From: a virus
Taxonomy: Duplodnaviria > Heunggongvirae > Uroviricota > Caudoviricetes
IMG/VR virus record: IMGVR_UViG_2740892219_000010
Location: 1-64,000 of that record
DNA length: 64,000 nucleotides
Direction: 5' to 3' (one strand)
Under the pieces are notes generated by a model that ran no database searches, was not told where the DNA came from, and saw only the letters and a program-made list of their open reading frames with translations. Below, in pieces: positions 1 to 64,000 of this stretch. Position 1 is the stretch's first letter. Every line of letters begins with the position of its first letter. The position numbers and the translations under genes were made by a program.

Positions 1-1044
1 TTACTCCAGAGACAACCGAACCGAAAAACCGTTTTCAGCGAGCGTCAGGCTCAGTGTGTTGATAGTCCAGTCCCGGTCCTCCTCGGTCCCGAATCCTTGT
101 GTCGTAACTTTACATTCTGCAGTCAGCGATACTAAATCAAGCGTCGCTGGCGTCGTGTATGTCATGGAAAATTCTTTTTTAGCTGCACCGCCCTGCAGTC
201 CCGGAGCGGCTTCTTTCGCTGCATCGAGCGACGGCTCCACTGCCGGCCACTCAATTACGGGATCGCCGCCACTGCCTGTCCGCAATTCTTTGATTTGCCC
301 CGTTGCGGTATCATGATATTTGATCAGATACGTCGGCTCCGAATTTTCGCCACCGCCGCCACTATCACCGCTTTGTCCATTTCTCGAATAGCCCCAGCTG
401 GAGTTATCACGACGAGTTAGCGTGTAGTGCTGGAGCGGAGCACCGCTAACTGATTCGCCCGCGCCGCGCGGCAGGAATATCCAGTACCCTCCTGCGGGTT
501 TGCTCACCGCATCGAATCGTGTTGCTAGTCTCGACATCAGGTGCATATCTGACTCACCGACTTGATCGAGCTGCGTGATAATGTTGTCTGCAAACCGCTT
601 TGATACGCGAGGTTTAAGCCCGTTATCGCTCGCTATTGTCGCAACGATATCGCTGACAGTGACGTCGCTCCAGGAGCGAGTCTTTTTGCTCTGAACTGTC
701 GGAGCGCCTTTTGACGCGTTCATCGGAGCCGCTTTTGCTGTGAAATCAACTACCCGGGGTTCCCCGCCACTGCTCGCACCATCAACGATGTATATACCTT
801 TATCAATTATCTGATTACCGAAACCGAGCCCAAGACTGATTTTCACACCACGGGCCGGAATTTTCAGTGTTTCAGAAACGATAGCTACGCGTAATTCGTC
901 TGTCTGTTTACTCGAACCGCCATAATCTGTGAGCGTGATATTGATCAAACCTTTTCTTATTTTTTCCGTGATGTTTTCATTATCAGCAGATATATAAAAA
1001 TTGGGCTTCCATGCTTCCACGCCAGTATTTACGTAATCACTCAT
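1..1044 (-). CDS. phage tail protein D (P2 gpD / late control D family)
   Basis: Complete 347-aa ORF (stop at 1-3). Overall similarity pattern to P2 gpD as recalled; last gene of a P2-ordered tail operon. Confidence 0.7.
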   Translation of the reverse strand: MSDYVNTGVEAWKPNFYISADNENITEKIRKGLINITLTDYGGSSKQTDELRVAIVSETLKIPARGVKISLGLGFGNQIIDKGIYIVDGASSGGEPRVVDFTAKAAPMNASKGAPTVQSKKTRSWSDVTVSDIVATIASDNGLKPRVSKRFADNIITQLDQVGESDMHLMSRLATRFDAVSKPAGGYWIFLPRGAGESVSGAPLQHYTLTRRDNSSWGYSRNGQSGDSGGGGENSEPTYLIKYHDTATGQIKELRTGSGGDPVIEWPAVEPSLDAAKEAAPGLQGGAAKKEFSMTYTTPATLDLVSLTAECKVTTQGFGTEEDRDWTINTLSLTLAENGFSVRLSLE

Positions 1045-1047
1045 TCA

Positions 1048-1272
1048 TCAATCCCATAATTGCGTTTCTTTTTTAACCGGCTCTGGTTCGATATCTGGTA
1101 AAACAATTTTTTCTCCAGCACGAAACACGGCACACATATCCGTTACGCCGTAATTCGAAACCTGATATAAAACAGTCTCTGTCGTTTTTGACGCTCTCCC
1201 GTAGACCGCAAGGCAGATCTGATCGAGACGGTCACCGTCCCGTGTAGTGTATGTAATCATTTGGGGCCCCAT
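1048..1272 (-). CDS. tail protein X (gpX-like, small LysM-like)
   Basis: 74 aa; resembles the gpX homolog of the second prophage (60922-61122) and P2 gpX as recalled; sits between U-like and D-like genes. Confidence 0.55.
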   Translation of the reverse strand: MGPQMITYTTRDGDRLDQICLAVYGRASKTTETVLYQVSNYGVTDMCAVFRAGEKIVLPDIEPEPVKKETQLWD

Positions 1273-1433
1273 TAATTAAAAGGATTTCATAATGAGAATT
1301 AATTTTAGTAGTCGGAGAGGTATTAGTATTTCGGCGTCAAAAAAAATACCATCAGGTTGTTTTACATTTATGTTCGTAGTTTTTTTTATTATTTTTATAC
1401 TTGTTAAGTGCTCTGGTAGCGCTTGATTTTGTA

Positions 1434-1862
1434 TTAATCCAGCGAAGCTCCATAATATTCGAGCGTGAGTGAAAAGTCCTGCGATTTAGGTGTTCCGCCC
1501 ATCAAAAAGCTGTTTTGCGTTTCAGTTAGTTCTCGCAGCACCCAGTACCCTTTCACCTCCCCGGTCCCCAGCACTAGCTGCTGGGGTTCTCCCGTGTTCC
1601 CGAGCGCTCGCAAATCTGTCAACAGGCCGACGCCGCACCCGTCAAGAAATAAAGCGTTTATCTTTCCATCGATAGTAATTGTGGGGTTCGGTCGTCCGGT
1701 TATCTGCAACGCGTCGTTTTTCCCGAATCGTGTTTGCTGAGCCCAGCGCCAGGCGTCACTACGTTGCAGTTTGTTGTACGCTACTGTTGATATAGCAAAA
1801 ATGAAATCACCCAGGCCGAGCATGATATCCTCAGCACCGTTTATTGCATCACTCATTGTCAC
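1434..1862 (-). CDS. tail protein U-like
   Basis: 142 aa, directly downstream of the tape measure in P2 gene order (T-U-D); assignment is positional. Confidence 0.5.
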   Translation of the reverse strand: MTMSDAINGAEDIMLGLGDFIFAISTVAYNKLQRSDAWRWAQQTRFGKNDALQITGRPNPTITIDGKINALFLDGCGVGLLTDLRALGNTGEPQQLVLGTGEVKGYWVLRELTETQNSFLMGGTPKSQDFSLTLEYYGASLD

Positions 1863-3499
1863 CCCGCCGCAGCTGGTTTATCAAACATCGCGCCACGATT
1901 GTACGAACTCGCAGCCTGTCTCAGTCCATCGAGCACCTCCGACGCTGCAGATTGTTGTATTGACTGCGGATCTGTCGCACCGACAATATTGATTTCGATT
2001 TTATTGTTTTGCTCCGGCGCAGGTGTCGAGACTGCCTGCTTCAACGTATCAATATTTAACGTCGACGAATCCAGTGCTGCAGGCGCGGTATTTTTATTTA
2101 CCATCCCGGATAATGGATTAACAAACGCGAGCATTGATTCTGCCTGAGATTTTGCCTGTTCTTGCCGTTCTGGATGCCGCATATTTTCGACAGCCTCTTC
2201 GGCTTTTGCCTTCGCAATATTATCAGCAGTCAATCCAGCGTTCGGTGAATATTTACCTCCCGAATCCATAAACTCTTGATATGCCCGATTATATTCGTCA
2301 TTATAAGTTTTCTGTTCTTCATCTGATTTTTCATCCGGAATAAGCCACTCCAGTTTCTTTACGACAGCCCATATAATCTTCCCGAATTTGACGCAACCTT
2401 CTCCAAAATTGACGATGCCATCCCACATTTTTTTCATACTTTCTGGTTTTACCCACTCAGTAATTGTGCTGACAAAACCACCCTGATTATCCTTAAACCA
2501 GGATGTAAATGTTTCACGTACTGAGTCAAACGTCGGCGCGAGTTCCCCCCCGATTTTACCGAGTGTATCTGCAAGTCCCGACGTAATAGAGCCCCACAGA
2601 TTTGTCACTGATACATGCGCACGCGCCGCCCCTTCCGCACCCTCTTTTGTTAACAAATTCGACTTTTGCGCGTCAGACATTGTCTGTTCCCAGCTTTTAC
2701 CCGTCGCCTTCATATACGTCATGATCTTATTAGCCTCGCCCCCCATGAGCTGGTCAGCGAGGCTCGCCGCTTGCTTCTCATCTTTCATTTCAGAGATGCG
2801 ACGCATAACCTCATTAAACTGTTTTTCCCGATCCCAGCCAGCCATTCGTTTTTTCGTCAGGCCAATTTGAAATAACATGGGATTCAGGCTTTTTTCGTTT
2901 CCGATTTCGCCGATTTTATTTGTAAGTTCTTCAGACAAATCCCCGATATTTTCGCCGTTCAGGCCCGCGGCTTTACCAATATTTTCCCACGCAGCATATT
3001 TTTCGACGCCAACGCCGTAGGACTTCGCCAGACCGAGTTTTTCTGACGTCTCTGCATTCATTGCCAGCGCACCAGCTGCAGCACCGCCAATGAGCCCTGC
3101 CGCGCCAAGTGTCCCCCATTTGATACCCCGCCCCGTAGCCCTCACCGCACCTGCGGCGGCTCGTCCGCCCCATTTTGCAGCTCCTTTTGCGCGACCCGTC
3201 CACTTCTCCAGCCGCTGTTTTTTAGCAAGTTGAGTATTCAGCGCCTCCTGGTCCTGCGTTGTCGCTTTTATTCGACGGTCCAGCTTTTGATACTGAGCAG
3301 ATAAATCAGAAACGTCTTTACCTGCCAGTTTCATTGCTGCGATTTTGTCTTTTAATTTATCCTGACTTTTCGTTAATTTCCCGACAGTAGACGACGTCTG
3401 CCGAATCGCATCATTGAGTTCTGTTGTACCGCGACGAAACGACGGGTCTATTCGCCCACCGAATACAACCTGCGTTTTAAAGTTTTGAGAAATAGCCAT
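1859..3499 (-). CDS. tail tape measure protein
   Basis: 546 aa, coiled-coil rich, with a Gly/Ala-rich hydrophobic segment (GAAKWGGRAAAGAVRATGRGIKWGTLGAAGLIGGAAAGA); located between the E-like chaperone and U-like gene. Confidence 0.75.
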   Translation of the reverse strand: MAISQNFKTQVVFGGRIDPSFRRGTTELNDAIRQTSSTVGKLTKSQDKLKDKIAAMKLAGKDVSDLSAQYQKLDRRIKATTQDQEALNTQLAKKQRLEKWTGRAKGAAKWGGRAAAGAVRATGRGIKWGTLGAAGLIGGAAAGALAMNAETSEKLGLAKSYGVGVEKYAAWENIGKAAGLNGENIGDLSEELTNKIGEIGNEKSLNPMLFQIGLTKKRMAGWDREKQFNEVMRRISEMKDEKQAASLADQLMGGEANKIMTYMKATGKSWEQTMSDAQKSNLLTKEGAEGAARAHVSVTNLWGSITSGLADTLGKIGGELAPTFDSVRETFTSWFKDNQGGFVSTITEWVKPESMKKMWDGIVNFGEGCVKFGKIIWAVVKKLEWLIPDEKSDEEQKTYNDEYNRAYQEFMDSGGKYSPNAGLTADNIAKAKAEEAVENMRHPERQEQAKSQAESMLAFVNPLSGMVNKNTAPAALDSSTLNIDTLKQAVSTPAPEQNNKIEINIVGATDPQSIQQSAASEVLDGLRQAASSYNRGAMFDKPAAAG

Positions 3500-3607
3500 C
3501 GATTTTCATGACCTCGTTTACATAGAAATTAAAAACCCGGTACGGCAGGTCCATTTGCGTATCGGGCGGGATGGCAAGTTTTTTCGCAATAAACGGAATC
3601 AGAATAA

Positions 3608-3889
3608 CTATATCTGATGTCGGTCTTTCGGGGGCTTTACCAGTTCGTTAAACGCGGCCTCCATTTGATCGTAATCGCACGCAGGCAGTGCATATAAATC
3701 CTCACGCTCCAGATTTGCCAGGCGCGCCAGCATTGTCGCTGTCCGCTCTTCAAGACCACTTTTATCGTTACTGAACATAATGCGGTCGCGTAATTTTGGT
3801 TCGCGAATAGTAATTGTATCGCGGCTCTCACCCTTAATAATAAACGGGCGAGAGAGCGTAATAGTCATACTGTCTAATAATGATTCCAT
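3608..3889 (-). CDS. tail assembly chaperone (gpE-like)
   Basis: 93-aa ORF between tube and tape measure; the -1 frame stays open from its 3' end across the start of the tape-measure gene, as expected for an E/E+E' arrangement. Confidence 0.5.
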   Translation of the reverse strand: MESLLDSMTITLSRPFIIKGESRDTITIREPKLRDRIMFSNDKSGLEERTATMLARLANLEREDLYALPACDYDQMEAAFNELVKPPKDRHQI

Positions 3890-3901
3890 TTTATTTGCCT
3901 T

Positions 3902-4414
3902 TTAATATACATGGAGAATACGAGCAACGCCCGCAAGAACGTCAACACCATTAATTACTCGTTTCATTTTTGCAGGATGAATCTCGTAAATAACTTTTCC
4001 ATTTTGAACTCGTTTATAATAGCTCGGCGCAATCGTTACTGATTGCCCAACTGCTGATTTTGAATCAGTCCCCTGCGCGTCATCAGTAATCGCCGTAATA
4101 AGCCCCTCATATGTATCAATACGTTCAAAATTGACACCGTAATTGTCAGTATATGCACTTCGAATTTCGAACCTTGTTTTAGCACCTGGTATTAATCCAA
4201 AATACCCCATCACACCAGAATCGGAGCCAGAGACTTTAAAACTGGCTGACATTTTCTCCATTCCCCCGTCCAGAGTGATAGCTGTATCCATAGCGCCCGT
4301 CTTAGAATCATCTTCGATTATTTTCATATCGACGGGAGTGTATTCAGTGCAATTTAAAACTCGTTCTCCCTGGACGAACAACGCAAATGCACGATAGGTG
4401 TTACTATCTGCCAT
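3902..4414 (-). CDS. contractile tail tube protein (FII-like)
   Basis: 170 aa, same size as P2 FII (172 aa), immediately downstream of the sheath gene. Confidence 0.7.
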   Translation of the reverse strand: MADSNTYRAFALFVQGERVLNCTEYTPVDMKIIEDDSKTGAMDTAITLDGGMEKMSASFKVSGSDSGVMGYFGLIPGAKTRFEIRSAYTDNYGVNFERIDTYEGLITAITDDAQGTDSKSAVGQSVTIAPSYYKRVQNGKVIYEIHPAKMKRVINGVDVLAGVARILHVY

Positions 4415-4431
4415 ATCAATTCTCCAGATTA

Positions 4432-5934
4432 TTAGACTGTTTCTTTAAAAAGAGGGGCCAGAGCTTCAACTGTGTAATCATTATTAATGCGGTACATTAG
4501 CGTAATTGTTTGTGACGGGGATTTTGGTCCAAAGTCAACATTAATATAAAGATTACCAGCGGCCAGACTTTCTTTTGTATTTAACTCTTCATCTAACCAC
4601 GCCCGTCCTCCGTTAATCGCACCCTGCTCCTCTAATTTATGCAGATACGCGTTTATCGACTCTACAACGTCTGTTCCGAGGTGCAGGTCTATCGGGCGAT
4701 CAATAAAATCGGTCATCATTGCCCGGGCTATTGAATCCTCAATTACGTCAGCTGTCCGACGAACGCACTCGAAAGACCATTGAGGGCTGAGGCTGCACAG
4801 ATAGTTACCCCAGTGCCTAAACCCGTCATAGCGAATAATTGTGCTGACCTGGCTGGCGTTCAACAGGTTCGCTGTGCAGTTTGTCTCACCAATAATAAAA
4901 TCGTCGACTTGTTCAAGCCCTGTAACTCCGTAGATATTCTGATTCGATTTGCTCCACCAAAACCCTTTTTCGTTATCAATTCTGGCTCGTAAACCAGCAG
5001 CGATAGCTGAATACGGGCGAGATAACCCACTAACGTCGCTCGTAGAATAAACGCGAGGACGTAAAATTTCCATCCTGCCGCCATATCTCTGACGACGATT
5101 AACAACGTCTGTGGGTGTAGCGCCTCGCGGTGAATCTATATACCCAACCCCACGTAATTTATTTGTCACGACTTCAAGTTGTTCGGCAATATAATCGTTG
5201 GCGCTATAATCTGGAGCGATTAAAATTCTCGGCGTTACTTGATTTATTTGCGCAGACGTCAATAATGCGTTAATTCCGGTAACGACATTTTTCCTCATTT
5301 TTGTTTCGTCACTGTCTTCTTCAACGCGAACCACAACAATAATGGCGTCTTCCTGATTTAGTATTTCAGATACAGCAGGCGGGAGGGTACCGTACCACCC
5401 GAGCAACTCAGATTTTTTTTTGCTTCCTGCGATTACCGTCGGAATATTGCATGGGAAAGACTCATCTTTACCACCTGATAAATTTGTTGGAGGAAGGGCG
5501 AATACAGTCCCCGTTCCTGCGTGATCACCACCGAATGTGACGTTAATATATTCTCCAATCTGGAGTCCTTCTGTATACTGCTGGTTCTGATCGTACATTT
5601 TTGACGGAGCCATTGCTCCGTCAGTGTACATTGTTAATTTTCGAGACCCGTCGGGTAACGTGCTATATCCGGGAGAACACTCATTCCCGTTAATACCCAA
5701 ATCAACAATTTCGACAATCCAGTTGTTTCCGTCGGCCCCTGGCGTCACTGTTGAAAACTCAACGAGATTATCTGCGAGTTCTGAACCCCATAATAGAAAC
5801 GATCTGGCGGCGATGCTGGCGTCGGGCGCTGTGCCAACAACACCGATTACTGACACGTCGACGGTGGAAATTTCTTTTGTGCCGTCGTCGTATTCAAGCG
5901 TGCGCGGACCGTGCAAAAAATTAGTTGTGCTCAT
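4432..5934 (-). CDS. contractile tail sheath protein (FI-like) with an N-proximal insertion domain
   Basis: 500 aa. N-terminal ~40 aa and C-terminal ~330 aa align with P2 FI as recalled (e.g. RYDGFRHWGNYLCS vs RRDGFRFWGNRTCS; RILIAPDYS vs RILGVPGLD); ~140 extra residues inserted after residue ~40. Confidence 0.85.
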   Translation of the reverse strand: MSTTNFLHGPRTLEYDDGTKEISTVDVSVIGVVGTAPDASIAARSFLLWGSELADNLVEFSTVTPGADGNNWIVEIVDLGINGNECSPGYSTLPDGSRKLTMYTDGAMAPSKMYDQNQQYTEGLQIGEYINVTFGGDHAGTGTVFALPPTNLSGGKDESFPCNIPTVIAGSKKKSELLGWYGTLPPAVSEILNQEDAIIVVVRVEEDSDETKMRKNVVTGINALLTSAQINQVTPRILIAPDYSANDYIAEQLEVVTNKLRGVGYIDSPRGATPTDVVNRRQRYGGRMEILRPRVYSTSDVSGLSRPYSAIAAGLRARIDNEKGFWWSKSNQNIYGVTGLEQVDDFIIGETNCTANLLNASQVSTIIRYDGFRHWGNYLCSLSPQWSFECVRRTADVIEDSIARAMMTDFIDRPIDLHLGTDVVESINAYLHKLEEQGAINGGRAWLDEELNTKESLAAGNLYINVDFGPKSPSQTITLMYRINNDYTVEALAPLFKETV

Positions 5935-5945
5935 TTATTATCCTA

Positions 5946-7115
5946 TTAATTAACAATGCGGCCTTCTGTTACAGTGCCGTACATGCCATTTTTTGCGTTC
6001 TGAAAAACCTGAACCCCGTATTCTTCAACATCGGCAAGACAGGATGTGAATATAACCTCTTCATCAATTCCATCGATATCACAGACGACGCAGATATAGC
6101 TGTGATTAGATAAGCTCTCCCCTAATTTTTTTGGATAAAAAGGCTCTCTTATATTCCGCATTTTTGATATATCTCCAACTGGAATTCGCTGCACCATCAC
6201 GGGATAATCCCTCATTGTTGGAGCAAGAGTGCGCCATGAACCACACAATTCCCCCGTTGCCGCAACAGGAGTTGGACCTGTTACAACTGGTGTAGGAGAT
6301 AAATTGAATCCGGTTACTAATTTCATCGCGGGGAAAATAGTTAATAACTGCCCTTCATAAATCATTACGAGGTTAAACGCCCCATCACCATTTACTTTTG
6401 CAAGCCCCGAGCTGGTATTTACGTTTCCGTTTTCATCAGGAGAAATACCATTTACTGTAAGTACAGGTTTTATATTTCCTATTTCGGTATCAATTTCAGA
6501 AAATTTATCATCAATTTCTGTTTTTTTATAGTAACTGTCTAAATCAATATCAAGATTTTCCCGACCTTCTTTTTGCGCCGCCGCGCCTTTATTTTTAATT
6601 TCAGATAAATTTTTGTTTATCTGCAAATAACGCTTATCGGCATCTGCCTGGCTCATTCCACTACTGTTATCAATAACGACATTAACCGTAGACGTGCTGG
6701 ACACCGCGAGAGTGTATTTATACGTGATTGATATCAGTGCGCCGTTGCTGTTCGTCGGTTTTAAAATATCCGGCGAACGCGCAACTGAATATAATTCGCC
6801 TTTATCGGTTAATATCCCTACCTCGCGGATAGTATAACCGCCGGTTTCCGGCGGTACGTACAGTGTAAAAATGACCTGGTTACCGCTATTTTCTGCGGAT
6901 TTAATATCCCCACGATATGTCTCGTGAATTAATGCTGTTCGTGCCGGGTCTGGCGTCACATCGTCGTTTCCGTTCGCGTCGCCAATAACGAATTTATTCA
7001 GCACCACGGGTACACCCGATGCCAGCGCAGCGGCTTCAAGTTGCGCCCCCCGGTCTGTCAGTACCGCATAAACCTGGCTCGCGCTCGCTTTCAGATTTGA
7101 TTTTAATTTAGCCAT
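5946..7115 (-). CDS. tail fibre protein (P2 gpH-like N-terminal domain, divergent C-terminal domain)
   Basis: 389 aa. N-terminus matches the conserved gpH baseplate-attachment region (LIHETYRGD...YVPPETGGYTIREVGILTDKGELYSVA). The C-terminal half is AT-rich, Cys-containing and unrelated to P2 H; no fibre-assembly gene follows. Confidence 0.7.
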   Translation of the reverse strand: MAKLKSNLKASASQVYAVLTDRGAQLEAAALASGVPVVLNKFVIGDANGNDDVTPDPARTALIHETYRGDIKSAENSGNQVIFTLYVPPETGGYTIREVGILTDKGELYSVARSPDILKPTNSNGALISITYKYTLAVSSTSTVNVVIDNSSGMSQADADKRYLQINKNLSEIKNKGAAAQKEGRENLDIDLDSYYKKTEIDDKFSEIDTEIGNIKPVLTVNGISPDENGNVNTSSGLAKVNGDGAFNLVMIYEGQLLTIFPAMKLVTGFNLSPTPVVTGPTPVAATGELCGSWRTLAPTMRDYPVMVQRIPVGDISKMRNIREPFYPKKLGESLSNHSYICVVCDIDGIDEEVIFTSCLADVEEYGVQVFQNAKNGMYGTVTEGRIVN

Positions 7116-7734
7116 TAGGTCCTATCTCCACTAACAAACTCACAATTGGCGAGCCTGATATATATAGCCCGCCGTTAATTTTTACACCGCCGTCGCCGTC
7201 TGCTGGGATATTTACGCCTATTTTTGCGTAAGCTGCACCAGCGATATAGAATTCACCGTCAACACTTGTTTCGAAATTTATTTCTTTTAATAAGGAACGA
7301 CAGTTTTTTGCATCAAATATTTGTGCAATAAACGTGTTCAATAGTTCTAAATCTAATCCCATGTTTTTTAGCAAGTATATTTTAATTGCGAACGTATACG
7401 GGTCATCCCTGGGCGTGGCCTCAAACCACTCCCGCATTTTGCTCTCAAACCCTACCGTTAATAACGCTCGTTCGACGGCACCACGCGTTCCACGGTGTTT
7501 GTTTTGCCACGCCGCTGCTTTGATAATTTCGCGTTTTTGCTGCTCGCTCCAGTCTGGATTCCAGTACGTTACCGCGTATTCCCACGCCAGCCACGGCAGC
7601 AGATTTGCAGGGCACAAATCGGGATTCTTAATAATTCGAATATCGCCAGGCAGATCGCCGGCGTGAGATAAAACAACTTCCAGCGCTCTCTCGGGGGTTA
7701 TTGCGTTCGGAGGCAGTACGCTTTGACTTGTCAT
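7108..7734 (-). CDS. baseplate/tail protein I-like
   Basis: 208 aa, between the J-like and H-like genes as in P2 (V-W-J-I-H). Confidence 0.6.
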   Translation of the reverse strand: MTSQSVLPPNAITPERALEVVLSHAGDLPGDIRIIKNPDLCPANLLPWLAWEYAVTYWNPDWSEQQKREIIKAAAWQNKHRGTRGAVERALLTVGFESKMREWFEATPRDDPYTFAIKIYLLKNMGLDLELLNTFIAQIFDAKNCRSLLKEINFETSVDGEFYIAGAAYAKIGVNIPADGDGGVKINGGLYISGSPIVSLLVEIGPNG

Positions 7735-7736
7735 GG

Positions 7737-8657
7737 CTACCCCATTTGCACGCTGAGTTTGATTCCTGTGCAGTGCGGAGCCTGTCCAACGCCAGCAATC
7801 ACGTCCTCTGTTGGCGATATCAGAATCACACGCTCAGTGCCGTCACGGTGTATCGCGTCGTAAATTCCTGACAGAGCTGCTGTTGCTCCGATTTTATGCT
7901 GCGTAGCCACGTATATAGCTAAATCGCTCTGAGCACCGTTAAGCAAAACGTTCTGGTCGGGTCCAAGCCCAGCTACGATAACGGCCTCAACCCGGTAATT
8001 CAGGTTCGACGCGGGTTTTACAGTCACGAAATCAGTCAGCGGTCGAGTATCGTCAGGAGACAGGGCCGCATTCACTGTATTCAGTAGTGATTGCGGAGGT
8101 GCACCGTCGCCTGTTCGGGACAAAACGTACATATCGACGTACCCTGGTTGTGTCACCGGCGGTCCGTATGCCTGAGCTGACAGAACGTCGGGATCACTCG
8201 ATAGCGCGAAATAGTTATACGCGTTTGTACTGCCAGCAGTATTCCGCGCGTACCACGATAGCTGTATGCGATGACGATACTCATCGTCACTCTCGTAAAC
8301 CGCCTCAGTCGGGGGAATCGCATCACGATTAGCTGGCGTTATCAACAGCCGCAGGCAGTCAAAATTAGCGCCAATCTGGTCGAGGTCCCCCTCTTTTGCA
8401 AACGCGAGTAATACCGCGAGCATCCCCTGATTTACCCGCGCTGTAATGATAATTTCTCTGTATGCAACTATTTCCAGCAGTTTAACGGCCGGGTCTGACT
8501 CCAGGAGTGCGTTAAATTGTGGATATAATATCTGCAGCTCTGACAGTAGATTAGATTTAACATCTGAAAATAGCGGAGTTTTAACAAACGCGGGCGGCGG
8601 CAGCAGACTCATATCAATAGTTTTCACTATCGAATTCTGAACTGTTGATGTTATCAA
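7737..8657 (-). CDS. baseplate assembly protein J
   Basis: 306 aa, collinear similarity to P2 gpJ as recalled (LITPANRDAIPPTEAVYESDDEYRHRIQ... vs P2 J TITPADDSTIPPTPAVMESDTDYRLRIQ). Confidence 0.85.
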   Translation of the reverse strand: MITSTVQNSIVKTIDMSLLPPPAFVKTPLFSDVKSNLLSELQILYPQFNALLESDPAVKLLEIVAYREIIITARVNQGMLAVLLAFAKEGDLDQIGANFDCLRLLITPANRDAIPPTEAVYESDDEYRHRIQLSWYARNTAGSTNAYNYFALSSDPDVLSAQAYGPPVTQPGYVDMYVLSRTGDGAPPQSLLNTVNAALSPDDTRPLTDFVTVKPASNLNYRVEAVIVAGLGPDQNVLLNGAQSDLAIYVATQHKIGATAALSGIYDAIHRDGTERVILISPTEDVIAGVGQAPHCTGIKLSVQMG

Positions 8658-8995
8658 AATATCAGCTCCATATTATTAAACTCTAATCGCTGTTGTGTTT
8701 CGATATCTGTTGCGATAATTAATATTGTTATTTTCCCGACATCCACTGCTAACACATTTATTCTGTCAATTCTGACGCGTGGTTCCCAGCGAGCTATTGC
8801 GCCAGCGCTTTCCATGATTATTCGCATAGCAAGCGACGGATCTGTGGGATTATCAACAAGATCAAATAATTTGCTGCCATATTCTGGCAACATTACACGC
8901 GTCCCCAGCGGGGTCGTTAAAATATCAACGATAGACTGACGAATGTGATCAGTCCCCGATAAAGGCTTACCGGTGTTACGGTCCATTCCAAGCAT
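8654..8995 (-). CDS. baseplate assembly protein W (gp25-like)
   Basis: 113 aa; typical size and position between V and J. Confidence 0.75.
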   Translation of the reverse strand: MLGMDRNTGKPLSGTDHIRQSIVDILTTPLGTRVMLPEYGSKLFDLVDNPTDPSLAMRIIMESAGAIARWEPRVRIDRINVLAVDVGKITILIIATDIETQQRLEFNNMELIF

Positions 8996-8997
8996 AT

Positions 8998-9900
8998 TTA
9001 CGCCATTGGTTGGTTCGGTTGTTGTGTTTCCCCATCAGGACATGTGTGAGTGTGTCCGTTGTACGTTGTGCGGACCTCAGTTATTGTGCCTTGTCGGTCC
9101 TGCACCTCTTGCCCTGCTAACACACTACCGCGAGTTGTGATATTACCTGTTCCACCGTTATCTCCAGTGACAGAAATATCGTTGCGGAATGTCGCCAGTT
9201 TATCAACAACCAGCGTTTCTGTTATATGCGTTGGACCTGCTAGCGTTATCCCGCCGGGCGCTAATGCTCTTATTGTTTCTGCCGTCAGCGATATACTATT
9301 CGCGGCGGTAACATTTACTGAACTTGTTGCTATTACGTTCACTAAATCAGCGTGCGCGTTAATTGTATCTGTCGCTGTCACGTTAATAACGTCAGCGTCT
9401 GCGTTAATTAATTTTCCGCCGTGAATATTGACAACGTTTTCACTTGTGACCGTAACGTCTGCGCGACCCAAAATTTCTATTTTGGATTCGCCGAGAATTT
9501 TTACAATTCCTTCTGGTACTCCTTGCCAGATGAGAGTGTGGTTTTCTGTGTTATAGGTTAGCGTTGCGCCGTCACAATATGCGGTGACGTGGTCGTGAGG
9601 GTCAGTACTGGGCGGTGCTTTGTTGTCAATATGTAATCCGAGCATGACGACGCCATTTCGCGTATCTCCCCCCTCAGAAACAACAGTGACTGGGTCGCCA
9701 ACAGATGGGGCGCTCCAGTCCACGCGCTCCGATGTCGCGTGCGTGAACCATTGTAGCCAGCCCGATTGGTGTTCTCCACCAAACGACACGCGACATCTTG
9801 GAGGATTCATCTGAACTGCAGCTATGGTGCCGCGTTTAACTGAGTCACGCAGCCGGCGAGCGTTCTCCGCGGAGGCGTATTCATCGTCCGATTGGGCCAT
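8998..9900 (-). CDS. baseplate assembly protein V (central spike/hub)
   Basis: 300 aa. N-terminal domain resembles the V N-terminus of the second prophage (63668-64000); C-terminal region has spike-like repeats (VINVTATDTINAHADLVNVIATSSVNVTAANSISLTAE). Confidence 0.8.
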   Translation of the reverse strand: MAQSDDEYASAENARRLRDSVKRGTIAAVQMNPPRCRVSFGGEHQSGWLQWFTHATSERVDWSAPSVGDPVTVVSEGGDTRNGVVMLGLHIDNKAPPSTDPHDHVTAYCDGATLTYNTENHTLIWQGVPEGIVKILGESKIEILGRADVTVTSENVVNIHGGKLINADADVINVTATDTINAHADLVNVIATSSVNVTAANSISLTAETIRALAPGGITLAGPTHITETLVVDKLATFRNDISVTGDNGGTGNITTRGSVLAGQEVQDRQGTITEVRTTYNGHTHTCPDGETQQPNQPMA

Positions 9901-10417
9901 AGTAGTCGCTCTCGTGTTCTGCGCCGATATCTGGCGCTATTCCGACGTATATATTTTTCAGGGTTCCCTGTGAGGGATAATCGAAAATATCGGGACCAAC
10001 GCCGATAACTTGCGTGAACGACACGCACTGAACTGAATGCGAACCGACTGACTGCCCGTTTTTAATCCAGTCACACGGTTCCGCGTCGCTGAATTTTGCC
10101 GGTTTAGTTCCGGGACCGAACATTCGCCCATTAATCCAGCTCGTCATATAGAGCGCTGCATTTTGCGATTTCAGTCCGTACTGATCAGCTGCAAACTCTC
10201 GCAACAAATACAAATTACACGACAGCTCGACTGACTGAATTGAGCTTGCAACCGCTTCGTCACTCTGTGACCAGTTGCTGATTTCCAGGAACAGAGCTGG
10301 CGTTTCAAATCCAGCCGGAATTTCTGGATAAATACCGAATGTTTTGATGAACGGTATTTGTAAAACCGCGCCTTTAACGCGATCGAGGTATTCATCAAAT
10401 GCATCCAGTCCGCTCAT
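9881..10417 (-). CDS. tail completion protein (positional; R/S-like)
   Basis: 178-aa ORF between the head-tail joining genes and baseplate V; overlaps V start by 20 nt. Confidence 0.4.
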   Translation of the reverse strand: MSGLDAFDEYLDRVKGAVLQIPFIKTFGIYPEIPAGFETPALFLEISNWSQSDEAVASSIQSVELSCNLYLLREFAADQYGLKSQNAALYMTSWINGRMFGPGTKPAKFSDAEPCDWIKNGQSVGSHSVQCVSFTQVIGVGPDIFDYPSQGTLKNIYVGIAPDIGAEHESDYYGPIGR

Positions 10418-11094
10418 AATCGTTTACCTGTTTTTGAGTCTACGTGGACATTACCTTTCACGCGACCGCGCAAGTCCTGTTCAAAAAAACCCATGAACAC
10501 GGTGCCAATGTTTTCAAAAATATAATCATCGATAGCATCCTCCAGCGCTTCGTGCACCGGTACGCGAGCCTCTTCGATTCCTCCGCGAGCCAGTCGAATC
10601 CAGACACTTTTCGCACCGTAGCGTTTCGCTACGAATGAATCGGGCCAACTCATCATCGCCAGCCCTGCGCTTCTGGGTGTAAACGTTGCGCCGCGAGCGC
10701 CTTTTTTTGTTTTCAAAAATTGACCGGTCTCTGGATTGCGAGGCTGCTTTTGCTTCCCGGGATTTTGTAATCGCCCCTTTAGCTCAGATACCCGAAAATC
10801 GTTCAGGCCGTACCATAGCTTTACGCTGCTCAGATCTCCTGCCCCTTCTTTTGTAAAATTACGGCGCTTAATGAACGGCTTGATTCGTTTATCTACGGCC
10901 TTATGATTTTTAGCTGCCAGTGCAGTCAAAATTATTCCTGCTGAAATTCGGTGCATATGTTTTGCAGTTCGGTTCAGCGCCCGGTTGTATGCCATCAACA
11001 TCTGATGTTGCGTCGCGCTGATTTCGACTCTGAGCTGCTCCAGCGCCGAAACATCGATATCGAACATCTGCGCGTTACTACGTAAATCGGCCAC
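10414..11094 (-). CDS. tail completion / virion morphogenesis protein (positional)
   Basis: 226-aa ORF translationally coupled to its neighbours, between the FII-like gene and the tail genes. Confidence 0.4.
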   Translation of the reverse strand: MADLRSNAQMFDIDVSALEQLRVEISATQHQMLMAYNRALNRTAKHMHRISAGIILTALAAKNHKAVDKRIKPFIKRRNFTKEGAGDLSSVKLWYGLNDFRVSELKGRLQNPGKQKQPRNPETGQFLKTKKGARGATFTPRSAGLAMMSWPDSFVAKRYGAKSVWIRLARGGIEEARVPVHEALEDAIDDYIFENIGTVFMGFFEQDLRGRVKGNVHVDSKTGKRL

Positions 11095-11124
11095 GGTTCC
11101 CCCTTAGTAGGACCGCGGTCCCAC

Positions 11125-11505
11125 TTAGTATTTTGAATACTCGCTGTTTTCGCTGGACGTATGAGGCTCTAAAAAAATATTCGTGAGCCCGACACCGTCT
11201 GGCTGAGACTCTTTAACCACGTAATCGGTCCAGCCAGACCAGGTAACAGAGCCGTCAGGTTCGATGCTGCGCTGCTTTGAAACCCGGACGACGTCACGTG
11301 CAACAATGCCGGCGACGTCGTCTGAGAGCGCTGTCAGACTCGTTACTGTACCGGTAATAAAACCAGCGTGAGGAACGTCAACGCGCGCGTAAGGCTCGTT
11401 GAAAATAGCGATAATGGGGTCGGTTTTACCGCGTAATTTAACGGGCCGTCCCCACTCCAGAATCATCTCCTCATCGCCGGCCCGGAGGTCATCGTAGTAG
11501 CTCAT
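11125..11505 (-). CDS. head-tail joining protein (lambda FII-like)
   Basis: 126 aa, follows the FI-like gene as in lambda. Confidence 0.5.
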   Translation of the reverse strand: MSYYDDLRAGDEEMILEWGRPVKLRGKTDPIIAIFNEPYARVDVPHAGFITGTVTSLTALSDDVAGIVARDVVRVSKQRSIEPDGSVTWSGWTDYVVKESQPDGVGLTNIFLEPHTSSENSEYSKY

Positions 11506-11915
11506 AGAGCGTAAACGTGATCAGCTGCGATGAGGTCTGCAACCTCTGGTGAATCAACAACAATTTCACGGCCAGCGGCAACAATCTCGCGAACGCGACG
11601 CCCGTTCACGTAGTGATATACATCCAGCGTGTTACGCAGCTTAACGCGGCGCGTAGCGGGAGACAGTTCTGGTTGTGACGTCGTGCTCGCGATTGACGGT
11701 TGTTCTGCGCTGTCATCATCAGTTTCATCTGATGCGTTCGCATTAATGTTGGCATCACTCGCATCACCGGATTGCTCGTTCAGAATATCGAGTTCTGACT
11801 CAGCGCCGGCGGCGATTGATTCCAGCTCAGCAATAGTCCCGCTGCGCGGTAATTCGCGACCGAGCTGGGCGCTCAGATCGTCAATGCGCGCCAGCAATTC
11901 TGTTTTTGTGCTCAT
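11502..11915 (-). CDS. DNA packaging protein (lambda FI-like)
   Basis: 137 aa with acidic Asp/Ser-rich middle; N-terminus MSTKTELLARIDDLSAQLGRE resembles lambda FI; directly after the major capsid gene. Confidence 0.5.
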   Translation of the reverse strand: MSTKTELLARIDDLSAQLGRELPRSGTIAELESIAAGAESELDILNEQSGDASDANINANASDETDDDSAEQPSIASTTSQPELSPATRRVKLRNTLDVYHYVNGRRVREIVAAGREIVVDSPEVADLIAADHVYAL

Positions 11916-11947
11916 GCTAATTCCCTAAAAAAAGAGCCTTTCGGCTC

Positions 11948-12982
11948 TTACGCGATTTTTACGACGACAAACGCGTCGGCGTCGGTGAGGACCATCGCTG
12001 GCGCGGATTGAGTCATTGTCTGCGTCACTGCCGGATCGCCGGTCGTGGTCCAGACTTTTGGATAACGCGTGGCCTCGCAGATACCCTCTTTCAGCGCGTC
12101 CTCGTCCTGAATTGCGCCATAGGTGCGGAGTCCGCGGTTCTTTGTGTTGCCCAGAATCATCGTGTTATCCGGCATATAACGCGTTTCAGCGCCTGTTACC
12201 GGGTCGATGTATTGCCCCTTGTAGACAAACAGCGCCGTATCGCCGTAATAACCCTTAAAGCTGACAACGTCGCCCAGATTTTTCAGCGCGACTTCGAGCT
12301 GGCTGTTTGAGCCGCGTCGCGTATCCAGTGCCGTCCAGAATTTTTTAAAACGCTTCAACTGCTTCCAGGCTTTACCGTCCATGATGATGACGTTAACCGC
12401 ACCGGAGGCGAGGTCCGCATAGGATTCGATATCGTCGCTCGGGTCATATGTTTCCGCGTCCTGCGTAGACCAGGCCGTCGAACCAGACTGAGTGACGTTA
12501 TTCGTCGCGCTGCGGCTCATGTCTATCTCATAGGTCTCGATATTGCTGCCGGAGACAGTGTATTTACCGTACAGAACAGCCTGTACCGCCTGATATTCCT
12601 CGAGTTGGCTGATGCTCAGTTCCTCATCGAGCAAGTTCTGCATGATGATTTTTGCACGACGTTCGACCGGCGTTTCCGGCTGGCCAATCTGCTCACCGGC
12701 TGCGCGCTTGATGCTCATATTCGGATTGATCGTGTGCTTCGGCTTCGTGTAACCCGGCTTGAAATGGTTAGTTGAATAGCCGCGGGTGCGATCTACTTTG
12801 CCGGTGATCATCGGCGCGCAATACACCGCCATATTGACCTTACCCGGGATTTTATCCAGAAAAACTTCTTCGCTCGTAAACGTGTAAGTTTCACGGAAAA
12901 ACAATCTTAAAAACAACGGATTGAACTTAAATACCTGCTGCGTTGCGGTAATCAGTTCTGACGTAGTAAACGAATCGCTCAT
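11948..12982 (-). CDS. major capsid protein (lambda gpE-like)
   Basis: 344 aa with strong collinear similarity to lambda E as recalled (QQVFKFNPLFLRLFFRETYTF; NTMILGNTKNRGLRTYGAIQD; RYPKVWTTTGDPA). Confidence 0.85.
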   Translation of the reverse strand: MSDSFTTSELITATQQVFKFNPLFLRLFFRETYTFTSEEVFLDKIPGKVNMAVYCAPMITGKVDRTRGYSTNHFKPGYTKPKHTINPNMSIKRAAGEQIGQPETPVERRAKIIMQNLLDEELSISQLEEYQAVQAVLYGKYTVSGSNIETYEIDMSRSATNNVTQSGSTAWSTQDAETYDPSDDIESYADLASGAVNVIIMDGKAWKQLKRFKKFWTALDTRRGSNSQLEVALKNLGDVVSFKGYYGDTALFVYKGQYIDPVTGAETRYMPDNTMILGNTKNRGLRTYGAIQDEDALKEGICEATRYPKVWTTTGDPAVTQTMTQSAPAMVLTDADAFVVVKIA

Positions 12983-13040
12983 TTATATATCCTGTTATAA
13001 AAAAACCGCCCGGAGGCGGCTTGTTTTGAGTTTTTTGCTA

Positions 13041-13370
13041 TCAGCCGACGCTGATCGGCGTACCCGCAAATGCTGATTTGCGTTTAGCTACGTCGGTAAC
13101 CGTACCCCAGTTAATCGCCGTGTAACGGAACGAGCCTGATTTATAGTACGAGCAGTCTGCAGAACTGGAGCCAGTATTAACTGCGGTGGCAGTGAGGCCA
13201 ATAGCTTTACCGACTGAGCCGTCCCAAACCTTAAACGTCCCGACAGTAGCGTCGAGCATAATCGGTGTCAGCCGGGGTACGTTGATCCCGCCCTGAAAAT
13301 GACCGACGGTCGTAACAACAAGATCGGGGCCCAGAATAAAATCATCCGGGCTATACGTTTCTGTGGTCAT
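13041..13370 (-). CDS. head decoration protein (lambda gpD-like)
   Basis: 109 aa, size and motifs like lambda D (YYKSGSFRY...KRKSAFAGTPISVG). Confidence 0.7.
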   Translation of the reverse strand: MTTETYSPDDFILGPDLVVTTVGHFQGGINVPRLTPIMLDATVGTFKVWDGSVGKAIGLTATAVNTGSSSADCSYYKSGSFRYTAINWGTVTDVAKRKSAFAGTPISVG

Positions 13371-14677
13371 TATTCATCCCCTAAAATTGAACGCCCTGCA
13401 GCAACCAGCATCGAGACGTTTGCGGCTGTTCCTGTTGCCGTGGTGCTGCCGGCATCCTGAATAGTCGCCGGTGATTCAGTGCTCATGAGTGTATCGAGCG
13501 CCGTTTCTGTCCGCGCCTGCGCCGTTTGCGGTGCTGCCGCGAGGACCACCTGCGCCTGCTCGATCGTCATCCCGGGGACGCCGGCGAGCGCTTTTGCCTG
13601 CGCCTCGCGCCCGACCGCTTCGGGACAATTGATGATGGCCATCACGCGTGCCAGTTCGCTCGATGCGGCGTCCGCGCGAATCTGCTCCGTGTTGAACTCA
13701 ACCGGCGCGTCCGTAGTCGTGGTCGCGGTTTGTTCTGTGGTCGTGGTCTCCGCCGTGGTTTCTGTACCTGGCATAAATCGCTCCATTTTTGGTTTCAGTG
13801 CGTCGGCCATCACTGCAATAGCGTCCGCGTAATTAACGAGTTGATCAGCGAGACCCGATTTAATCGCGTCCGCGCCGATAAATACTGCGGCCTCCGTGGC
13901 CAATACCCTGGATTTTTTCAGCCCGGTATAATCCGAGACTTTTTGCGCGAACTGCTCGCGCGTGCTGTTGATACTCAACTGGAATTCGTCGCGAACGTCG
14001 TCGGGCAGCTGTGAGTAGGGATTTCCGTCAACTTTGTGCGCGCCGGCGTAAATCAGCGTCACGTCAACGCCGGCAATCTCCAGCGCCTTTTCGACGCAGC
14101 GGTGAGCCATCAGGACACCGATTGAACCGACCGTGCCAGTCTGCGTTATCAGCCGGCGCGAACACGCTGACGCCAGCAAATAGGCAGCGCTGCAGGCCGT
14201 ATCGCTGGCCAGCGCCCACACCGGTTTTTGCTCTCGCGCCCGGGCGATTAAATCAGCGGTATCAAACGCGCCGGCGACCTCACCGCCAGGGGAATCAATA
14301 TCCAGCAGGATCCCCTTAACATCGGGATCAGAAATCGCCTGCTGCAGGCGTTTTGCGATTCCGTCGTAACCACTCATACCGCTGACCGGATTGATATAAC
14401 CCAATTTATGAACCAGCGTCCCGGTAACCGGCAGAACGGCTATACCACGCTCCACGCGATACGATTTCTGGCGTGTTCGCTCGCTGCTGTCCCACCCCAT
14501 CGTGAGCGCGTTCATTTCGTCGCTGTTCATTACCTCTCCGGACGCTGTATCAATCAGTCGCCCGGTTCCGAACCGGTCGCTCAGCGCAGAAAAAAATACC
14601 CGCGCGTAGGCGGGCTCCAGCAAAAGCGGTTGATTGAACGCCCTGGCGGCGAGGTGCGGAAAATTGTTCCACGGCAT
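13370..14677 (-). CDS. head maturation protease / scaffold (lambda gpC-like, S49 peptidase family)
   Basis: 435 aa. N-terminal S49/ClpP-like region; Thr-rich C-terminal tail (ETTAETTTTEQTATTTTD) typical of a nested Nu3-like scaffold region; between portal and decoration genes. Confidence 0.75.
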   Translation of the reverse strand: MPWNNFPHLAARAFNQPLLLEPAYARVFFSALSDRFGTGRLIDTASGEVMNSDEMNALTMGWDSSERTRQKSYRVERGIAVLPVTGTLVHKLGYINPVSGMSGYDGIAKRLQQAISDPDVKGILLDIDSPGGEVAGAFDTADLIARAREQKPVWALASDTACSAAYLLASACSRRLITQTGTVGSIGVLMAHRCVEKALEIAGVDVTLIYAGAHKVDGNPYSQLPDDVRDEFQLSINSTREQFAQKVSDYTGLKKSRVLATEAAVFIGADAIKSGLADQLVNYADAIAVMADALKPKMERFMPGTETTAETTTTEQTATTTTDAPVEFNTEQIRADAASSELARVMAIINCPEAVGREAQAKALAGVPGMTIEQAQVVLAAAPQTAQARTETALDTLMSTESPATIQDAGSTTATGTAANVSMLVAAGRSILGDE

Positions 14678-16248
14678 CAGTTACCTCCCCAGCCGTTATC
14701 GTTGGTATTTGAGGGGTGAGATACAGACCATGACGGTTCGCTCAGCCCCATTTCACGCCGGCGCTGAATTTCGTATTCCTGTTGCTCCATAACCTCCTCG
14801 TAATCCTGTCCCTGCAGCGCCAGTTCGTTCTGATACGTGCTGAGGCCAGTTGTGATGCGCATGGCGCTCTCCTGAACCTCTTTCAGCCCATCAATCGCCA
14901 TGCGACCAGCGCCGATCCAGAGCGCGTTCGTCCAGGAGTTCCGCGCCTCATAAAACGACCGGACCGCTGAGCGTGGCAGGGTGATAACTCCGCGCGCCAG
15001 AGCTTCCTCAAACCAGCAGCAGAACATCAGTGACGCCTGTCGTGCGGCGATAAAACGTCGACGGCCCATGAAAAAACGCCAGCTCACGTTTGCGCTGGCC
15101 CGCGCGCTGGAGTAACTGACCTGGCTGTAGTCCCGACTCAGTTCCTCATATGACGCGCCGACGCCAGCGGCAACGTAACGCAGGAGTGATTTTTCCAGTG
15201 AACTAAAACCAGCATCAGCATTCTGAGCGGTCTGTAAACTGAGTTTGTCGCCGGGATGCAGGTGGGGAACTTTCACACCACCGAGCTTGATATTTGCGCC
15301 GTTGTAGTACGTCACGTAACTCTGAATAAACGAATTCAGCGGGTTCGAGTCGATATCAGTACCCGCGCCGGCGATATATTCAAACGCCTGCTGGCTATCG
15401 AGCTCTGATTCGATTGTCGCGGCGTACATCGCCTTCACGATGGCGCTCTGCAGTTGTGTTTGCTGCAACGTATCGAGCATTTTCAGCCGCTCCATTACGC
15501 TGTAAAAAATGTTATCTCCGCGGGTTTGTCCGTCCTCGAGCGGCTCGAATATGTGAATGAATGCGTGTCTGCCGCTGCTGAGCTGCGCCGGGATGCGCCG
15601 GCATTTACCAACTCCACCGAGGGGGTAGGTGTCCTCGGCTATCCAGTACCCAACCGCGGCCCCGTTTTTATCAATATCAACACCGGCACGGCGAAATTGA
15701 GTGTCAGCTGTGTAACCGGGGTTTCTAATTCGTTTCGGTGAGACCATTTTGAATCGCGTCCGAAAAACGCTGCCGGCGCTGCTCTCCCACACCGGTTGTA
15801 CGCAGGTTTCACCGTTGAACGCGTGAGTGGCCACGCCTTCGCGGATCATCATTGTGAACGTCCGTTTCCGCTCGATATCAATCGTGCAGTGAGGGTCCTC
15901 GGCGTATTCAGTCCACGCGACCTCAACGTCACGCGCCAGCGCCCTGGCGTCCTCGCGAGATATCCCGATGTAACGCCAGTTAGGGCGATAACTCAACTTA
16001 AACAGATTGCCGACGATATGATCCTGATGCAGCTGCACGGCGTTCGACGCGACGCCGTTATTACGAACGAGATCGTCTGCTCGCGCGTTACCGCGATAAA
16101 AATTAGGCAGCAGTGCCGCATCGGCGCTTTGCTGTGGTGCATTCCAGTCAATCAACTGGCCACCGAAGCCGGGACCGCCGCCGTTATACCCCGCGTAACG
16201 GCGTAGTGGCGTTTTACCGTCAGGCCCGAGCAGCTGCTGAGCAGTCAT
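14677..16248 (-). CDS. portal protein (lambda gpB-like)
   Basis: 523 aa (lambda B is 533 aa), between W-like and C-like genes. Confidence 0.8.
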   Translation of the reverse strand: MTAQQLLGPDGKTPLRRYAGYNGGGPGFGGQLIDWNAPQQSADAALLPNFYRGNARADDLVRNNGVASNAVQLHQDHIVGNLFKLSYRPNWRYIGISREDARALARDVEVAWTEYAEDPHCTIDIERKRTFTMMIREGVATHAFNGETCVQPVWESSAGSVFRTRFKMVSPKRIRNPGYTADTQFRRAGVDIDKNGAAVGYWIAEDTYPLGGVGKCRRIPAQLSSGRHAFIHIFEPLEDGQTRGDNIFYSVMERLKMLDTLQQTQLQSAIVKAMYAATIESELDSQQAFEYIAGAGTDIDSNPLNSFIQSYVTYYNGANIKLGGVKVPHLHPGDKLSLQTAQNADAGFSSLEKSLLRYVAAGVGASYEELSRDYSQVSYSSARASANVSWRFFMGRRRFIAARQASLMFCCWFEEALARGVITLPRSAVRSFYEARNSWTNALWIGAGRMAIDGLKEVQESAMRITTGLSTYQNELALQGQDYEEVMEQQEYEIQRRREMGLSEPSWSVSHPSNTNDNGWGGN

Positions 16249-16478
16249 AATCGAACTCCCACGGGACGGCGGCGTCCCGTACTCAGACCGAGCTGTGATT
16301 TCAGCTCGATAATGTACGTTCGGAGCTGTTCAATACTAGCCTGGGAGTACTGATAGCTCCGGTTATTTCCCGCTGAATCGCCGTGAGACAGCGATACAGT
16401 CGATCTACCCGTTAATAATTTGTGCAGGGCAATTTCAGCTTCCAGTAGCCGTTCTGTTAAAACCTCGCGCGACGTCAT
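16245..16478 (-). CDS. head-tail joining protein (lambda gpW-like)
   Basis: 77 aa; MTSREVLTERLLEAEIALHKLLTGRSTVSL resembles the lambda W N-terminus; between terminase and portal. Confidence 0.65.
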   Translation of the reverse strand: MTSREVLTERLLEAEIALHKLLTGRSTVSLSHGDSAGNNRSYQYSQASIEQLRTYIIELKSQLGLSTGRRRPVGVRL

Positions 16479-18439
16479 GAGCTCCCTCCGAGCATTCTGG
16501 CCATCTCCTCGAGAGACAGTTTGTTTTGTGATTTTTTCCGTTGCTCAGCGAGCGTCTCGAGATTGAGCTGGAAACGAATTTTACTGATACGTAGCGCCGC
16601 CAGCGCGTATACCCAGCAGTCGAGCGCTTCATTTCGCCGGCCCTGGTTGTCCCAGCGATAAACGACGCGACCGTTAATCAGTTTCGGAATCAAAACTTCA
16701 GAGACGAGCTGTTTTGCCTCTGTCGTGCCGAATATTTCGTCGTCGTTGGGAAAATGAATCGCACCTGGTGTCGCCGATTTAGAATCGGGTTCCAGCGGCA
16801 GGCGCATTGCGAGCAAATCTTTTGCCGTATCAGTACCGATTAACGACAAATAGACTTTATTCGCGTTACGTGTACGCGGCATATTTACGACTGGCTGACC
16901 GTATGAGCTCGCACCTTTAATTGGAATAACCCACAGCGGACCGAGTTTCAGCGAGCGGTTATAAACGACCTGCGCATCTATACCACCGGTATCCCACGCC
17001 CAGCGACTGACGCCGATTGTGGTTCCGTCGCTGCGTCGGTATTGTTTGCGAATCACACCGTCGACGCGCTGCAGCGTGTCCTCCTCGTCGTAGCGACCGA
17101 GAACGATGGTTTTATCAATCAACCAGCACTCTTCCTCGGCTCCCCAGCCCCATACGTAACACTCGTAGCGCCCGGACGTCTGAGAGTCGATGCCACCGGT
17201 CAGATAGACAACACCGTCAGGAACCTGGCTGGCGTATTTTTCCCGGCGATTAACGAGAATATCGTGCTCCAGCTGCTCGCTGGCTACGTCGCTCCAGAGT
17301 TCGCCGAGCGTCGTGTTATGAAACGTCTTCTCCTTGAGCGGGTCGCCTTTCGCTTTCAGCCACTCGCTGACAATCTCGCCCCAGCCGTCGAGATTCAGTG
17401 AATACAGGGCGTTTATCACGATCGCAGCGTGTTTCGGTGCGCGAACGACGCCTCCGTCATGATCAAAAAAATGAATGCCGTCCCGGGTCCAGGTGCAGTC
17501 CTCGGCTATCCAGCGCCCTCCGAGCTCCATTTTTTCGAGGTCGCGATAGTAAAAATGCTCCGGGCAGTGGCAGCACTGGTAATACGCGGACGACGATTTC
17601 GCCTCATTGGTCTGTAAGCTGTTATCCCATTTGAGGCCGTATTCGATACCGTCGAGACCAAATACCAGGGTCTGCTCCTCGCTACAATGCGGACACTTCA
17701 GGTAAAAACGAAATGTCAGATCAGCAGCGTCTTCCAACATTTCTATATGGCTTTTGCCGGTAACGGTCGGCGTCGAACCGAAAATTGCTTTTGGGTACGC
17801 TGCACCTTTAATTCGAACGAGCGCCAGCTCGATGGGCGAGCCCTCGCCCTTGCCTTTTTTTGCAACCTCCAGCGGCCAGCCGTCGACTTCGTCACCCTCG
17901 ACAACCTGTTTCGTCAGTCGCCGGAAATTTCCTGGTGTACTCGCGCCACGAAAATCGATAATCGCCCCGTTCATCTCTTTACGCTGGAGATTGTTACGCT
18001 CGTTGCTTTTATCCCAGTCGGGGAAAATTTTCTGAATCACCGGCATTTCGGCGATAGCGGGGTCAACCTCGTCGGCGACAAATCCATCCGATTCGTCATC
18101 GATAGGCTGATAGACCACGGCACTACGTTTTTTGTGCTCAGCGAAATAGAGCAGCGCCGCGACGAGTATTTTTGTATAACCGAGACGAGCTGATTTGCGA
18201 ACAGACACTATTTTTATCGCGTCGTTTGTCATCATATTCAACATCACAATCTGGACCGGCTGAGTCGTCCAGTGACCCGCAATATGGCTGGAGCCTTCGG
18301 GGAGGTAAAAATATTTATCAGCCCACTCAACCCCCGTCATCGGTATCGTCACGCGCAAGGGATTCAACCCTGTCGAGATCGCGTTCGATATCGCTGACAT
18401 CGTAATCGCTGAAGTCGACTCGTATGTCTGCCAGTTCAT
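16475..18439 (-). CDS. terminase large subunit (lambda gpA-like)
   Basis: 654 aa with extensive similarity to lambda A as recalled (GVEWADKYFYLP; KGASSYGQPVVNMPRTRNANKVYL; ALDCWVYALAALRISK). Overlaps the upstream small-subunit ORF by ~113 nt, so the true start may be an internal Met. Confidence 0.9.
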   Translation of the reverse strand: MNWQTYESTSAITMSAISNAISTGLNPLRVTIPMTGVEWADKYFYLPEGSSHIAGHWTTQPVQIVMLNMMTNDAIKIVSVRKSARLGYTKILVAALLYFAEHKKRSAVVYQPIDDESDGFVADEVDPAIAEMPVIQKIFPDWDKSNERNNLQRKEMNGAIIDFRGASTPGNFRRLTKQVVEGDEVDGWPLEVAKKGKGEGSPIELALVRIKGAAYPKAIFGSTPTVTGKSHIEMLEDAADLTFRFYLKCPHCSEEQTLVFGLDGIEYGLKWDNSLQTNEAKSSSAYYQCCHCPEHFYYRDLEKMELGGRWIAEDCTWTRDGIHFFDHDGGVVRAPKHAAIVINALYSLNLDGWGEIVSEWLKAKGDPLKEKTFHNTTLGELWSDVASEQLEHDILVNRREKYASQVPDGVVYLTGGIDSQTSGRYECYVWGWGAEEECWLIDKTIVLGRYDEEDTLQRVDGVIRKQYRRSDGTTIGVSRWAWDTGGIDAQVVYNRSLKLGPLWVIPIKGASSYGQPVVNMPRTRNANKVYLSLIGTDTAKDLLAMRLPLEPDSKSATPGAIHFPNDDEIFGTTEAKQLVSEVLIPKLINGRVVYRWDNQGRRNEALDCWVYALAALRISKIRFQLNLETLAEQRKKSQNKLSLEEMARMLGGSS

Positions 18440-18893
18440 TCAGGGCTATCGCCAGCTCCTCTCGTAATACACTGCTCGCCTCCTGCGGCATTTCAGGCCA
18501 CACCTTTTTCAATCGTGGTGGCCACGACTCGACGCGGGTACGTAATTCAACGGCGACGCGAGATACAGCTACGCTGATTAATTCAATTGGCGCGTAGCGT
18601 TTAGCAAGAATGCGACGTTTTACTCGTGCCATCAGGATTCGCTCCTGTCGTTCCTCATTTTTCAGCCACTGCTCGCGATTTTTTTCGGGAGAATTGTCCC
18701 CCACTTCCGGTTCGTCAGTACCAATTGTGTCGCGTCTATTACTCCGGAGATAATGAATATAAAAATGGCGCCAGGCATCAAGGTCCCAATCGCCACGTCC
18801 CTGTGGGACTGGAGCTCCCGGAAGTTTTGCAAGATCGCGCAGACGACGATCAGATAGCAGTAAATGTGCTGCGACCTCAGCCTGACTTGCCAT
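18327..18893 (-). CDS. terminase small subunit (Nu1-like, positional)
   Basis: 188-aa ORF immediately upstream of and overlapping the large terminase; a cos/packaging region is expected just upstream (18894-19240). Confidence 0.5.
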   Translation of the reverse strand: MASQAEVAAHLLLSDRRLRDLAKLPGAPVPQGRGDWDLDAWRHFYIHYLRSNRRDTIGTDEPEVGDNSPEKNREQWLKNEERQERILMARVKRRILAKRYAPIELISVAVSRVAVELRTRVESWPPRLKKVWPEMPQEASSVLREELAIALNELADIRVDFSDYDVSDIERDLDRVESLARDDTDDGG

Positions 18894-19245
18894 TAAAAAT
18901 CCTCACCGGAACCGGAAATACCCAAAATGAAAAAATACTAAAAATGAGTGAGTTTTTGCGCGTCTACCGACCCTCGGTGTTTTGGATTTCGGAAAGGACC
19001 CGCGACCAGGGGGCTATCTCCCTTTCAGGACAGGAATCGGGGGCTCGCATCAGGTTCATCAAACTCGACTGTAGCCTCGCGACGTACTTATTTGCATACC
19101 TCAGCTTTGTGTATCTGATTATCAGCATAAACTTTCACTTTGGCAGCGAGCCATCCTTTTGCGCTGTATCGATAGGCTACCGAACAAGTTTTCGATATAT
19201 GTATATATCTTGAACTTATTGATATCCTTACAGAAAAAAACAGCC

Positions 19246-19506
19246 ATGAGCACACAAAAAATGAACAGAGAAAAAACTGAAGCCTTAATGAGCGTAATAT
19301 TAAAAGAAGCTGACCCAAAAAAGTTTCCTGAGAAGTTATCAGAGGACGCCATCGTATCTTTTTATCGTGCGAACTCCTCTTATCTAAATTGTTCAACTTT
19401 ACGAGAATGGTTAAGCGGCGAAGCAGAGCCTTCAGATGAGATACTTCAGGAGATTATGGTTCAGAACAACTGGCGCGCAACTAAATGGTCAAATCGGTTA
19501 CCTTAA
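19246..19506 (+). CDS. hypothetical protein (moron, antisense to the late operon)
   Basis: 86 aa from an internal ATG of ORF 19159-19506; A-rich leader; no recognised family. Confidence 0.4.
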   Translation: MSTQKMNREKTEALMSVILKEADPKKFPEKLSEDAIVSFYRANSSYLNCSTLREWLSGEAEPSDEILQEIMVQNNWRATKWSNRLP

Positions 19507-19791
19507 CCTGTTGAATGTGTGCCGCCTTAAAACTAAAAGGCGGCCTCTCGTTTAAGTAAAGCGTCTCTTTCATCAGCCACCAGCTCTTTGGCACATTGCG
19601 CAGTTGTTTTTTATACGTCGGCGAGCTGTTGCGAAGCTCAGTCCCTGCGCGTCACACCATTCTTTCGGTGATACACATGATTTGACGTACTCGGACAGGA
19701 ACCGCTTCTGAAGCTCAAGCCCAGTCCCGGTTTGCCATTTGGAATTTTTCATTAACTTGTTATTCTTAAATCAATTCTCTGGAGGCTAAAA

Positions 19792-20262
19792 ATGAATGAA
19801 CTGGTTTTGACAATACTCAAACTCGCAGCAACAACTGCTACCTCGAATATCATTGGTTTTGACGTTAGAGATATTAGTGTTCGCGATACCAGAAATCCTA
19901 CATTCCCAGTAGAGAGCGAAGAGATTACAGCTGAGGCTCTACATTCCTATTCAAAAATCGAGCAAGAACTTGCCATCGCCAGACGCACTTTAATCTCTGA
20001 AACTGTCGAAATAGAAGAATATTACGGCAACTCGCTGAAGGGCGACGTAGGCGCGAAAGTTAGCGCTACCGATGTCGGTCTGGCAGCAAGCGCTGAAAAA
20101 GGAAAAGTTACGAAACGCATTATCAAATTCACTGGATTTAACTCTGAAACCGAATCAATACTTAATGCAATGGAAGCATCTCTCCTTTCGAAGTTGAAAG
20201 CTGAGCTTTCTGCCAAGAAAGATAGCGAAGCAGCAGAGTCGAGCATTATCGTCAAAGAATAA
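19792..20262 (+). CDS. hypothetical protein (moron)
   Basis: 156-aa soluble ORF with a strong RBS (GGAGG 8 nt upstream), followed by a hairpin terminator at 20305-20333. Confidence 0.55.
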   Translation: MNELVLTILKLAATTATSNIIGFDVRDISVRDTRNPTFPVESEEITAEALHSYSKIEQELAIARRTLISETVEIEEYYGNSLKGDVGAKVSATDVGLAASAEKGKVTKRIIKFTGFNSETESILNAMEASLLSKLKAELSAKKDSEAAESSIIVKE

Positions 20263-20304
20263 TGATAAATGCCATTACTATATGTCTTCCCATGGTGATG
20301 GCAA

Positions 20305-20333
20305 TAAAAACCGCCCATAGGCGGTTTGATTTC
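20305..20333. terminator. bidirectional rho-independent terminator
   Basis: AAAAACCGCCCATAGGCGGTTTGATTT: 7-bp GC-rich stem flanked by an A-run upstream and T-rich tail downstream; lies between convergent genes. Confidence 0.5.
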
Positions 20334-20335
20334 AC

Positions 20336-20584
20336 TTAGCAATCGACCAGATAGTCGTCTATATTTGATACACTTGCATAATTGCGGTCATCTGGTAATG
20401 GAAACAATGGATCATAAATAACCCATTGCGCCTCAGACATTCCATCCTGGCCTTGCTCGTTCTTACAAGAGCGCAGTTTATAGTGAATAATTTTTTCTAC
20501 GTTGCTATATTCATTTCTTGCATAAATCTCATACTTATTATTACCTGGCAATAGCAATGTCTTAACAAGTTTTAACTTAGGCAT
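20336..20584 (-). CDS. hypothetical protein (moron)
   Basis: 82-aa AT-rich ORF ending just before the terminator; weak RBS. Confidence 0.35.
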   Translation of the reverse strand: MPKLKLVKTLLLPGNNKYEIYARNEYSNVEKIIHYKLRSCKNEQGQDGMSEAQWVIYDPLFPLPDDRNYASVSNIDDYLVDC

Positions 20585-20685
20585 AATATTTCATTATGTC
20601 ACATTAGTGAACCATATAGTTTTTCTATAATGCCAACTCGTAAACCTAATTCAAGGTACTTAATACCGAAAACAGCAAGTTACAA

Positions 20686-20877
20686 TCACTTTGCCTGGCA
20701 AGCCGTTACGACACCGGTTGAATCAATACAACCACCGTTCGCAGTAGTAATCTTCGTACCCGGCGCGATCATCACGTGTTTAATGCTGCTGCCGTCAGCG
20801 CGAGTCGCTTCGGTGTATGTCGAATGTGTACATCCTGCCAGCGTGAAGAACGCGACAGCTAAGAGAAGTTTTTTCAC
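20686..20877 (-). CDS. small lipoprotein (possible outer-membrane spanin component or Bor-like cargo)
   Basis: 63 aa; signal peptide with lipobox LAGC (MKKLLLAVAFFTLAGC); starts 8 nt after the endolysin gene. No separate i-spanin ORF was found. Confidence 0.55.
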   Translation of the reverse strand: MKKLLLAVAFFTLAGCTHSTYTEATRADGSSIKHVMIAPGTKITTANGGCIDSTGVVTACQAK

Positions 20878-20884
20878 GTTTTAC

Positions 20885-21364
20885 CTACGCTTCTGAGATA
20901 GATTTCTCAGCATTCACGAATGGAAGTGATTGTGGAACATCCGTTTGACCTGCTGGCCAGCGATAGCCGGTAACGCGTGAGCTCGGAAAAGCTTTGATAT
21001 TTACTTCATCTGCCTGGTTACCCCCCAAAATCATTAAATCCCCGGCGGCATTTTTCCCGACAACAAAGCCAACGTGGCCACCGCCAGACCGGGACAGAAT
21101 AGCAATGCATCCATAGGCGGGTTCCTTCAGTTCATTACCCCAATCGAGATAAGAATTCGCAGACTCAAAACGCGTTGAGCGAATACCCGCACGTTCCAGC
21201 ATTGCCCCGGTGAAAGCAGCGCACCACGGGGTTTCATCATCCTTAATGCCGCCGCGTTTGATATCTTTCCAGTACTGCACAATTTCTGCAGCATGTTGCT
21301 TCCCTTTCATTTCCCGAATGCCGAGATTTTTTCGTGCCTCAATTAGCCATTTAGGATCGGTCAT
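20885..21364 (-). CDS. endolysin, predicted Cys/His peptidoglycan hydrolase (CHAP/NlpC-P60-like)
   Basis: 159 aa with candidate catalytic Cys (WCAAFTG) and His (GGHVGFVVG); immediately downstream of two membrane-protein genes and the Q-like gene. Confidence 0.6.
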   Translation of the reverse strand: MTDPKWLIEARKNLGIREMKGKQHAAEIVQYWKDIKRGGIKDDETPWCAAFTGAMLERAGIRSTRFESANSYLDWGNELKEPAYGCIAILSRSGGGHVGFVVGKNAAGDLMILGGNQADEVNIKAFPSSRVTGYRWPAGQTDVPQSLPFVNAEKSISEA

Positions 21365-21636
21365 TACCTGTCTCCTGTTATTTTTGAAATATTCCCTCGT
21401 GCCCGCCAGACAGCAATACAGATGGTGAGATTGAGAAAGAACTCTGCGGGATCAACCTGCGTATATTTTCCGTATAAAATTCGTAGGGCTATCCAAGCAG
21501 CAGACAGAATCGCCAGGTAAGCAGTTAGTGAGATAAAAAAACGATAGCGGCCTGTTTTTTGAAAAAACATCAACCGTAGTGCCAACATCAGACAGATAAT
21601 TGCATTGGCATTGATGAGGACAGAGTGCAGGGTCAT
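21364..21636 (-). CDS. lysis-cassette membrane protein (holin/antiholin candidate)
   Basis: 90 aa with 2-3 hydrophobic helices; translationally coupled between the holin-like and endolysin genes. Confidence 0.45.
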   Translation of the reverse strand: MTLHSVLINANAIICLMLALRLMFFQKTGRYRFFISLTAYLAILSAAWIALRILYGKYTQVDPAEFFLNLTICIAVWRARGNISKITGDR

Positions 21637-22019
21637 TATTTCATCCCCTTATCTGATTTCCATAAACGAGCTTGTGACATGATCCGCAACAGTGATGTAA
21701 CGCTGATTACTGATGCAACCAGTGCACCAATGGCGGGAGATACTTTTACTGTTATGGGTGGGTTCAGGTGACTCAGCGCCGCATTCAGAATACCGGTAAT
21801 GATGGCTGATGCTGTTTCAGCGCAATACACACCACCAACAAACGAAATGAGTGCGAAAATAACCTGCTTCCAGAATCGATGCTGCCCGGACGACAACACA
21901 TAGAGAGCTGCGCCTGCCAGCGCACAGATCATCACTGCAGGTGTTGCCTCAGGAAATAACGCAGCAAACGTCACCCCCGCCGAGCCAGCAGCAACGCCAG
22001 CGGTTAGAGGTTCAGACAT
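21636..22019 (-). CDS. holin-like membrane protein
   Basis: 127 aa with multiple TM segments; first gene after the pR'/tR' region. Confidence 0.5.
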   Translation of the reverse strand: MSEPLTAGVAAGSAGVTFAALFPEATPAVMICALAGAALYVLSSGQHRFWKQVIFALISFVGGVYCAETASAIITGILNAALSHLNPPITVKVSPAIGALVASVISVTSLLRIMSQARLWKSDKGMK

Positions 22020-22039
22020 GATTTTTCCTGATTCAGAAA

Positions 22040-22064
22040 CGACAAAACCCCGCCGTGGCGAGGT
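22040..22064 (-). terminator. candidate tR' (late terminator downstream of pR')
   Basis: On the minus strand: CCTCGCC-ACG-GCGGGG hairpin followed by TTTTGTCGTTTC. Confidence 0.45.
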
Positions 22065-22124
22065 TCTTAGGGATTTGGCAACATACCAAATTAGCGTTAA
22101 ATATGGCCTATTTTGTTCGGTTTT

Positions 22125-22160
22125 GCAAGTATTATACGCAAACGTCGTCTAAATGGTTCT
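22125..22160 (-). promoter_or_regulatory. candidate late promoter pR'
   Basis: Perfect TATAAT on the minus strand (plus-strand ATTATA at 22131-22136) overlapping the Q stop, ~70 nt upstream of the tR' hairpin; -35 element weak. Confidence 0.35.
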
Positions 22161-22803
22161 GATAATGATGCAAAGTTGCAAGAAGTGCCATTTCATCAAG
22201 TGCTCTCACCGCCTCTTTCATTCCTGCCCAGTGCGGGGAGTATGTTTCGCACCAGGTGGAACGAGAAACAGAAAGCATTACAGCTAGCGCAGATCCGGCC
22301 ATCTCCTTAAAATCCTCGCGTTTATTTGCTGCTGCAACCGCCTGCACGGACAACCACACCAACGAAAGCAGGCGCTTAACTACTTTTCTCTGAGTTGACG
22401 CGGGGATGTGTCCTTTATAGCGACTCCAGACAGCCTCACAAATAGCTGTTTGGTGTTTGAACGCCAGGTTACCACCGTAGCAATAACGCAACCACGCTTG
22501 CTGACTTGCATCCAGCGAGTTCACAGAACGCCGCCAGGATGAATCAGCAAATTCAAAATCATTCATCGGCGGCGCGGGGCGACGTCTGCTGAAACTTTCC
22601 AGAGCGTAAACTGGCGTAACCAGAGCATCAACGGTCCGGTCCTCCAGTTGCACACGGTGAATATGTTTGCGTGGGTATGCGTTTTTGTCTGCCGGTGGGT
22701 GCTCACACAATGCTTCCAGCTGCCCCTTAGAACCACCAGACAAATCCCGCAATGCAGCGCGCAGTTTTATGCGGGTATATTCCAATAAATACTCGTTACT
22801 CAT
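22132..22803 (-). CDS. late antiterminator Q-like protein
   Basis: 223-aa ORF immediately upstream of pR'/tR' and the lysis genes; assignment mainly positional. Confidence 0.5.
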   Translation of the reverse strand: MSNEYLLEYTRIKLRAALRDLSGGSKGQLEALCEHPPADKNAYPRKHIHRVQLEDRTVDALVTPVYALESFSRRRPAPPMNDFEFADSSWRRSVNSLDASQQAWLRYCYGGNLAFKHQTAICEAVWSRYKGHIPASTQRKVVKRLLSLVWLSVQAVAAANKREDFKEMAGSALAVMLSVSRSTWCETYSPHWAGMKEAVRALDEMALLATLHHYQNHLDDVCV

Positions 22804-23096
22804 CAGATAAACTCCTCATCGCGCCAGATAGCCAGTGTTCTGAAAACTCCCTCAGCGTGCATCAACAACAATGAGTCGTACTCGTAATCCGTTTTTGTAC
22901 GTCCGTCGATGGCATCGTGACACGCACTGCAGGCGATAGCGCCCTGCATATCGTGAGGTTTGATGGCTGTGCCGCACGTTCCGGCGAGACGATAATGAGC
23001 CAGTACGCTGGTTTCAGGATTGTGATTGCACACACCGGGGATACGCACAGTACAAGCGCGACTGCGTGCAGCTTTTCTCAGGTCGATTTTTTTCAT
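22803..23096 (-). CDS. Cys-rich nin-region protein (DUF1364/YbcO-like)
   Basis: 97 aa with several Cys/His (CTVRIPGVCNHNP...CSACHDAIDGR); overlaps the Q start by 1 nt. Confidence 0.45.
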   Translation of the reverse strand: MKKIDLRKAARSRACTVRIPGVCNHNPETSVLAHYRLAGTCGTAIKPHDMQGAIACSACHDAIDGRTKTDYEYDSLLLMHAEGVFRTLAIWRDEEFI

Positions 23097-23689
23097 GATG
23101 TGTAATCCAGCAGCTGCGCGGCGGCATTTTCAGCGGCCTCCTGAGAGGCAAATGTGCGGAACAAAATATAATTCCACAGCACATCTAAAACGGCTGAATA
23201 CAGTTGACCGAACTCAAGATCGTCCATCGCTGCAAACGAGATTGAACGAGGTACGCGCATCAAACTGCCGTCTGGCATCTGATGAACGTCATAAAACCCA
23301 GCTTCCATAATCGCCCATGCGCGAAACGCCTCGAACGACTTCACCGCACTGATACTCCCCGCGCGCTTTTCCGACTCATCGAGAAGATACTGATCAGCCA
23401 GCTCTGCCATGACATCACCGTGTCCACCGTAATACGCCAGTAACTTAACGTAGCCGTGAACCAGTTCGCGCTCCGCAGGAGAAATAGCCCCTCCGGACGG
23501 ATGCCAGTAATCAAAGCCCAGGTTGAGAAGTGAGAAAAATTTACGATGAAACGCGGGATTACGCGCCTGTTTGAAATCTGCATACACAACAGCACCTGGT
23601 TTGACTCGTTCAGTCAACCAGCGTTGCGTGTCTGGTGTCGCGGGTATTAGCGAACCGCCGGATACCCTGATAAATGAATGCTGCGCCAT
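23093..23689 (-). CDS. nin-region protein of unknown function
   Basis: 198-aa ORF translationally coupled to the downstream gene; no recognised catalytic motif. Confidence 0.45.
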   Translation of the reverse strand: MAQHSFIRVSGGSLIPATPDTQRWLTERVKPGAVVYADFKQARNPAFHRKFFSLLNLGFDYWHPSGGAISPAERELVHGYVKLLAYYGGHGDVMAELADQYLLDESEKRAGSISAVKSFEAFRAWAIMEAGFYDVHQMPDGSLMRVPRSISFAAMDDLEFGQLYSAVLDVLWNYILFRTFASQEAAENAAAQLLDYTS

Positions 23690-23773
23690 GGTTAACTCCA
23701 GGTGGCGCGGCAGTGTTCAGAAAATGGTGCCGGGTGTTCAATCCAGCACCGATATTATACCGTGTTTTACGCG

Positions 23774-23968
23774 TCAGGGGGGTGTAATAGTATATCCAGC
23801 TATTTCTGCCAACTCGAGAAACGCCATCAGGCTGGCAATCCGCTCATCATCGGTCAGAACACGCACACCAACGATGTGTCCGTCCTTACGCTTGATAACA
23901 GCCCGGCATGTTTCCGGTAGTTCGCCTATAGATTCTTGAATATTCATGTCTTCCCCCCAATGCCACAA
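23774..23968 (-). CDS. hypothetical small protein
   Basis: 64-aa ORF (possible internal start MNIQ); no recognised family. Confidence 0.3.
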   Translation of the reverse strand: MWHWGEDMNIQESIGELPETCRAVIKRKDGHIVGVRVLTDDERIASLMAFLELAEIAGYTITPP

Positions 23969-24098
23969 CCTGTATATTTATACAGTATTTTATGGCATTT
24001 GTCATAACGCCAAATACAATGAGGGAATAATGAACAATTATATTCACGTCGTGAATTTTATTAAACGGTTTTATAGGGGATTAAACCGTTTATGGTCA

Positions 24099-24740
24099 TT
24101 ATTTATCACTCCTGTAAATTGGAATTAACCATTTTCTAATCGTCGACGCTGCAGGTGGGTCAGAGTATTTCGCCACAAAAATACCGGATATGTATTGCAC
24201 GCCACGCGATAATGGCGCTGTCGGGTTTTCAGTAAAAAAACGATCAGCCAGTTCAATGGCTTCGCTTTTTAATCTGTGCTGTGGTCGTCCTCCGCCCTTT
24301 GTTCCCAAGTATCGCGCCAGTTGTTTGAAACGGTAGGCGATGATTAACGGTCGCATCATCATATTGAAAAAATCGCGGGCATCGTTGTCAGCGCCTTGCG
24401 CTATCAACAGTGCAAAAAACAGATACGGGATTATGTACACTTCAGGAGATATACGAACCCGTTCACAAGTTGGTGGAGCCAACTCAATAAGTAAGTCAGC
24501 CAGCGGATTCCCCTTTTCTCCACGTTTGTAATAGCGATACAGCGGCCCGATATCAAGTTCACTCACGTCGATTTCAGGATGCCCGGCAACGACTGTACGT
24601 ATCTCTTCTGCCAGAGCGTCAAATATTGCCCCGGTCCGTTCAAGATAGAGCCTCCGGGTCGAACCGCGATCATCCAACGCCCGTAACATATCTAACCGGC
24701 TAACGAAAGTTTCAGGCCAGTCCTCATAGAAGGTTTTCAT
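24099..24740 (-). CDS. hypothetical protein
   Basis: 213 aa from ATG 24740 with RBS GAGGTAATT; single hydrophobic segment (IIPYLFFALLIAQG). Confidence 0.5.
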   Translation of the reverse strand: MKTFYEDWPETFVSRLDMLRALDDRGSTRRLYLERTGAIFDALAEEIRTVVAGHPEIDVSELDIGPLYRYYKRGEKGNPLADLLIELAPPTCERVRISPEVYIIPYLFFALLIAQGADNDARDFFNMMMRPLIIAYRFKQLARYLGTKGGGRPQHRLKSEAIELADRFFTENPTAPLSRGVQYISGIFVAKYSDPPAASTIRKWLIPIYRSDK

Positions 24741-24983
24741 AATTACCTCGAATAATAAAAACTGCACTATTTGCACAATTTATTATTCGTTTTCACGCCG
24801 CTGAGTTCTATAAAAAAGAAAAAACCTCCGAGGCAGGGTTTTGTTATGGCTCGTTAAATCATCATCCAACTTTTTAGACTGAACGGTGATACTTGCAAAT
24901 ATTTGAAAATATGGGCTGGAACCCTATCTTATGATGTGCCTGGTAATTTATATTGTTGGGTCTTTATATCATGAGGAATCACT

Positions 24984-25217
24984 ATGGGTACGTTAGGCAA
25001 CCAGCCGTGCAGAAGTCGTTATGAGTTCGATGATTTTAATTTAGCCAATCGAGCTGCGGCTCTTACTAAGTTAGCAAAAGAAACTGGTGTATCGGTGGAT
25101 ACCTTAATCAAACTTGAAATTGCTATGCAACTGAATCGGCTCAACTCCATCCTTATCGAAAACGGTGACAAGATGGACGAGAATCTGGCAGGTATTGGCG
25201 AGATACTGCAGAAGTGA
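24984..25217 (+). CDS. small protein, possible helix-turn-helix regulator
   Basis: 77 aa; RBS GAGGAA; segment LTKLAKETGVSVDTLIKLEIA is HTH-like; followed by hairpin CCCCTC-TTCT-GAGGGG at 25222-25240. Confidence 0.4.
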   Translation: MGTLGNQPCRSRYEFDDFNLANRAAALTKLAKETGVSVDTLIKLEIAMQLNRLNSILIENGDKMDENLAGIGEILQK

Positions 25218-25615
25218 GAGTAGCCCCTCTTCTGAGGGGTTGCACATTTAAAATATTAAGGGCGGTCTTCTTCACGTACACAGTCACCTGGTCGAATCGT
25301 TCACGCATACTGAGTACAAAAAATCTCAACGATAAGATCAGGTTAGACCTGTATTTTTCAGAAACATATGGACGCCTAAAAAAACACTAAACTCATGATT
25401 ATCATGTATGTTTTTACTGGAAACATTGAACCATCCACAATACAGCGTAAAAAGCAAGCAATTCACAAGATTTTAAAGTGATTTATCTGGAAGACTTTAC
25501 TACTAACAGTTAATATCGTACCAGAAGTGCAGAATTTGCACTTTTACAGGAATGTGGTACGGAACATGCTGTCTATATTTCAACCAATAATCGTAATGCA
25601 GTAACTGGAGGAGCT

Positions 25616-26104
25616 ATGGCTACCAACCCAAGAGAGCACGCCCGGCGAGTGCTGGACACGTTCTGGTGCGGGCGTGGTTTCCCTGTTGATCCAGCGAAAA
25701 TTGCTCACGACATGGGATTAGATGTTTTTATTACCGATCTTCCTGGGAAAGTTTCTGGCGCACTGATTAAACAAAAAGATCAAGATCCAGCGATCTTTCT
25801 AAACAGTGATGACAACAAAGTTCGTCAACGTTTTTCATGTGGGCATGAGTTGGGGCATTACATCGCCCGGCAAGCATCGCATAGCGATGAATATGAGTAC
25901 GTTGATTTACGTGGCGAAACCGCAAGCGCCGGAACGCATCCTGATGAAATTTTTGCGAACAAGTTCGCAGCAGAACTTCTGATGCCGGTTGATGAGGTCA
26001 GAAAACTGCACGCTGACGGTCAACCAAGTTATATAATGGCGCATTATTTTGGCGTATCTGACGATGCGATGACTTATCGTTTAAAGAACTTGAGGTTGGG
26101 GTAA
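25616..26104 (+). CDS. ImmA/IrrE-family zinc metallopeptidase
   Basis: 162 aa with HEXXH motif (CGHELGHY) and downstream E in the ImmA/IrrE arrangement; strong RBS (GGAGGAG). Confidence 0.75.
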   Translation: MATNPREHARRVLDTFWCGRGFPVDPAKIAHDMGLDVFITDLPGKVSGALIKQKDQDPAIFLNSDDNKVRQRFSCGHELGHYIARQASHSDEYEYVDLRGETASAGTHPDEIFANKFAAELLMPVDEVRKLHADGQPSYIMAHYFGVSDDAMTYRLKNLRLG

Positions 26105-26113
26105 CGCTTTAAA

Positions 26114-26719
26114 ATGCCATCGGATGATGATTTTAACAGCCGTTTCAAACAGGAAGTTGCACGCCGACTGAAGGATTCCCTCAACCTACACCGCCAGTTA
26201 GCAGAAGAGGTTGAGCCGGAGGACGATGAAACTCCGGTTCAGTCTCCTGACGAAGCTTCACCTCAGCCAAAGGTTTCGCACGCCCCCAAAAAAACGGCTG
26301 TCCGTATTCGCGGAATAGCCAGAAAACGAGCTGCCGAAGCTCGCAAAATGGCTGTAGCTGCATCTAGCAAAAGAATTCCAACTGTTACACCCTCTCAACA
26401 AGTCACCCGTACTGAGAGTAAAATCTTGACCGAGTTCACATCTGTGAAACAGGTGAATTCACTTGATACCGAGCATGAGCGCAAACAACTCAACAACAAA
26501 GATTTTGAAGCAGAAATCGCTCTAAAAAAACGATACGGGAAATGGTTCCTGATTATCCTTGCTTTCCAACTTCTGATAATGAATGGTGTATTTATTGCCG
26601 ACGGCGCAGGTAAGCTGGAATTTGAGGATTTAACACTACAGTTGTACATGGGCGGTACTTTGACAGAGGTATTCGGCCTCGTGCTGGTCGTGACAAAATA
26701 CCTTTTTAAACGCAAGTAA
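26114..26719 (+). CDS. membrane protein with acidic/Pro-rich N-terminal region and two C-terminal TM helices
   Basis: 201 aa; starts 10 nt after the peptidase gene; C-terminal TM helices (WFLIILAFQLLIMNGVFIA and LTEVFGLVLVVTKYLF). Its last ~72 nt are duplicated at 31245-31316. Confidence 0.6.
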   Translation: MPSDDDFNSRFKQEVARRLKDSLNLHRQLAEEVEPEDDETPVQSPDEASPQPKVSHAPKKTAVRIRGIARKRAAEARKMAVAASSKRIPTVTPSQQVTRTESKILTEFTSVKQVNSLDTEHERKQLNNKDFEAEIALKKRYGKWFLIILAFQLLIMNGVFIADGAGKLEFEDLTLQLYMGGTLTEVFGLVLVVTKYLFKRK

Positions 26720-26968
26720 CTCTCTCAGTCCAACAGTCTTTCGAAGGCCTTGATCAAAGGGCCTTGATAAATTAGCAGTGCGTTGAAAACAGATAGTTAT
26801 TCCCATCAGTTCCAACGTAATACACATCAAAAAAATCACCATTCTTTTGCTCTAACGTCAACACCTACTCTTAAAAAAATAATTCTCCAAGAATGAGAAA
26901 GTTATTGTGTGTATTAGATAAGATATGAGCTGACACATCTATGGCGTGGAGCCAAATTTAATATGACA

Positions 26969-26992
26969 GTCCGCTCTGTGCCAGGAGCGGAC
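26969..26992 (+). repeat. structured repeat family, partial copy R0
   Basis: GTCCGCTC-TGTGCCAG-GAGCGGAC hairpin matching the 3' hairpin of R1-R3. Confidence 0.6.
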
Positions 26993-27306
26993 GTTGTAAA
27001 GTTTATTTGGAGAATAATGGTTAGAAGAACTATGTAGATCATAGCCCTCTAAAGTCAGTAGTTTTACACCATATAAATGGTCATTTAGAGATAGTACACC
27101 ACCTACAAAAAACGAGATAAAGCGTGCAAGCGGCATGAAGATACATAAAATACTCCATTCTGCACTTGATGTTAGGATGAATACTGACACTCGCTTTGTA
27201 AAGATAAAGATGATCTTGAGGATGATTAGTTTATTAATTATCTCCAATGTTTGTTATTTTGTGATGATAAAGATTCTCTGGATTAATAGGATGGTAATTC
27301 AATTAA

Positions 27307-27335
27307 AAGAGACCTTATAGAAGGCCTCTTTTAAG
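27307..27335. terminator. hairpin terminator downstream of the 27357-27734 gene
   Basis: AAAAGAGACCTT-ATAG-AAGGCCTCTTTT, near-perfect inverted repeat flanked by A/T runs. Confidence 0.45.
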
Positions 27336-27356
27336 TTATGAGAGCTGATTTTATAT

Positions 27357-27734
27357 TCAATAGAGTATTCTCATCGAAGAAATAACCTCATAAAATGTAA
27401 AGACAGCCAGCAAAAAAATACAGATAAAGATAAGGGAAATAGCACACTTAACTAAGGACTGAATCCCCCGAGGTGTTCCCCATGGTTTAGACATTTGGGT
27501 TATAACCCAAATAAATAAGGCCATAAAACAGCAAACACCAGCCAATCCGAGCAGAGATATTATGACAACTCCAAATAGATTTCCAACATCTAGTTTATCT
27601 GTTTTTGCAACTAGGGTTAACAAACCAGCAATAATAGTTGCTATCGATATTCCCGCAATGGTTGTGAGATCAGCGATAACAGCCAGTTTTTCTTTAGTAT
27701 TTCCTTGAGTAAAAACCTCTAAAATTGATTTCAT
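27357..27734 (-). CDS. small integral membrane protein (cargo cassette 1)
   Basis: 125 aa, 3 predicted TM helices, RBS AGGTGG; AT-rich codon usage unlike the phage backbone. Confidence 0.6.
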   Translation of the reverse strand: MKSILEVFTQGNTKEKLAVIADLTTIAGISIATIIAGLLTLVAKTDKLDVGNLFGVVIISLLGLAGVCCFMALFIWVITQMSKPWGTPRGIQSLVKCAISLIFICIFLLAVFTFYEVISSMRILY

Positions 27735-27847
27735 GGAAAATAACCACCTACTATCGATTATATTCAGGAACTTTTTATCATAACGATATCAGATAGATAA
27801 GGATATTGTAATATTTTGGATGATTTAAACTTACTTTTGTAACTCTA

Positions 27848-27915
27848 ATGTCCACTTTTCGCTCACAGCGGACCTTTAGCTCAGTTACCTCGTCCGCTTT
27901 GTGCCAGGAGCGGCC
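27848..27915 (+). repeat. structured repeat unit R1
   Basis: ATGTCCACT...CGCTCACAGCGGAC...GTCCGCTTTGTGCCAGGAGCGGCC; two tandem hairpins sharing stem GTCCGCT/AGCGGAC; in a divergent intergenic region. Confidence 0.7.
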
Positions 27916-28176
27916 GCTAACCTGATTGACGGGAAATCATATTAAGTCGGCATAAAAAATTAGAATATCTTTAGTGACTATTACTAATGTGTGTGTATAA
28001 CTTATGCCTAATTTATCGCTCCGGCTGAGGGAATCTTGCCTCCGCTGTCACTTTTAGGTATGTTAACAACTATTTTTACAGTGGTTCCGAGTTATGCTAT
28101 CTAACAGATTACTTGAACCGAGTCCGTTTATCAGTATGGCGTTTTATATGCTCAGAGTCCATCCAAGGAGTGACTT

Positions 28177-28653
28177 TTGAAATTTGAACAAATCTATAAA
28201 AATATTACTGGCCTTAGCTGTCCCATATTCGGGATTCAGTGGAATGCTCCAATAATAGAAACTGACGAAGCGAAGAAGTTCGTCATTTTTCTTGAGGACA
28301 AGCGCGTTCTTTTCAATCCTGTCGACATGGAGGGTGCTAGTCATTGCACTTCGAGTGTTATCAACATTAGATCTGAATTGACTAAAGTCCTACAAGGTTT
28401 GCCGAGCGATTCACATTTAGCAAAACAATTAAGGAAAATGAGAAAAGCATGCCAAGAATTCTGTGACAGCGTTGGCTCCCCTCACTTTATCCAACTTGAT
28501 CATCCTGTTCAAATATCCATACTTGAGCGAGCCCTTTTTAAACTGCGACAAAAGTGTGGTAACTCTCTGGCAGAAATAGCGGTTACCTATGGTCTTGATG
28601 TTGATGACGGATTGGCCAGTATTATCCCTTTTAATAATCCCAGTAACATATAG
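28177..28653 (+). CDS. hypothetical soluble protein (cargo cassette 2)
   Basis: 158 aa, TTG start with RBS AAGGAG 6 nt upstream; no recognised family. Confidence 0.5.
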   Translation: MKFEQIYKNITGLSCPIFGIQWNAPIIETDEAKKFVIFLEDKRVLFNPVDMEGASHCTSSVINIRSELTKVLQGLPSDSHLAKQLRKMRKACQEFCDSVGSPHFIQLDHPVQISILERALFKLRQKCGNSLAEIAVTYGLDVDDGLASIIPFNNPSNI

Positions 28654-28746
28654 CAATGACTATGAATTTGCTTGCTGGATTAATTATCATGCAACCGACA
28701 GTTTTGGGTCGGAAGCGGTTAGCAAATTAGTCATTAGTGAGTCGTT

Positions 28747-28816
28747 ATGTCCGTTCATCGCTCACAGCGGACCTTCAGCTCAGGTAACTTGTCCGCTTCG
28801 TGCCAAAAGCGGACAT
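28747..28816 (+). repeat. structured repeat unit R2
   Basis: ATGTCCG...CGCTCACAGCGGACC...GTCCGCTTCGTGCCAAAAGCGGACAT; outer 7-bp inverted repeat ATGTCCG/CGGACAT; in a convergent intergenic region. Confidence 0.7.
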
Positions 28817-28933
28817 GTCAAAGCGCAGAGTGAATGGCTAAGTCTAGCTCATTAAAAATGTTCACTTCATGAAAATGGCTGCAGCAAGAATCTATCTCAC
28901 TGCGGCCTCTTTACAATAACGAAATTTTGCAAG

Positions 28934-29689
28934 CTATTCCTTGGCCTCTTTATTCTTCTCGCCATCGCCAATATAAATAAGATAGTCGTTTAAGGATATC
29001 CTTCCGGAGGGACCGGTCCATGTTATCAATCCGTTTTCACGAAGATTAAATAATGCTTCCATGAACTCATTATCGTTAAAAGAATGATCTTCTGAGAACA
29101 GAATGTTCATTTTTCTCAATAGTTCTTCCACTTTAATCTTTTCATATCGCCTTATCAGACTTAGTGCTCTACGACGCATTAAGACTGTAGGTACTGCTTG
29201 TGAACGAATGGTTTTTTGTATTCCACTATCAAGAACTTTCTTAATCTTACTCTCTAATTCTTTGATTTTAGTTTCATTATCTCCATTGGACTTAAGCTTT
29301 TCATCAACGATACAAATAATCTCCTGACTAATGCGGTTCTTGAGTTTGTTTATTTTTTCTTCATTGTTGAGGATCTCATCAGAGCTTCCTGCATGGGGTT
29401 TTTTCCATATGTGCTGACGCATATCCGTTACCGTATCTCTCATCATAGAGAATGTATCTGAATATAACTTGTCAAATATTTTTTCCAGTCGTTCGACACT
29501 TGCCTGGATGTCTTTTGCTGCTTTAGTTGTCTCTTTAGAAGCCTCATTCGACATTTTATAAAAAACAAAAGAAAGCCAAATAGCCCCAATGGCGAGTACT
29601 AATGAGGCTATTGTGGCAATAAAACCTATTATTGTTATTGCTGTATCTAATGTACCTGCTGCATCTGTGACTACTGTTTCTGCTGCCAT
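28934..29689 (-). CDS. membrane-anchored coiled-coil protein (cargo cassette 3)
   Basis: 251 aa; RBS GAGGA; N-terminal hydrophobic segment (IIGFIATIASLVLAIGAIWLSFVFY), Lys/Glu-rich coiled coil, C-terminal globular region. Confidence 0.6.
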   Translation of the reverse strand: MAAETVVTDAAGTLDTAITIIGFIATIASLVLAIGAIWLSFVFYKMSNEASKETTKAAKDIQASVERLEKIFDKLYSDTFSMMRDTVTDMRQHIWKKPHAGSSDEILNNEEKINKLKNRISQEIICIVDEKLKSNGDNETKIKELESKIKKVLDSGIQKTIRSQAVPTVLMRRRALSLIRRYEKIKVEELLRKMNILFSEDHSFNDNEFMEALFNLRENGLITWTGPSGRISLNDYLIYIGDGEKNKEAKE

Positions 29690-29972
29690 ATATCCTCAAT
29701 ATTTAACCATACAGGGTAGCGTGTTTTAACCGCGGGGAAGTCGGGGTGGTGACACCCTGGCCTTACCCCAATTCCAGAGTATTTGTTTATCATACCATTG
29801 AAACTATTTAATTTTATCGAAAATTTTGTCAGAGCGTGACTGAAAAGTCTTCAGCACGTCAAGCAGATCGTCGCCGTTCAATTAGCACTGAACTTTTTCT
29901 TAGTGGGGGGCTGTGCAGTTGCGAAGTTATGCCCCAGTTCCTCACTACATTCTAATTAAGCCGGCCAACTAA

Positions 29973-30036
29973 ATGTCCGCTCCTCGCTCACAGCGGGTCT
30001 TCAGTTGTTCGTCCACTCTGTGCCAGGAGCGGACAT
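29973..30036 (+). repeat. structured repeat unit R3
   Basis: ATGTCCGCTCCT...AGGAGCGGACAT: perfect 12-bp outer inverted repeat enclosing CGCTCACAGCGGG and GTCCACTCTGTGCCAG; in a divergent intergenic region. Confidence 0.75.
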
Positions 30037-30125
30037 TGATTATTCCTCACTGTAAAAATCTTAATGCTAACTAGTGGGAACTATAAGTTGTCAATTGACA
30101 TAATTGTGTATATTTTGCGATTTAA

Positions 30126-30953
<828 letters not shown>

Positions 30954-31170
30954 CCAATATATGGCAGTAATGAATATTTCGGGGATCGTGTTTGCTGCGG
31001 TCATGGTTACCATTAGCAGAATAAAACTTGTGAAGGGACGTATCAAACTAAGGATGCTATGTGCGGTAAAGTTTCAATGCAGGGAACAGATGCTGAAGTC
31101 AAGAAAATGGTCGATTGCCAGACGCAAATGACCCTTTCAAGAATCGCTTTCCTCAGAAACCAATAACTGA

Positions 31171-31205
31171 AGTTTCCTTCAAGCTGGCGCCAGGTGTTAA
31201 CCTGG
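31171..31205. terminator. hairpin (candidate terminator/insulator) at the right edge of the cargo array
   Basis: AAGCTGGCGCCAGG-TGTTAA-CCTGGTGCCAGCTT, 14-bp inverted repeat with one mismatch, followed by T-rich sequence. Confidence 0.4.
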
Positions 31206-31244
31206 TGCCAGCTTAGTCATCAAGTGCATATTTAACTGTTTTAT

Positions 31245-31316
31245 ATGGGCGGTACTTTGACAGAGGTATTCGGTCTCGTGCTGGTCGTGGTCAAATACCT
31301 TTTTAAACGCAAATAG
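31245..31316 (+). pseudogene. 3' gene remnant: diverged copy of the last ~24 codons of the 26114-26719 membrane-protein gene
   Basis: Translates MGGTLTEVFGLVLVVVKYLFKRK*, ~92% nt identity to 26648-26719; upstream in-frame stop at 31233-31235, so no full ORF. Confidence 0.6.
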
Positions 31317-31340
31317 AGTATTTCCGCCCCAAACAACCTG

Positions 31341-32177
31341 TCAAAATGCTGAATTAGCAACGGATATAGCCGACTTTTTCCCCATTACCATCAATTTATC
31401 CAGTGTCATACTTCGCAGGTTGTCGCTGTGGATCACCAGATACCCTGCCCGCTCAGCGATCTCTTTGAAAGCGTCAAAAGTCATCAGATGTTCGCCTTTG
31501 GCAACATGGCGCATCCTGGTCACTTTTCCATTTTTGATAGTGGTGATAAAAGAAAAATCCGGAATGGTTGGCTGATTTTCATCGAGTAGCAGGCAGTGGA
31601 TGTATTCAATCGCCTCTAACATTTGCGTCTGTGACAGTTGTTCTATGTGAGAGACGGCGAAGCGTTGATGAATCATGGTGTAGGCATCGGGATACATCAT
31701 GCCTTTCTTACCGACCAGCATATTAACGGCATCACGTAAGGGAGTACGGTCATCGGTAGTTGTACTCCGCCTCTCTGGACGCTGGCTAAAATAACAATCT
31801 TCCAGCTTTTCGAAAACTTCCCAGGCCTGTTCTGTTTCCAGCATTTTGGCATGGCGAGCTGCGCCGCGTTCTGTCCAGAGAATGAGGGATCGGGTATGTT
31901 TAGCAACTGACTGACTATCTGTCAGTCTGTTTTTGAAGTCGCGTAATTCATTACCTTCCAGCTTAAAAAAATGCTTTCCTACGACAAATCTGGCGATGTT
32001 GCGCTTGAAGTTTTGCTGGATACCATTTACTTCCGTGCCATACAAACTGGCAAGCAATTCAGTAGTGATGACGGGAAGTTGGTTATGATGTAGCGGAGAA
32101 AGGGATTCCGCAGATATTTGGATTGTCATCGCAGTGGCCTCACTTAGTGTTTTTTTCATCACCACCAGCGACGCCAA
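31341..32177 (-). CDS. phage antirepressor (N-terminal Ant/ORF6N-type and C-terminal KilAC-type region)
   Basis: 278 aa; N-terminus MTIQISAESLSPLHHNQLPVITTELLASLYGTEVNGIQQNFKRNIARFVVGKHFFKLEG resembles antirepressor N-terminal domains as recalled; own upstream region with a minus-strand terminator at ~32290-32310. Confidence 0.65.
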   Translation of the reverse strand: MASLVVMKKTLSEATAMTIQISAESLSPLHHNQLPVITTELLASLYGTEVNGIQQNFKRNIARFVVGKHFFKLEGNELRDFKNRLTDSQSVAKHTRSLILWTERGAARHAKMLETEQAWEVFEKLEDCYFSQRPERRSTTTDDRTPLRDAVNMLVGKKGMMYPDAYTMIHQRFAVSHIEQLSQTQMLEAIEYIHCLLLDENQPTIPDFSFITTIKNGKVTRMRHVAKGEHLMTFDAFKEIAERAGYLVIHSDNLRSMTLDKLMVMGKKSAISVANSAF

Positions 32178-32401
32178 TCATCTGGTGGTGAACTGTGCAG
32201 GGTTGGCGTAACCGGCTAAGTGAACCCGGCGCTTCCACAGAAGCCCCCACACAGCCCACCATAATGCGAATGTGGCCGTGCCTAACACATAAAAAAACCG
32301 CTAACGCGGCTATGCGTCACTTAGATATCCGGGACGCCAATCCCGGCAACCGATTTTGCGGCTGCGCGGAAACTATAGCCCCGGACTTTTTCTAAGTCAA
32401 T

Positions 32402-32623
32402 TCAATCAACTTCAAACCTCCGGTGTTCACATTCCATACACTCAACGGGAACATCATCGCGATGCAAGTCCACATATCCGACCCGCTTATACAACTCAAT
32501 AATGTCCGGTAACGTGACCAGATGTTTTTCCGGTTCCAACACCTCAGCCCTGGTTACTTTGTAATCTGAAATATAGAGCACTATCCGCCCGTTCCGTGGT
32601 AACTCCAGTTTATCGCCAAACAT
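32402..32623 (-). CDS. hypothetical protein (nin-like region)
   Basis: 73-aa ORF in the early-right operon. Confidence 0.4.
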   Translation of the reverse strand: MFGDKLELPRNGRIVLYISDYKVTRAEVLEPEKHLVTLPDIIELYKRVGYVDLHRDDVPVECMECEHRRFEVD

Positions 32624-32810
32624 GTCCTTTCCCTCCGGGAAACCAATGATATTGACGATATTACACCCACAAAGATTCGTTTTACGTCACTCCGCAATCA
32701 CCATACATACGTACCAATCCGTACATTCCCACCACAAAAATGGCATTCGGCGGGCACTGGTAATGGATTTTTAACGCGTGCTATTGCCTTGCGACGTATT
32801 TTCAATTCAC

Positions 32811-33035
32811 TCAAACAGCCTCCCTGCCCTCAAACGGGCGAATATTGGTTGGTTCTCCACACGGAATAGCCCAACCCAGCCAGGTAAATATTTTCAGGTC
32901 ACACATCGCGTCATACCGTTCGCCAGGATTCACATCCACCATGCTGCAGGCAATTTCATATTGTTCACCATTATCAGTCAGTGCGATCTGGTCATTAATA
33001 AACCGGGGCACAAATGCAAGAAAAAGTTCTTTCAT
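32811..33035 (-). CDS. hypothetical protein (nin-like region)
   Basis: 74-aa ORF, translationally coupled to the upstream gene. Confidence 0.4.
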   Translation of the reverse strand: MKELFLAFVPRFINDQIALTDNGEQYEIACSMVDVNPGERYDAMCDLKIFTWLGWAIPCGEPTNIRPFEGREAV

Positions 33036-33343
33036 GAAATTCTCCGCTCAAAATAAACAAACTGATTCACCGCTCCGATAGGCATTTCGAGTTTTTCTGC
33101 GATATCCTGGCGATTAATACCCGACTGATGTAATTCCCTTGCCAGCTCGATATCCTCCTGGCAGTATTTCGCTGACTGGTGATAATTACCCCGCAGATAC
33201 ATACAGATTTTCAGCTCGCGCGCTTTTGTGCGTACCGCTGCACCGGTTCTGCCAATAAGCTGCCCTATACGTTCAACTGTCATGCTGCCCGCACATTGTT
33301 TGATGATTACGACTTCCGCACGCACCCACCGTTTGTATTTCAT
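33032..33343 (-). CDS. hypothetical protein with HTH-like segments
   Basis: 103 aa; two HTH-like stretches (VERIGQLIGRTGAAVRTKAREL; INRQDIAEKLEMPIGAVNQF). Confidence 0.4.
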   Translation of the reverse strand: MKYKRWVRAEVVIIKQCAGSMTVERIGQLIGRTGAAVRTKARELKICMYLRGNYHQSAKYCQEDIELARELHQSGINRQDIAEKLEMPIGAVNQFVYFERRIS

Positions 33344-33576
33344 TGTTCCATCACCCCTCTCCAGTAGTTCAGACGCTCTCTGAAAAATTCCCGGTACGTA
33401 TCCGGCGTCATTCCGATTTGCTCAATCACGCTTCCCCTCGGAATACGTTTCTCAAAGAGTTGGCGGATCAGCGCCGCCGCTCGCATGTCGTAGTGCTCTT
33501 TAAGCTGGTATTCCTGGGGCCATTTGGCGCGGTTGTGTGGTAAGCCGGGCGGCAGGTAATCTGATTGCCCGGCCAT
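33340..33576 (-). CDS. hypothetical protein
   Basis: 78-aa ORF coupled within the early-right operon. Confidence 0.4.
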   Translation of the reverse strand: MAGQSDYLPPGLPHNRAKWPQEYQLKEHYDMRAAALIRQLFEKRIPRGSVIEQIGMTPDTYREFFRERLNYWRGVMEQ

Positions 33577-33577
33577 A

Positions 33578-33988
33578 TCACGCCCCTTTCTTTGCTATCG
33601 GAGTGATGGAACTCAGCAGCAGGCGGCAGCGACCAGGCGCGCCAATGCGCTGCCCGGTTATCTTGTCGTAAGTTTCATGCGGTGAGGCACACCAGGTTGT
33701 CGCTGTTTCGTGGAGTTTCACTTGCCGCTCACCATTTCTGCGAATCGCGATCCCGGTGTGCGTTTTGCCCTTACGTTTCACTGCTGGCGCTGCGGCTACG
33801 GATGCCTGACGGGCAGGCTTAGCAGGGGTTGAAAAATTGCCTGCTTTAGGTCTTGGCACAAAAACCGCGCGAGTGCGCGCACGTGGCCCGACGTTCATAT
33901 TCCACAAAATGACGTCGAGATAGTTTTTACCGTCGTCTATGTGTCCTTTGTCCGACGGGTACTCTAATTTGCCTGGAGTGGTGGTCAT
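33578..33988 (-). CDS. hypothetical protein
   Basis: 136-aa ORF downstream of the helicase gene. Confidence 0.4.
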   Translation of the reverse strand: MTTTPGKLEYPSDKGHIDDGKNYLDVILWNMNVGPRARTRAVFVPRPKAGNFSTPAKPARQASVAAAPAVKRKGKTHTGIAIRRNGERQVKLHETATTWCASPHETYDKITGQRIGAPGRCRLLLSSITPIAKKGA

Positions 33989-34026
33989 TGGTCTTTCCTC
34001 GGTTATTTCACGCTGGTCAGGCGTGG

Positions 34027-35442
34027 TTAAAATTCATTTGTGCGAGAATTATCGCTACGGGAATAACGTTTATTTTTTTCTGAGCGGTCGTTGGTACGGC
34101 GATAAACCTCCTCATCGCTGATATCAATAACTGAGCCATTTTTCATCAGGGCGTAGGCTGTTCCCGATGGTCCTTCGCGGTTCAGACGTAGCAACATTTC
34201 CATGAGATTTGGGTCGGCATTTTCGTTATAAACAGCATCACGATAGAGGCCAATCCAGACATCGCAATCTTGTTCGATCTGCCCGGTATCTTTACTGTCG
34301 CTCGGGTTAGGCCGCTTATCGGCACGTTCTTCAAGCTTTCGGTTGAGTTGCGTCAGCAGGACCACAACACAATCCAGCTCTTTTGCCAGGTTCTTCAAAC
34401 CGGTTGTGATATCGCCATACGCAATATCCCTACGCTCTGCCGATTCGGTCTTCATCAGCGTCAAATAGTCAATTGCCACCAGGCCAACCGAGCCACGCAT
34501 CCGTTTAACTTTTCGACATTCAGCGACAATATGCGCAAGGGTTACACCTGCCGTGCTGTCAATCATCATGTTGGATTCGGCAATCTCCCCCGCCTTTGCT
34601 ATTGCGAGACTCAATTCAGATTCATCGTTAGGGCCAAGATAAAAAATCTCCGAATTGACCTTTGCTTCCTGCGCAACCATGCGTTCAATGAGACTTCTGT
34701 CAGTCATTTCCAGGCTAAATACCAGCGTCGGCAAACGATGATTCAGAGCAAAATGCACCGCAATTTTATTAAACGCGGCTGTCTTGCCCATTTTTGGCCG
34801 GGCACCAATAACGACCAATGAACCTCTTAACGCCTGCTTTGGTGCCATTAAGCGATCAAGGCTTTCGATTCCGAGCGTTAGTCCGGCTGCATGTGCTGGA
34901 TCATTGAAACGGCGCTCAAGGTCATCTATCCAGTCATCGACGACTTCACTTGCCGGACGCAAACCGCCCTTATGCCCGGTACGGGAATGTTCGGCCACCT
35001 GCCCAATCACTTGCTGAACGGCGGTGATCCTGTCAGTAGCAGTCATATCTGCAGGCTGGATCATAATCTCCAGACAAGAATTCAACTTTTCCACGGCATA
35101 ACGAAGAATGGCTTTTTCACGTACAATTTTCGCGTAGTTGACCATTGAGGCCGGAATCGCCGCCTTACTCATTTCAGCCAGGTATGCGAATCCCCCCACG
35201 CGCTCATACAGCCCCTTCGATTCCATCAGTTCGGTCAGTGTTATCAGGTCAGTTGGTTTATCAGCTTGAAATAATCCTTTGATCTCCCGGTAGATAACCT
35301 GATGCGCATTGATATAAAACGTTTCCGGTTTCAGTAACGCAAATACCGCATTGGTTCTGTCGTGGTCGGTATTCAGCATCAGACAGCCCAGAACAGCCTG
35401 TTCTGCGTCAACGCTGTACAGTGCAATCGCGTTATTTATCAT
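34027..35442 (-). CDS. replicative DNA helicase (DnaB family, P22 gene 12-like)
   Basis: 471 aa with DnaB N-terminal region and Walker A (GARPKMGKTAF) plus RecA-like core motifs. Confidence 0.9.
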   Translation of the reverse strand: MINNAIALYSVDAEQAVLGCLMLNTDHDRTNAVFALLKPETFYINAHQVIYREIKGLFQADKPTDLITLTELMESKGLYERVGGFAYLAEMSKAAIPASMVNYAKIVREKAILRYAVEKLNSCLEIMIQPADMTATDRITAVQQVIGQVAEHSRTGHKGGLRPASEVVDDWIDDLERRFNDPAHAAGLTLGIESLDRLMAPKQALRGSLVVIGARPKMGKTAAFNKIAVHFALNHRLPTLVFSLEMTDRSLIERMVAQEAKVNSEIFYLGPNDESELSLAIAKAGEIAESNMMIDSTAGVTLAHIVAECRKVKRMRGSVGLVAIDYLTLMKTESAERRDIAYGDITTGLKNLAKELDCVVVLLTQLNRKLEERADKRPNPSDSKDTGQIEQDCDVWIGLYRDAVYNENADPNLMEMLLRLNREGPSGTAYALMKNGSVIDISDEEVYRRTNDRSEKNKRYSRSDNSRTNEF

Positions 35443-36187
35443 TTGCGCGTTCTTCCTTGACCGAAACGTAGCAGCGTTCGGTAATCAGATAATCAAGATT
35501 TTTACGCCGCCAGAATCCTCCCCTGCCATTTGGCCTGTCCTCCAGCATCCAGCGACAATTGCCACCGATAAATTCCAGATAGGCCCGCCAACGGGACTCA
35601 TTGAAATTGAATTTTTTCCAGAAAGTGCGAAGGTGTTTTTTTCTGCCGTCAGTGAGGATTTTCACTGGTGGCATCTCTGGCAAAATCTCGTGATAGGTAT
35701 CGAGTATCACCTGATAATTTATTCTCTGGTCGGCAGGTTGTTGGGTGTCGGCGTCAACCGATTCACCATCAGTAATAATCTCTGTAGTATTCTCTGTAAG
35801 AATGTTTGTTGGTTTTCCACGTACAGGCCTGGTGGTTTTCCCCTCACCTGTATGTGGTTTTTCCGCATCCTTGTATGCGGACGTAAGTAGCTGGCACAAC
35901 ACATCATTATCGATTTTGTAGTACAGCCTGGCAGGCAAGCCCTGTTTACGTTCCAGCAAGATGCCGAGACCACGTAGTTTTTTGCGCGCGCCCTCCTGCT
36001 CGTATCGTGAAAGCCCTGTTTCCTCTTCCCACTCATCCTGGGTTTTATATACCCAGCCGTCGTCAGTTGTTCTGTTTGTCCAGTACGTCAACTGCGACAG
36101 AAACAATGCGGCAGTCACGCCCATTTCAAGACGGATAAAACTTCTCTGGAAGGCTATGGGTCTATCAAGTAACGGGAGGATGTTCAT
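35432..36187 (-). CDS. replication initiation protein (lambda O / P22 gene 18-like)
   Basis: 251 aa immediately upstream of the helicase with 11-nt overlap. Confidence 0.6.
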   Translation of the reverse strand: MNILPLLDRPIAFQRSFIRLEMGVTAALFLSQLTYWTNRTTDDGWVYKTQDEWEEETGLSRYEQEGARKKLRGLGILLERKQGLPARLYYKIDNDVLCQLLTSAYKDAEKPHTGEGKTTRPVRGKPTNILTENTTEIITDGESVDADTQQPADQRINYQVILDTYHEILPEMPPVKILTDGRKKHLRTFWKKFNFNESRWRAYLEFIGGNCRWMLEDRPNGRGGFWRRKNLDYLITERCYVSVKEERANDK

Positions 36188-36408
36188 ATGCCCAAAGCCT
36201 CTGAGAGAACGCGACAGCCAGCCTCATAGGCAGCGCCAGAGAGATTTTGCTCACGCAGTTTCGCTTTTTCTTCTTCGTACTTTTCCCATACAGAACGTGC
36301 AGCTGCGACGCGGCCATCGAATATGGGGCGGATCTCTGCAACATGTGCCGGGCGTCCATTCAGGTGCCAGCCGTTACGCCAGGTAATGCGGTCAATATGT
36401 CTTAACAT
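36184..36408 (-). CDS. hypothetical protein
   Basis: 74-aa ORF coupled to the replication gene. Confidence 0.35.
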   Translation of the reverse strand: MLRHIDRITWRNGWHLNGRPAHVAEIRPIFDGRVAAARSVWEKYEEEKAKLREQNLSGAAYEAGCRVLSEALGI

Positions 36409-36447
36409 CGGTCTTTCCTCGGTATAAGTTAAACGCTGGTCAGGCGC

Positions 36448-36924
36448 TCATGCATGGTGGTCTTGCGCAGTGCGTATCACTGCTCCTCGCGTCGCTACCA
36501 GCGCCGCTATTGCTTCGTCAATTTCCTGAATAGTTAACTCTGGCGCGAAGTGGAGATGTACAGCGTTAATCGCTTCCACCCCTTCTTTTGCCGCCAGCGT
36601 TGCCAGCAAAACGGGATCGCCCGGCGACTCCAGACGTGCCCGCCGTTCTGCGGGTAGCACGGCTTTCATCACACTGGCCAGCACCTGAGTTTTTCGGCGC
36701 GCCGCCGTTGTCTCGCCACGTAACCAGCGAAAGATTTTCTGCCGATTGTTGTTGATGGCTCTCCAGTCCACGTTGCCGTCCGCGTCCTCAAATTCATGTA
36801 GTCTCAACTCATCATTGCGTCCCTGACTGAACCAGGCCCGGCAGATTTCAATCGTGACGAGTTCCTGCCCTGCCCTTGCCGCCCAGGTCAAAATCTCTTT
36901 TTGTAATTCCTCTTGGTTTTCCAT
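36448..36924 (-). CDS. early regulatory protein in the cII position (YdaT-like?)
   Basis: 158-aa ORF directly downstream of the cro-like gene; assignment positional. Confidence 0.35.
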   Translation of the reverse strand: MENQEELQKEILTWAARAGQELVTIEICRAWFSQGRNDELRLHEFEDADGNVDWRAINNNRQKIFRWLRGETTAARRKTQVLASVMKAVLPAERRARLESPGDPVLLATLAAKEGVEAINAVHLHFAPELTIQEIDEAIAALVATRGAVIRTAQDHHA

Positions 36925-36982
36925 AGCGTCTCCTGTCGCTAAAAATTGATTACGCTTAATCAGATTTGGGGCTCACCAACAG

Positions 36983-37213
36983 TTAAGCTGCTTCCGTTTT
37001 AGGCAAGCTGTCATCTGGGTTTGGGTAAAGATCCGGTCTAAGATCATGAGGGGTCACGCGCCATTCAAGAGCTTCAGATGTGCGCAAAACCTCTTCACCG
37101 GGAACCCGTCCTTTGAACCAGAGGCTTACCGTTTGTGGTTTTTTCCCTAATCGCCGCCCTAACTCGGATTGACTCATTACGGAAAGAATTTTGTCTTGCA
37201 GTTGTTTATCCAT
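36983..37213 (-). CDS. Cro-like HTH regulator
   Basis: 76 aa from ATG 37213 with RBS AAGGAG; HTH segment (SQSELGRRLGKKPQTVSLWFKGR); divergent from the repressor gene. Confidence 0.55.
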   Translation of the reverse strand: MDKQLQDKILSVMSQSELGRRLGKKPQTVSLWFKGRVPGEEVLRTSEALEWRVTPHDLRPDLYPNPDDSLPKTEAA

Positions 37214-37311
37214 ATGGACTCCTTGTGTCCGCGTCATCATTACAAACAATAACTGTAATTACAAATTATATTTGCAATGCTCCCTACAATTAAACCTTGT
37301 ATCCTTACGGT
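37214..37311. promoter_or_regulatory. oR-like divergent promoter/operator region
   Basis: Repeated half-sites ATTACAAAC, CTGTAATT, TTACAAATT, TTTGCAAT; minus-strand TATAAT (plus 37265-37270) suitable for a pR driving cro. Confidence 0.5.
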
Positions 37312-37725
37312 ATGAACACAAAAACGAAAAACATGGCTTTTGCTAGCCGACTACAACGGATTCTAAAAGACTTAGGCTGGTCTCAATCTGAGTTAGCTCG
37401 CCATATTGGGGTTACGGCTCAATCAGTTCAGGCATGGTGTAATGGGGTAACTCCAAGAAAAGATAAATTAGACAAGCTAGCAAAAGTGACCGGATACCCT
37501 GTTCATTTTTTCTTCATGAATGAAGGGGAATATTTGGATGAATCCACACTACACCCGGGTAATTACAATCAAGAACTAACCCCGCAAGAACAGGCTCTAC
37601 TGCAACTATTCAGAGGACTGCCTGAGAGCGAAAAAAATAAATTAATCAATGAGCTAAAAGAAAAAAGAGAGCACTTCGATCTACTGCTAAAAGAACTACT
37701 TGAAGCCAAAAACCAGACAAAATAG
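37312..37725 (+). CDS. CI-like repressor (XRE-family HTH, no S24 peptidase domain)
   Basis: ~138 aa; HTH segment (SQSELARHIGVTAQSVQAWCNG); no Ser/Lys autopeptidase domain; start uncertain (37297, 37312 or 37333) with no SD, so possibly leaderless. Confidence 0.7.
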   Translation: MNTKTKNMAFASRLQRILKDLGWSQSELARHIGVTAQSVQAWCNGVTPRKDKLDKLAKVTGYPVHFFFMNEGEYLDESTLHPGNYNQELTPQEQALLQLFRGLPESEKNKLINELKEKREHFDLLLKELLEAKNQTK

Positions 37726-37844
37726 TTCAGTTCAAATTTCCAGGCCAGCCGCTGCTGGCATGCAACTTTCCCCTAACACAAAAACACCTTTACACAGTGA
37801 ATATTTTTTTTGCCCCTCACTACAAATTATTTTTTAAAAACACA

Positions 37845-37873
37845 TTGACCATTACAAATACAAATTGTAAAGT
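37845..37873 (+). promoter_or_regulatory. pL-like promoter with overlapping operator palindrome
   Basis: TTGACC (37845-37850), 17 nt, TAAAGT (37868-37873); overlapped by TTACAAATACAAATTGTAA, the same TTACAA half-site as in the oR region. Confidence 0.5.
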
Positions 37874-38628
37874 CACTTTCATCAACAACGCTTACCCAGC
37901 GGCAGTTGTTCAGAAACAAGTTCTGACAGCCGGAAAGACGGCACCAAATTTTGCGCGTCGGCGCCAACACGGTGACAGAGGGAAAGACTTCACCGGCATA
38001 TGGCACATGTGTCGAAGCGGTCTGGATGGAAGCGGAGCCTTAACGCGTTGTCTCCATAGCAGGTAGCCGGAATGTGCAAGCCACAGCCAGGTATGAGCGA
38101 TTGATTCACCATCAAGGCGATACGGTGTGACCACCAGGGAAGAGTCCTGGCTACAACACGAGAGCGCACTTCATCGACTCAACTTTGAGCTTTGTCGTTA
38201 AATTTTGAAATGGCGGAGTGCGCTCCCGGTTGTGGTGAACAGGTGTTTAACGGGAACTCCCTGCCCGTTACCCGGTTCGATTCCGGGCGCCCATCATCAA
38301 TTTGCTGTGTTTAGTCTTTGCCCAGTCCGCACGATGGGCCATTTTTTCACACAGCCAGGTTTTATCGCTGTGCCTGAGTCCCCAACAGGAGAGGCCAAAC
38401 CCGCAGCGTGACACCAGGGAAAGACCGGAGGAAGTACCACGCCTGACCAGCGTTGACCATGAGCCTGACCAGCTCAAAACAGGAAAGACCAGCCCGGGCC
38501 TGACCAGCCCTGTACGGTCGTAATGGAAACATAACGACGCCGGAAACGTAACCGGCACCCTTTAGATAGCAAAAGACCCGCACAAGGCGGGCCAGTTACC
38601 CCGAACGGCGACCAAACCATTCGGATTT

Positions 38629-38652
38629 ATCACAAGTGACCAAACTTGTGAT
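38629..38652. promoter_or_regulatory. perfect inverted repeat ATCACAAGT-N6-ACTTGTGAT
   Basis: 9-bp arms, 6-bp spacer, upstream of the first early-left gene and overlapping the first copy of the ATGAGGAAAGACCA motif. Confidence 0.5.
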
Positions 38653-38736
38653 GAGGAAAGACCAACGACACTGACGCTATGGAAGCTGATCAATATTCGC
38701 TGATCGGCTCTGAGTATACATTACCAAGGAGTCGCT

Positions 38737-39057
38737 ATGGAAGCGCGCACCATCCCAGTAACACTCTTTATTCATTATGCAACTTCAACTTTCAGCCACG
38801 AAAAGCTGCTTGTTGCGACTGTTGATATGTCAAAAAATTTTCCAGACAGGTACATCCTTCTGGAAAGCCGCGAAATTGAAATTACCGTTAACCAGCCCGA
38901 GCCAATCGACATCATCGGTTTACAGGTCGAGCAACTGCGTGAACAAAAACAGAAAACAGTCGCCGACGCCCAACAGCGTATTGCTGCTATCGATGACAAA
39001 ATCCAGCAGTTACTTTGCATCGAATACACGCCAGATACCGATGAGCTCCCCTACTAA
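38737..39057 (+). CDS. hypothetical early-left protein
   Basis: 106 aa, RBS AAGGAG; first gene of the plus-strand early-left operon. Confidence 0.45.
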   Translation: MEARTIPVTLFIHYATSTFSHEKLLVATVDMSKNFPDRYILLESREIEITVNQPEPIDIIGLQVEQLREQKQKTVADAQQRIAAIDDKIQQLLCIEYTPDTDELPY

Positions 39058-39087
39058 AAACCACTGACCTGTAATGAGGAAAGACCA

Positions 39088-41307
39088 ATGACCATTTTTA
39101 ACGGCTTGTTAGAAGCGAAAAAAGGCGCGCTCAAAAACGGCGCGATCCCGGCGCTGGCCATCGCCATCGCCGCCCCTAACAAAAAAGTTGCCGAGAACAT
39201 CATCATCGGCAAATTGTGGGAAGCCTACCCTGACCACGGCGACAACTATTTCAAACCTAAAATCTGGGAAGATGCCCCGGGCCAACCGCGCCCAGGCGTC
39301 GGTGAGTTTGATGAGACGTTTGCCACAGAACACAGTTTTGATGGCGAAAAATGGGTAGTTAACACTCCTGTTGATTCAGATTGCAGTTCAGCAGATATCT
39401 CACAGGTTAGCGACCTGATGAAACTGCCGGCTCGTGAACGATTCGCCGCCGTTCTGCTGTTCAGCCACGACGCCAACGAAGTCGACAGTGAATTGCTTGC
39501 GCAGACGCGTGAATACCTGGAGATGCTCGATAACAGTGATACTGACAGTGAGGATGAGGTTGACGCGTTTAACCGCATCGTTCTTGATGCCATGGTGGCG
39601 TGTAAGCCCATCGAGTACATGCATATTGCTGGATTGAATAATCTGGTACATGCAATTTTGGCAAGTTGCGATACCCAGGAACAAAACCCGACCAGTTGGA
39701 CTATCTCCAAATTTATAAAAAAATGGGTAGAGAATCCCGGTAAACGCGATGAAATGCTGCCGGAGATAAAACCAGAAACAGCATCCGCACGTCCTTACAA
39801 ACAGACTCACGCCACTCTGGATCGTGAAATTGCCTGCGCCCTGTTACCTGTTGCCCCGGAAAAAATCACCCCCAGCATCCTGAAAGCGGCAGACGAAATA
39901 ATCAGTCAGGACAGGGAAGATTTTAAACGCTGGTCAATGGCCTTGCGCACAACGGATCAGATCCTTGCCTATGACCGCGCATCAGTATTCGGTGTTATTC
40001 AGAGCGCCCCCGCAAAAGACACGTACCACTTCCCGCAATCCCTGCGCAATCACATCGATAACTGGCTGCAAGCTAACGGGCAGCGTGATGCAAATGCTGT
40101 TGAAGAGAAGCCAAAGGAAGCAGCACCAAAGGATGATGTAAAAGTCATCAACCACGGCGGCGGACGATTCTCAATTGATGGGATGATGTCAGAAACACCC
40201 TCAAATCAGGGCGAAAAAAGCGAAACAGCAAATGCTGGAGAACGTAGTTTGCAGCAGTTGCGTGAGCAGTTTGTCACGCCTCGCCATGTGTATGACGTAC
40301 CTGAAAATAACGCCGTATCACAGAGGGAACCTGCAGCTATTACTACCCCGGCAGAAGAGACTCCTCCACAAGAACAACTTAGCGAGCAGGTAAAGGATCT
40401 GGTGCAGAACGTTGACGCGCTGGTTGAGCGGATCCATACCGAAGAGCACAAGCGGCAGAATGCAATCTCAGCTATCGAAACGGAGTTAAAGGACTCCGGC
40501 GACACGGATAACCTGGCATTGTGGAAGAACGTATTCAAAACCGATGAGCGCTTCACCAGTGCTTTCTCTCAGAACGGCGGCGGCACATCCATCAACGGCA
40601 CTTATATAGCGATGAAAGCGACTCGCGAATTTGGGCCGTTTGGTATTGGCTGGGGTGTAGAGGTGCTGGAGGAGCGCTTTGATAAAGGCGCACCGATAGT
40701 TCGTAAAAAACAGGTTGGTGAAAAAATAGAATGGGATCTGATTCAAGACGGTGTTGGCGGGTACCTATGTGAAATGCACCACACCATGAAAGTGAGAGTC
40801 TGGTACATATTGAATGGGGTACGCGGTGAGTCCGAGGCTTACGGATGCACACCTTATATCTACGACACTAAATACGGACCAACAAGCGACGGCGAAGCGC
40901 CGAAGAAATCCTGGACGGATGCTGTTAAGAAAGCGCTATCCCCTCTCGGATTCAGCGCCGATATTTTCATGGGCCTGTACGACAATCCGGAATACCGCCA
41001 GAGGAATAAAGCTGAGTTTGATATCAAGAATGCCAGCGAGAATGCGGAAGATGCTACCCGTCTGCGTAAGGAACTGGATGAGGAGCTTATCAACGTTGCC
41101 AATACGCTGGCCGCCGCGGTAACCACCAACGAAGTAAACAAGGTATTTGGCCTCATCGCCCGCGAAGTGGATGTACACAGGAAAGCAGCGGAAGCCAAAG
41201 GCGATAAAGAATATTCATCGTATCTGGGATCGCGCCTGCGCCGTATCACCGACATTAAAACTGAACGCCTCGCCGCCCTTACCGCTGCACAGGAGCAAAC
41301 CGCATGA
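39088..41307 (+). CDS. large early protein, possible recombination function (C-terminal region SSAP-like?)
   Basis: 739 aa; start preceded by the conserved ATGAGGAAAGACCA motif; C-terminal region carries a motif reminiscent of Erf/Rad52-type annealing proteins (KKALSPLGFSADIFMGLYD); followed by a Gp157-like gene. Confidence 0.55.
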   Translation: MTIFNGLLEAKKGALKNGAIPALAIAIAAPNKKVAENIIIGKLWEAYPDHGDNYFKPKIWEDAPGQPRPGVGEFDETFATEHSFDGEKWVVNTPVDSDCSSADISQVSDLMKLPARERFAAVLLFSHDANEVDSELLAQTREYLEMLDNSDTDSEDEVDAFNRIVLDAMVACKPIEYMHIAGLNNLVHAILASCDTQEQNPTSWTISKFIKKWVENPGKRDEMLPEIKPETASARPYKQTHATLDREIACALLPVAPEKITPSILKAADEIISQDREDFKRWSMALRTTDQILAYDRASVFGVIQSAPAKDTYHFPQSLRNHIDNWLQANGQRDANAVEEKPKEAAPKDDVKVINHGGGRFSIDGMMSETPSNQGEKSETANAGERSLQQLREQFVTPRHVYDVPENNAVSQREPAAITTPAEETPPQEQLSEQVKDLVQNVDALVERIHTEEHKRQNAISAIETELKDSGDTDNLALWKNVFKTDERFTSAFSQNGGGTSINGTYIAMKATREFGPFGIGWGVEVLEERFDKGAPIVRKKQVGEKIEWDLIQDGVGGYLCEMHHTMKVRVWYILNGVRGESEAYGCTPYIYDTKYGPTSDGEAPKKSWTDAVKKALSPLGFSADIFMGLYDNPEYRQRNKAEFDIKNASENAEDATRLRKELDEELINVANTLAAAVTTNEVNKVFGLIAREVDVHRKAAEAKGDKEYSSYLGSRLRRITDIKTERLAALTAAQEQTA

Positions 41308-41873
41308 GCACTGCTATCGCTATTGCAAAAGAATATGCCAGTCTGATTGACCTGTTAGAAACCTCCGACGAACTGACGCCAGAGATGATCGCCGACACGC
41401 TTGAAGGTATGGAAGGAGAACTGGGAGACAAACTGGACGCCATGATGGTCATCTGCCGCAATTTACAGGGCAATGCCAATACCTGCGCTGAAGAAATGTC
41501 TCGCCTGGCTACCCGTAAGACGTCCTTTGAAGGCAAGGAAAAAGCAATTCGAAAGCATATGCTCGCCTGCCTGCAAGCTGCTGGCCTGGATAAACTGAAA
41601 ACCGCAAAAAACACATTTACTGATGCACAGGGGGCTATCCGGGTAATTATTGATAACAAAGATAAGATCCCGGACGAGTATGAGGGTGTGTCACTTGTTG
41701 ATGTAGAAACGGTTATTACACCAAACAAGCGAGCCATTAAAGAAGTGATTGAATCTGCGGAGGCGGTTGCCGCCGAAATACTGGCGCGTGGAGAAACACC
41801 ACCAGCCGAGTTATTAAACCCGGTACCAGGCGCACATCTGGAACGCGGCGAACGGTCACTGAGGATACGCTAA
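41304..41873 (+). CDS. Gp157-like protein (Sipho_Gp157 family, recombination-module associated)
   Basis: 189 aa, overlaps the upstream stop (ATGA); overall resemblance to Gp157-family proteins as recalled. Confidence 0.45.
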   Translation: MSTAIAIAKEYASLIDLLETSDELTPEMIADTLEGMEGELGDKLDAMMVICRNLQGNANTCAEEMSRLATRKTSFEGKEKAIRKHMLACLQAAGLDKLKTAKNTFTDAQGAIRVIIDNKDKIPDEYEGVSLVDVETVITPNKRAIKEVIESAEAVAAEILARGETPPAELLNPVPGAHLERGERSLRIR

Positions 41874-42055
41874 TGCTTAAACTCACATTAAAGCGTGGTG
41901 ACGCGGTTCACCTGGTACTTGCCGATGGTACCAATGGCATTATTGAAGCACGGAGCCGCTGCGAACTTGGGCTACACCTGCCAGAAAACATTAAGGTCAC
42001 TCGGGAGAAATCGGCATTCCCCCCACCAGAACTGATTACGCCTAATCAGAAATAA
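41873..42055 (+). CDS. small protein with CsrA-like pattern
   Basis: 60 aa; MLKLTLKRGDAVHLVL...IKVTREK loosely matches the CsrA pattern MLILTRRVGETLMI...VSVHREE. Confidence 0.3.
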   Translation: MLKLTLKRGDAVHLVLADGTNGIIEARSRCELGLHLPENIKVTREKSAFPPPELITPNQK

Positions 42056-42264
42056 AAACTCACCATCGCTAGCATTGCGATTCACCAGTAACCGGAGGAT
42101 CACAATGCTGCGATGGCAACCGGGAGCAACTCTGCTCTCCGCATTTGATATCAAAATTGGCCGACTGTCGGCCAGCGTCAGGAAACAGACTTTGACCGAG
42201 TCTGATATTGCCCGTGCCTGCCATGTGGCAGATGACGCAATAAGCTACATAATGAGGAAAGACC

Positions 42265-42528
42265 ATGAAAAGCGATCACGACATAATCACCAGAGAAGAA
42301 ATGGTCGAGCTGACGGGAAGCCCACTTAAATCAAAGCAATGTGAGGCTCTTCGCCGGGCTGGAATTTTCTTCATGGAAAGGGCTGACGGACACCCAAAAA
42401 CAACCTGGGGCCATTTCATGAACCCAATAAAATTTCGCAATTTACAGGAGGTGACGACGCGAAAAGATGATGAACCTGATTTTGGAGCAATATTTAATGG
42501 CCGGAAAGAGAAAGAACCCAGCAGATAA
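42265..42528 (+). CDS. excisionase-like protein (positional)
   Basis: 87 aa immediately upstream of and overlapping int; start preceded by ATGAGGAAAGACC. Confidence 0.4.
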   Translation: MKSDHDIITREEMVELTGSPLKSKQCEALRRAGIFFMERADGHPKTTWGHFMNPIKFRNLQEVTTRKDDEPDFGAIFNGRKEKEPSR

Positions 42529-43513
42529 CTGGATGCCGCCTCGTGTTTACCAGGGCAAAGCGGCCTACGAATTCAGGAATAAAGATAACAAAGCGATACG
42601 CCTGTGCGCATTGGATGCACCACGATCAGCCGTATGGCTGGCATATGAAAAAGCGGTCGGTGACGAAAAAGAAAGAAATACTTTTCAGGCGCTCGCGGAA
42701 CAATTCATGACCTCCCCTGATTTTATGGATTTGGCAGTCGAAACCAGGAAAGACTACACAAAATATTCCGGAAAAGTTCTGCCTGTCTTCGGGAAGATCG
42801 ACCCGGATAAAATCAAACCTGAACATATTCGGCGCTATATGGATCAACGCGGTTTATCAAGCCGAACTCAGGCAAACAGGGAAAAAAGCTTTATGTCCCG
42901 GGTATTCCGTTGGGGTTATGAACGAGGTTATGTTCAGAGGAATCCTTGTCAGGGAGTTAAACAGTTTAAAGAGACAGCTCGCGAACGTTATATTACGGAT
43001 GAAGAATATCAGGCCGTTTATGAAGTGTCTCCTGACGTCGTTCGCGTGGCAATGGAGATTGCCTACTTATGCGTGGCCAGACAGAGTGATGTACTTTCAT
43101 TGCAGAAAGACCAACTGTTCGATTCCGGGATCTACATTCGTCAGGGAAAAACCGGCGTTAAGCAAATCAAAGCCTGGTCGCCTCGTCTGCAGAAAGCGAT
43201 AGCTCTGGCTCGTTCTCTGCCATTAAAAACGGGAATCAGTAGTCTGTTTGTGATTCATCAAACTACCGGTGGCAAGTACACCCGTGATGGTTTTAACTCT
43301 CGTTGGCGTGATGTCAAAGCTGCGGCACAGGAAAAATATCCTCATCTGCAAATAGACTTCACATTTCATGATCTGAAAGCAAAAGGTATCTCTGATCTGG
43401 AAGGCAGCCTGGAAGAGAAGCAAGCAATTTCCGGGCATAAGAACCCACGACAGACAGCAGCATATGACCGAAAAGTTAAAGTAGTGCCCGTAGTTGGTGG
43501 CCAGAGAAAATGA
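42467..43513 (+). CDS. int: tyrosine integrase (lambda Int family)
   Basis: 348 aa; C-terminal catalytic region (FHDLKAKGISDLEG...GHKNPRQTAAYDRK); transcribed toward the tRNA-Leu core. Confidence 0.85.
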   Translation: MMNLILEQYLMAGKRKNPADNWMPPRVYQGKAAYEFRNKDNKAIRLCALDAPRSAVWLAYEKAVGDEKERNTFQALAEQFMTSPDFMDLAVETRKDYTKYSGKVLPVFGKIDPDKIKPEHIRRYMDQRGLSSRTQANREKSFMSRVFRWGYERGYVQRNPCQGVKQFKETARERYITDEEYQAVYEVSPDVVRVAMEIAYLCVARQSDVLSLQKDQLFDSGIYIRQGKTGVKQIKAWSPRLQKAIALARSLPLKTGISSLFVIHQTTGGKYTRDGFNSRWRDVKAAAQEKYPHLQIDFTFHDLKAKGISDLEGSLEEKQAISGHKNPRQTAAYDRKVKVVPVVGGQRK

Positions 43514-43516
43514 ATG

Positions 43517-43551
43517 ATGATGCGTCCAGAGAAAAATCATCTTCGGACGCA
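43517..43551. repeat. inverted repeat GATGCGTCC-N17-GGACGCATC immediately after int
   Basis: 9-bp perfect arms; adjacent direct repeats CATCTTCGGA x2; possible att arm or Int-binding elements. Confidence 0.4.
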
Positions 43552-43575
43552 TCTTCGGAAATGAGAAAGAAGATA

Positions 43576-43601
43576 CAAAAAAACCACCCGAAGGTGGTTT
43601 C
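43576..43601 (-). terminator. rho-independent terminator (minus strand)
   Basis: ACCACC-CGAA-GGTGGT hairpin followed on the minus strand by a 7-T run; downstream of the tRNA-Leu 3' core. Confidence 0.55.
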
Positions 43602-43643
43602 ACGACACTGCTTATTGCTTTGATTTTATTCTTATCTTTCCCA

Positions 43644-43698
43644 TGGTACCCGGAGCGGGACTTGAACCCGCACAGCGCGAACGCCGAGGGATTTTAAA
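43644..43698 (-). other. 55-nt 3' segment of tRNA-Leu(UAA) (anticodon loop to CCA): attachment-site core
   Basis: Minus strand reads TTTAAAATCCCTCGGCGTTCGCGCTGTGCGGGTTCAAGTCCCGCTCCGGGTACCA, matching the 3' part of enterobacterial tRNA-Leu(UAA) as recalled; upstream sequence cannot form the D-arm or acceptor stem. Confidence 0.7.
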
Positions 43699-43777
43699 AA
43701 CTATCAACCACCATTTATAAATCATAACCTTATGATTTTATTAACTTTGCAAATAGCTCTATACGATGCCATTTGAA

Positions 43778-43820
43778 TCTATTGTCACTTTTTATCGCCA
43801 CTTTTTACCCTCTATTGTCA
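43778..43820. repeat. direct repeats TCTATTGTCA (x2) in the AT-rich arm next to the P2-like int
   Basis: Copies at 43778-43787 and 43811-43820 with CACTTTTTA x2 between them; typical of Int arm-type binding sites. Confidence 0.4.
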
Positions 43821-44806
43821 AAAGGGTTCAATTCAACTGCAGCCTCTAAATGACCTGGAGCAAAATGCGCATAACGCATAGTCATTTTTATATCGCTATG
43901 CCCCAGTATTTTTTGCAACACAAGAATATTTCCTCCCCGCATCATAAAATGACTGGCAAACGTGTGACGTAGCACATGAGTTAATTGCCCATCAGGAAGC
44001 TCGATCTTCGCTCTCTTAATTGCAGCGTCAAAAGCCTCATAACATGGTGAAAATAACGCTCCTCGTTTTTTAGGAAGCATAGCCTGCAATTGAGGTGAAA
44101 TCGGTACAGTGCGGTTCTTCTTTCCTTTAGTTTTAACAAATGTGATTCGACCGGGCAGCACTTGAGATTGCTTTAATCCTTCAGCTTCACTCCACCGAGC
44201 ACCAGTCGCAAGCCCAATACGGACAACAACCCCCAAATCTTTATTCCGTGACTCATCACACGCAATCAGAAGGCGTTCAATCTCATCTACATACAGAAAC
44301 GCCAATTCCTTTTCTTCCTCACGAAACTTGCGAATGCCAGTCAGGGGGTTTTCACCAGACCACTCCCCAAGGCGCTTCAGTTCGGCAAAAACAGCATGTA
44401 GATATGACTGCTCGCGATTAACGGTTGCTTCACTAAGTTTTTTCTTCCCCTTGGGATTCCATTCTCCTGATAACCTCCTTTCCCGATAAGTAGCAAACAT
44501 ATTTTTGTCAAACTGAGAAGCAAATGGATCTCCCAGCCTAGAACAAATAGACTCAAGTTTGACTTTGCGCTCTGCACCAGAGGACAAGGTTTTACCGTAC
44601 ATCTCAAACCAACGAGCAACCAACTCAGAAAGACGAGGACCAGAACCATCTTGAAACTCGTCTCCAACTCTACTATTCATTAAACGGCGCTCATAAGAGA
44701 GCGCCTCACTTTTTGTCGCAAACTGTTTACGAATACGTTTTCCCGATGCCCCGTAAGGATAACATTCGCAAAGCCATTTACCTGATGGAATCTTACGAAC
44801 CGACAT
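43805..44806 (-). CDS. int: tyrosine integrase (P2/186 Int family)
   Basis: 333 aa; catalytic box HVLRHTFASHFMMRGGNILVLQKILGHSDIKMTMRYAHF; transcribed toward the tRNA-Leu core. Confidence 0.85.
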   Translation of the reverse strand: MSVRKIPSGKWLCECYPYGASGKRIRKQFATKSEALSYERRLMNSRVGDEFQDGSGPRLSELVARWFEMYGKTLSSGAERKVKLESICSRLGDPFASQFDKNMFATYRERRLSGEWNPKGKKKLSEATVNREQSYLHAVFAELKRLGEWSGENPLTGIRKFREEEKELAFLYVDEIERLLIACDESRNKDLGVVVRIGLATGARWSEAEGLKQSQVLPGRITFVKTKGKKNRTVPISPQLQAMLPKKRGALFSPCYEAFDAAIKRAKIELPDGQLTHVLRHTFASHFMMRGGNILVLQKILGHSDIKMTMRYAHFAPGHLEAAVELNPFDNRG

Positions 44807-44811
44807 TTTAG

Positions 44812-45159
44812 TTACTTATCACATAAATCAAATGCAGCCTTAGTGACATCTCCCAGATTCTTTTTTAACCCTGGGGCGGCATCATTATCCAGCCAAAATG
44901 GATTATTGTTATCTAACGGTAACGCACCAAATGTTTTACCTTTTATTCGAGCCAAACCTGTAAGCGCATATAACTTATTATCGTCAAAATTCATCACATA
45001 AGGATTACCATCTAGACACTGTAACTGAACCTCATCAGTATTAAATGGCCATACCCCATTGAAACTCTCACGTTCAATATTTTTAAAAGGCATTGCGACG
45101 GCAGAAAAAGAAAACATAGATAAAAAAGTAACTAATAGTTGAACCTTTTTTACTTTCAT
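44812..45159 (-). CDS. secreted/periplasmic cargo protein
   Basis: 115 aa with N-terminal signal peptide (MKVKKVQLLVTFLSMFSFSAVA); RBS GAGGT; between repressor and int. Confidence 0.5.
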   Translation of the reverse strand: MKVKKVQLLVTFLSMFSFSAVAMPFKNIERESFNGVWPFNTDEVQLQCLDGNPYVMNFDDNKLYALTGLARIKGKTFGALPLDNNNPFWLDNDAAPGLKKNLGDVTKAAFDLCDK

Positions 45160-45188
45160 ACCATTACCTCAATTTAGCTCAAGTAAGA

Positions 45189-45839
45189 TTACAAATTAAA
45201 AAACATCCTAGAAATGGCACCACCTACCAAACCCCCTACGCAGATAAAGAATATTATTTCTTTTGGATAAAGTCGGATTAATTCTGAAGCACGAAGTCGG
45301 ACTTCTGGTAAGGTCGAATTCTCTGTGTTGCTTGATACCGATTGTTGCTCTAACCACGACAATGCAGACTGCAACTGAGAACGAGTAAGATCGTTTAAAC
45401 GTCCTGTACCGAAATTGATATGGCAATACCGCAGAAGTTTTTGTCGAAGTCCACAGTCTTCACTGTTACGTAGTAATAAACTTACAAGAGCCTTACAGGC
45501 ATCATGATCTTTACATCGCTCAAGCATTGCATGCAGAAAACTCTCCGCTGTTTTATATTGATTTACTGTCATATCATCAATACCAGCTACACCAATCTCC
45601 GCATGTACTTTTTGCCAAATAATAAACGCTTCAGTATTGCTAGCTTCTGCAATAGCAGCAACCAAGCTATTTAGCTCCTTACGCTGAGCCTTAAGCAAAG
45701 GGCGATCGTCATCATCATTATTCGAAGGGATTGCGATATTGACGGTATGAGAACCATCATATCGCCCTATCTGAATATTCTTTTCGTGAAAATCACGCCC
45801 AGCAACGCGATTGTTTGAACCGTTTGAGTTGACGGCCAT
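45189..45839 (-). CDS. C-tail-anchored membrane cargo protein
   Basis: 216 aa; RBS GGGAGG; single C-terminal TM (IIFFICVGGLVGGAISRMFF); N-terminus NNRVAGRDF repeats the repressor C-terminus NNRIAGRDY. Confidence 0.55.
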   Translation of the reverse strand: MAVNSNGSNNRVAGRDFHEKNIQIGRYDGSHTVNIAIPSNNDDDDRPLLKAQRKELNSLVAAIAEASNTEAFIIWQKVHAEIGVAGIDDMTVNQYKTAESFLHAMLERCKDHDACKALVSLLLRNSEDCGLRQKLLRYCHINFGTGRLNDLTRSQLQSALSWLEQQSVSSNTENSTLPEVRLRASELIRLYPKEIIFFICVGGLVGGAISRMFFNL

Positions 45840-45854
45840 GTCACCTCCCTACTA

Positions 45855-46259
45855 TCACCTACCCTTAGTTTCGTTATAGTCACGCCCAGCGATACGGTTA
45901 TTACCGCCAGAAATATTTAACTCACGTCCTGATGGCTGAGTTTCCTTTTCACTGGCCGCACCTTTTAAAGCCCCGATCACCGCGTTTTTCACATCTAACG
46001 AAGCTGCTCGAAAGCGAGTAATCAACTCCTGCTCATCATCGTTATAAGTTTCAGGTGAGTGAATTCCCAACACAACATACTGAACATCAAGGCCAAAACG
46101 AGACAGCGCTGCCAAATACGCAGCATCAGGAAAGCTATCTCCTTTCTCATATCTAAGCTGAGTTAGCTTTTTGACTCCACCAATGTCGCTCATAGCAACT
46201 TGACTAAGTCCCAATCTTTCCCTTTCCTCACGCAACCTCTGACCAATATCATTTTTCAT
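45855..46259 (-). CDS. immunity repressor (P2 C / 186 CI-like XRE HTH)
   Basis: 134 aa with N-terminal HTH (LGLSQVAMSDIGGVKKLTQLRYEKG); divergent from the cox-like early operon. Confidence 0.7.
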   Translation of the reverse strand: MKNDIGQRLREERERLGLSQVAMSDIGGVKKLTQLRYEKGDSFPDAAYLAALSRFGLDVQYVVLGIHSPETYNDDEQELITRFRAASLDVKNAVIGALKGAASEKETQPSGRELNISGGNNRIAGRDYNETKGR

Positions 46260-46334
46260 ACAAAAACCTTGACAGGTATCTTTTTTGATACCAAAATGAT
46301 TTCACGAGCTATTAGATGATCACAATATATCACT

Positions 46335-46541
46335 ATGAAACAAGTTCTTCACGATACCAGATCACGCATTCCGCGTAACACCGCCACAGGTCCAAGACTG
46401 GCACTTCGGATGTCCCTCGAGGAGCGAGCCGTCATTGATGAAATGGCAGCTAAAGAACAACGCTCATCCTCTAACATGGCGCGCATGATCTTCCTTCGCG
46501 GCCTAGAGCTAACCCAGAAAGAACAAAACAAATCTTCCTGA
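46335..46541 (+). CDS. ribbon-helix-helix DNA-binding protein
   Basis: 68 aa; segment PRLALRMSLEERAVIDEMAAKEQRSSSNMARMIF is RHH-like; first gene of the early operon. Confidence 0.45.
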   Translation: MKQVLHDTRSRIPRNTATGPRLALRMSLEERAVIDEMAAKEQRSSSNMARMIFLRGLELTQKEQNKSS

Positions 46542-46557
46542 TCAGGAGGCTAATGGG

Positions 46558-46761
46558 ATGTCAGGTATAACCATCAATATCAATGTGAATGCCCCCTATG
46601 TATCCCTGCAGAAATATGCAGAGATAACAGGTATCCCTCTTAATACATGCAAAAAGATGTTGGCTGACGGTCGAATTATTATCCGACCCAAACGCGCCAA
46701 AATGGAAAAGCCTGAAGTAAACCTTGTGGCGATGTTAAAAGACGCTTTGGCTAACAGCTAA
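46558..46761 (+). CDS. Cox-like HTH protein
   Basis: 67 aa; YVSLQKYAEITGIPLNTCKKMLADGRI resembles the P2 Cox HTH region as recalled. Confidence 0.45.
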   Translation: MSGITININVNAPYVSLQKYAEITGIPLNTCKKMLADGRIIIRPKRAKMEKPEVNLVAMLKDALANS

Positions 46762-46782
46762 AACAATGAACAGAGCATCATC

Positions 46783-47133
46783 ATGAAAAAAAACACTAAT
46801 ATTCCATACTCCAAATTTCGTAATGGCGTAGAACGCCACGCTAACCGTTTCGCTATCAGAACATCACGTAGCAACACTCGCTACAGCCTGAGCGAAACAC
46901 ACGCTACACCTGATGGCCATCCCGTAAAACAAATTGGTGAACACACCTGGCTGATTGAGAAAGCTGGAATCGTGGTTCACAGATGCCAACGCAACCCATT
47001 TACCGGAAACCGCATTTTTGCTCTGAGCAACGGCGACAATCAGTTTGGACAGGATTTCACGTTGTACGAAGCTCTGCGCACGGTTGATCGTCTGCTACGC
47101 GGACAGAATTTCATTAAACAGGCTGATTTATAA
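46783..47133 (+). CDS. hypothetical early protein
   Basis: 116-aa ORF in the early operon. Confidence 0.4.
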   Translation: MKKNTNIPYSKFRNGVERHANRFAIRTSRSNTRYSLSETHATPDGHPVKQIGEHTWLIEKAGIVVHRCQRNPFTGNRIFALSNGDNQFGQDFTLYEALRTVDRLLRGQNFIKQADL

Positions 47134-47143
47134 CAGGTGCTTT

Positions 47144-47422
47144 ATGACCAAAGACCATGCTCAGGGTGTATTTATCCGCTTTATTGATTTTCGCGGTGAG
47201 CTGTTGTTGCGCGCATCAGCTATTGATGGAGTGGTTCCGGTAGATAAAAGCACGGCCACTTACATTTATCTGAACGGCACACGCCTGACCGTAGAGATTC
47301 CATATCAACCCGTATGCGAAATTATTAGCGAAGCTGAAAAAGCACGTCAGGTTAATGGCGATAAACCCTATCTCGAAATTATCTGCATGGATTCAGAAGC
47401 TGAAATTCAGAAGGCAGATTAA
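47144..47422 (+). CDS. hypothetical early protein
   Basis: 92 aa from an internal ATG of ORF 47045-47422. Confidence 0.35.
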   Translation: MTKDHAQGVFIRFIDFRGELLLRASAIDGVVPVDKSTATYIYLNGTRLTVEIPYQPVCEIISEAEKARQVNGDKPYLEIICMDSEAEIQKAD

Positions 47423-47433
47423 AGGGCGTTGCG

Positions 47434-47676
47434 ATGGATAAAGAATATAAAACTCTCGTCAATAAAGCACTTGAGCGCTTTCATTTTCGCTTAAACGCAT
47501 CAGGCGCTCATGCTGAACGCGCAGCCCGAGAGTCATTGACCAGAGCTATCAAGAGTATATACGACACGGCTTTTTACGTTGACGACCCGGACGCGCTCGA
47601 CGAGCTTTCCGTACTCGTCTGCGCCGCAGAAAACGGGGACCATATTGAGCCATATAAACTGGGAAATATTGCATGA
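47434..47676 (+). CDS. hypothetical early protein
   Basis: 80-aa ORF. Confidence 0.35.
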   Translation: MDKEYKTLVNKALERFHFRLNASGAHAERAARESLTRAIKSIYDTAFYVDDPDALDELSVLVCAAENGDHIEPYKLGNIA

Positions 47677-47872
47677 GTATATTTATCTCATGGCTTGTTC
47701 TGATTATTTCGGTGGCCTGCGCTATTGGGATTATGCGAATTATTAATTCAGTAAAAAAGATTGAACGCTTTTTCACTGAAGAATAACCGCGCAAATAAGA
47801 CTCCAGGTTAAATAAGAAAATGTGAAAACAATCCGCATTCGCGGAGGTATTCGCACACGCCAAGGAGGCGTA

Positions 47873-48076
47873 ATGGCAATTAAGCATTTTCCTGTCGTTC
47901 GTTTCACCTCCAGAGGACGTGAATACGAAGTTGACGAACGCCTGATTACCACAATCGACAAACACCGTTCAGAAAAGGATGCACATCACATCTATCTCAC
48001 TGACGGTACTTACTTCTGCGCCACCAACGTGGTGCAGGTGAATCTTATCAGACAGGTACAGGAGTCACGCAGATGA
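47873..48076 (+). CDS. hypothetical early protein
   Basis: 68 aa from an internal ATG of ORF 47822-48076. Confidence 0.3.
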   Translation: MAIKHFPVVRFTSRGREYEVDERLITTIDKHRSEKDAHHIYLTDGTYFCATNVVQVNLIRQVQESRR

Positions 48077-48318
48077 CCATTCTGGACTACATCGCTGCCA
48101 ATCCGGGTTGTAGCGGTGGAGAAATCGCCGCAGCACTGAATACACCAACCACAACCATTAATGCGGAGCTACGCCGTCTCTGGCGCAGCGGTTCAGTCAT
48201 AAGAAAAGAGCGCAAAACAGGCGGTCGCTTTTCTTATCAGGTAAACCCGATGCCGTTTGGGTGTAGCAACCCACTAACCCAGATGTTCAACCAGCTACTG
48301 AGGGAAATCAGAGCATGA
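48073..48318 (+). CDS. hypothetical protein, winged-helix-like
   Basis: 81 aa; segment GCSGGEIAAALNTPTTTINAELRRLWRSGSV. Confidence 0.35.
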   Translation: MTILDYIAANPGCSGGEIAAALNTPTTTINAELRRLWRSGSVIRKERKTGGRFSYQVNPMPFGCSNPLTQMFNQLLREIRA

Positions 48319-48459
48319 GCACCTCCTGCTGCCGGAAACCACGTCGGGCTTCAGCAGCTCATCCGGCAGCAAAACAAACTCCGTTAATTCCTGTTCCGGG
48401 CCTTTCCTGCACCTTGCGGCGGGAGGCCTTCGCACATCTGCAACAAGAGGATTGCCGCA

Positions 48460-48825
48460 ATGATTCTCGCCGAAGACTTTTTTGATTACCTGCTGAAAAC
48501 CGAGCGCGATTTTGGTATTCGCGTTCTCGACCGCTATGCAATGTATCTGAAATCACTGCCGGAACAGCAGCTCCCGGACGGCCAGATTGTTATTGACGGG
48601 CGCTACATGGTTGGTAGCTGCCAGGATGATTACACACTTTCCCGCATCGAAAGCGGCACGCCTTCCGTACTGGGTATTTACCAGCGAACTTCATTTCTGA
48701 TTGCTGATGTAATTGCTGACAGCATTCGCATAACACACCGTTATGCCAGCACAGAGAGCACCATGCAGGAAATCCAGCGGCTGGCTACCGTCTGCCACAA
48801 TGCACTGAGCGGCAAGGCGGAGTAG
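48460..48825 (+). CDS. hypothetical early protein
   Basis: 121-aa ORF immediately upstream of the A gene. Confidence 0.35.
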   Translation: MILAEDFFDYLLKTERDFGIRVLDRYAMYLKSLPEQQLPDGQIVIDGRYMVGSCQDDYTLSRIESGTPSVLGIYQRTSFLIADVIADSIRITHRYASTESTMQEIQRLATVCHNALSGKAE

Positions 48826-48830
48826 TCAGC

Positions 48831-51653
48831 GTGGCAACGGAGTACATCAGAAACTGGCAACAACCACGCCATGCAGTCGGTCGCGAGGGAACGGGGGAGC
48901 CTGTCCGCCCCTCCCTTCTTTCTTCCTGGCTGGATGCCTACCGGGCAGAGAACGAGCGCCGCCAGGAAATGGCTGATGCGGCGTTCTCCGCCACGCCGCT
49001 GGGCAATTTGATTAATAAAAACCTGGACGCACAGGAAAAACAGGACAAAGCCATCACACTGGCAAGAGAAGCCAGAAAACAGGCGTGTGGCGCGGTGGAT
49101 GAAGCAATTGCCGCACTGCGCCTGCTGCCGTCCTATCTGCGAGATCCGCTTATCCGCCATCTCTCTTTCCTGCGCAAAAAACAGGAATCCGATCGTCAGA
49201 AAGGCAAAAAGAGCTGGCAGGCTGAACGCTACGCGCGCGGAACCCTGCGCAAAATATTCGAACGTCTGGAGCGCACCGACAGACGCTGGCTGACACCGGG
49301 TTATCGCTCCCTTGCCGGGCGTGAACGCCTGGATGATTTACTTTACCTGCCGCAGCTCAACAAACACCAGATACAGACGCTGGCCGTCATGACAGCGGCG
49401 ATGTTCAGCAGCACCTTCGAAAAACTCTGCGATGACTTTGGCGCGACCGATGGCGAGCTGACCATGGATATAACGCTGAAGGCGTATCAGATGCTGGCCC
49501 GCATGGCGTTACATCTGCACACAGTGCCGCCGCATTATGACGCACTGACAACAGACAAAGACCGGAAGAACGAACCGGACACGGAGCTGCTGCCGGGTGC
49601 AATCCTCCGCCTGACCTGTGCGGACTGGTGGAAACGCAAATTGTGGCTTTTACGTTGCGAATGGAGAGAGGAACAACTCCGCGCTGCCTGTCTGGTTTCC
49701 AGAAAAACATCCCCCTATCTGAGTCAGGACGCATTAAGTGAATTTCGCGCACAGCGCGAGAAAACACGCGATTTCCTGAAAAGTTTCATGCTGGAAAATG
49801 AAGACGGGTTCACGATTGATCTTGAGACGGTGTATTACGCGGGAGTAAGTAACCCGGTCCACCGTAAGGCAGAAATGATGGCCACCATGAAGGGGCTGGA
49901 ACTTCTGGCCGAAGCCCGTGGCGACAAAGCGGTATTTCTGACCGTTACCTGCCCGTCAAAATATCACGCAACAACGGAGAACGGTCATCCGAATCCCAAA
50001 TGGAACGGCGCCACCATGCGCGATTCCAGCGATTACCTGGTTAACACTTTTTTTAAGGCAGTCCGCAAAAAACTGAACCGCGACGACCTGCGCTGGTATG
50101 GTATCCGCACGGTGGAGCCACACCATGACGGCACCGTGCACTGGCACATGATGGTCTTTGCACATCCTGAAGAAATCGACAGCATCGTGGACATCACCCG
50201 TGATATTGCCATTCGCGAAGACCGCCACGAGCTGGGCAATGACATAACTCCGCGCTTTAAGGCAGAGTACGTCGACGGTTCGAAAGGTACGCCGACCAGC
50301 TACATCGCCACCTACATCGGAAAGAACCTGGACAGCCGCGCCGTGGATGGCATTGACCCGAAAACAGGCAAGCCACGCGTTGATCACGAAACCGGAAAAT
50401 CAATGACCGAGAGCGTGGAACGCGCCATCGGCTGGGCGCGCCTTCACCGCGTCCGCCAGTTCCAGTTCTTTGGTATCCCCTCCCGTCAGGTATGGCGTGA
50501 ACTCCGCCGCCTTGCCAGTCAGATGGCCCGCAACCCGGAAGGTCCACAACGTCTGGAAAATGACGCAATGGATGCGGTACTCGCTGCCGCTGATGCCGGG
50601 TGTTTTGCCACCTACATTGAGAAACAGGGGGGCGTACTTGTTCCACGCAAGGATTACCTGATTCGCACCGCCTACGACCTCGCAGAAGAGCTGAACGATT
50701 ACGGCGAGCAAAGCGTACAGATTTACGGGATCTGGTCGCCACAAATCGGGGAATCTTCCCGCGTGTGCACGCACCCGGATAACTGGAAGCTGGTAAGACG
50801 TAAACCGGAAGCGGAAGACAGCGCCCGCGAAAATGGTTTTGACCTTCAGGGCGGCCCTGCCGCCCCTTGGACTCGTGGCAATAACTGTCCCCGTGTACAG
50901 GAAACGGACAACAACGGGACAGAACAGCCGGAAGAACGGCCAGCACCGTGGCCGCAGCTTCCTGACGGCGTTGAAGTGAATGAATGGATGCGCTCACTGA
51001 AACGGCACGAACGCCGGGCGCTGATGCGTTCGCTGCGTGACAAACAGGCAAAAAACAGCAGTGATGAAATGCAGAACTGGACACAGAGCCGCAAACAGCC
51101 GCGGCCTTTGCCTGATAACCACGAGTTACTCGCTAAAGAATGGCGGGAGTCTGCCGAATCTCTCGGCCTGCATATCGGTAAACAACAGATGCTGCACCTG
51201 TTACGGGGCGGCAGTCTGTACGTTGACGGCAGCATCATTGCGCCGCAGGGATATGAAATTGTACGTAAACCGGATACCCGACCGGACAGCCGAATCACGC
51301 AGCTCTGGCAGCGCCTGAGCCGTAATCACAGCGTAAGCAGCACGGAGATCCGCCATAACCCGGTTTCCAGCTATCTGAAACAGCTCGGTGCATCAGACCC
51401 AGAAGCCGCCGCACGCCTGGCATCCACACTTCAGCAGGACCAGAACACCATGAAAACCCCCGTTACCGTGCTTTCTGACATGCTGCGCGCCATCCGTGAC
51501 GCAGAGCACGCACAGAGAATCAGTGAAACCACTGAACGCGCCCACCGCAAAGCAGACCTGCTGCGGGGTGGCCTGACCCGTGGGAACAAAAAACAGACAG
51601 AAACGGGATTCACAAATCCCGTAAATGAGCAAAAAACGCGCCGCGAAATATGA
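48831..51653 (+). CDS. replication initiation endonuclease (P2 gpA-like rolling-circle Rep) with long C-terminal extension
   Basis: 940 aa; HUH-type motif (TVHWHMMVFAH) and Tyr motif (SYIATYIGKNLD); P2 A is ~760 aa, so ~180 extra C-terminal residues. Confidence 0.8.
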   Translation: MATEYIRNWQQPRHAVGREGTGEPVRPSLLSSWLDAYRAENERRQEMADAAFSATPLGNLINKNLDAQEKQDKAITLAREARKQACGAVDEAIAALRLLPSYLRDPLIRHLSFLRKKQESDRQKGKKSWQAERYARGTLRKIFERLERTDRRWLTPGYRSLAGRERLDDLLYLPQLNKHQIQTLAVMTAAMFSSTFEKLCDDFGATDGELTMDITLKAYQMLARMALHLHTVPPHYDALTTDKDRKNEPDTELLPGAILRLTCADWWKRKLWLLRCEWREEQLRAACLVSRKTSPYLSQDALSEFRAQREKTRDFLKSFMLENEDGFTIDLETVYYAGVSNPVHRKAEMMATMKGLELLAEARGDKAVFLTVTCPSKYHATTENGHPNPKWNGATMRDSSDYLVNTFFKAVRKKLNRDDLRWYGIRTVEPHHDGTVHWHMMVFAHPEEIDSIVDITRDIAIREDRHELGNDITPRFKAEYVDGSKGTPTSYIATYIGKNLDSRAVDGIDPKTGKPRVDHETGKSMTESVERAIGWARLHRVRQFQFFGIPSRQVWRELRRLASQMARNPEGPQRLENDAMDAVLAAADAGCFATYIEKQGGVLVPRKDYLIRTAYDLAEELNDYGEQSVQIYGIWSPQIGESSRVCTHPDNWKLVRRKPEAEDSARENGFDLQGGPAAPWTRGNNCPRVQETDNNGTEQPEERPAPWPQLPDGVEVNEWMRSLKRHERRALMRSLRDKQAKNSSDEMQNWTQSRKQPRPLPDNHELLAKEWRESAESLGLHIGKQQMLHLLRGGSLYVDGSIIAPQGYEIVRKPDTRPDSRITQLWQRLSRNHSVSSTEIRHNPVSSYLKQLGASDPEAAARLASTLQQDQNTMKTPVTVLSDMLRAIRDAEHAQRISETTERAHRKADLLRGGLTRGNKKQTETGFTNPVNEQKTRREI
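51604..51621. promoter_or_regulatory. palindrome CGGGATT-CACA-AATCCCG (copy 1)
   Basis: 7-bp inverted arms; inside the 3' end of the A gene; second copy 73 bp downstream. Confidence 0.45.
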
Positions 51654-51676
51654 AGCGCGCACAAAACAGGCAAAAG

Positions 51677-51694
51677 CGGGATTTCAGAATCCCG
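51677..51694. promoter_or_regulatory. palindrome CGGGATT-TCAG-AATCCCG (copy 2), upstream of parM
   Basis: Same arms as copy 1; 36 bp upstream of the parM start; candidate centromere or operator element. Confidence 0.45.
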
Positions 51695-51729
51695 TAAACG
51701 ATTAATTAATCAACATAAGGAAAATCGAC

Positions 51730-52689
51730 ATGAAAATTTGCATCGACGACGGCTCCACCAACATCAAGCTGGCATGGACTGAGAACGGCGAACGCCGCAA
51801 CGCCATCAGCCCGAACAGCTTCAAGTCGGAATGGTCTGCGCCGTTCGGTGGCTCGCAGCCTGCGAACTACCTGCTTGATGGCGTGCGCTATGGTTTTGAT
51901 CCGGTCAGCGATCGCTTTGTCCAGACGACCGACACGCAATACCAGTACAGCGATGTGAATGTAATCGCCATTCACCACGCACTGGTCAAATCAGGCATCA
52001 CACCACAGGAAGTGGATGTGGTTGTCACCCTGCCACTGAGCGAATATTTCGACACAAACGCACAGCCGGACATGGCCAACATCAACCGCAAAAAAGCGAA
52101 CGTCATGCGCCCGGTGGAGTACCAGAACGGTGAGGCATTCACTATCCGTAACGTGCGGGTTATGCCTGAATCCATTCCGGCTGGCTTTAAGGCACTGGCT
52201 GACATGAGTCCGTTTGAATCCCTGCTGATTGTGGATTTGGGCGGAACCACGCTGGATGTGGCAAAGGTTCAGGGGCAACTGGCAGGCATCAGCCAGGTGT
52301 TTTGCGATCCACACGTAGGCGTTTCCCTGATGGCTGATGCCGTGCTGTCGGTGATGGCCACTAACGGTATGCGTACCAGTCACCACATCGCCAATACCAT
52401 TATTGAGCACCGTCACGATGAAGCCTGGCTACGCCAGCACATTCACAATGACGCGCATTACAACAGCCTGATGGCGGTTATTCGTGAAAAGGAGGAGACA
52501 CTGAAACAACGCGTGATCCGCGCACTCGCGGGCTTTTCGGGTTACGGGCGGGTGCTGGTTGTCGGTGGAGGAGCGGAGATTGTGGCACCCGCAGTCCGTG
52601 AAGTCTATGGAGTCAATGCGAATTTCATCACAGACGGGGTGCCACAGTTTGCTCTGGTTAACGGTCTGTACGCTATGGATAAGGAGTAA
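51730..52689 (+). CDS. parM: ParM/StbA-family actin-like segregation ATPase
   Basis: 319 aa with strong collinear similarity to plasmid R1 ParM as recalled (ICIDDGSTNIKLAW; QYSDVNVIAIHHAL; LIVDLGGTTLDVAKV; VVGGGAEIV). Confidence 0.8.
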   Translation: MKICIDDGSTNIKLAWTENGERRNAISPNSFKSEWSAPFGGSQPANYLLDGVRYGFDPVSDRFVQTTDTQYQYSDVNVIAIHHALVKSGITPQEVDVVVTLPLSEYFDTNAQPDMANINRKKANVMRPVEYQNGEAFTIRNVRVMPESIPAGFKALADMSPFESLLIVDLGGTTLDVAKVQGQLAGISQVFCDPHVGVSLMADAVLSVMATNGMRTSHHIANTIIEHRHDEAWLRQHIHNDAHYNSLMAVIREKEETLKQRVIRALAGFSGYGRVLVVGGGAEIVAPAVREVYGVNANFITDGVPQFALVNGLYAMDKE

Positions 52690-52695
52690 CCCTCC

Positions 52696-53007
52696 ATGGC
52701 GACATTAACCAGAAGAATAAGTTTCTATCTGAAGCCAGCCGCCGTCAAGAACGAAGGCGAAGCATGCGCCTAGCTGGACAGCCTTACACCAGAAGCCCGC
52801 AAAAGCGGCCAGCGCGTGGCTTTTCTGGCCGGGCTGGCACTTCTGAAGATGAATCCGGCAGAGGCTTACCGACTGGCTGCATGGGCTGATGATGAAGCGT
52901 TATCAGTGACACAAACCAGGACAGAATCCCCCGCGTCACAGCCAGTATCAACCGCACAGATAACCAGTCAGATAGCAGGGAATATCCGGGCATTATTTCC
53001 TGAATGA
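52696..53007 (+). pseudogene. parR: parR-like gene interrupted by an in-frame amber codon
   Basis: ATG 52696 with RBS AAGGAG; 25 codons (MATLTRRISFYLKPAAVKNEGEACA) then TAG at 52771-52773; same frame continues open to 53007 with a ParR-like segment (AFLAGLALLKMNPAEA...NIRALFPE). A GTG at 52816 could restart translation without the N-terminal domain. Confidence 0.45.
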
Positions 53008-53067
53008 CGAATTTGACGGCTTTTAATTTTATCGGGGTGCACTGTCGCCCCGCACGAGGAAAACACG

Positions 53068-53592
53068 ATGAAAAAATACGAATACATGCTAATGAAAGAA
53101 GCACTGCGGGCTGGTCTGGCTCCCTGTCCTGTATCCGTAGAAGCTGTTGTTGGGAACACGATTTTCCGAACGCTGCGAAATCGCGTATCCGTGAAGATGA
53201 TTCACCAACCACCCAAATCTACCAGCATGATCTATCTGCCGCTGCCCGAGGCTATCAAACTTATGCGTTCGCTGAAATTTGCGATTTGGATGCAGACACA
53301 ACTCAACAAAGCGGTGCAAAACACCTTCGTCAAGAAACTGATGCCGGAGCTTGCTGCCAGACGTGCAAAATGTACCAGACCCGCACTTCAATTTGATCTG
53401 TCATTGATTCAACAAGCTACGGAGGCAGAACTGTACCGCCTGTCACCTCTCCGCGATGCTCACACGGAAGCCTCAGAAATGTTCCGGCTCATGTTTCAAT
53501 TTAATTTTGCCGTTCGACGCACACGCGTTCAGGTCAATCGCATGATGCAGGCGCAGGAAGAGCTGGCGCAACACAAAGGAGACAACCAGTGA
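53068..53592 (+). CDS. hypothetical protein (P2 A-to-cos hotspot cargo)
   Basis: 174 aa, RBS GAGGAAAA; no recognised family. Confidence 0.45.
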   Translation: MKKYEYMLMKEALRAGLAPCPVSVEAVVGNTIFRTLRNRVSVKMIHQPPKSTSMIYLPLPEAIKLMRSLKFAIWMQTQLNKAVQNTFVKKLMPELAARRAKCTRPALQFDLSLIQQATEAELYRLSPLRDAHTEASEMFRLMFQFNFAVRRTRVQVNRMMQAQEELAQHKGDNQ

Positions 53593-54128
53593 GCAAGATT
53601 GACTATCAGGCACTACAAATGGCAGCAGAACGGGCAATTCCGGCAATGGAACGCCTGTTAATATTGCCAGTTGATGATGATTTGTTAAGCGAACAGGAAC
53701 TTAAAGATTGCGGTGTGGATATTGACGCGATCAACACCTTCAGACTTCTGGCTGGACCGGAAGACATGCTGGCACTGCTGGATGAACTGGAAACAGCAAA
53801 AAAGCGCATCGCTGAACTGGAAAAAATCGCAACTGACCATGCACTTAAATTCCAGAAAGCACAGGACGCATTAAAGTATGCCGCTTTGCTGCATAGCCGA
53901 ACGGCGCAACAAACCAATAATTTTGCAGTATTGCTTTCGGACATAAGCGAATATTTCATTAATAACGTATTTCAGCCCTTGCGATACGAGCGAGACGTTG
54001 AAAGAGCCATCATAAAGGCTGGCGGAAAAGCATTGTGGCAGGAGAAGCACGAGGAAAGAACGCATCAGCTAAGTGATGTAAATAGTGGATGGTTATGCCC
54101 ACTGACAGAAGGTAAAAAGAACACCTAA
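53589..54128 (+). CDS. hypothetical protein (possibly Ead/Ea22-like; hotspot cargo)
   Basis: 179 aa, overlaps the upstream stop; N-terminus MSKIDYQALQMAAERA resembles the start of Ead/Ea22-like phage proteins as recalled. Confidence 0.4.
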   Translation: MSKIDYQALQMAAERAIPAMERLLILPVDDDLLSEQELKDCGVDIDAINTFRLLAGPEDMLALLDELETAKKRIAELEKIATDHALKFQKAQDALKYAALLHSRTAQQTNNFAVLLSDISEYFINNVFQPLRYERDVERAIIKAGGKALWQEKHEERTHQLSDVNSGWLCPLTEGKKNT

Positions 54129-54129
54129 T

Positions 54130-54618
54130 TTCCTCTCAAACCAGGGCGATAATCGCGCATCGCCCTGCTGCACAATAGTGCACAAATTTGCACAATTTTT
54201 TTGAACGACTTTTTGCCCTTCCGGCCCGCGTGGCGGCTGGATCCGTCAAGGATCCGTGCGTGCACAAAAAAACGCGTTTTTTCTGCGCGCAGGTGACGGG
54301 GGAACAGCCCGCGTTTCAGGGGGTAAATAGCATCCCCTGAACGATGTCGCAGAGACACAACAGAATGGCCGTATTTCTCACGCTGAGCGTGAAAAATACG
54401 TGAGGGATTCTGATTTGATGGGGTGAAAGGTAAGGCCGTCAAAATCGCACTGAGGCGGCGAGAACATGCAGTCAACGCGGTGGGATTGAGTAAGAGTCTG
54501 ACCGTCGATGGTGGCGATAAACTGGAAGGCGTCGTGAAATTATCTGACTGATACAGGAGCTGGAGAGTCGGGGCATAAATTTTTATGCCCCGGCGAAGCA
54601 GCAGACAAGCGAAGCGCG
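54130..54618. other. non-coding region in the position of P2 cos / packaging site
   Basis: ~490 bp without convincing ORFs between the cargo genes and portal Q; contains three tandem 10-bp repeats TGCACAAWWK (54171-54200) and palindromes; cosN not identifiable by eye. Confidence 0.4.
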
Positions 54619-55665
54619 TCAGGATGTGGGCTGGGTGTCTAACAGTGCGTAAGGGTTAAAGCGGATCACCTCTTCGCCAAGCCAGTCATTGATGTGCTTC
54701 ATGGCCTCCATGACGGGCATCAGCTCGTTAATTGCGTAAACCCGCGCGGCCTTCTCCACATCACCAAACGCACTTTTTTCACCCGGCATCGCCCCCATCA
54801 GTTGCGGCGGAACGCGGTGCGCAGCCAGCACATCATCACGGGATGCCGCCTTAACATTCATGAACTCATCCTTTGCGGTGATCTGCTGGAACGGCAAAAT
54901 TTGCACCCCCTCTTTGCCCCCGTTGGGCGCATGAATGAGCACGTTTTTAAACGCACCACCACCACGCGCACCCTGTAGCGTTTCTTTCAGGGAGTCCATG
55001 CTTTCGCGGTTTACCTGCGCTGCACCGATGTAGATGATGCACCCGGCGTGGGATCCATTGTCGTAATACAGTTTTCTGAACATGTCCGCCGAATGAGACA
55101 GGCTGGCCGAGAGTAATGCGCCGAGATATTCCGGCATGCCGTAGATTTCCTGGTTAATGTCAGGATTCATCAGGTGGCACACTTTGCCAGGGCGAAACTG
55201 AAACGCGTCCTTACCATCCTGCACATACCACCATGATTCAAGATCGCTTCCGCGTCGCATGTATTTCGCCAGGGCGTGCCGTAATTTAAGCGGTTCGCCG
55301 AGCATATTGCTTCGAAGCTCAAGAAATGCGTTACCGAACACAAACCAGTCCAGCGCCAGCGCCGAGAAATCCTGCCGGGAAAGCAGCGGGTGCGGAATAT
55401 AGCAACCGAGCAATACATTGCGCTTAAAGTAAAGCGCAGACTGATGCCAGGACGTTTGCCGGGCGGATCTTGCCAGACCGTACCAGTCCACCGGGGTTTC
55501 ATACCACCGCCCGTTATCAGCACAGTACATATTGTCCAGCAGGTCATGCCCGGTCAGGCGATAAGGACCATCAAATGTGAATGCACTGAGCGATGATTCT
55601 TTCCTGAGCGCATCAGCGAGATCAATGCGTGAACTCATGCGCACTTTTTTATTTTTTCTGCTCAT
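54619..55665 (-). CDS. portal protein (P2 gpQ-like)
   Basis: 348 aa (P2 Q is ~344 aa), divergent from the O-N-M-L operon, adjacent to terminase P. Confidence 0.85.
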   Translation of the reverse strand: MSRKNKKVRMSSRIDLADALRKESSLSAFTFDGPYRLTGHDLLDNMYCADNGRWYETPVDWYGLARSARQTSWHQSALYFKRNVLLGCYIPHPLLSRQDFSALALDWFVFGNAFLELRSNMLGEPLKLRHALAKYMRRGSDLESWWYVQDGKDAFQFRPGKVCHLMNPDINQEIYGMPEYLGALLSASLSHSADMFRKLYYDNGSHAGCIIYIGAAQVNRESMDSLKETLQGARGGGAFKNVLIHAPNGGKEGVQILPFQQITAKDEFMNVKAASRDDVLAAHRVPPQLMGAMPGEKSAFGDVEKAARVYAINELMPVMEAMKHINDWLGEEVIRFNPYALLDTQPTS

Positions 55666-57416
55666 CAGAACTCCATAACCGTGAAACGCTCGTTTTCTCC
55701 TTCGCCGCCAATCGGTTCGTTAATGACAGCAAGCATGGTTGCCCACGCAAGGTCGCCGTGGCTGATCCCCCTCGCGCGGTCCGTTTCGTAAGTGATAAAG
55801 CCGCCCGGTGTTTTCACCTTACGCACGGCGTTAAAGGCCGCGACCAGCTCGCGTTCGGCGCGATCGTATTCCCACCGGCCGGCACGCATTATTTGCAGCA
55901 TTTTCAGTACCAGCGACCGTTTTGATGACAGCGTGAAGGTGTACGGAATAGCTGCAGGGAAAAACCGTTTCACTATCTGATAAACAGCCTCCCCATTCCC
56001 GCCCGTCACATCAATGCCGATGTGTTCCACGTTGTAGCGACACGTGAACTCTTCAATGACTCTGGCCTGTTCTTCAAACTCCAGCCCCTGAACGCGTCGC
56101 GTCTCCACCGTTCGAAAACGGCCACCAGGAACAGCCGGAGGAACCACCACGGACACAGCGCCGCTGTCGCCGTTGCCACTGCTGCCGTTTGCGTCATACC
56201 CAATCCATACCGGACGATTCCCCATCGGGCGGGGAGCAAAAGGTTTCCAGTCTTTCCAGTCGTCGTATCCGTCAACACCGCAGCCAATCAGGATATTCAG
56301 GTTAAATGCCGATTCCCCTTCGCGGACAAACTCACACATATAGAGATTGAGGAACTCGTCTTCGGTGTTTTCATCACGAATTTCGTCGATATCGGTGTGT
56401 TTCCAGCCGTGATTGACCACATCTTCCAGCGTGACAATTTGCCGCCACGTCCGGTCAGGGCAGATAAGCCCGTTATGCAGCGTTTTCCAGTCCACAGAAA
56501 AACGCTGGCGTTTATGCGAGGCCTTTTTCTCGTTCCAGCGGTCGCCGTTCCAGTAGGCGTATGCCTCGTGCGTTTCGGTGGATGGCGTGGAGAAGTAGGT
56601 GCGCCGCAGTCCGCTGAGGGTTGCCATAGCGCCAGCCACCTTACGCAGTTCAGCAAAGCGACTGACCCAGAAAAATTCATCAAAATAAAAATTGCCCGTA
56701 TAGGACTGTGCCGACGCAGCAGAAGTGCCGAGAAAATGCAGCTCTGCGCCGTTGGAGAGGATGATTTTATCGCCCCCTTTCAGCTCCACATCAACTTCAG
56801 CCGCGGCCTTCTGAATAATGCTTTTAAACTGGAACGCCTGACGACGCGACGCAGACAAAAAAATCTGGTTACGCTGGTAAGGTTGCGCCACATCGTCACG
56901 CAGCGCCATCAGCAGAGCTTCCTGTGCAAAATACCAGGTCGCCCCAATCTGTCGGGATTTCAGGATCATCCTGTTACGTATCCCGGCTTCCCTGCAAAGG
57001 GTCAGGGAGTCAAACCAGCCCCGCTGATGCCACTCCAGCCTGCTGATGATTTTTTCCCGCAGTGCGGCAATCTGTTCCGGCGTGAAATGATTTTTGAGTT
57101 TTTTCGCCCGGCCTTTCTTTCCTGCGGCCATCACATCCGGCTGGCCATCATGCAGCTTTTTAAGCTGCCGGGTCAGCAGGTCTATTTCCTTAAAGTCACC
57201 GCCTGTTTTATTCTGTTTTTCAGTAAGCTGGATGAGGCGCGCATCGATGGACTGCGTGACACGCTGCACGGGTGGCGTTTCATCCCACTGGTCACGTTTT
57301 TTCCACGCATAAATCGTGTTCGGGTTTATTCCCATCAGACGTGATATTTCTGCGGGCGGATAACCCTGCCAGTAAAGTTGCCGCGCACGCTGGCGCACAA
57401 AAGCGTCCTGAATCAT
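55665..57416 (-). CDS. terminase ATPase/large subunit (P2 gpP-like)
   Basis: 583 aa (P2 P is ~590 aa), overlaps the portal start by 1 nt; the long plus-strand ORF 56022-57344 on the opposite strand is judged spurious. Confidence 0.85.
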   Translation of the reverse strand: MIQDAFVRQRARQLYWQGYPPAEISRLMGINPNTIYAWKKRDQWDETPPVQRVTQSIDARLIQLTEKQNKTGGDFKEIDLLTRQLKKLHDGQPDVMAAGKKGRAKKLKNHFTPEQIAALREKIISRLEWHQRGWFDSLTLCREAGIRNRMILKSRQIGATWYFAQEALLMALRDDVAQPYQRNQIFLSASRRQAFQFKSIIQKAAAEVDVELKGGDKIILSNGAELHFLGTSAASAQSYTGNFYFDEFFWVSRFAELRKVAGAMATLSGLRRTYFSTPSTETHEAYAYWNGDRWNEKKASHKRQRFSVDWKTLHNGLICPDRTWRQIVTLEDVVNHGWKHTDIDEIRDENTEDEFLNLYMCEFVREGESAFNLNILIGCGVDGYDDWKDWKPFAPRPMGNRPVWIGYDANGSSGNGDSGAVSVVVPPAVPGGRFRTVETRRVQGLEFEEQARVIEEFTCRYNVEHIGIDVTGGNGEAVYQIVKRFFPAAIPYTFTLSSKRSLVLKMLQIMRAGRWEYDRAERELVAAFNAVRKVKTPGGFITYETDRARGISHGDLAWATMLAVINEPIGGEGENERFTVMEF

Positions 57417-57570
57417 TGCTCCCCCTGAGTAATTACAGGAAGATTACCCGCGCGCGAAACTGTTCTCCTTAACCCCCTGTTCTGGCCGTTTTCTTACAAC
57501 AAAAGCCCTTTGTATCAGCCTGTTACGCTTTGCCATCATGACTGAAGAACCAGTCAGAGGGGCAAAAACT

Positions 57571-58407
57571 ATGGCTAATGAAAAAAAGACATCCCGCAAA
57601 AAGTTTCGCGTGGCTGTCTCCGGATCAACTGTTGATGGCCGTGAAATCAGTCCGGTGCATCTGCGTGAAGCCGCCGAGAACTTCAACCCGGATGTTTACG
57701 CTGCCCGCGTGAACGTTGAGCACTATCTCTCGCCATGCCCGTCAAGCGAATTTTCCGCAATGGGCGATGTCACCGCACTGAGTACGGAAGACATTACGGA
57801 AGGTCCGCTGGCCGGACGTACTGCGCTGTATGCAGAAATCGAACCGACCGAGCGCATGAAGCAGCTTGTCGCGGACGGCAAGAAAATCTATTCCAGTATC
57901 GAACTGCACCCGCAGTTCTCCGTTAACGGGCGCGCCTATCTGGTCGGGCTGGCGATGACCGACACCCCGGCAAGCCTGGGCACTGAGCGCCTGAAATTCA
58001 CGGCACAGCAACGTCAGGCGGTGATGACGTTCAACAGTGTCCAGGGTGAAGCGCCGCTTATCTCCGAAGCCATCGAGTCTGAAATCATCGAAATGGCAGA
58101 ACAACGCCAGGAAGCAGGCACCCAGTGGTTTAACCGCGTAATGGGGATTATTGGCCGTGGCCGCAAAGCGGATGACGCCAGTTTTTCCCGTATTCAGGAA
58201 GCGGTGGAAGGCGTCGCAACGTCACAGGCCGACATTATCGACCGTTTTAATGTGCTGGAAACCCGCCATCAGCAGGACCGCCAGAAAATCACGTCACTGA
58301 CCACAGAGCTGGCAGCACTGAAGGAAAAACTGCGCACGCAGGACGGCGATCCGCAGAACCGGTTCACCGCAACGGGCGCAGCCTCCGACCAGCTGGCTGA
58401 CTTCTGA
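57571..58407 (+). CDS. capsid scaffolding protein (P2 gpO-like)
   Basis: ~278 aa from ATG 57571; collinear with P2 O as recalled (FRVAVSGSTVDGREIS; YLVGLAMTDTPASLGTERLKF). Confidence 0.8.
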   Translation: MANEKKTSRKKFRVAVSGSTVDGREISPVHLREAAENFNPDVYAARVNVEHYLSPCPSSEFSAMGDVTALSTEDITEGPLAGRTALYAEIEPTERMKQLVADGKKIYSSIELHPQFSVNGRAYLVGLAMTDTPASLGTERLKFTAQQRQAVMTFNSVQGEAPLISEAIESEIIEMAEQRQEAGTQWFNRVMGIIGRGRKADDASFSRIQEAVEGVATSQADIIDRFNVLETRHQQDRQKITSLTTELAALKEKLRTQDGDPQNRFTATGAASDQLADF

Positions 58408-58430
58408 TAAGACAAAGGAGCAAATTTTTT

Positions 58431-59483
58431 ATGAATCTGGTGATGTCAGATATTACCCGCAACAAGCTGGGCTGCTATATGGCGCAGCAGGCGTCGCTTA
58501 ACAATATCCCGGTTTCCGCACTGGTATCGCGATTTACCGTGGAACCCTCGGTACAGCAGCGTTTTGAAAACGCCTCAAAGGAAAGCACCGAATTTACAAA
58601 AAGAATTAACGTGATCGGCGTGACCGACCAGAAAGGCGAAAAAATCCTCCTGGATACCACCGGGCCGATTGCGCGCACGAATACCAGTTATGACGGCACA
58701 AAACGCCGTAACCCGAATAACGTGGTTGATCTGAAAAACCGCAAATACCAGTGCGAACAGGTGAACTACGACACGTTTATTTCATATCCGCAGCTTGATG
58801 CCTGGGCGGCACACCCTGATTTTCAGTCCCGCATCAGCGCACAGATTGCCCGACAGGTGGCACTTGACCGCATCATGATCGGTTTCAACGGCACGTCTCA
58901 CGCGGATGAGTCCAACTTCAGCACCAACAAGTTGCTTCAGGACGTTAACGTGGGGTGGCTGGAGCACATCAGAACCGACGCCAGCGAACGCGTTATGAAT
59001 GACGTGACGCTGACCTCCCGTAACATGGACAACACCGTGGCGCACGCGGGTAAGTATGCGAACGCTGATGCACTGGTACAGGACGCGCGCTCATCCCTGC
59101 TGGATGAATGGCACAAGGAAGCTGACGACCTCGTGGTGATTATGGGGCGCAACCTGTTTAACTCGCTGCGTCTGCCCGTGCTGAACAGCATCAGCGGCCA
59201 GAATCCCAATGCGGAATTACTCGCCGGGCAGCTCATTCTGTCATCGCGCACCATTGGCGGGCTGGGCGTGTTCCTTGCGCCGTTCTTCCCGGATTCAACG
59301 ATGCTGATCACCTCGTTCAACAACCTGTCGATTTACTGGCAGAAAGGTTCAATGCGTCGTCTGATGAAAGACGAACCGGAATACAACCGCATCGCCACCT
59401 ACCAGTCCATCAATGACGCTTATGTCGTTGAAGACTATGGCAAGTGCGCGATGGTCACTGGCCTGAAGTTCGCCGACAGCTAA
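58431..59483 (+). CDS. major capsid protein (P2 gpN-like)
   Basis: 350 aa with extensive similarity to P2 N as recalled (FTVEPSV; MIGFNGTS; LLQDVNVGWL; LVVIMGRNL; MLITSFNNLSIYW; YVVEDYG). Confidence 0.9.
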   Translation: MNLVMSDITRNKLGCYMAQQASLNNIPVSALVSRFTVEPSVQQRFENASKESTEFTKRINVIGVTDQKGEKILLDTTGPIARTNTSYDGTKRRNPNNVVDLKNRKYQCEQVNYDTFISYPQLDAWAAHPDFQSRISAQIARQVALDRIMIGFNGTSHADESNFSTNKLLQDVNVGWLEHIRTDASERVMNDVTLTSRNMDNTVAHAGKYANADALVQDARSSLLDEWHKEADDLVVIMGRNLFNSLRLPVLNSISGQNPNAELLAGQLILSSRTIGGLGVFLAPFFPDSTMLITSFNNLSIYWQKGSMRRLMKDEPEYNRIATYQSINDAYVVEDYGKCAMVTGLKFADS

Positions 59484-59528
59484 TCAACTCACGGCGGGCA
59501 TCATGCCCGCCTGTAACGGAGAGAAAAA

Positions 59529-60326
59529 ATGATTACTCCTGCACAGCAACACTGGCAGAACGTGATGGCACAGCGCGCGGGCCGGGCGAATGAAGGCGTG
59601 GACCACGCTGCGCGTACCGCGCATGAAGAGGTGCTGTATCGTCTGCGTCTGGCACAGGCCCGGCTTAAGGGCGTACAGGCCAGAAGCGCGAAAGCCGCCA
59701 TCAAAAAAGAGTTATTGCCGGATTTTTCCGGCTGGATTGAGGGAACGCTGGAGGCTGACGGCGGGCAGCAGGATGAAGTGATTGCCACGCTGATGGTGTG
59801 GGCGATTGACTGTGGCGATCTTCCGCTGGCGTTGCGTATTGGTGCGTATGTGGTCCGTCATAACCTCATTATGCCGGATAACTTTGGCCGTACTGCTGCC
59901 ACGGTACTGACCGAAGAAATCTGCAACCCGGTACTGACGCAGGCCGGGGCGGATGCCGACGCGGATTTGTCCGCCTTTATCGAACCACTGGACACCCTCC
60001 AGAAGATTGTCACCGACCAGGACATGCCGGACGAAGTGCGCGCCAAATTATGCAAGGCGTGCGCCTTTGCCCGTCGTGGTCTGAGTGATGCGGACAGCAT
60101 GGCCCTGTCACTGAAGCTGCTGCGCGAAGCAATGCACCTGAACCCGAACGCAGGTGTGAAACGCGAGATTGCAACCCTTTCCCGCGCCCTGAAAAAAGCC
60201 GATTCCGCAGCCGCACCAGTTGCCAGCGCACAGCAGGCGCAGGACGAAAGCAGCAAAAGTAAAAAGACAACGCGGAAGCCTGCAACACGAAAAACCACCG
60301 CGACGCAGAAGGCGAAGCGCGGTTAA
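59529..60326 (+). CDS. terminase endonuclease/small subunit (P2 gpM-like)
   Basis: 265 aa; similarity to P2 M as recalled (KKELLPDFSGWIEGTLE; DMPDEVRAKL; AGVKREI). Confidence 0.8.
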   Translation: MITPAQQHWQNVMAQRAGRANEGVDHAARTAHEEVLYRLRLAQARLKGVQARSAKAAIKKELLPDFSGWIEGTLEADGGQQDEVIATLMVWAIDCGDLPLALRIGAYVVRHNLIMPDNFGRTAATVLTEEICNPVLTQAGADADADLSAFIEPLDTLQKIVTDQDMPDEVRAKLCKACAFARRGLSDADSMALSLKLLREAMHLNPNAGVKREIATLSRALKKADSAAAPVASAQQAQDESSKSKKTTRKPATRKTTATQKAKRG

Positions 60327-60418
60327 CGACTGACCCCGTCAGCGGGCGGCGTGCGCGGTGTTCCGGTTTGACTCCGTGACCGTTTACACCACGCACCCAC
60401 CGCCCGATTTTTTCAGGA

Positions 60419-60922
60419 GTGAACCCCATGAGTATGGTTGCCAGAACCGAAACCCGCCCCGCAGAGGATGACATCACTGATACCGATGATGGCGATACCC
60501 GTATTTCTGCGGGGGCATTCTGGCCGGATATTGTGCTGCGTGAGCTGCGTCTGGCGGTACGACTGCCGGGCCGCGTGACCACCTCCCGCCTGCTGCATAC
60601 CGCCACCGGGGCGGTGGCCCACGTTACCCGTGAGCTGGAAGCGTGGCAGCAGGAACAGCAGGCAGCCGGACACGAAACACTGGCCGATGTCCCGGCGCCA
60701 TTAATTAACGGAGAAAGCGTCAATCTCTGGCACTGGCGCAATGCGGTTTACACCGCCACCCGTGCCCTGATTCTGGAGCGTTACCGCGATGCGGACACAA
60801 CGGATAAGGGCGAGCGCCGGGCAGATGCACTGGACGCACAGGCTGCGGACCTGTGGCGCGATGTGAGCTGGGCCATCTCTGACATTCTGGGAAGACCACG
60901 AATGTTTGCGGAGCTGTGCTGA
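60419..60922 (+). CDS. head completion/stabilisation protein (P2 gpL-like)
   Basis: 167 aa following M in P2 order. Confidence 0.75.
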   Translation: MNPMSMVARTETRPAEDDITDTDDGDTRISAGAFWPDIVLRELRLAVRLPGRVTTSRLLHTATGAVAHVTRELEAWQQEQQAAGHETLADVPAPLINGESVNLWHWRNAVYTATRALILERYRDADTTDKGERRADALDAQAADLWRDVSWAISDILGRPRMFAELC

Positions 60923-61122
60923 TGAAAGTGAAGGCACTAGCAGGCGACACCGTGGATTCGCTCTGTTTCCGGTACTACGGCACGACGCAGGGCGTCACCG
61001 AAAAGGTGATGGATGCCAACCCCGGACTCTGTCAGCAGGTATTTCTGAACGCCGGGCAGGAAGTGGAGATGCCGGAGCCGGAGAAGAAGAAACGAGAAAT
61101 GATTCAGTTGTGGGGAGAGTAG
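60922..61122 (+). CDS. tail protein X (P2 gpX-like)
   Basis: 66 aa from ATG 60922 (overlaps L stop, TGATG); MKVKALAGDTVDSLCFRYYG...ANPGL matches P2 gpX pattern. Confidence 0.7.
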   Translation: MKVKALAGDTVDSLCFRYYGTTQGVTEKVMDANPGLCQQVFLNAGQEVEMPEPEKKKREMIQLWGE

Positions 61123-61124
61123 CG

Positions 61125-61448
61125 GTGAGCACCATTCAAACAGGGATCACAGAGCAGGTTATTGCGTGGCTCCTTGACCACCTGCCAACGGTGTATGCAG
61201 TAGGCGCGGCGGTCAGCATTTCCGCGCTGATGAGTCTTTATGACGGACGAACACTGGTTCAGACCGTAACGGGATCGCTGGCGTGCGGCGTTCTTGCCAT
61301 GGCCGTGGCCGGGTCGTTGCGCTTCTTCGGTTTTCCTGAAGATGCCGTGACGTTTATCGGCGCATCAATCGGTTTTATGGGCGCAGAGAAAGCACGCGAC
61401 AAGGTTATTGCGGCCTTTAATCGCAGAACCAAAAGCGAGGATGAATAA
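61125..61448 (+). CDS. holin (P2 gpY position)
   Basis: ~107 aa from GTG 61125 with RBS GGGGAGAG; TM segments (VYAVGAAVSISALMSL; LACGVLAMAVAGSL). Confidence 0.5.
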   Translation: MSTIQTGITEQVIAWLLDHLPTVYAVGAAVSISALMSLYDGRTLVQTVTGSLACGVLAMAVAGSLRFFGFPEDAVTFIGASIGFMGAEKARDKVIAAFNRRTKSEDE

Positions 61449-61488
61449 GCCGCAGACTTAACTAAAAATTGTTCACAGGGGTGACGAA

Positions 61489-62034
61489 ATGAAATCGAAA
61501 GACGAAATTTTTGATGCCGTTCTGGGCAAAGAAGGCGGCTACGTCAATCACCCGGATGACAAAGGCGGCCCGACAAAATGGGGCATCACTGAAAAGGTGG
61601 CACGGGCGCACGGATACCGTGGCGATATGCGTGATTTAACGCGCGGACAGGCACTGGAAATCCTTGAAGCTGATTACTGGTACGGACCGCGTTTTGATCA
61701 GATAGCGAAGCTGTCCCCGGATATTGCCGCAGAACTATGTGACACCGGAGTAAATATGGGGCCGTCTGTGGCAACCAGAATGCTGCAGCGCTGGCTGAAC
61801 GCATTCAATCAGGGCGGGAAACTGTATCCCGATATGGACACGGACGGACGCACTGGCCCACGCACGATTAACGCATTGCGTGCATATCTGGACAAACGCG
61901 GTCGGGACGGCGAGATGGTGATGTTAGCAGCACTGAACTGTACACAGGGTGAACGCTATCTGGAGCTGGCGGAAAAACGCGAAGCCAACGAGTCGTTTGT
62001 CTACGGCTGGATAAAGGAACGCGTGGCGGCATGA
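61489..62034 (+). CDS. endolysin, GH108-type muramidase with peptidoglycan-binding region
   Basis: 181 aa; N-terminus (FDAVLGKEGGYVNHPDDKGGPTKWGIT) typical of GH108-family lytic enzymes; in the P2 K position. Confidence 0.65.
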   Translation: MKSKDEIFDAVLGKEGGYVNHPDDKGGPTKWGITEKVARAHGYRGDMRDLTRGQALEILEADYWYGPRFDQIAKLSPDIAAELCDTGVNMGPSVATRMLQRWLNAFNQGGKLYPDMDTDGRTGPRTINALRAYLDKRGRDGEMVMLAALNCTQGERYLELAEKREANESFVYGWIKERVAA

Positions 62035-62438
62035 GGTTATGGACTTCTCTGGGCGTCGCTTTTCTTCTGATTGCCGCATGGGGAGCATCCATGCGTCTGT
62101 CGTGGTCGCTGGGCCGGGAGAACGCCAGAAACGAAGCGCAGGCCAGCGCCCTGAAAAGTACCGTCGACACCCTGAATATCATCAGCACCGGGGTACAGGA
62201 TATGCAGCAGGTGCTGGCGCAACTCCGCGTGGAAAATCAGCAACGCAATCAGGATGGAGAGGCCAGACGTGAACAACTACGCAACGATATTGCAAAAGAT
62301 GAATGCGCCCACGCTTTGCCTGACGCTCGTTTTACTGACAGGTTGCGCAGGCACGCAGAACGCGCCACTGCCAGCGCCGTCGGCCCGGCTTATACCGCAG
62401 ACGCTGACCATACCGGTAACGCCTCCCCCCTTCCCTGA
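62031..62438 (+). CDS. inner-membrane spanin (LysB/Rz-like)
   Basis: 135 aa with N-terminal TM (LWTSLGVAFLLIAAWGA) and coiled-coil periplasmic part; overlaps endolysin stop. Confidence 0.55.
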   Translation: MRLWTSLGVAFLLIAAWGASMRLSWSLGRENARNEAQASALKSTVDTLNIISTGVQDMQQVLAQLRVENQQRNQDGEARREQLRNDIAKDECAHALPDARFTDRLRRHAERATASAVGPAYTADADHTGNASPLP

Positions 62439-62589
62439 TACTCCCACCTGGGGAAACCTCGGTATATGGGGCGACCGCCTTCTGGATGCACTGGAAACCT
62501 GTAACGCGGATAAACGGGCCATTGAATTACTGGAGCAGCGCAGACTACAACGACTGAACAACGAGGACAACAGCCATGCTGAAAACTGA
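62299..62589 (+). CDS. outer-membrane lipoprotein spanin (LysC/Rz1-like), overlapping the i-spanin gene
   Basis: 96 aa from ATG 62299; lipobox LLTGC; Pro-rich mature region; starts inside the i-spanin gene in a different frame. Confidence 0.6.
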   Translation: MNAPTLCLTLVLLTGCAGTQNAPLPAPSARLIPQTLTIPVTPPPFPDTPTWGNLGIWGDRLLDALETCNADKRAIELLEQRRLQRLNNEDNSHAEN

Positions 62590-63043
62590 TTCCCTGCGTG
62601 AAGCCATGACCCGTTCATGCCGATGGTGTCAGGCCAACCCGGAAAAATTCACCATTTTCGTGGAGAGCGGCAACATTGAAACGACAGGAGAAACCCCATC
62701 GTTTGTTTACCGCTATCAGATGGTGATGTTTGTCATGGATTACGCCGGGGAGCTGGACGACCTCACGCTGCCGCTGCTGGCGTGGTTATCCGAAAATCAG
62801 CCGCAGTTGTTGCTCAACCCTGAGCGTAATCAGGACATCAAATTTTCTGCCGTTATTAATGACGATGACAGCGCCGACATCCTGTTTACACTGCCCCTGC
62901 GGGAGCGCGTTCGCGTCACGCGCAACAGTCAGGGCACACCACAGGCAGAACACCTGCCGGAGCCAAAACCCCGCCTGCCATCTTCCGAAGGCGACTGGTC
63001 ACATGTATTCCAGGATGTGACGTGGGGCGAAAGCGATGGATAA
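62576..63043 (+). CDS. tail completion protein R (P2 gpR-like)
   Basis: 155 aa (P2 R is 155 aa); LPLLAWLSENQP vs P2 VPVLAWLRENQP as recalled. Confidence 0.75.
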   Translation: MLKTDSLREAMTRSCRWCQANPEKFTIFVESGNIETTGETPSFVYRYQMVMFVMDYAGELDDLTLPLLAWLSENQPQLLLNPERNQDIKFSAVINDDDSADILFTLPLRERVRVTRNSQGTPQAEHLPEPKPRLPSSEGDWSHVFQDVTWGESDG

Positions 63044-63671
63044 GGCATTCACCCGCGCGGATGAAACCTTCGAGGCTATCCGCGACAGCCTGAATCAGCA
63101 GGCCATCAATAACATCGCCAGAAAGCTGGCACAGGATTTACGCCGCGCCCAGCAGGCACGTATCCGGTCACAGAAAGCGCCGGACGGGACCGCATGGACA
63201 CCACGCAGACGCCGCGTAACCCGGATACAGGAGCGCATTCGCTTTATCTGGAATAACGAAACACGCACGCTGAAAAACTGGCATCACGACACAGGGAAAT
63301 ACGGGCGAACCATTACCGGGTGGGATGAGGATAAAAACAATATCCGCACGTTTTACCGGGATGACATCGACCGTTTTCTGGAAATACGCACCCGGCGTAT
63401 CAACCAGGACAGCACAAAGCACGTCCCCATGTTCATAAAGCTGCGCACCGTCCGTTACCTGAAAGCCCGCGCGGATACCTCCGGTGTGACAGTGGGTTAC
63501 AGCGGCGTGGCCGCACGTATTGCACGCGTTCATCAGTTCGGTGAACGCGATCAGGTTGCGCCGGGTATTTTCACCAATTACCCGGTACGTGAGCTGCTGG
63601 GTATCAGTCAGGCGGATGAGCGCCTGATTTATAACACGGTGCTGGGCCGGATTGCGGAGGCAGTACAGTGA
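63036..63671 (+). CDS. tail completion / virion morphogenesis protein S (P2 gpS-like)
   Basis: 211 aa following R in P2 order. Confidence 0.7.
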   Translation: MDKAFTRADETFEAIRDSLNQQAINNIARKLAQDLRRAQQARIRSQKAPDGTAWTPRRRRVTRIQERIRFIWNNETRTLKNWHHDTGKYGRTITGWDEDKNNIRTFYRDDIDRFLEIRTRRINQDSTKHVPMFIKLRTVRYLKARADTSGVTVGYSGVAARIARVHQFGERDQVAPGIFTNYPVRELLGISQADERLIYNTVLGRIAEAVQ

Positions 63672-64000
63672 ACGCAGAACTTATGAGACTGCTGAGCAAT
63701 ATCATCCGCACCGGGATCATCTCTGAAGTTGATGAGAAATCCTGGTGCGTGCGGGTCCTCAGCGGCGGACTGGAAACAGGCTGGCTGCGCTGGAACACCA
63801 CGCGCGCGGGAGCCTTCAACGTGTGGCTGCCGCCATCAGTGGGCGAACAGGTGGCAATTGCCTGCATCGGCGGCAACCCGGAAACAGCCATGATAATTGG
63901 CAGCCTGTGGAGCGATGACATTCCGGCCCCCGGAAAAAGCCTGAAAGAAATCGTGGTCAGCGCGCCGGATGGCGCGGTGTTCTGCTACGACGCGGACGCA
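63668..64000 (+). CDS. baseplate assembly protein V, N-terminal part (runs off the window)
   Basis: GTG 63668; translation VNAELMRLLSNIIRTGIISEV...WLPPSVGEQVAIACIGGNPETAMIIGS matches the P2 gpV N-terminus as recalled; no stop before the window end. Confidence 0.7.
   Translation, partial: MNAELMRLLSNIIRTGIISEVDEKSWCVRVLSGGLETGWLRWNTTRAGAFNVWLPPSVGEQVAIACIGGNPETAMIIGSLWSDDIPAPGKSLKEIVVSAPDGAVFCYDADA

Follow-up and report, generated by a model that had tools for sequence, protein, structure and literature searches.

The element in the window, as we call the whole stretch of 64,000 nucleotides that was analysed, is an integrated P88-like (Xuanwuvirus, Peduoviridae) prophage of E. coli and belongs to the P2 family. 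The hotspot considered here is anchored on the left by the gene for the 940-residue replication endonuclease gpA (48831–51653, + strand; Pfam Phage_GPA, E = 1.2e-129) and on the right by the gene for the portal protein gpQ (54619–55665, − strand; Pfam Phage_portal, E = 4.5e-18); in homologous E. coli prophages the gpA counterpart is annotated 'replication endonuclease', and in homologous loci the gpQ counterpart is annotated as portal. Downstream of gpA lies parM (51730–52689, + strand), encoding an actin-like plasmid-segregation ATPase which is intact as judged by its Pfam matches (StbA_N, E = 3.8e-82; ParM C-terminal domain, E = 9.9e-67) and which also matches PHROG 691 'partition protein' (E = 2.7e-88). 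Candidate parC sites are two palindrome-bearing 42-nt repeats at 51587–51701. The next gene, parR (52696–53007, + strand), is a pseudogene in this copy: when aligned with the intact parR of E. coli A8 and of phage P88, the frame that starts with the ATG at 52696 shows a single TGG>TAG change at codon 26 (W26*; stop at 52771–52773), and its C-terminal remnant still matches Plasmid_stab_B (E = 2.7e-07) and PHROG 2515 (E = 4.6e-27).

Two open reading frames on the + strand, ORF1 (53068–53592, 174 aa) and ORF2 (53589–54128, 179 aa), occupy the entire variable interval from parR to the conserved cos/portal flank. ORF1 extends from an ATG at 53068 to a TGA at 53590–53592 and has the sequence GAGGA 8–12 nt upstream; ORF2 extends from a GTG at 53589 to a TAA at 54126–54128 and has AAGGAG 8 nt upstream; the two frames overlap in a GTGA at 53589–53592. 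Similarity to other P88-like phages restarts at about 54169 (query positions 2520–2971 of that comparison), and at the interval's right edge a consensus scan picks out a hairpin with a T7 run after it that resembles a terminator (54178–54203, + strand; GTGCACAAATTTGCAC AATTTTTTTG). A sequence-only reading of this DNA had described parM, a parR pseudogene and two overlapping frames of 174 and 179 residues in a variable hotspot between gene A and the portal gene of a P2-like phage, and in these respects it is borne out. Its interpretation as a whole is partly supported, with the hotspot part standing and the rest not.

The content of the gpA–gpQ slot differs among related P88-like phages, even between near-identical prophages, which is the outcome of the comparison across relatives that the sequence-only reading had proposed. 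E. coli A8 and RM11911 have loci that are near-identical to this one. The same slot holds the toxin–antitoxin modules YafO and Doc/Phd in other prophages and, in Chuche, a DUF3800 gene that matches PDC-M04A with an E value of 2.5e-35. This cos-proximal hotspot was described by Rousset et al. (2022; PMC9122126) as enriched in defence genes, with validated defence systems located there. The ORF1–ORF2 arrangement is already listed in their Table S5A, but it is absent from the validated systems that they report (PMC9122126). Our literature search on the P88/Xuanwuvirus hotspot found nothing specific. We read 53008–54169 as the cargo slot of the gpA–gpQ hotspot in this P88-like prophage, as one part of a fuller explanation, set out below, that we regard as evenly balanced between right and wrong.

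ORF1 is a real gene under purifying selection and not a chance reading frame, because its dN/dS against five homologues is 0.14–0.28, with dS values of up to about 2. The encoded protein is basic (pI 10.2) and arginine-rich, and the motifs APCP, YLPLP and VRRxRV are invariant across the family. The AF2 model (pLDDT 60) predicts a small N-terminal β unit followed by a three-helix bundle, for which a fold search returned only generic helical-bundle matches. Searches against Pfam, NCBIfam, PADLOC and, by sequence, the PDB gave no match, and the best PHROG, phrog_4116, was non-significant (E = 0.3). ORF1 is also not a diverged Ea22, as hhalign against Ea22 profiles gave a probability of 0.2%. The family comprises eight clusters among 5.8e9 proteins, a profile search of 1.84e9 representatives found three sequences, all from the family itself, and no relatives were present in 185,579 species-representative genomes; among complete E. 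coli genomes, 29 of 5426 carry the gene. By these searches ORF1 is a true orphan and rare, and its family appears so far to be restricted to the P88-like hotspot of Escherichia and Shigella.

The sequence-only reading had assigned neither protein to a family and had suggested HMM and structure-based annotation, which leaves ORF1 unmatched but places ORF2, by sequence, in the Ead/Ea22-like family (PF13935). The match to PF13935 has an E value of 2.9e-21 and a score of 76.9 bits (gathering score 27) and aligns residues 2–121 with positions 1–133 of the 139-position model. ORF2 also matches PHROGs 250 and 368 and has 2860 homologues at E ≤ 1e-5; among the 120 matches listed, nearly all carry the annotation PF13935. 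It is 100% identical to a protein named 'ead/Ea22-like family protein' by NCBI that is present on 54 contigs, and the RefSeq annotation agrees. The protein is acidic (pI 5.1) and its N-terminus carries the Ea22-family motif MSxI[DN]YQAL. In the AF2 prediction, an N-terminal helical module (residues 1–55, with helices at 6–25, 35–40 and 45–54) is followed by a central coiled coil formed by a long helix (residues 57–109) and by a small C-terminal domain, the α/β part of which is of low confidence. Lambda Ea22 has the same three-part plan of a short N-terminal region, a coiled coil and a separate C-terminal domain (PMC10834534). ORF2 has no match in the PDB by sequence at E ≤ 1 and nothing significant in Foldseek, so its C-terminal domain is not that solved for lambda Ea22, with which it does not align. 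The C-terminal domains are reported to differ among Ea22 proteins (PMC10834534), and this mismatch therefore does not exclude membership of PF13935. The protein is a mosaic: residues 1–90 are similar to Ea22 of Stx, lambdoid and P1-like phages (63–71% identity for the Stx and lambdoid phages), residues 53–179 resemble Xuanwuvirus P884B11, and at least five N-terminal modules are found on one Ea22 core with its C-terminal domain. The GC content of ORF2 (45%, compared with 54–56% in core phage genes) points to a foreign origin.

ORF1 is preceded by a conserved non-coding leader or junction (53005–53067, + strand; TGAATGACGAATTTGACGG...CGGGG-N-CCCCG...GAGGAAAACACG), which is nearly invariant across loci although their ORF1 proteins are only 45–56% identical. 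The gene upstream of the leader varies by locus, being parR, zf-ClpX, SSB or a small membrane ORF, and the leader occurs in 55 E. coli genomes, compared with 29 for ORF1. In E. coli 1190 it adjoins a Doc/Phd module on the opposite strand. A structured RNA or riboswitch was considered and rejected, with a fold z value of −0.28 relative to shuffled sequences and hairpin substitutions that break pairs and do not compensate; an Rfam search of the leader gave no match. The leader has no σ70 consensus match, and no TGT-N12-ACA box of an Ogr-type late promoter lies upstream of ORF1; neither type of promoter is thus recognized here.

ORF1 and ORF2 are not an obligate pair, nor are they a conserved two-gene system as 'coupled' in the sequence-only reading had implied, since each gene occurs without the other. 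Among 35 loci with ORF1 homologues, which are mutually non-independent, an Ea22-like gene lies directly downstream in 24; a stub of only 20–38 residues of Ea22 is found in six, a DUF7446 gene takes the place of Ea22 in four and a methyltransferase is inserted in one. An intact ORF1 persists beside an Ea22 stub of 28 residues, and a deletion fusion ORF1::Ea22 exists elsewhere. Ea22 of the ORF2 subtype usually occurs without ORF1, directly after parR, where the ORF2-type core and C-terminal domain are found alone in 173 index blocks (P0047) and in 44 (P0028). ORF1 homologues and ORF2-type Ea22 genes form chains with a zf-C4_ClpX gene, SSB, an orphan type II methyltransferase and a DUF7446 gene, with all members co-oriented and with 4-nt overlaps throughout. 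A similar co-oriented chain with small overlaps is present in phage D6, in which Ea22-like and zf-ClpX genes accompany the same ∼65-nt leader; this phage has no ORF1 homologue and a DUF4752 gene follows the leader instead. Ea22-like genes, zf-C4_ClpX-like genes and the ∼65-nt leader also occur in co-oriented chains in P1-like phage-plasmids and in the 'ea' regions of P22/ES18-type phages. The start of lambda ea22 likewise overlaps the stop of the gene upstream, as that of ORF2 does with ORF1, but the lambda partner is the TraR-like zinc-finger orf73 whereas that of ORF2 is the orphan 174-residue ORF1. ORF2 also differs from lambda and Phi24B Ea22 in location, lying between parR and cos of a P2-family phage and not in a pL-driven exo–xis region.

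ORF1 and ORF2 are co-oriented with A–parM–parR, and a scan of + strand positions 51600–54128 gave no σ70-like promoter; as this was a simple consensus search, blind to weak or activator-dependent promoters, this absence is weak negative evidence. Operons of the parMR type normally have their own ParR-regulated promoter. Were one present in this prophage, the lysogen would express the cargo, which would count against the early-accessory explanation set out below; the ParR of this copy is truncated. The P2 genes old and tin occupy the same cos-adjoining slot and are likewise swapped between relatives, but they run against the early operon and are transcribed from a mapped start of their own, whereas ORF1 and ORF2 are in the sense orientation with no promoter predicted. 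The analogy with tin/old implied by the sequence-only reading thus breaks down on layout (strand, promoter and terminator). In P2 it is orf91 (DUF3850/ASCH), at the end of the early operon downstream of A, rather than old/tin, that shares the co-oriented layout; ORF1 and ORF2 are like it in position relative to A and in orientation, and would likewise have an accessory function; the genes have no sequence relationship, and in the present prophage parM–parR separate A from the cargo.

The explanation that we prefer, and to which we give an even chance, is that ORF1 and ORF2 are two independently exchangeable early accessory genes in the hotspot slot, with an Ea22-like developmental role. Both genes may have come from the ea/exo–xis-type regions of lambdoid and P1-like phages, with their stock of small early genes chained by translation, and would probably be transcribed as the tail of the A–parM–parR transcript, ending at the 54178 hairpin. 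A position at the tail of that transcript would imply action in early or lytic development and not exclusion expressed from the lysogen. On the model of Ea22 from lambda and Phi24B, ORF2 would most likely oligomerize through its coiled coil and display both the exchangeable N-terminal module and the small C-terminal domain to a host or phage partner; it would act soon after infection or induction and may tune development, either by a bias to lysogeny or by a delay of lysis. Lambda and Phi24B Ea22 favour lysogeny (PMC10834534; PMC7093339), and this role transfers weakly to ORF2 because its C-terminal domain is unrelated to that of lambda. ORF1, the rare and arginine-rich basic protein with a predicted helical fold, would act alone, and its target may be nucleic acid or a host protein.

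Anti-phage defence, with ORF1 and/or ORF2 expressed in the lysogen and excluding superinfecting phages in the manner of P2 old/tin, is unlikely. The slot is a cos-proximal gpA–gpQ site with known validated defence systems (PMC9122126), it varies between near-identical prophages and it holds YafO, Doc/Phd or DUF3800/PDC-M04A elsewhere; the low GC content, the rarity of ORF1 in spite of purifying selection and the variable N-terminal modules of Ea22, which could reflect an arms race, would also suit such a role. The leader could be a regulatory element that permits expression in the lysogen, and in this it counts against the early accessory genes that we prefer. Neither protein, however, matches any family in PADLOC-DB v2 at E ≤ 1 (a library from 2023, with newer systems outside it), and the cargo differs from old/tin in being co-oriented with the early operon and having no predicted promoter. 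The Ea22 phenotype in lambda and Phi24B is developmental, with no exclusion phenotype reported in PMC10834534 or in the abstract of PMC7093339, and a literature search on defence roles of Ea22-like proteins found nothing specific. The co-oriented neighbours in sister loci, SSB and the orphan methyltransferase, are typical phage-benefit genes, and the arrangement catalogued by Rousset et al. is not among their validated systems (PMC9122126). Counter-defence, in which the two proteins would be early inhibitors of the immunity of the host or of rival prophages and the Ea22 modules would track different targets, is slightly less likely still. It would fit the early-operon-like layout and the extreme mosaicism of the Ea22 modules, and an orphan methyltransferase lies in the same chain at sister loci. 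Orphan methyltransferases are a classic anti-restriction device. A 2026 preprint describes some phages in which the anti-OLD protein Oad2 and an EaD/Ea22 protein form a fusion, and its authors suggest that such regions store anti-immunity genes (10.64898/2026.07.10.737580), which would speak for counter-defence; the link is, however, a domain fusion found elsewhere and not homology to ORF1 or ORF2, and neither protein matches a known anti-defence protein in the libraries searched.

ORF1 might instead work by itself as an anti-phage or anti-defence effector of a new kind, with the Ea22-like proteins that usually lie downstream serving as exchangeable sensor or decoy scaffolds. This is unlikely, though were it true the Ea22 family would gain a role in phage–phage or phage–host conflict and would not be purely developmental. 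That the cargo is passenger DNA of a defective prophage, in decay or of no function, is highly improbable: the parR pseudogene in this copy, and the Ea22 stubs and ORF1::Ea22 deletion fusion elsewhere, would be expected of it, but both ORFs are intact with ribosome-binding sites, the low dN/dS of ORF1 holds over a large synonymous divergence, ORF2 is identical to a protein on 54 contigs and the adjoining capsid, portal and terminase genes are intact. A toxin–antitoxin or addiction pair, with basic ORF1 and acidic ORF2 stabilizing the prophage or a plasmid form beside parMR, is rejected on the ground that either gene is found without the other, and we give it hardly any weight. The overlap of the genes, their opposite isoelectric points, the adjoining partition system and the genuine modules (YafO, Doc/Phd) in this slot of other prophages would all suggest such a pair, but 4-nt overlaps are the rule across these gene chains, toxin and antitoxin families gave no match to either ORF, the Ea22 subtype mostly stands by itself and ORF1 is in places accompanied by a stub or by DUF7446 instead. 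The separate occurrence of the genes largely refutes this pairing.

ORF1 and ORF2 are thus most likely early-expressed accessory genes from the lambdoid pool, that is, ordinary cargo, and the finding adds one catalogued cargo arrangement to a well described hotspot; as it stands, it matters little. Location in the gpA–gpQ hotspot alone does not make a gene a defence gene. In a handful of P88-like loci, the cargo that matches defence or toxin models (DUF3800/PDC-M04A, Doc/Phd) is on the opposite strand, whereas the cargo co-oriented with the operon consists of lambdoid-type early accessory chains (zf-ClpX, SSB, orphan methyltransferase, Ea22 and ORF1); the small number of these loci limits the argument from layout. 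Should strand prove to track function across the ∼18,000 loci that Rousset et al. catalogued, orientation would offer an inexpensive means of sorting defence from phage-benefit cargo. ORF1 and the P88-type C-terminal domain of Ea22 are small, tractable targets for work on Ea22.

The gene calls agree in coordinates with the two overlapping ORFs of 174 and 179 aa proposed in the sequence-only reading. ORF1 runs on the + strand from an ATG at 53068 to a TGA at 53590–53592 (174 aa) and ORF2, also +, from a GTG at 53589 to a TAA at 54126–54128 (179 aa). Correctly spaced Shine–Dalgarno sequences (GAGGA and AAGGAG, respectively) precede the starts, and the genes overlap by four bases (GTGA, 53589–53592). 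The dN/dS of ORF1 is 0.14–0.28 against five homologues (synonymous divergence 0.07 to ~2); it is therefore a real gene and not a chance ORF. Pfam matches bear out the described surroundings, with gpA (48831–51653, +, 940 aa; Phage_GPA, E = 1.2e-129) and parM (51730–52689, +; StbA_N, E = 3.8e-82) on one side and the portal gene gpQ (54619–55665, −) as the right flank of the hotspot. The parR gene (52696–53007, +) is a pseudogene, as proposed, with one substitution (TGG>TAG, codon 26) relative to intact parR from E. coli A8 and phage P88.

In more distant relatives gpA has 768–834 aa, compared with 940 aa here (sister loci L007 724–3482 and L010 2802–5755), and a separate ORF of ~150 aa comes next; on this sequence comparison, the last ~170 residues of gpA may be a fused or variable module. 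A 42-nt direct repeat occurs in two copies (51587–51628 and 51660–51701; 79% identical, 73 nt apart), the first within the 3′ end of gpA and the second in the spacer between gpA and parM. Each copy contains the palindrome CGGGATT-N4-AATCCCG, and the repeats may serve as ParR-binding (parC-like) sites or form hairpins in the transcript.

The locus flanks share 92–95% identity with P88-like phages, members of the genus Xuanwuvirus (family Peduoviridae) that include P88, Chuche, Shae_phiSM and P884B11, and the bacterial DNA flanking the prophage is from E. coli. The match to these phages ends at about the parR stop and restarts at ~54169, so ORF1 and ORF2 exactly fill a variable slot. Locus comparison supports the proposed P2-type variable hotspot, as the slot content differs among P88-like relatives: a zf-C4_ClpX gene and small ORFs in P88, a DUF3800 protein (opposite strand) in Chuche, a DUF4760 protein and a hypothetical protein (opposite strand) in an ST131 prophage, a membrane protein in Shae_phiSM, and Doc/Phd or YafO in other sister prophages. 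The slot is the gpA–gpQ hotspot of Rousset et al. (2022; PMC9122126), where a partition system is present in roughly one in four P2-like prophages of E. coli; the ORF1/ORF2 arrangement is not named among the three newly validated systems in the text of that study.

The view that neither protein can be assigned to a family holds for ORF1 but not for ORF2, which matches PF13935 (Ead/Ea22-like) with 76.9 bits (threshold 27); RefSeq names its homologues likewise, and an identical protein is recorded on 54 contigs. The AF2 model of ORF2 (mean pLDDT 67) predicts a confident helical N-terminal module (residues 1–55), a single long helix (residues 57–109) and, at low confidence, a small C-terminal domain, a modeled layout that matches the three-part layout of lambda Ea22 (PMC10834534), although the solved C-terminal domain of the latter is unrelated to that of ORF2. 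Residues 1–90 are similar to Ea22 proteins from Stx, lambdoid and P1-like phages and residues 53–179 to a P88-lineage protein of P884B11; judged by these alignments, ORF2 is a mosaic. The ORF2-type core (RIAELEKIATDYALKFQKAQDALKYA) and C-terminal domain (EYFINxVFQPLRYERDVERAIIKAGGK) occur with no fewer than five distinct N-terminal modules, one of which is a CxxC zinc ribbon.

For ORF1, a genuine orphan, searches of Pfam, NCBIfam, PADLOC and the PDB gave no match, and PHROG only a nonsignificant one (E = 0.3). It falls in eight clusters among 5.8 billion proteins, a profile search found three representatives among 1.84 billion, and there are no relatives in 185 579 species-representative genomes. 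Of 5426 complete E. coli genomes, 29 carry it, in every case on the chromosome, and it is also on 23 IMG/VR contigs; all seven loci inspected lie in the gpA–gpQ slot. ORF1 is basic (pI 10.2, compared with 5.1 for ORF2) and contains the invariant motifs APCP, YLPLP and VRRxRV. Its weak model (pLDDT 60) predicts a small β unit followed by a three-helix bundle, and a structure search with it returned only generic helical bundles. A diverged Ea22 was considered for ORF1 and ruled out. In P0004, a 147-aa protein from an E. coli contig, an in-frame deletion joins residues 1–~120 of ORF1 to the last ~25 of an Ea22-like protein, and the ORF1/Ea22 cassette is therefore decaying in some genomes. The initial observation is thus confirmed and its interpretation partly supported: ORF2 belongs to a known family, ORF1 is an orphan of rare occurrence within an established hotspot, and the arrangement is already catalogued.

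ORF1 and ORF2 are not a dedicated two-gene system. A gene starts at a stop/start overlap after every visible ORF1 homologue, but its identity varies. Across 35 loci with an ORF1 homologue, which are not mutually independent, it is an Ea22-like gene in 24 (with three different N-terminal types), only an Ea22 stub of 20–38 aa in six, a DUF7446 protein without Ea22 in four (e.g. locus L045, 3522–3761) and, in one, an orphan type II methyltransferase placed before Ea22 (locus L036, 2794–3279; PADLOC PDLC03288, E = 1.9e-72). Two complete genomes have a hypothetical gene and the YafO toxin after the stub (one is locus L013, 3198–4181). Conversely, the ORF2-type core and C-terminal domain very often stand alone directly after parR (relatives' proteins P0047, 173 index blocks, and P0028, 44). 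Overlaps of four bases are usual in gene chains of this kind, as where the zinc-finger orf73 of lambda overlaps ea22, and the overlap is thus no evidence of partnership.

ORF1 homologues and ORF2-type Ea22 are found together with zf-C4_ClpX, SSB, methyltransferase and small uncharacterised ORFs in chains of genes that share one orientation; a chain of this kind in the P1-like phage D6 includes a pair of Ea22-like genes plus one resembling zf-ClpX. A non-coding leader of ~65 nt just 5′ of ORF1 (53005–53067; also L010 5938–6000, L012 4001–4072 and L019 4001–4064) hardly varies among loci with ORF1 proteins of only 45–56% identity, and is kept far better than the ORF1 coding sequence whatever gene lies upstream. 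The leader occurs in 55 E. coli genomes and ORF1 in 29; the 26 further genomes have the leader without ORF1, some on ~90-kb plasmids. In D6 it sits 5′ of a DUF4752 gene without ORF1, and in E. coli 1190 it adjoins an opposite-strand Doc/Phd module. Nothing points to RNA structure in the leader (z = −0.28, no Rfam match, no compensatory changes), and it has no promoter consensus. We take it for a conserved junction between modules or for a regulatory site of an unrecognised type; in both cases it marks ORF1 and ORF2 as part of a shared, recombining accessory-gene pool.

P2 old and tin run antisense to the early operon from a mapped start site of their own beside cos, whereas ORF1 and ORF2 are co-oriented with A–parM–parR, a consensus scan of the + strand found no promoter-like site between 51600 and the ORF2 stop, and a hairpin with a T7 run follows ORF2 (54178–54203). 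This difference in layout disfavors an old/tin analogy; in P2 it is orf91 that is co-oriented with A. The only σ70-like site in 51600–54700 (53688–53660, −; TTAACA-17-AATATT, 9/12 matches) sits within ORF2 and points antisense towards ORF1; one site compared with a shuffle mean of 2.9 is within chance expectation. Among the few sister loci compared, the Chuche DUF3800 protein, which matches PDC-M04A (E = 2.5e-35; L004 3088–3894, −), and Doc/Phd toxin-model cargo (L019 4172–4923, −) lie on the opposite strand. YafO (L013/L017) is an exception, being co-oriented with the early operon; the remaining co-oriented cargo is of a phage-benefit type (SSB, orphan methyltransferase), mostly lambdoid early-accessory. 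From this handful of loci, opposite-strand cargo for defence or toxins and same-strand cargo for accessory functions may be a general rule.

The Ea22 proteins of lambda and Phi24B, early pL-operon products, are the sole experimentally characterised relatives; they form tetramers and push development towards lysogeny via a putative partner (PMC7093339; PMC10834534). The reading we favor, with roughly even confidence, is that both ORFs are early-expressed accessory genes: their transcription would be early, ORF2 would form an Ea22-type oligomeric scaffold tuning the lysis–lysogeny balance, and ORF1 would act as an independent basic helical factor. Anti-phage defence is suggested by the hotspot location and the rarity of ORF1, but neither ORF matches a PADLOC model, and we regard it as unlikely. 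Counter-defence, with which the early-type layout, the methyltransferase neighbor, the modular variability and the Oad2-EaD/Ea22 fusions of a 2026 preprint (10.64898/2026.07.10.737580) are consistent, appears rather improbable. Separability and purifying selection together argue against junk DNA, which is very improbable, and against a toxin–antitoxin pair, which is scarcely credible because ORF1 and Ea22 genes occur apart.

The ORF1/ORF2 cargo lies in one of two prophages in tandem. A Gp157/YdaT-type siphovirus integrase (~42493–43509, +) abuts the P88-like integrase (~43801–44802, −) within ~42493–46259, positions taken over from an annotated E. coli region of 98.6% identity. A second cargo position, with a DUF2511 gene and a membrane-protein gene, lies between the P88-like integrase and the C-type repressor (45855–46259, −).
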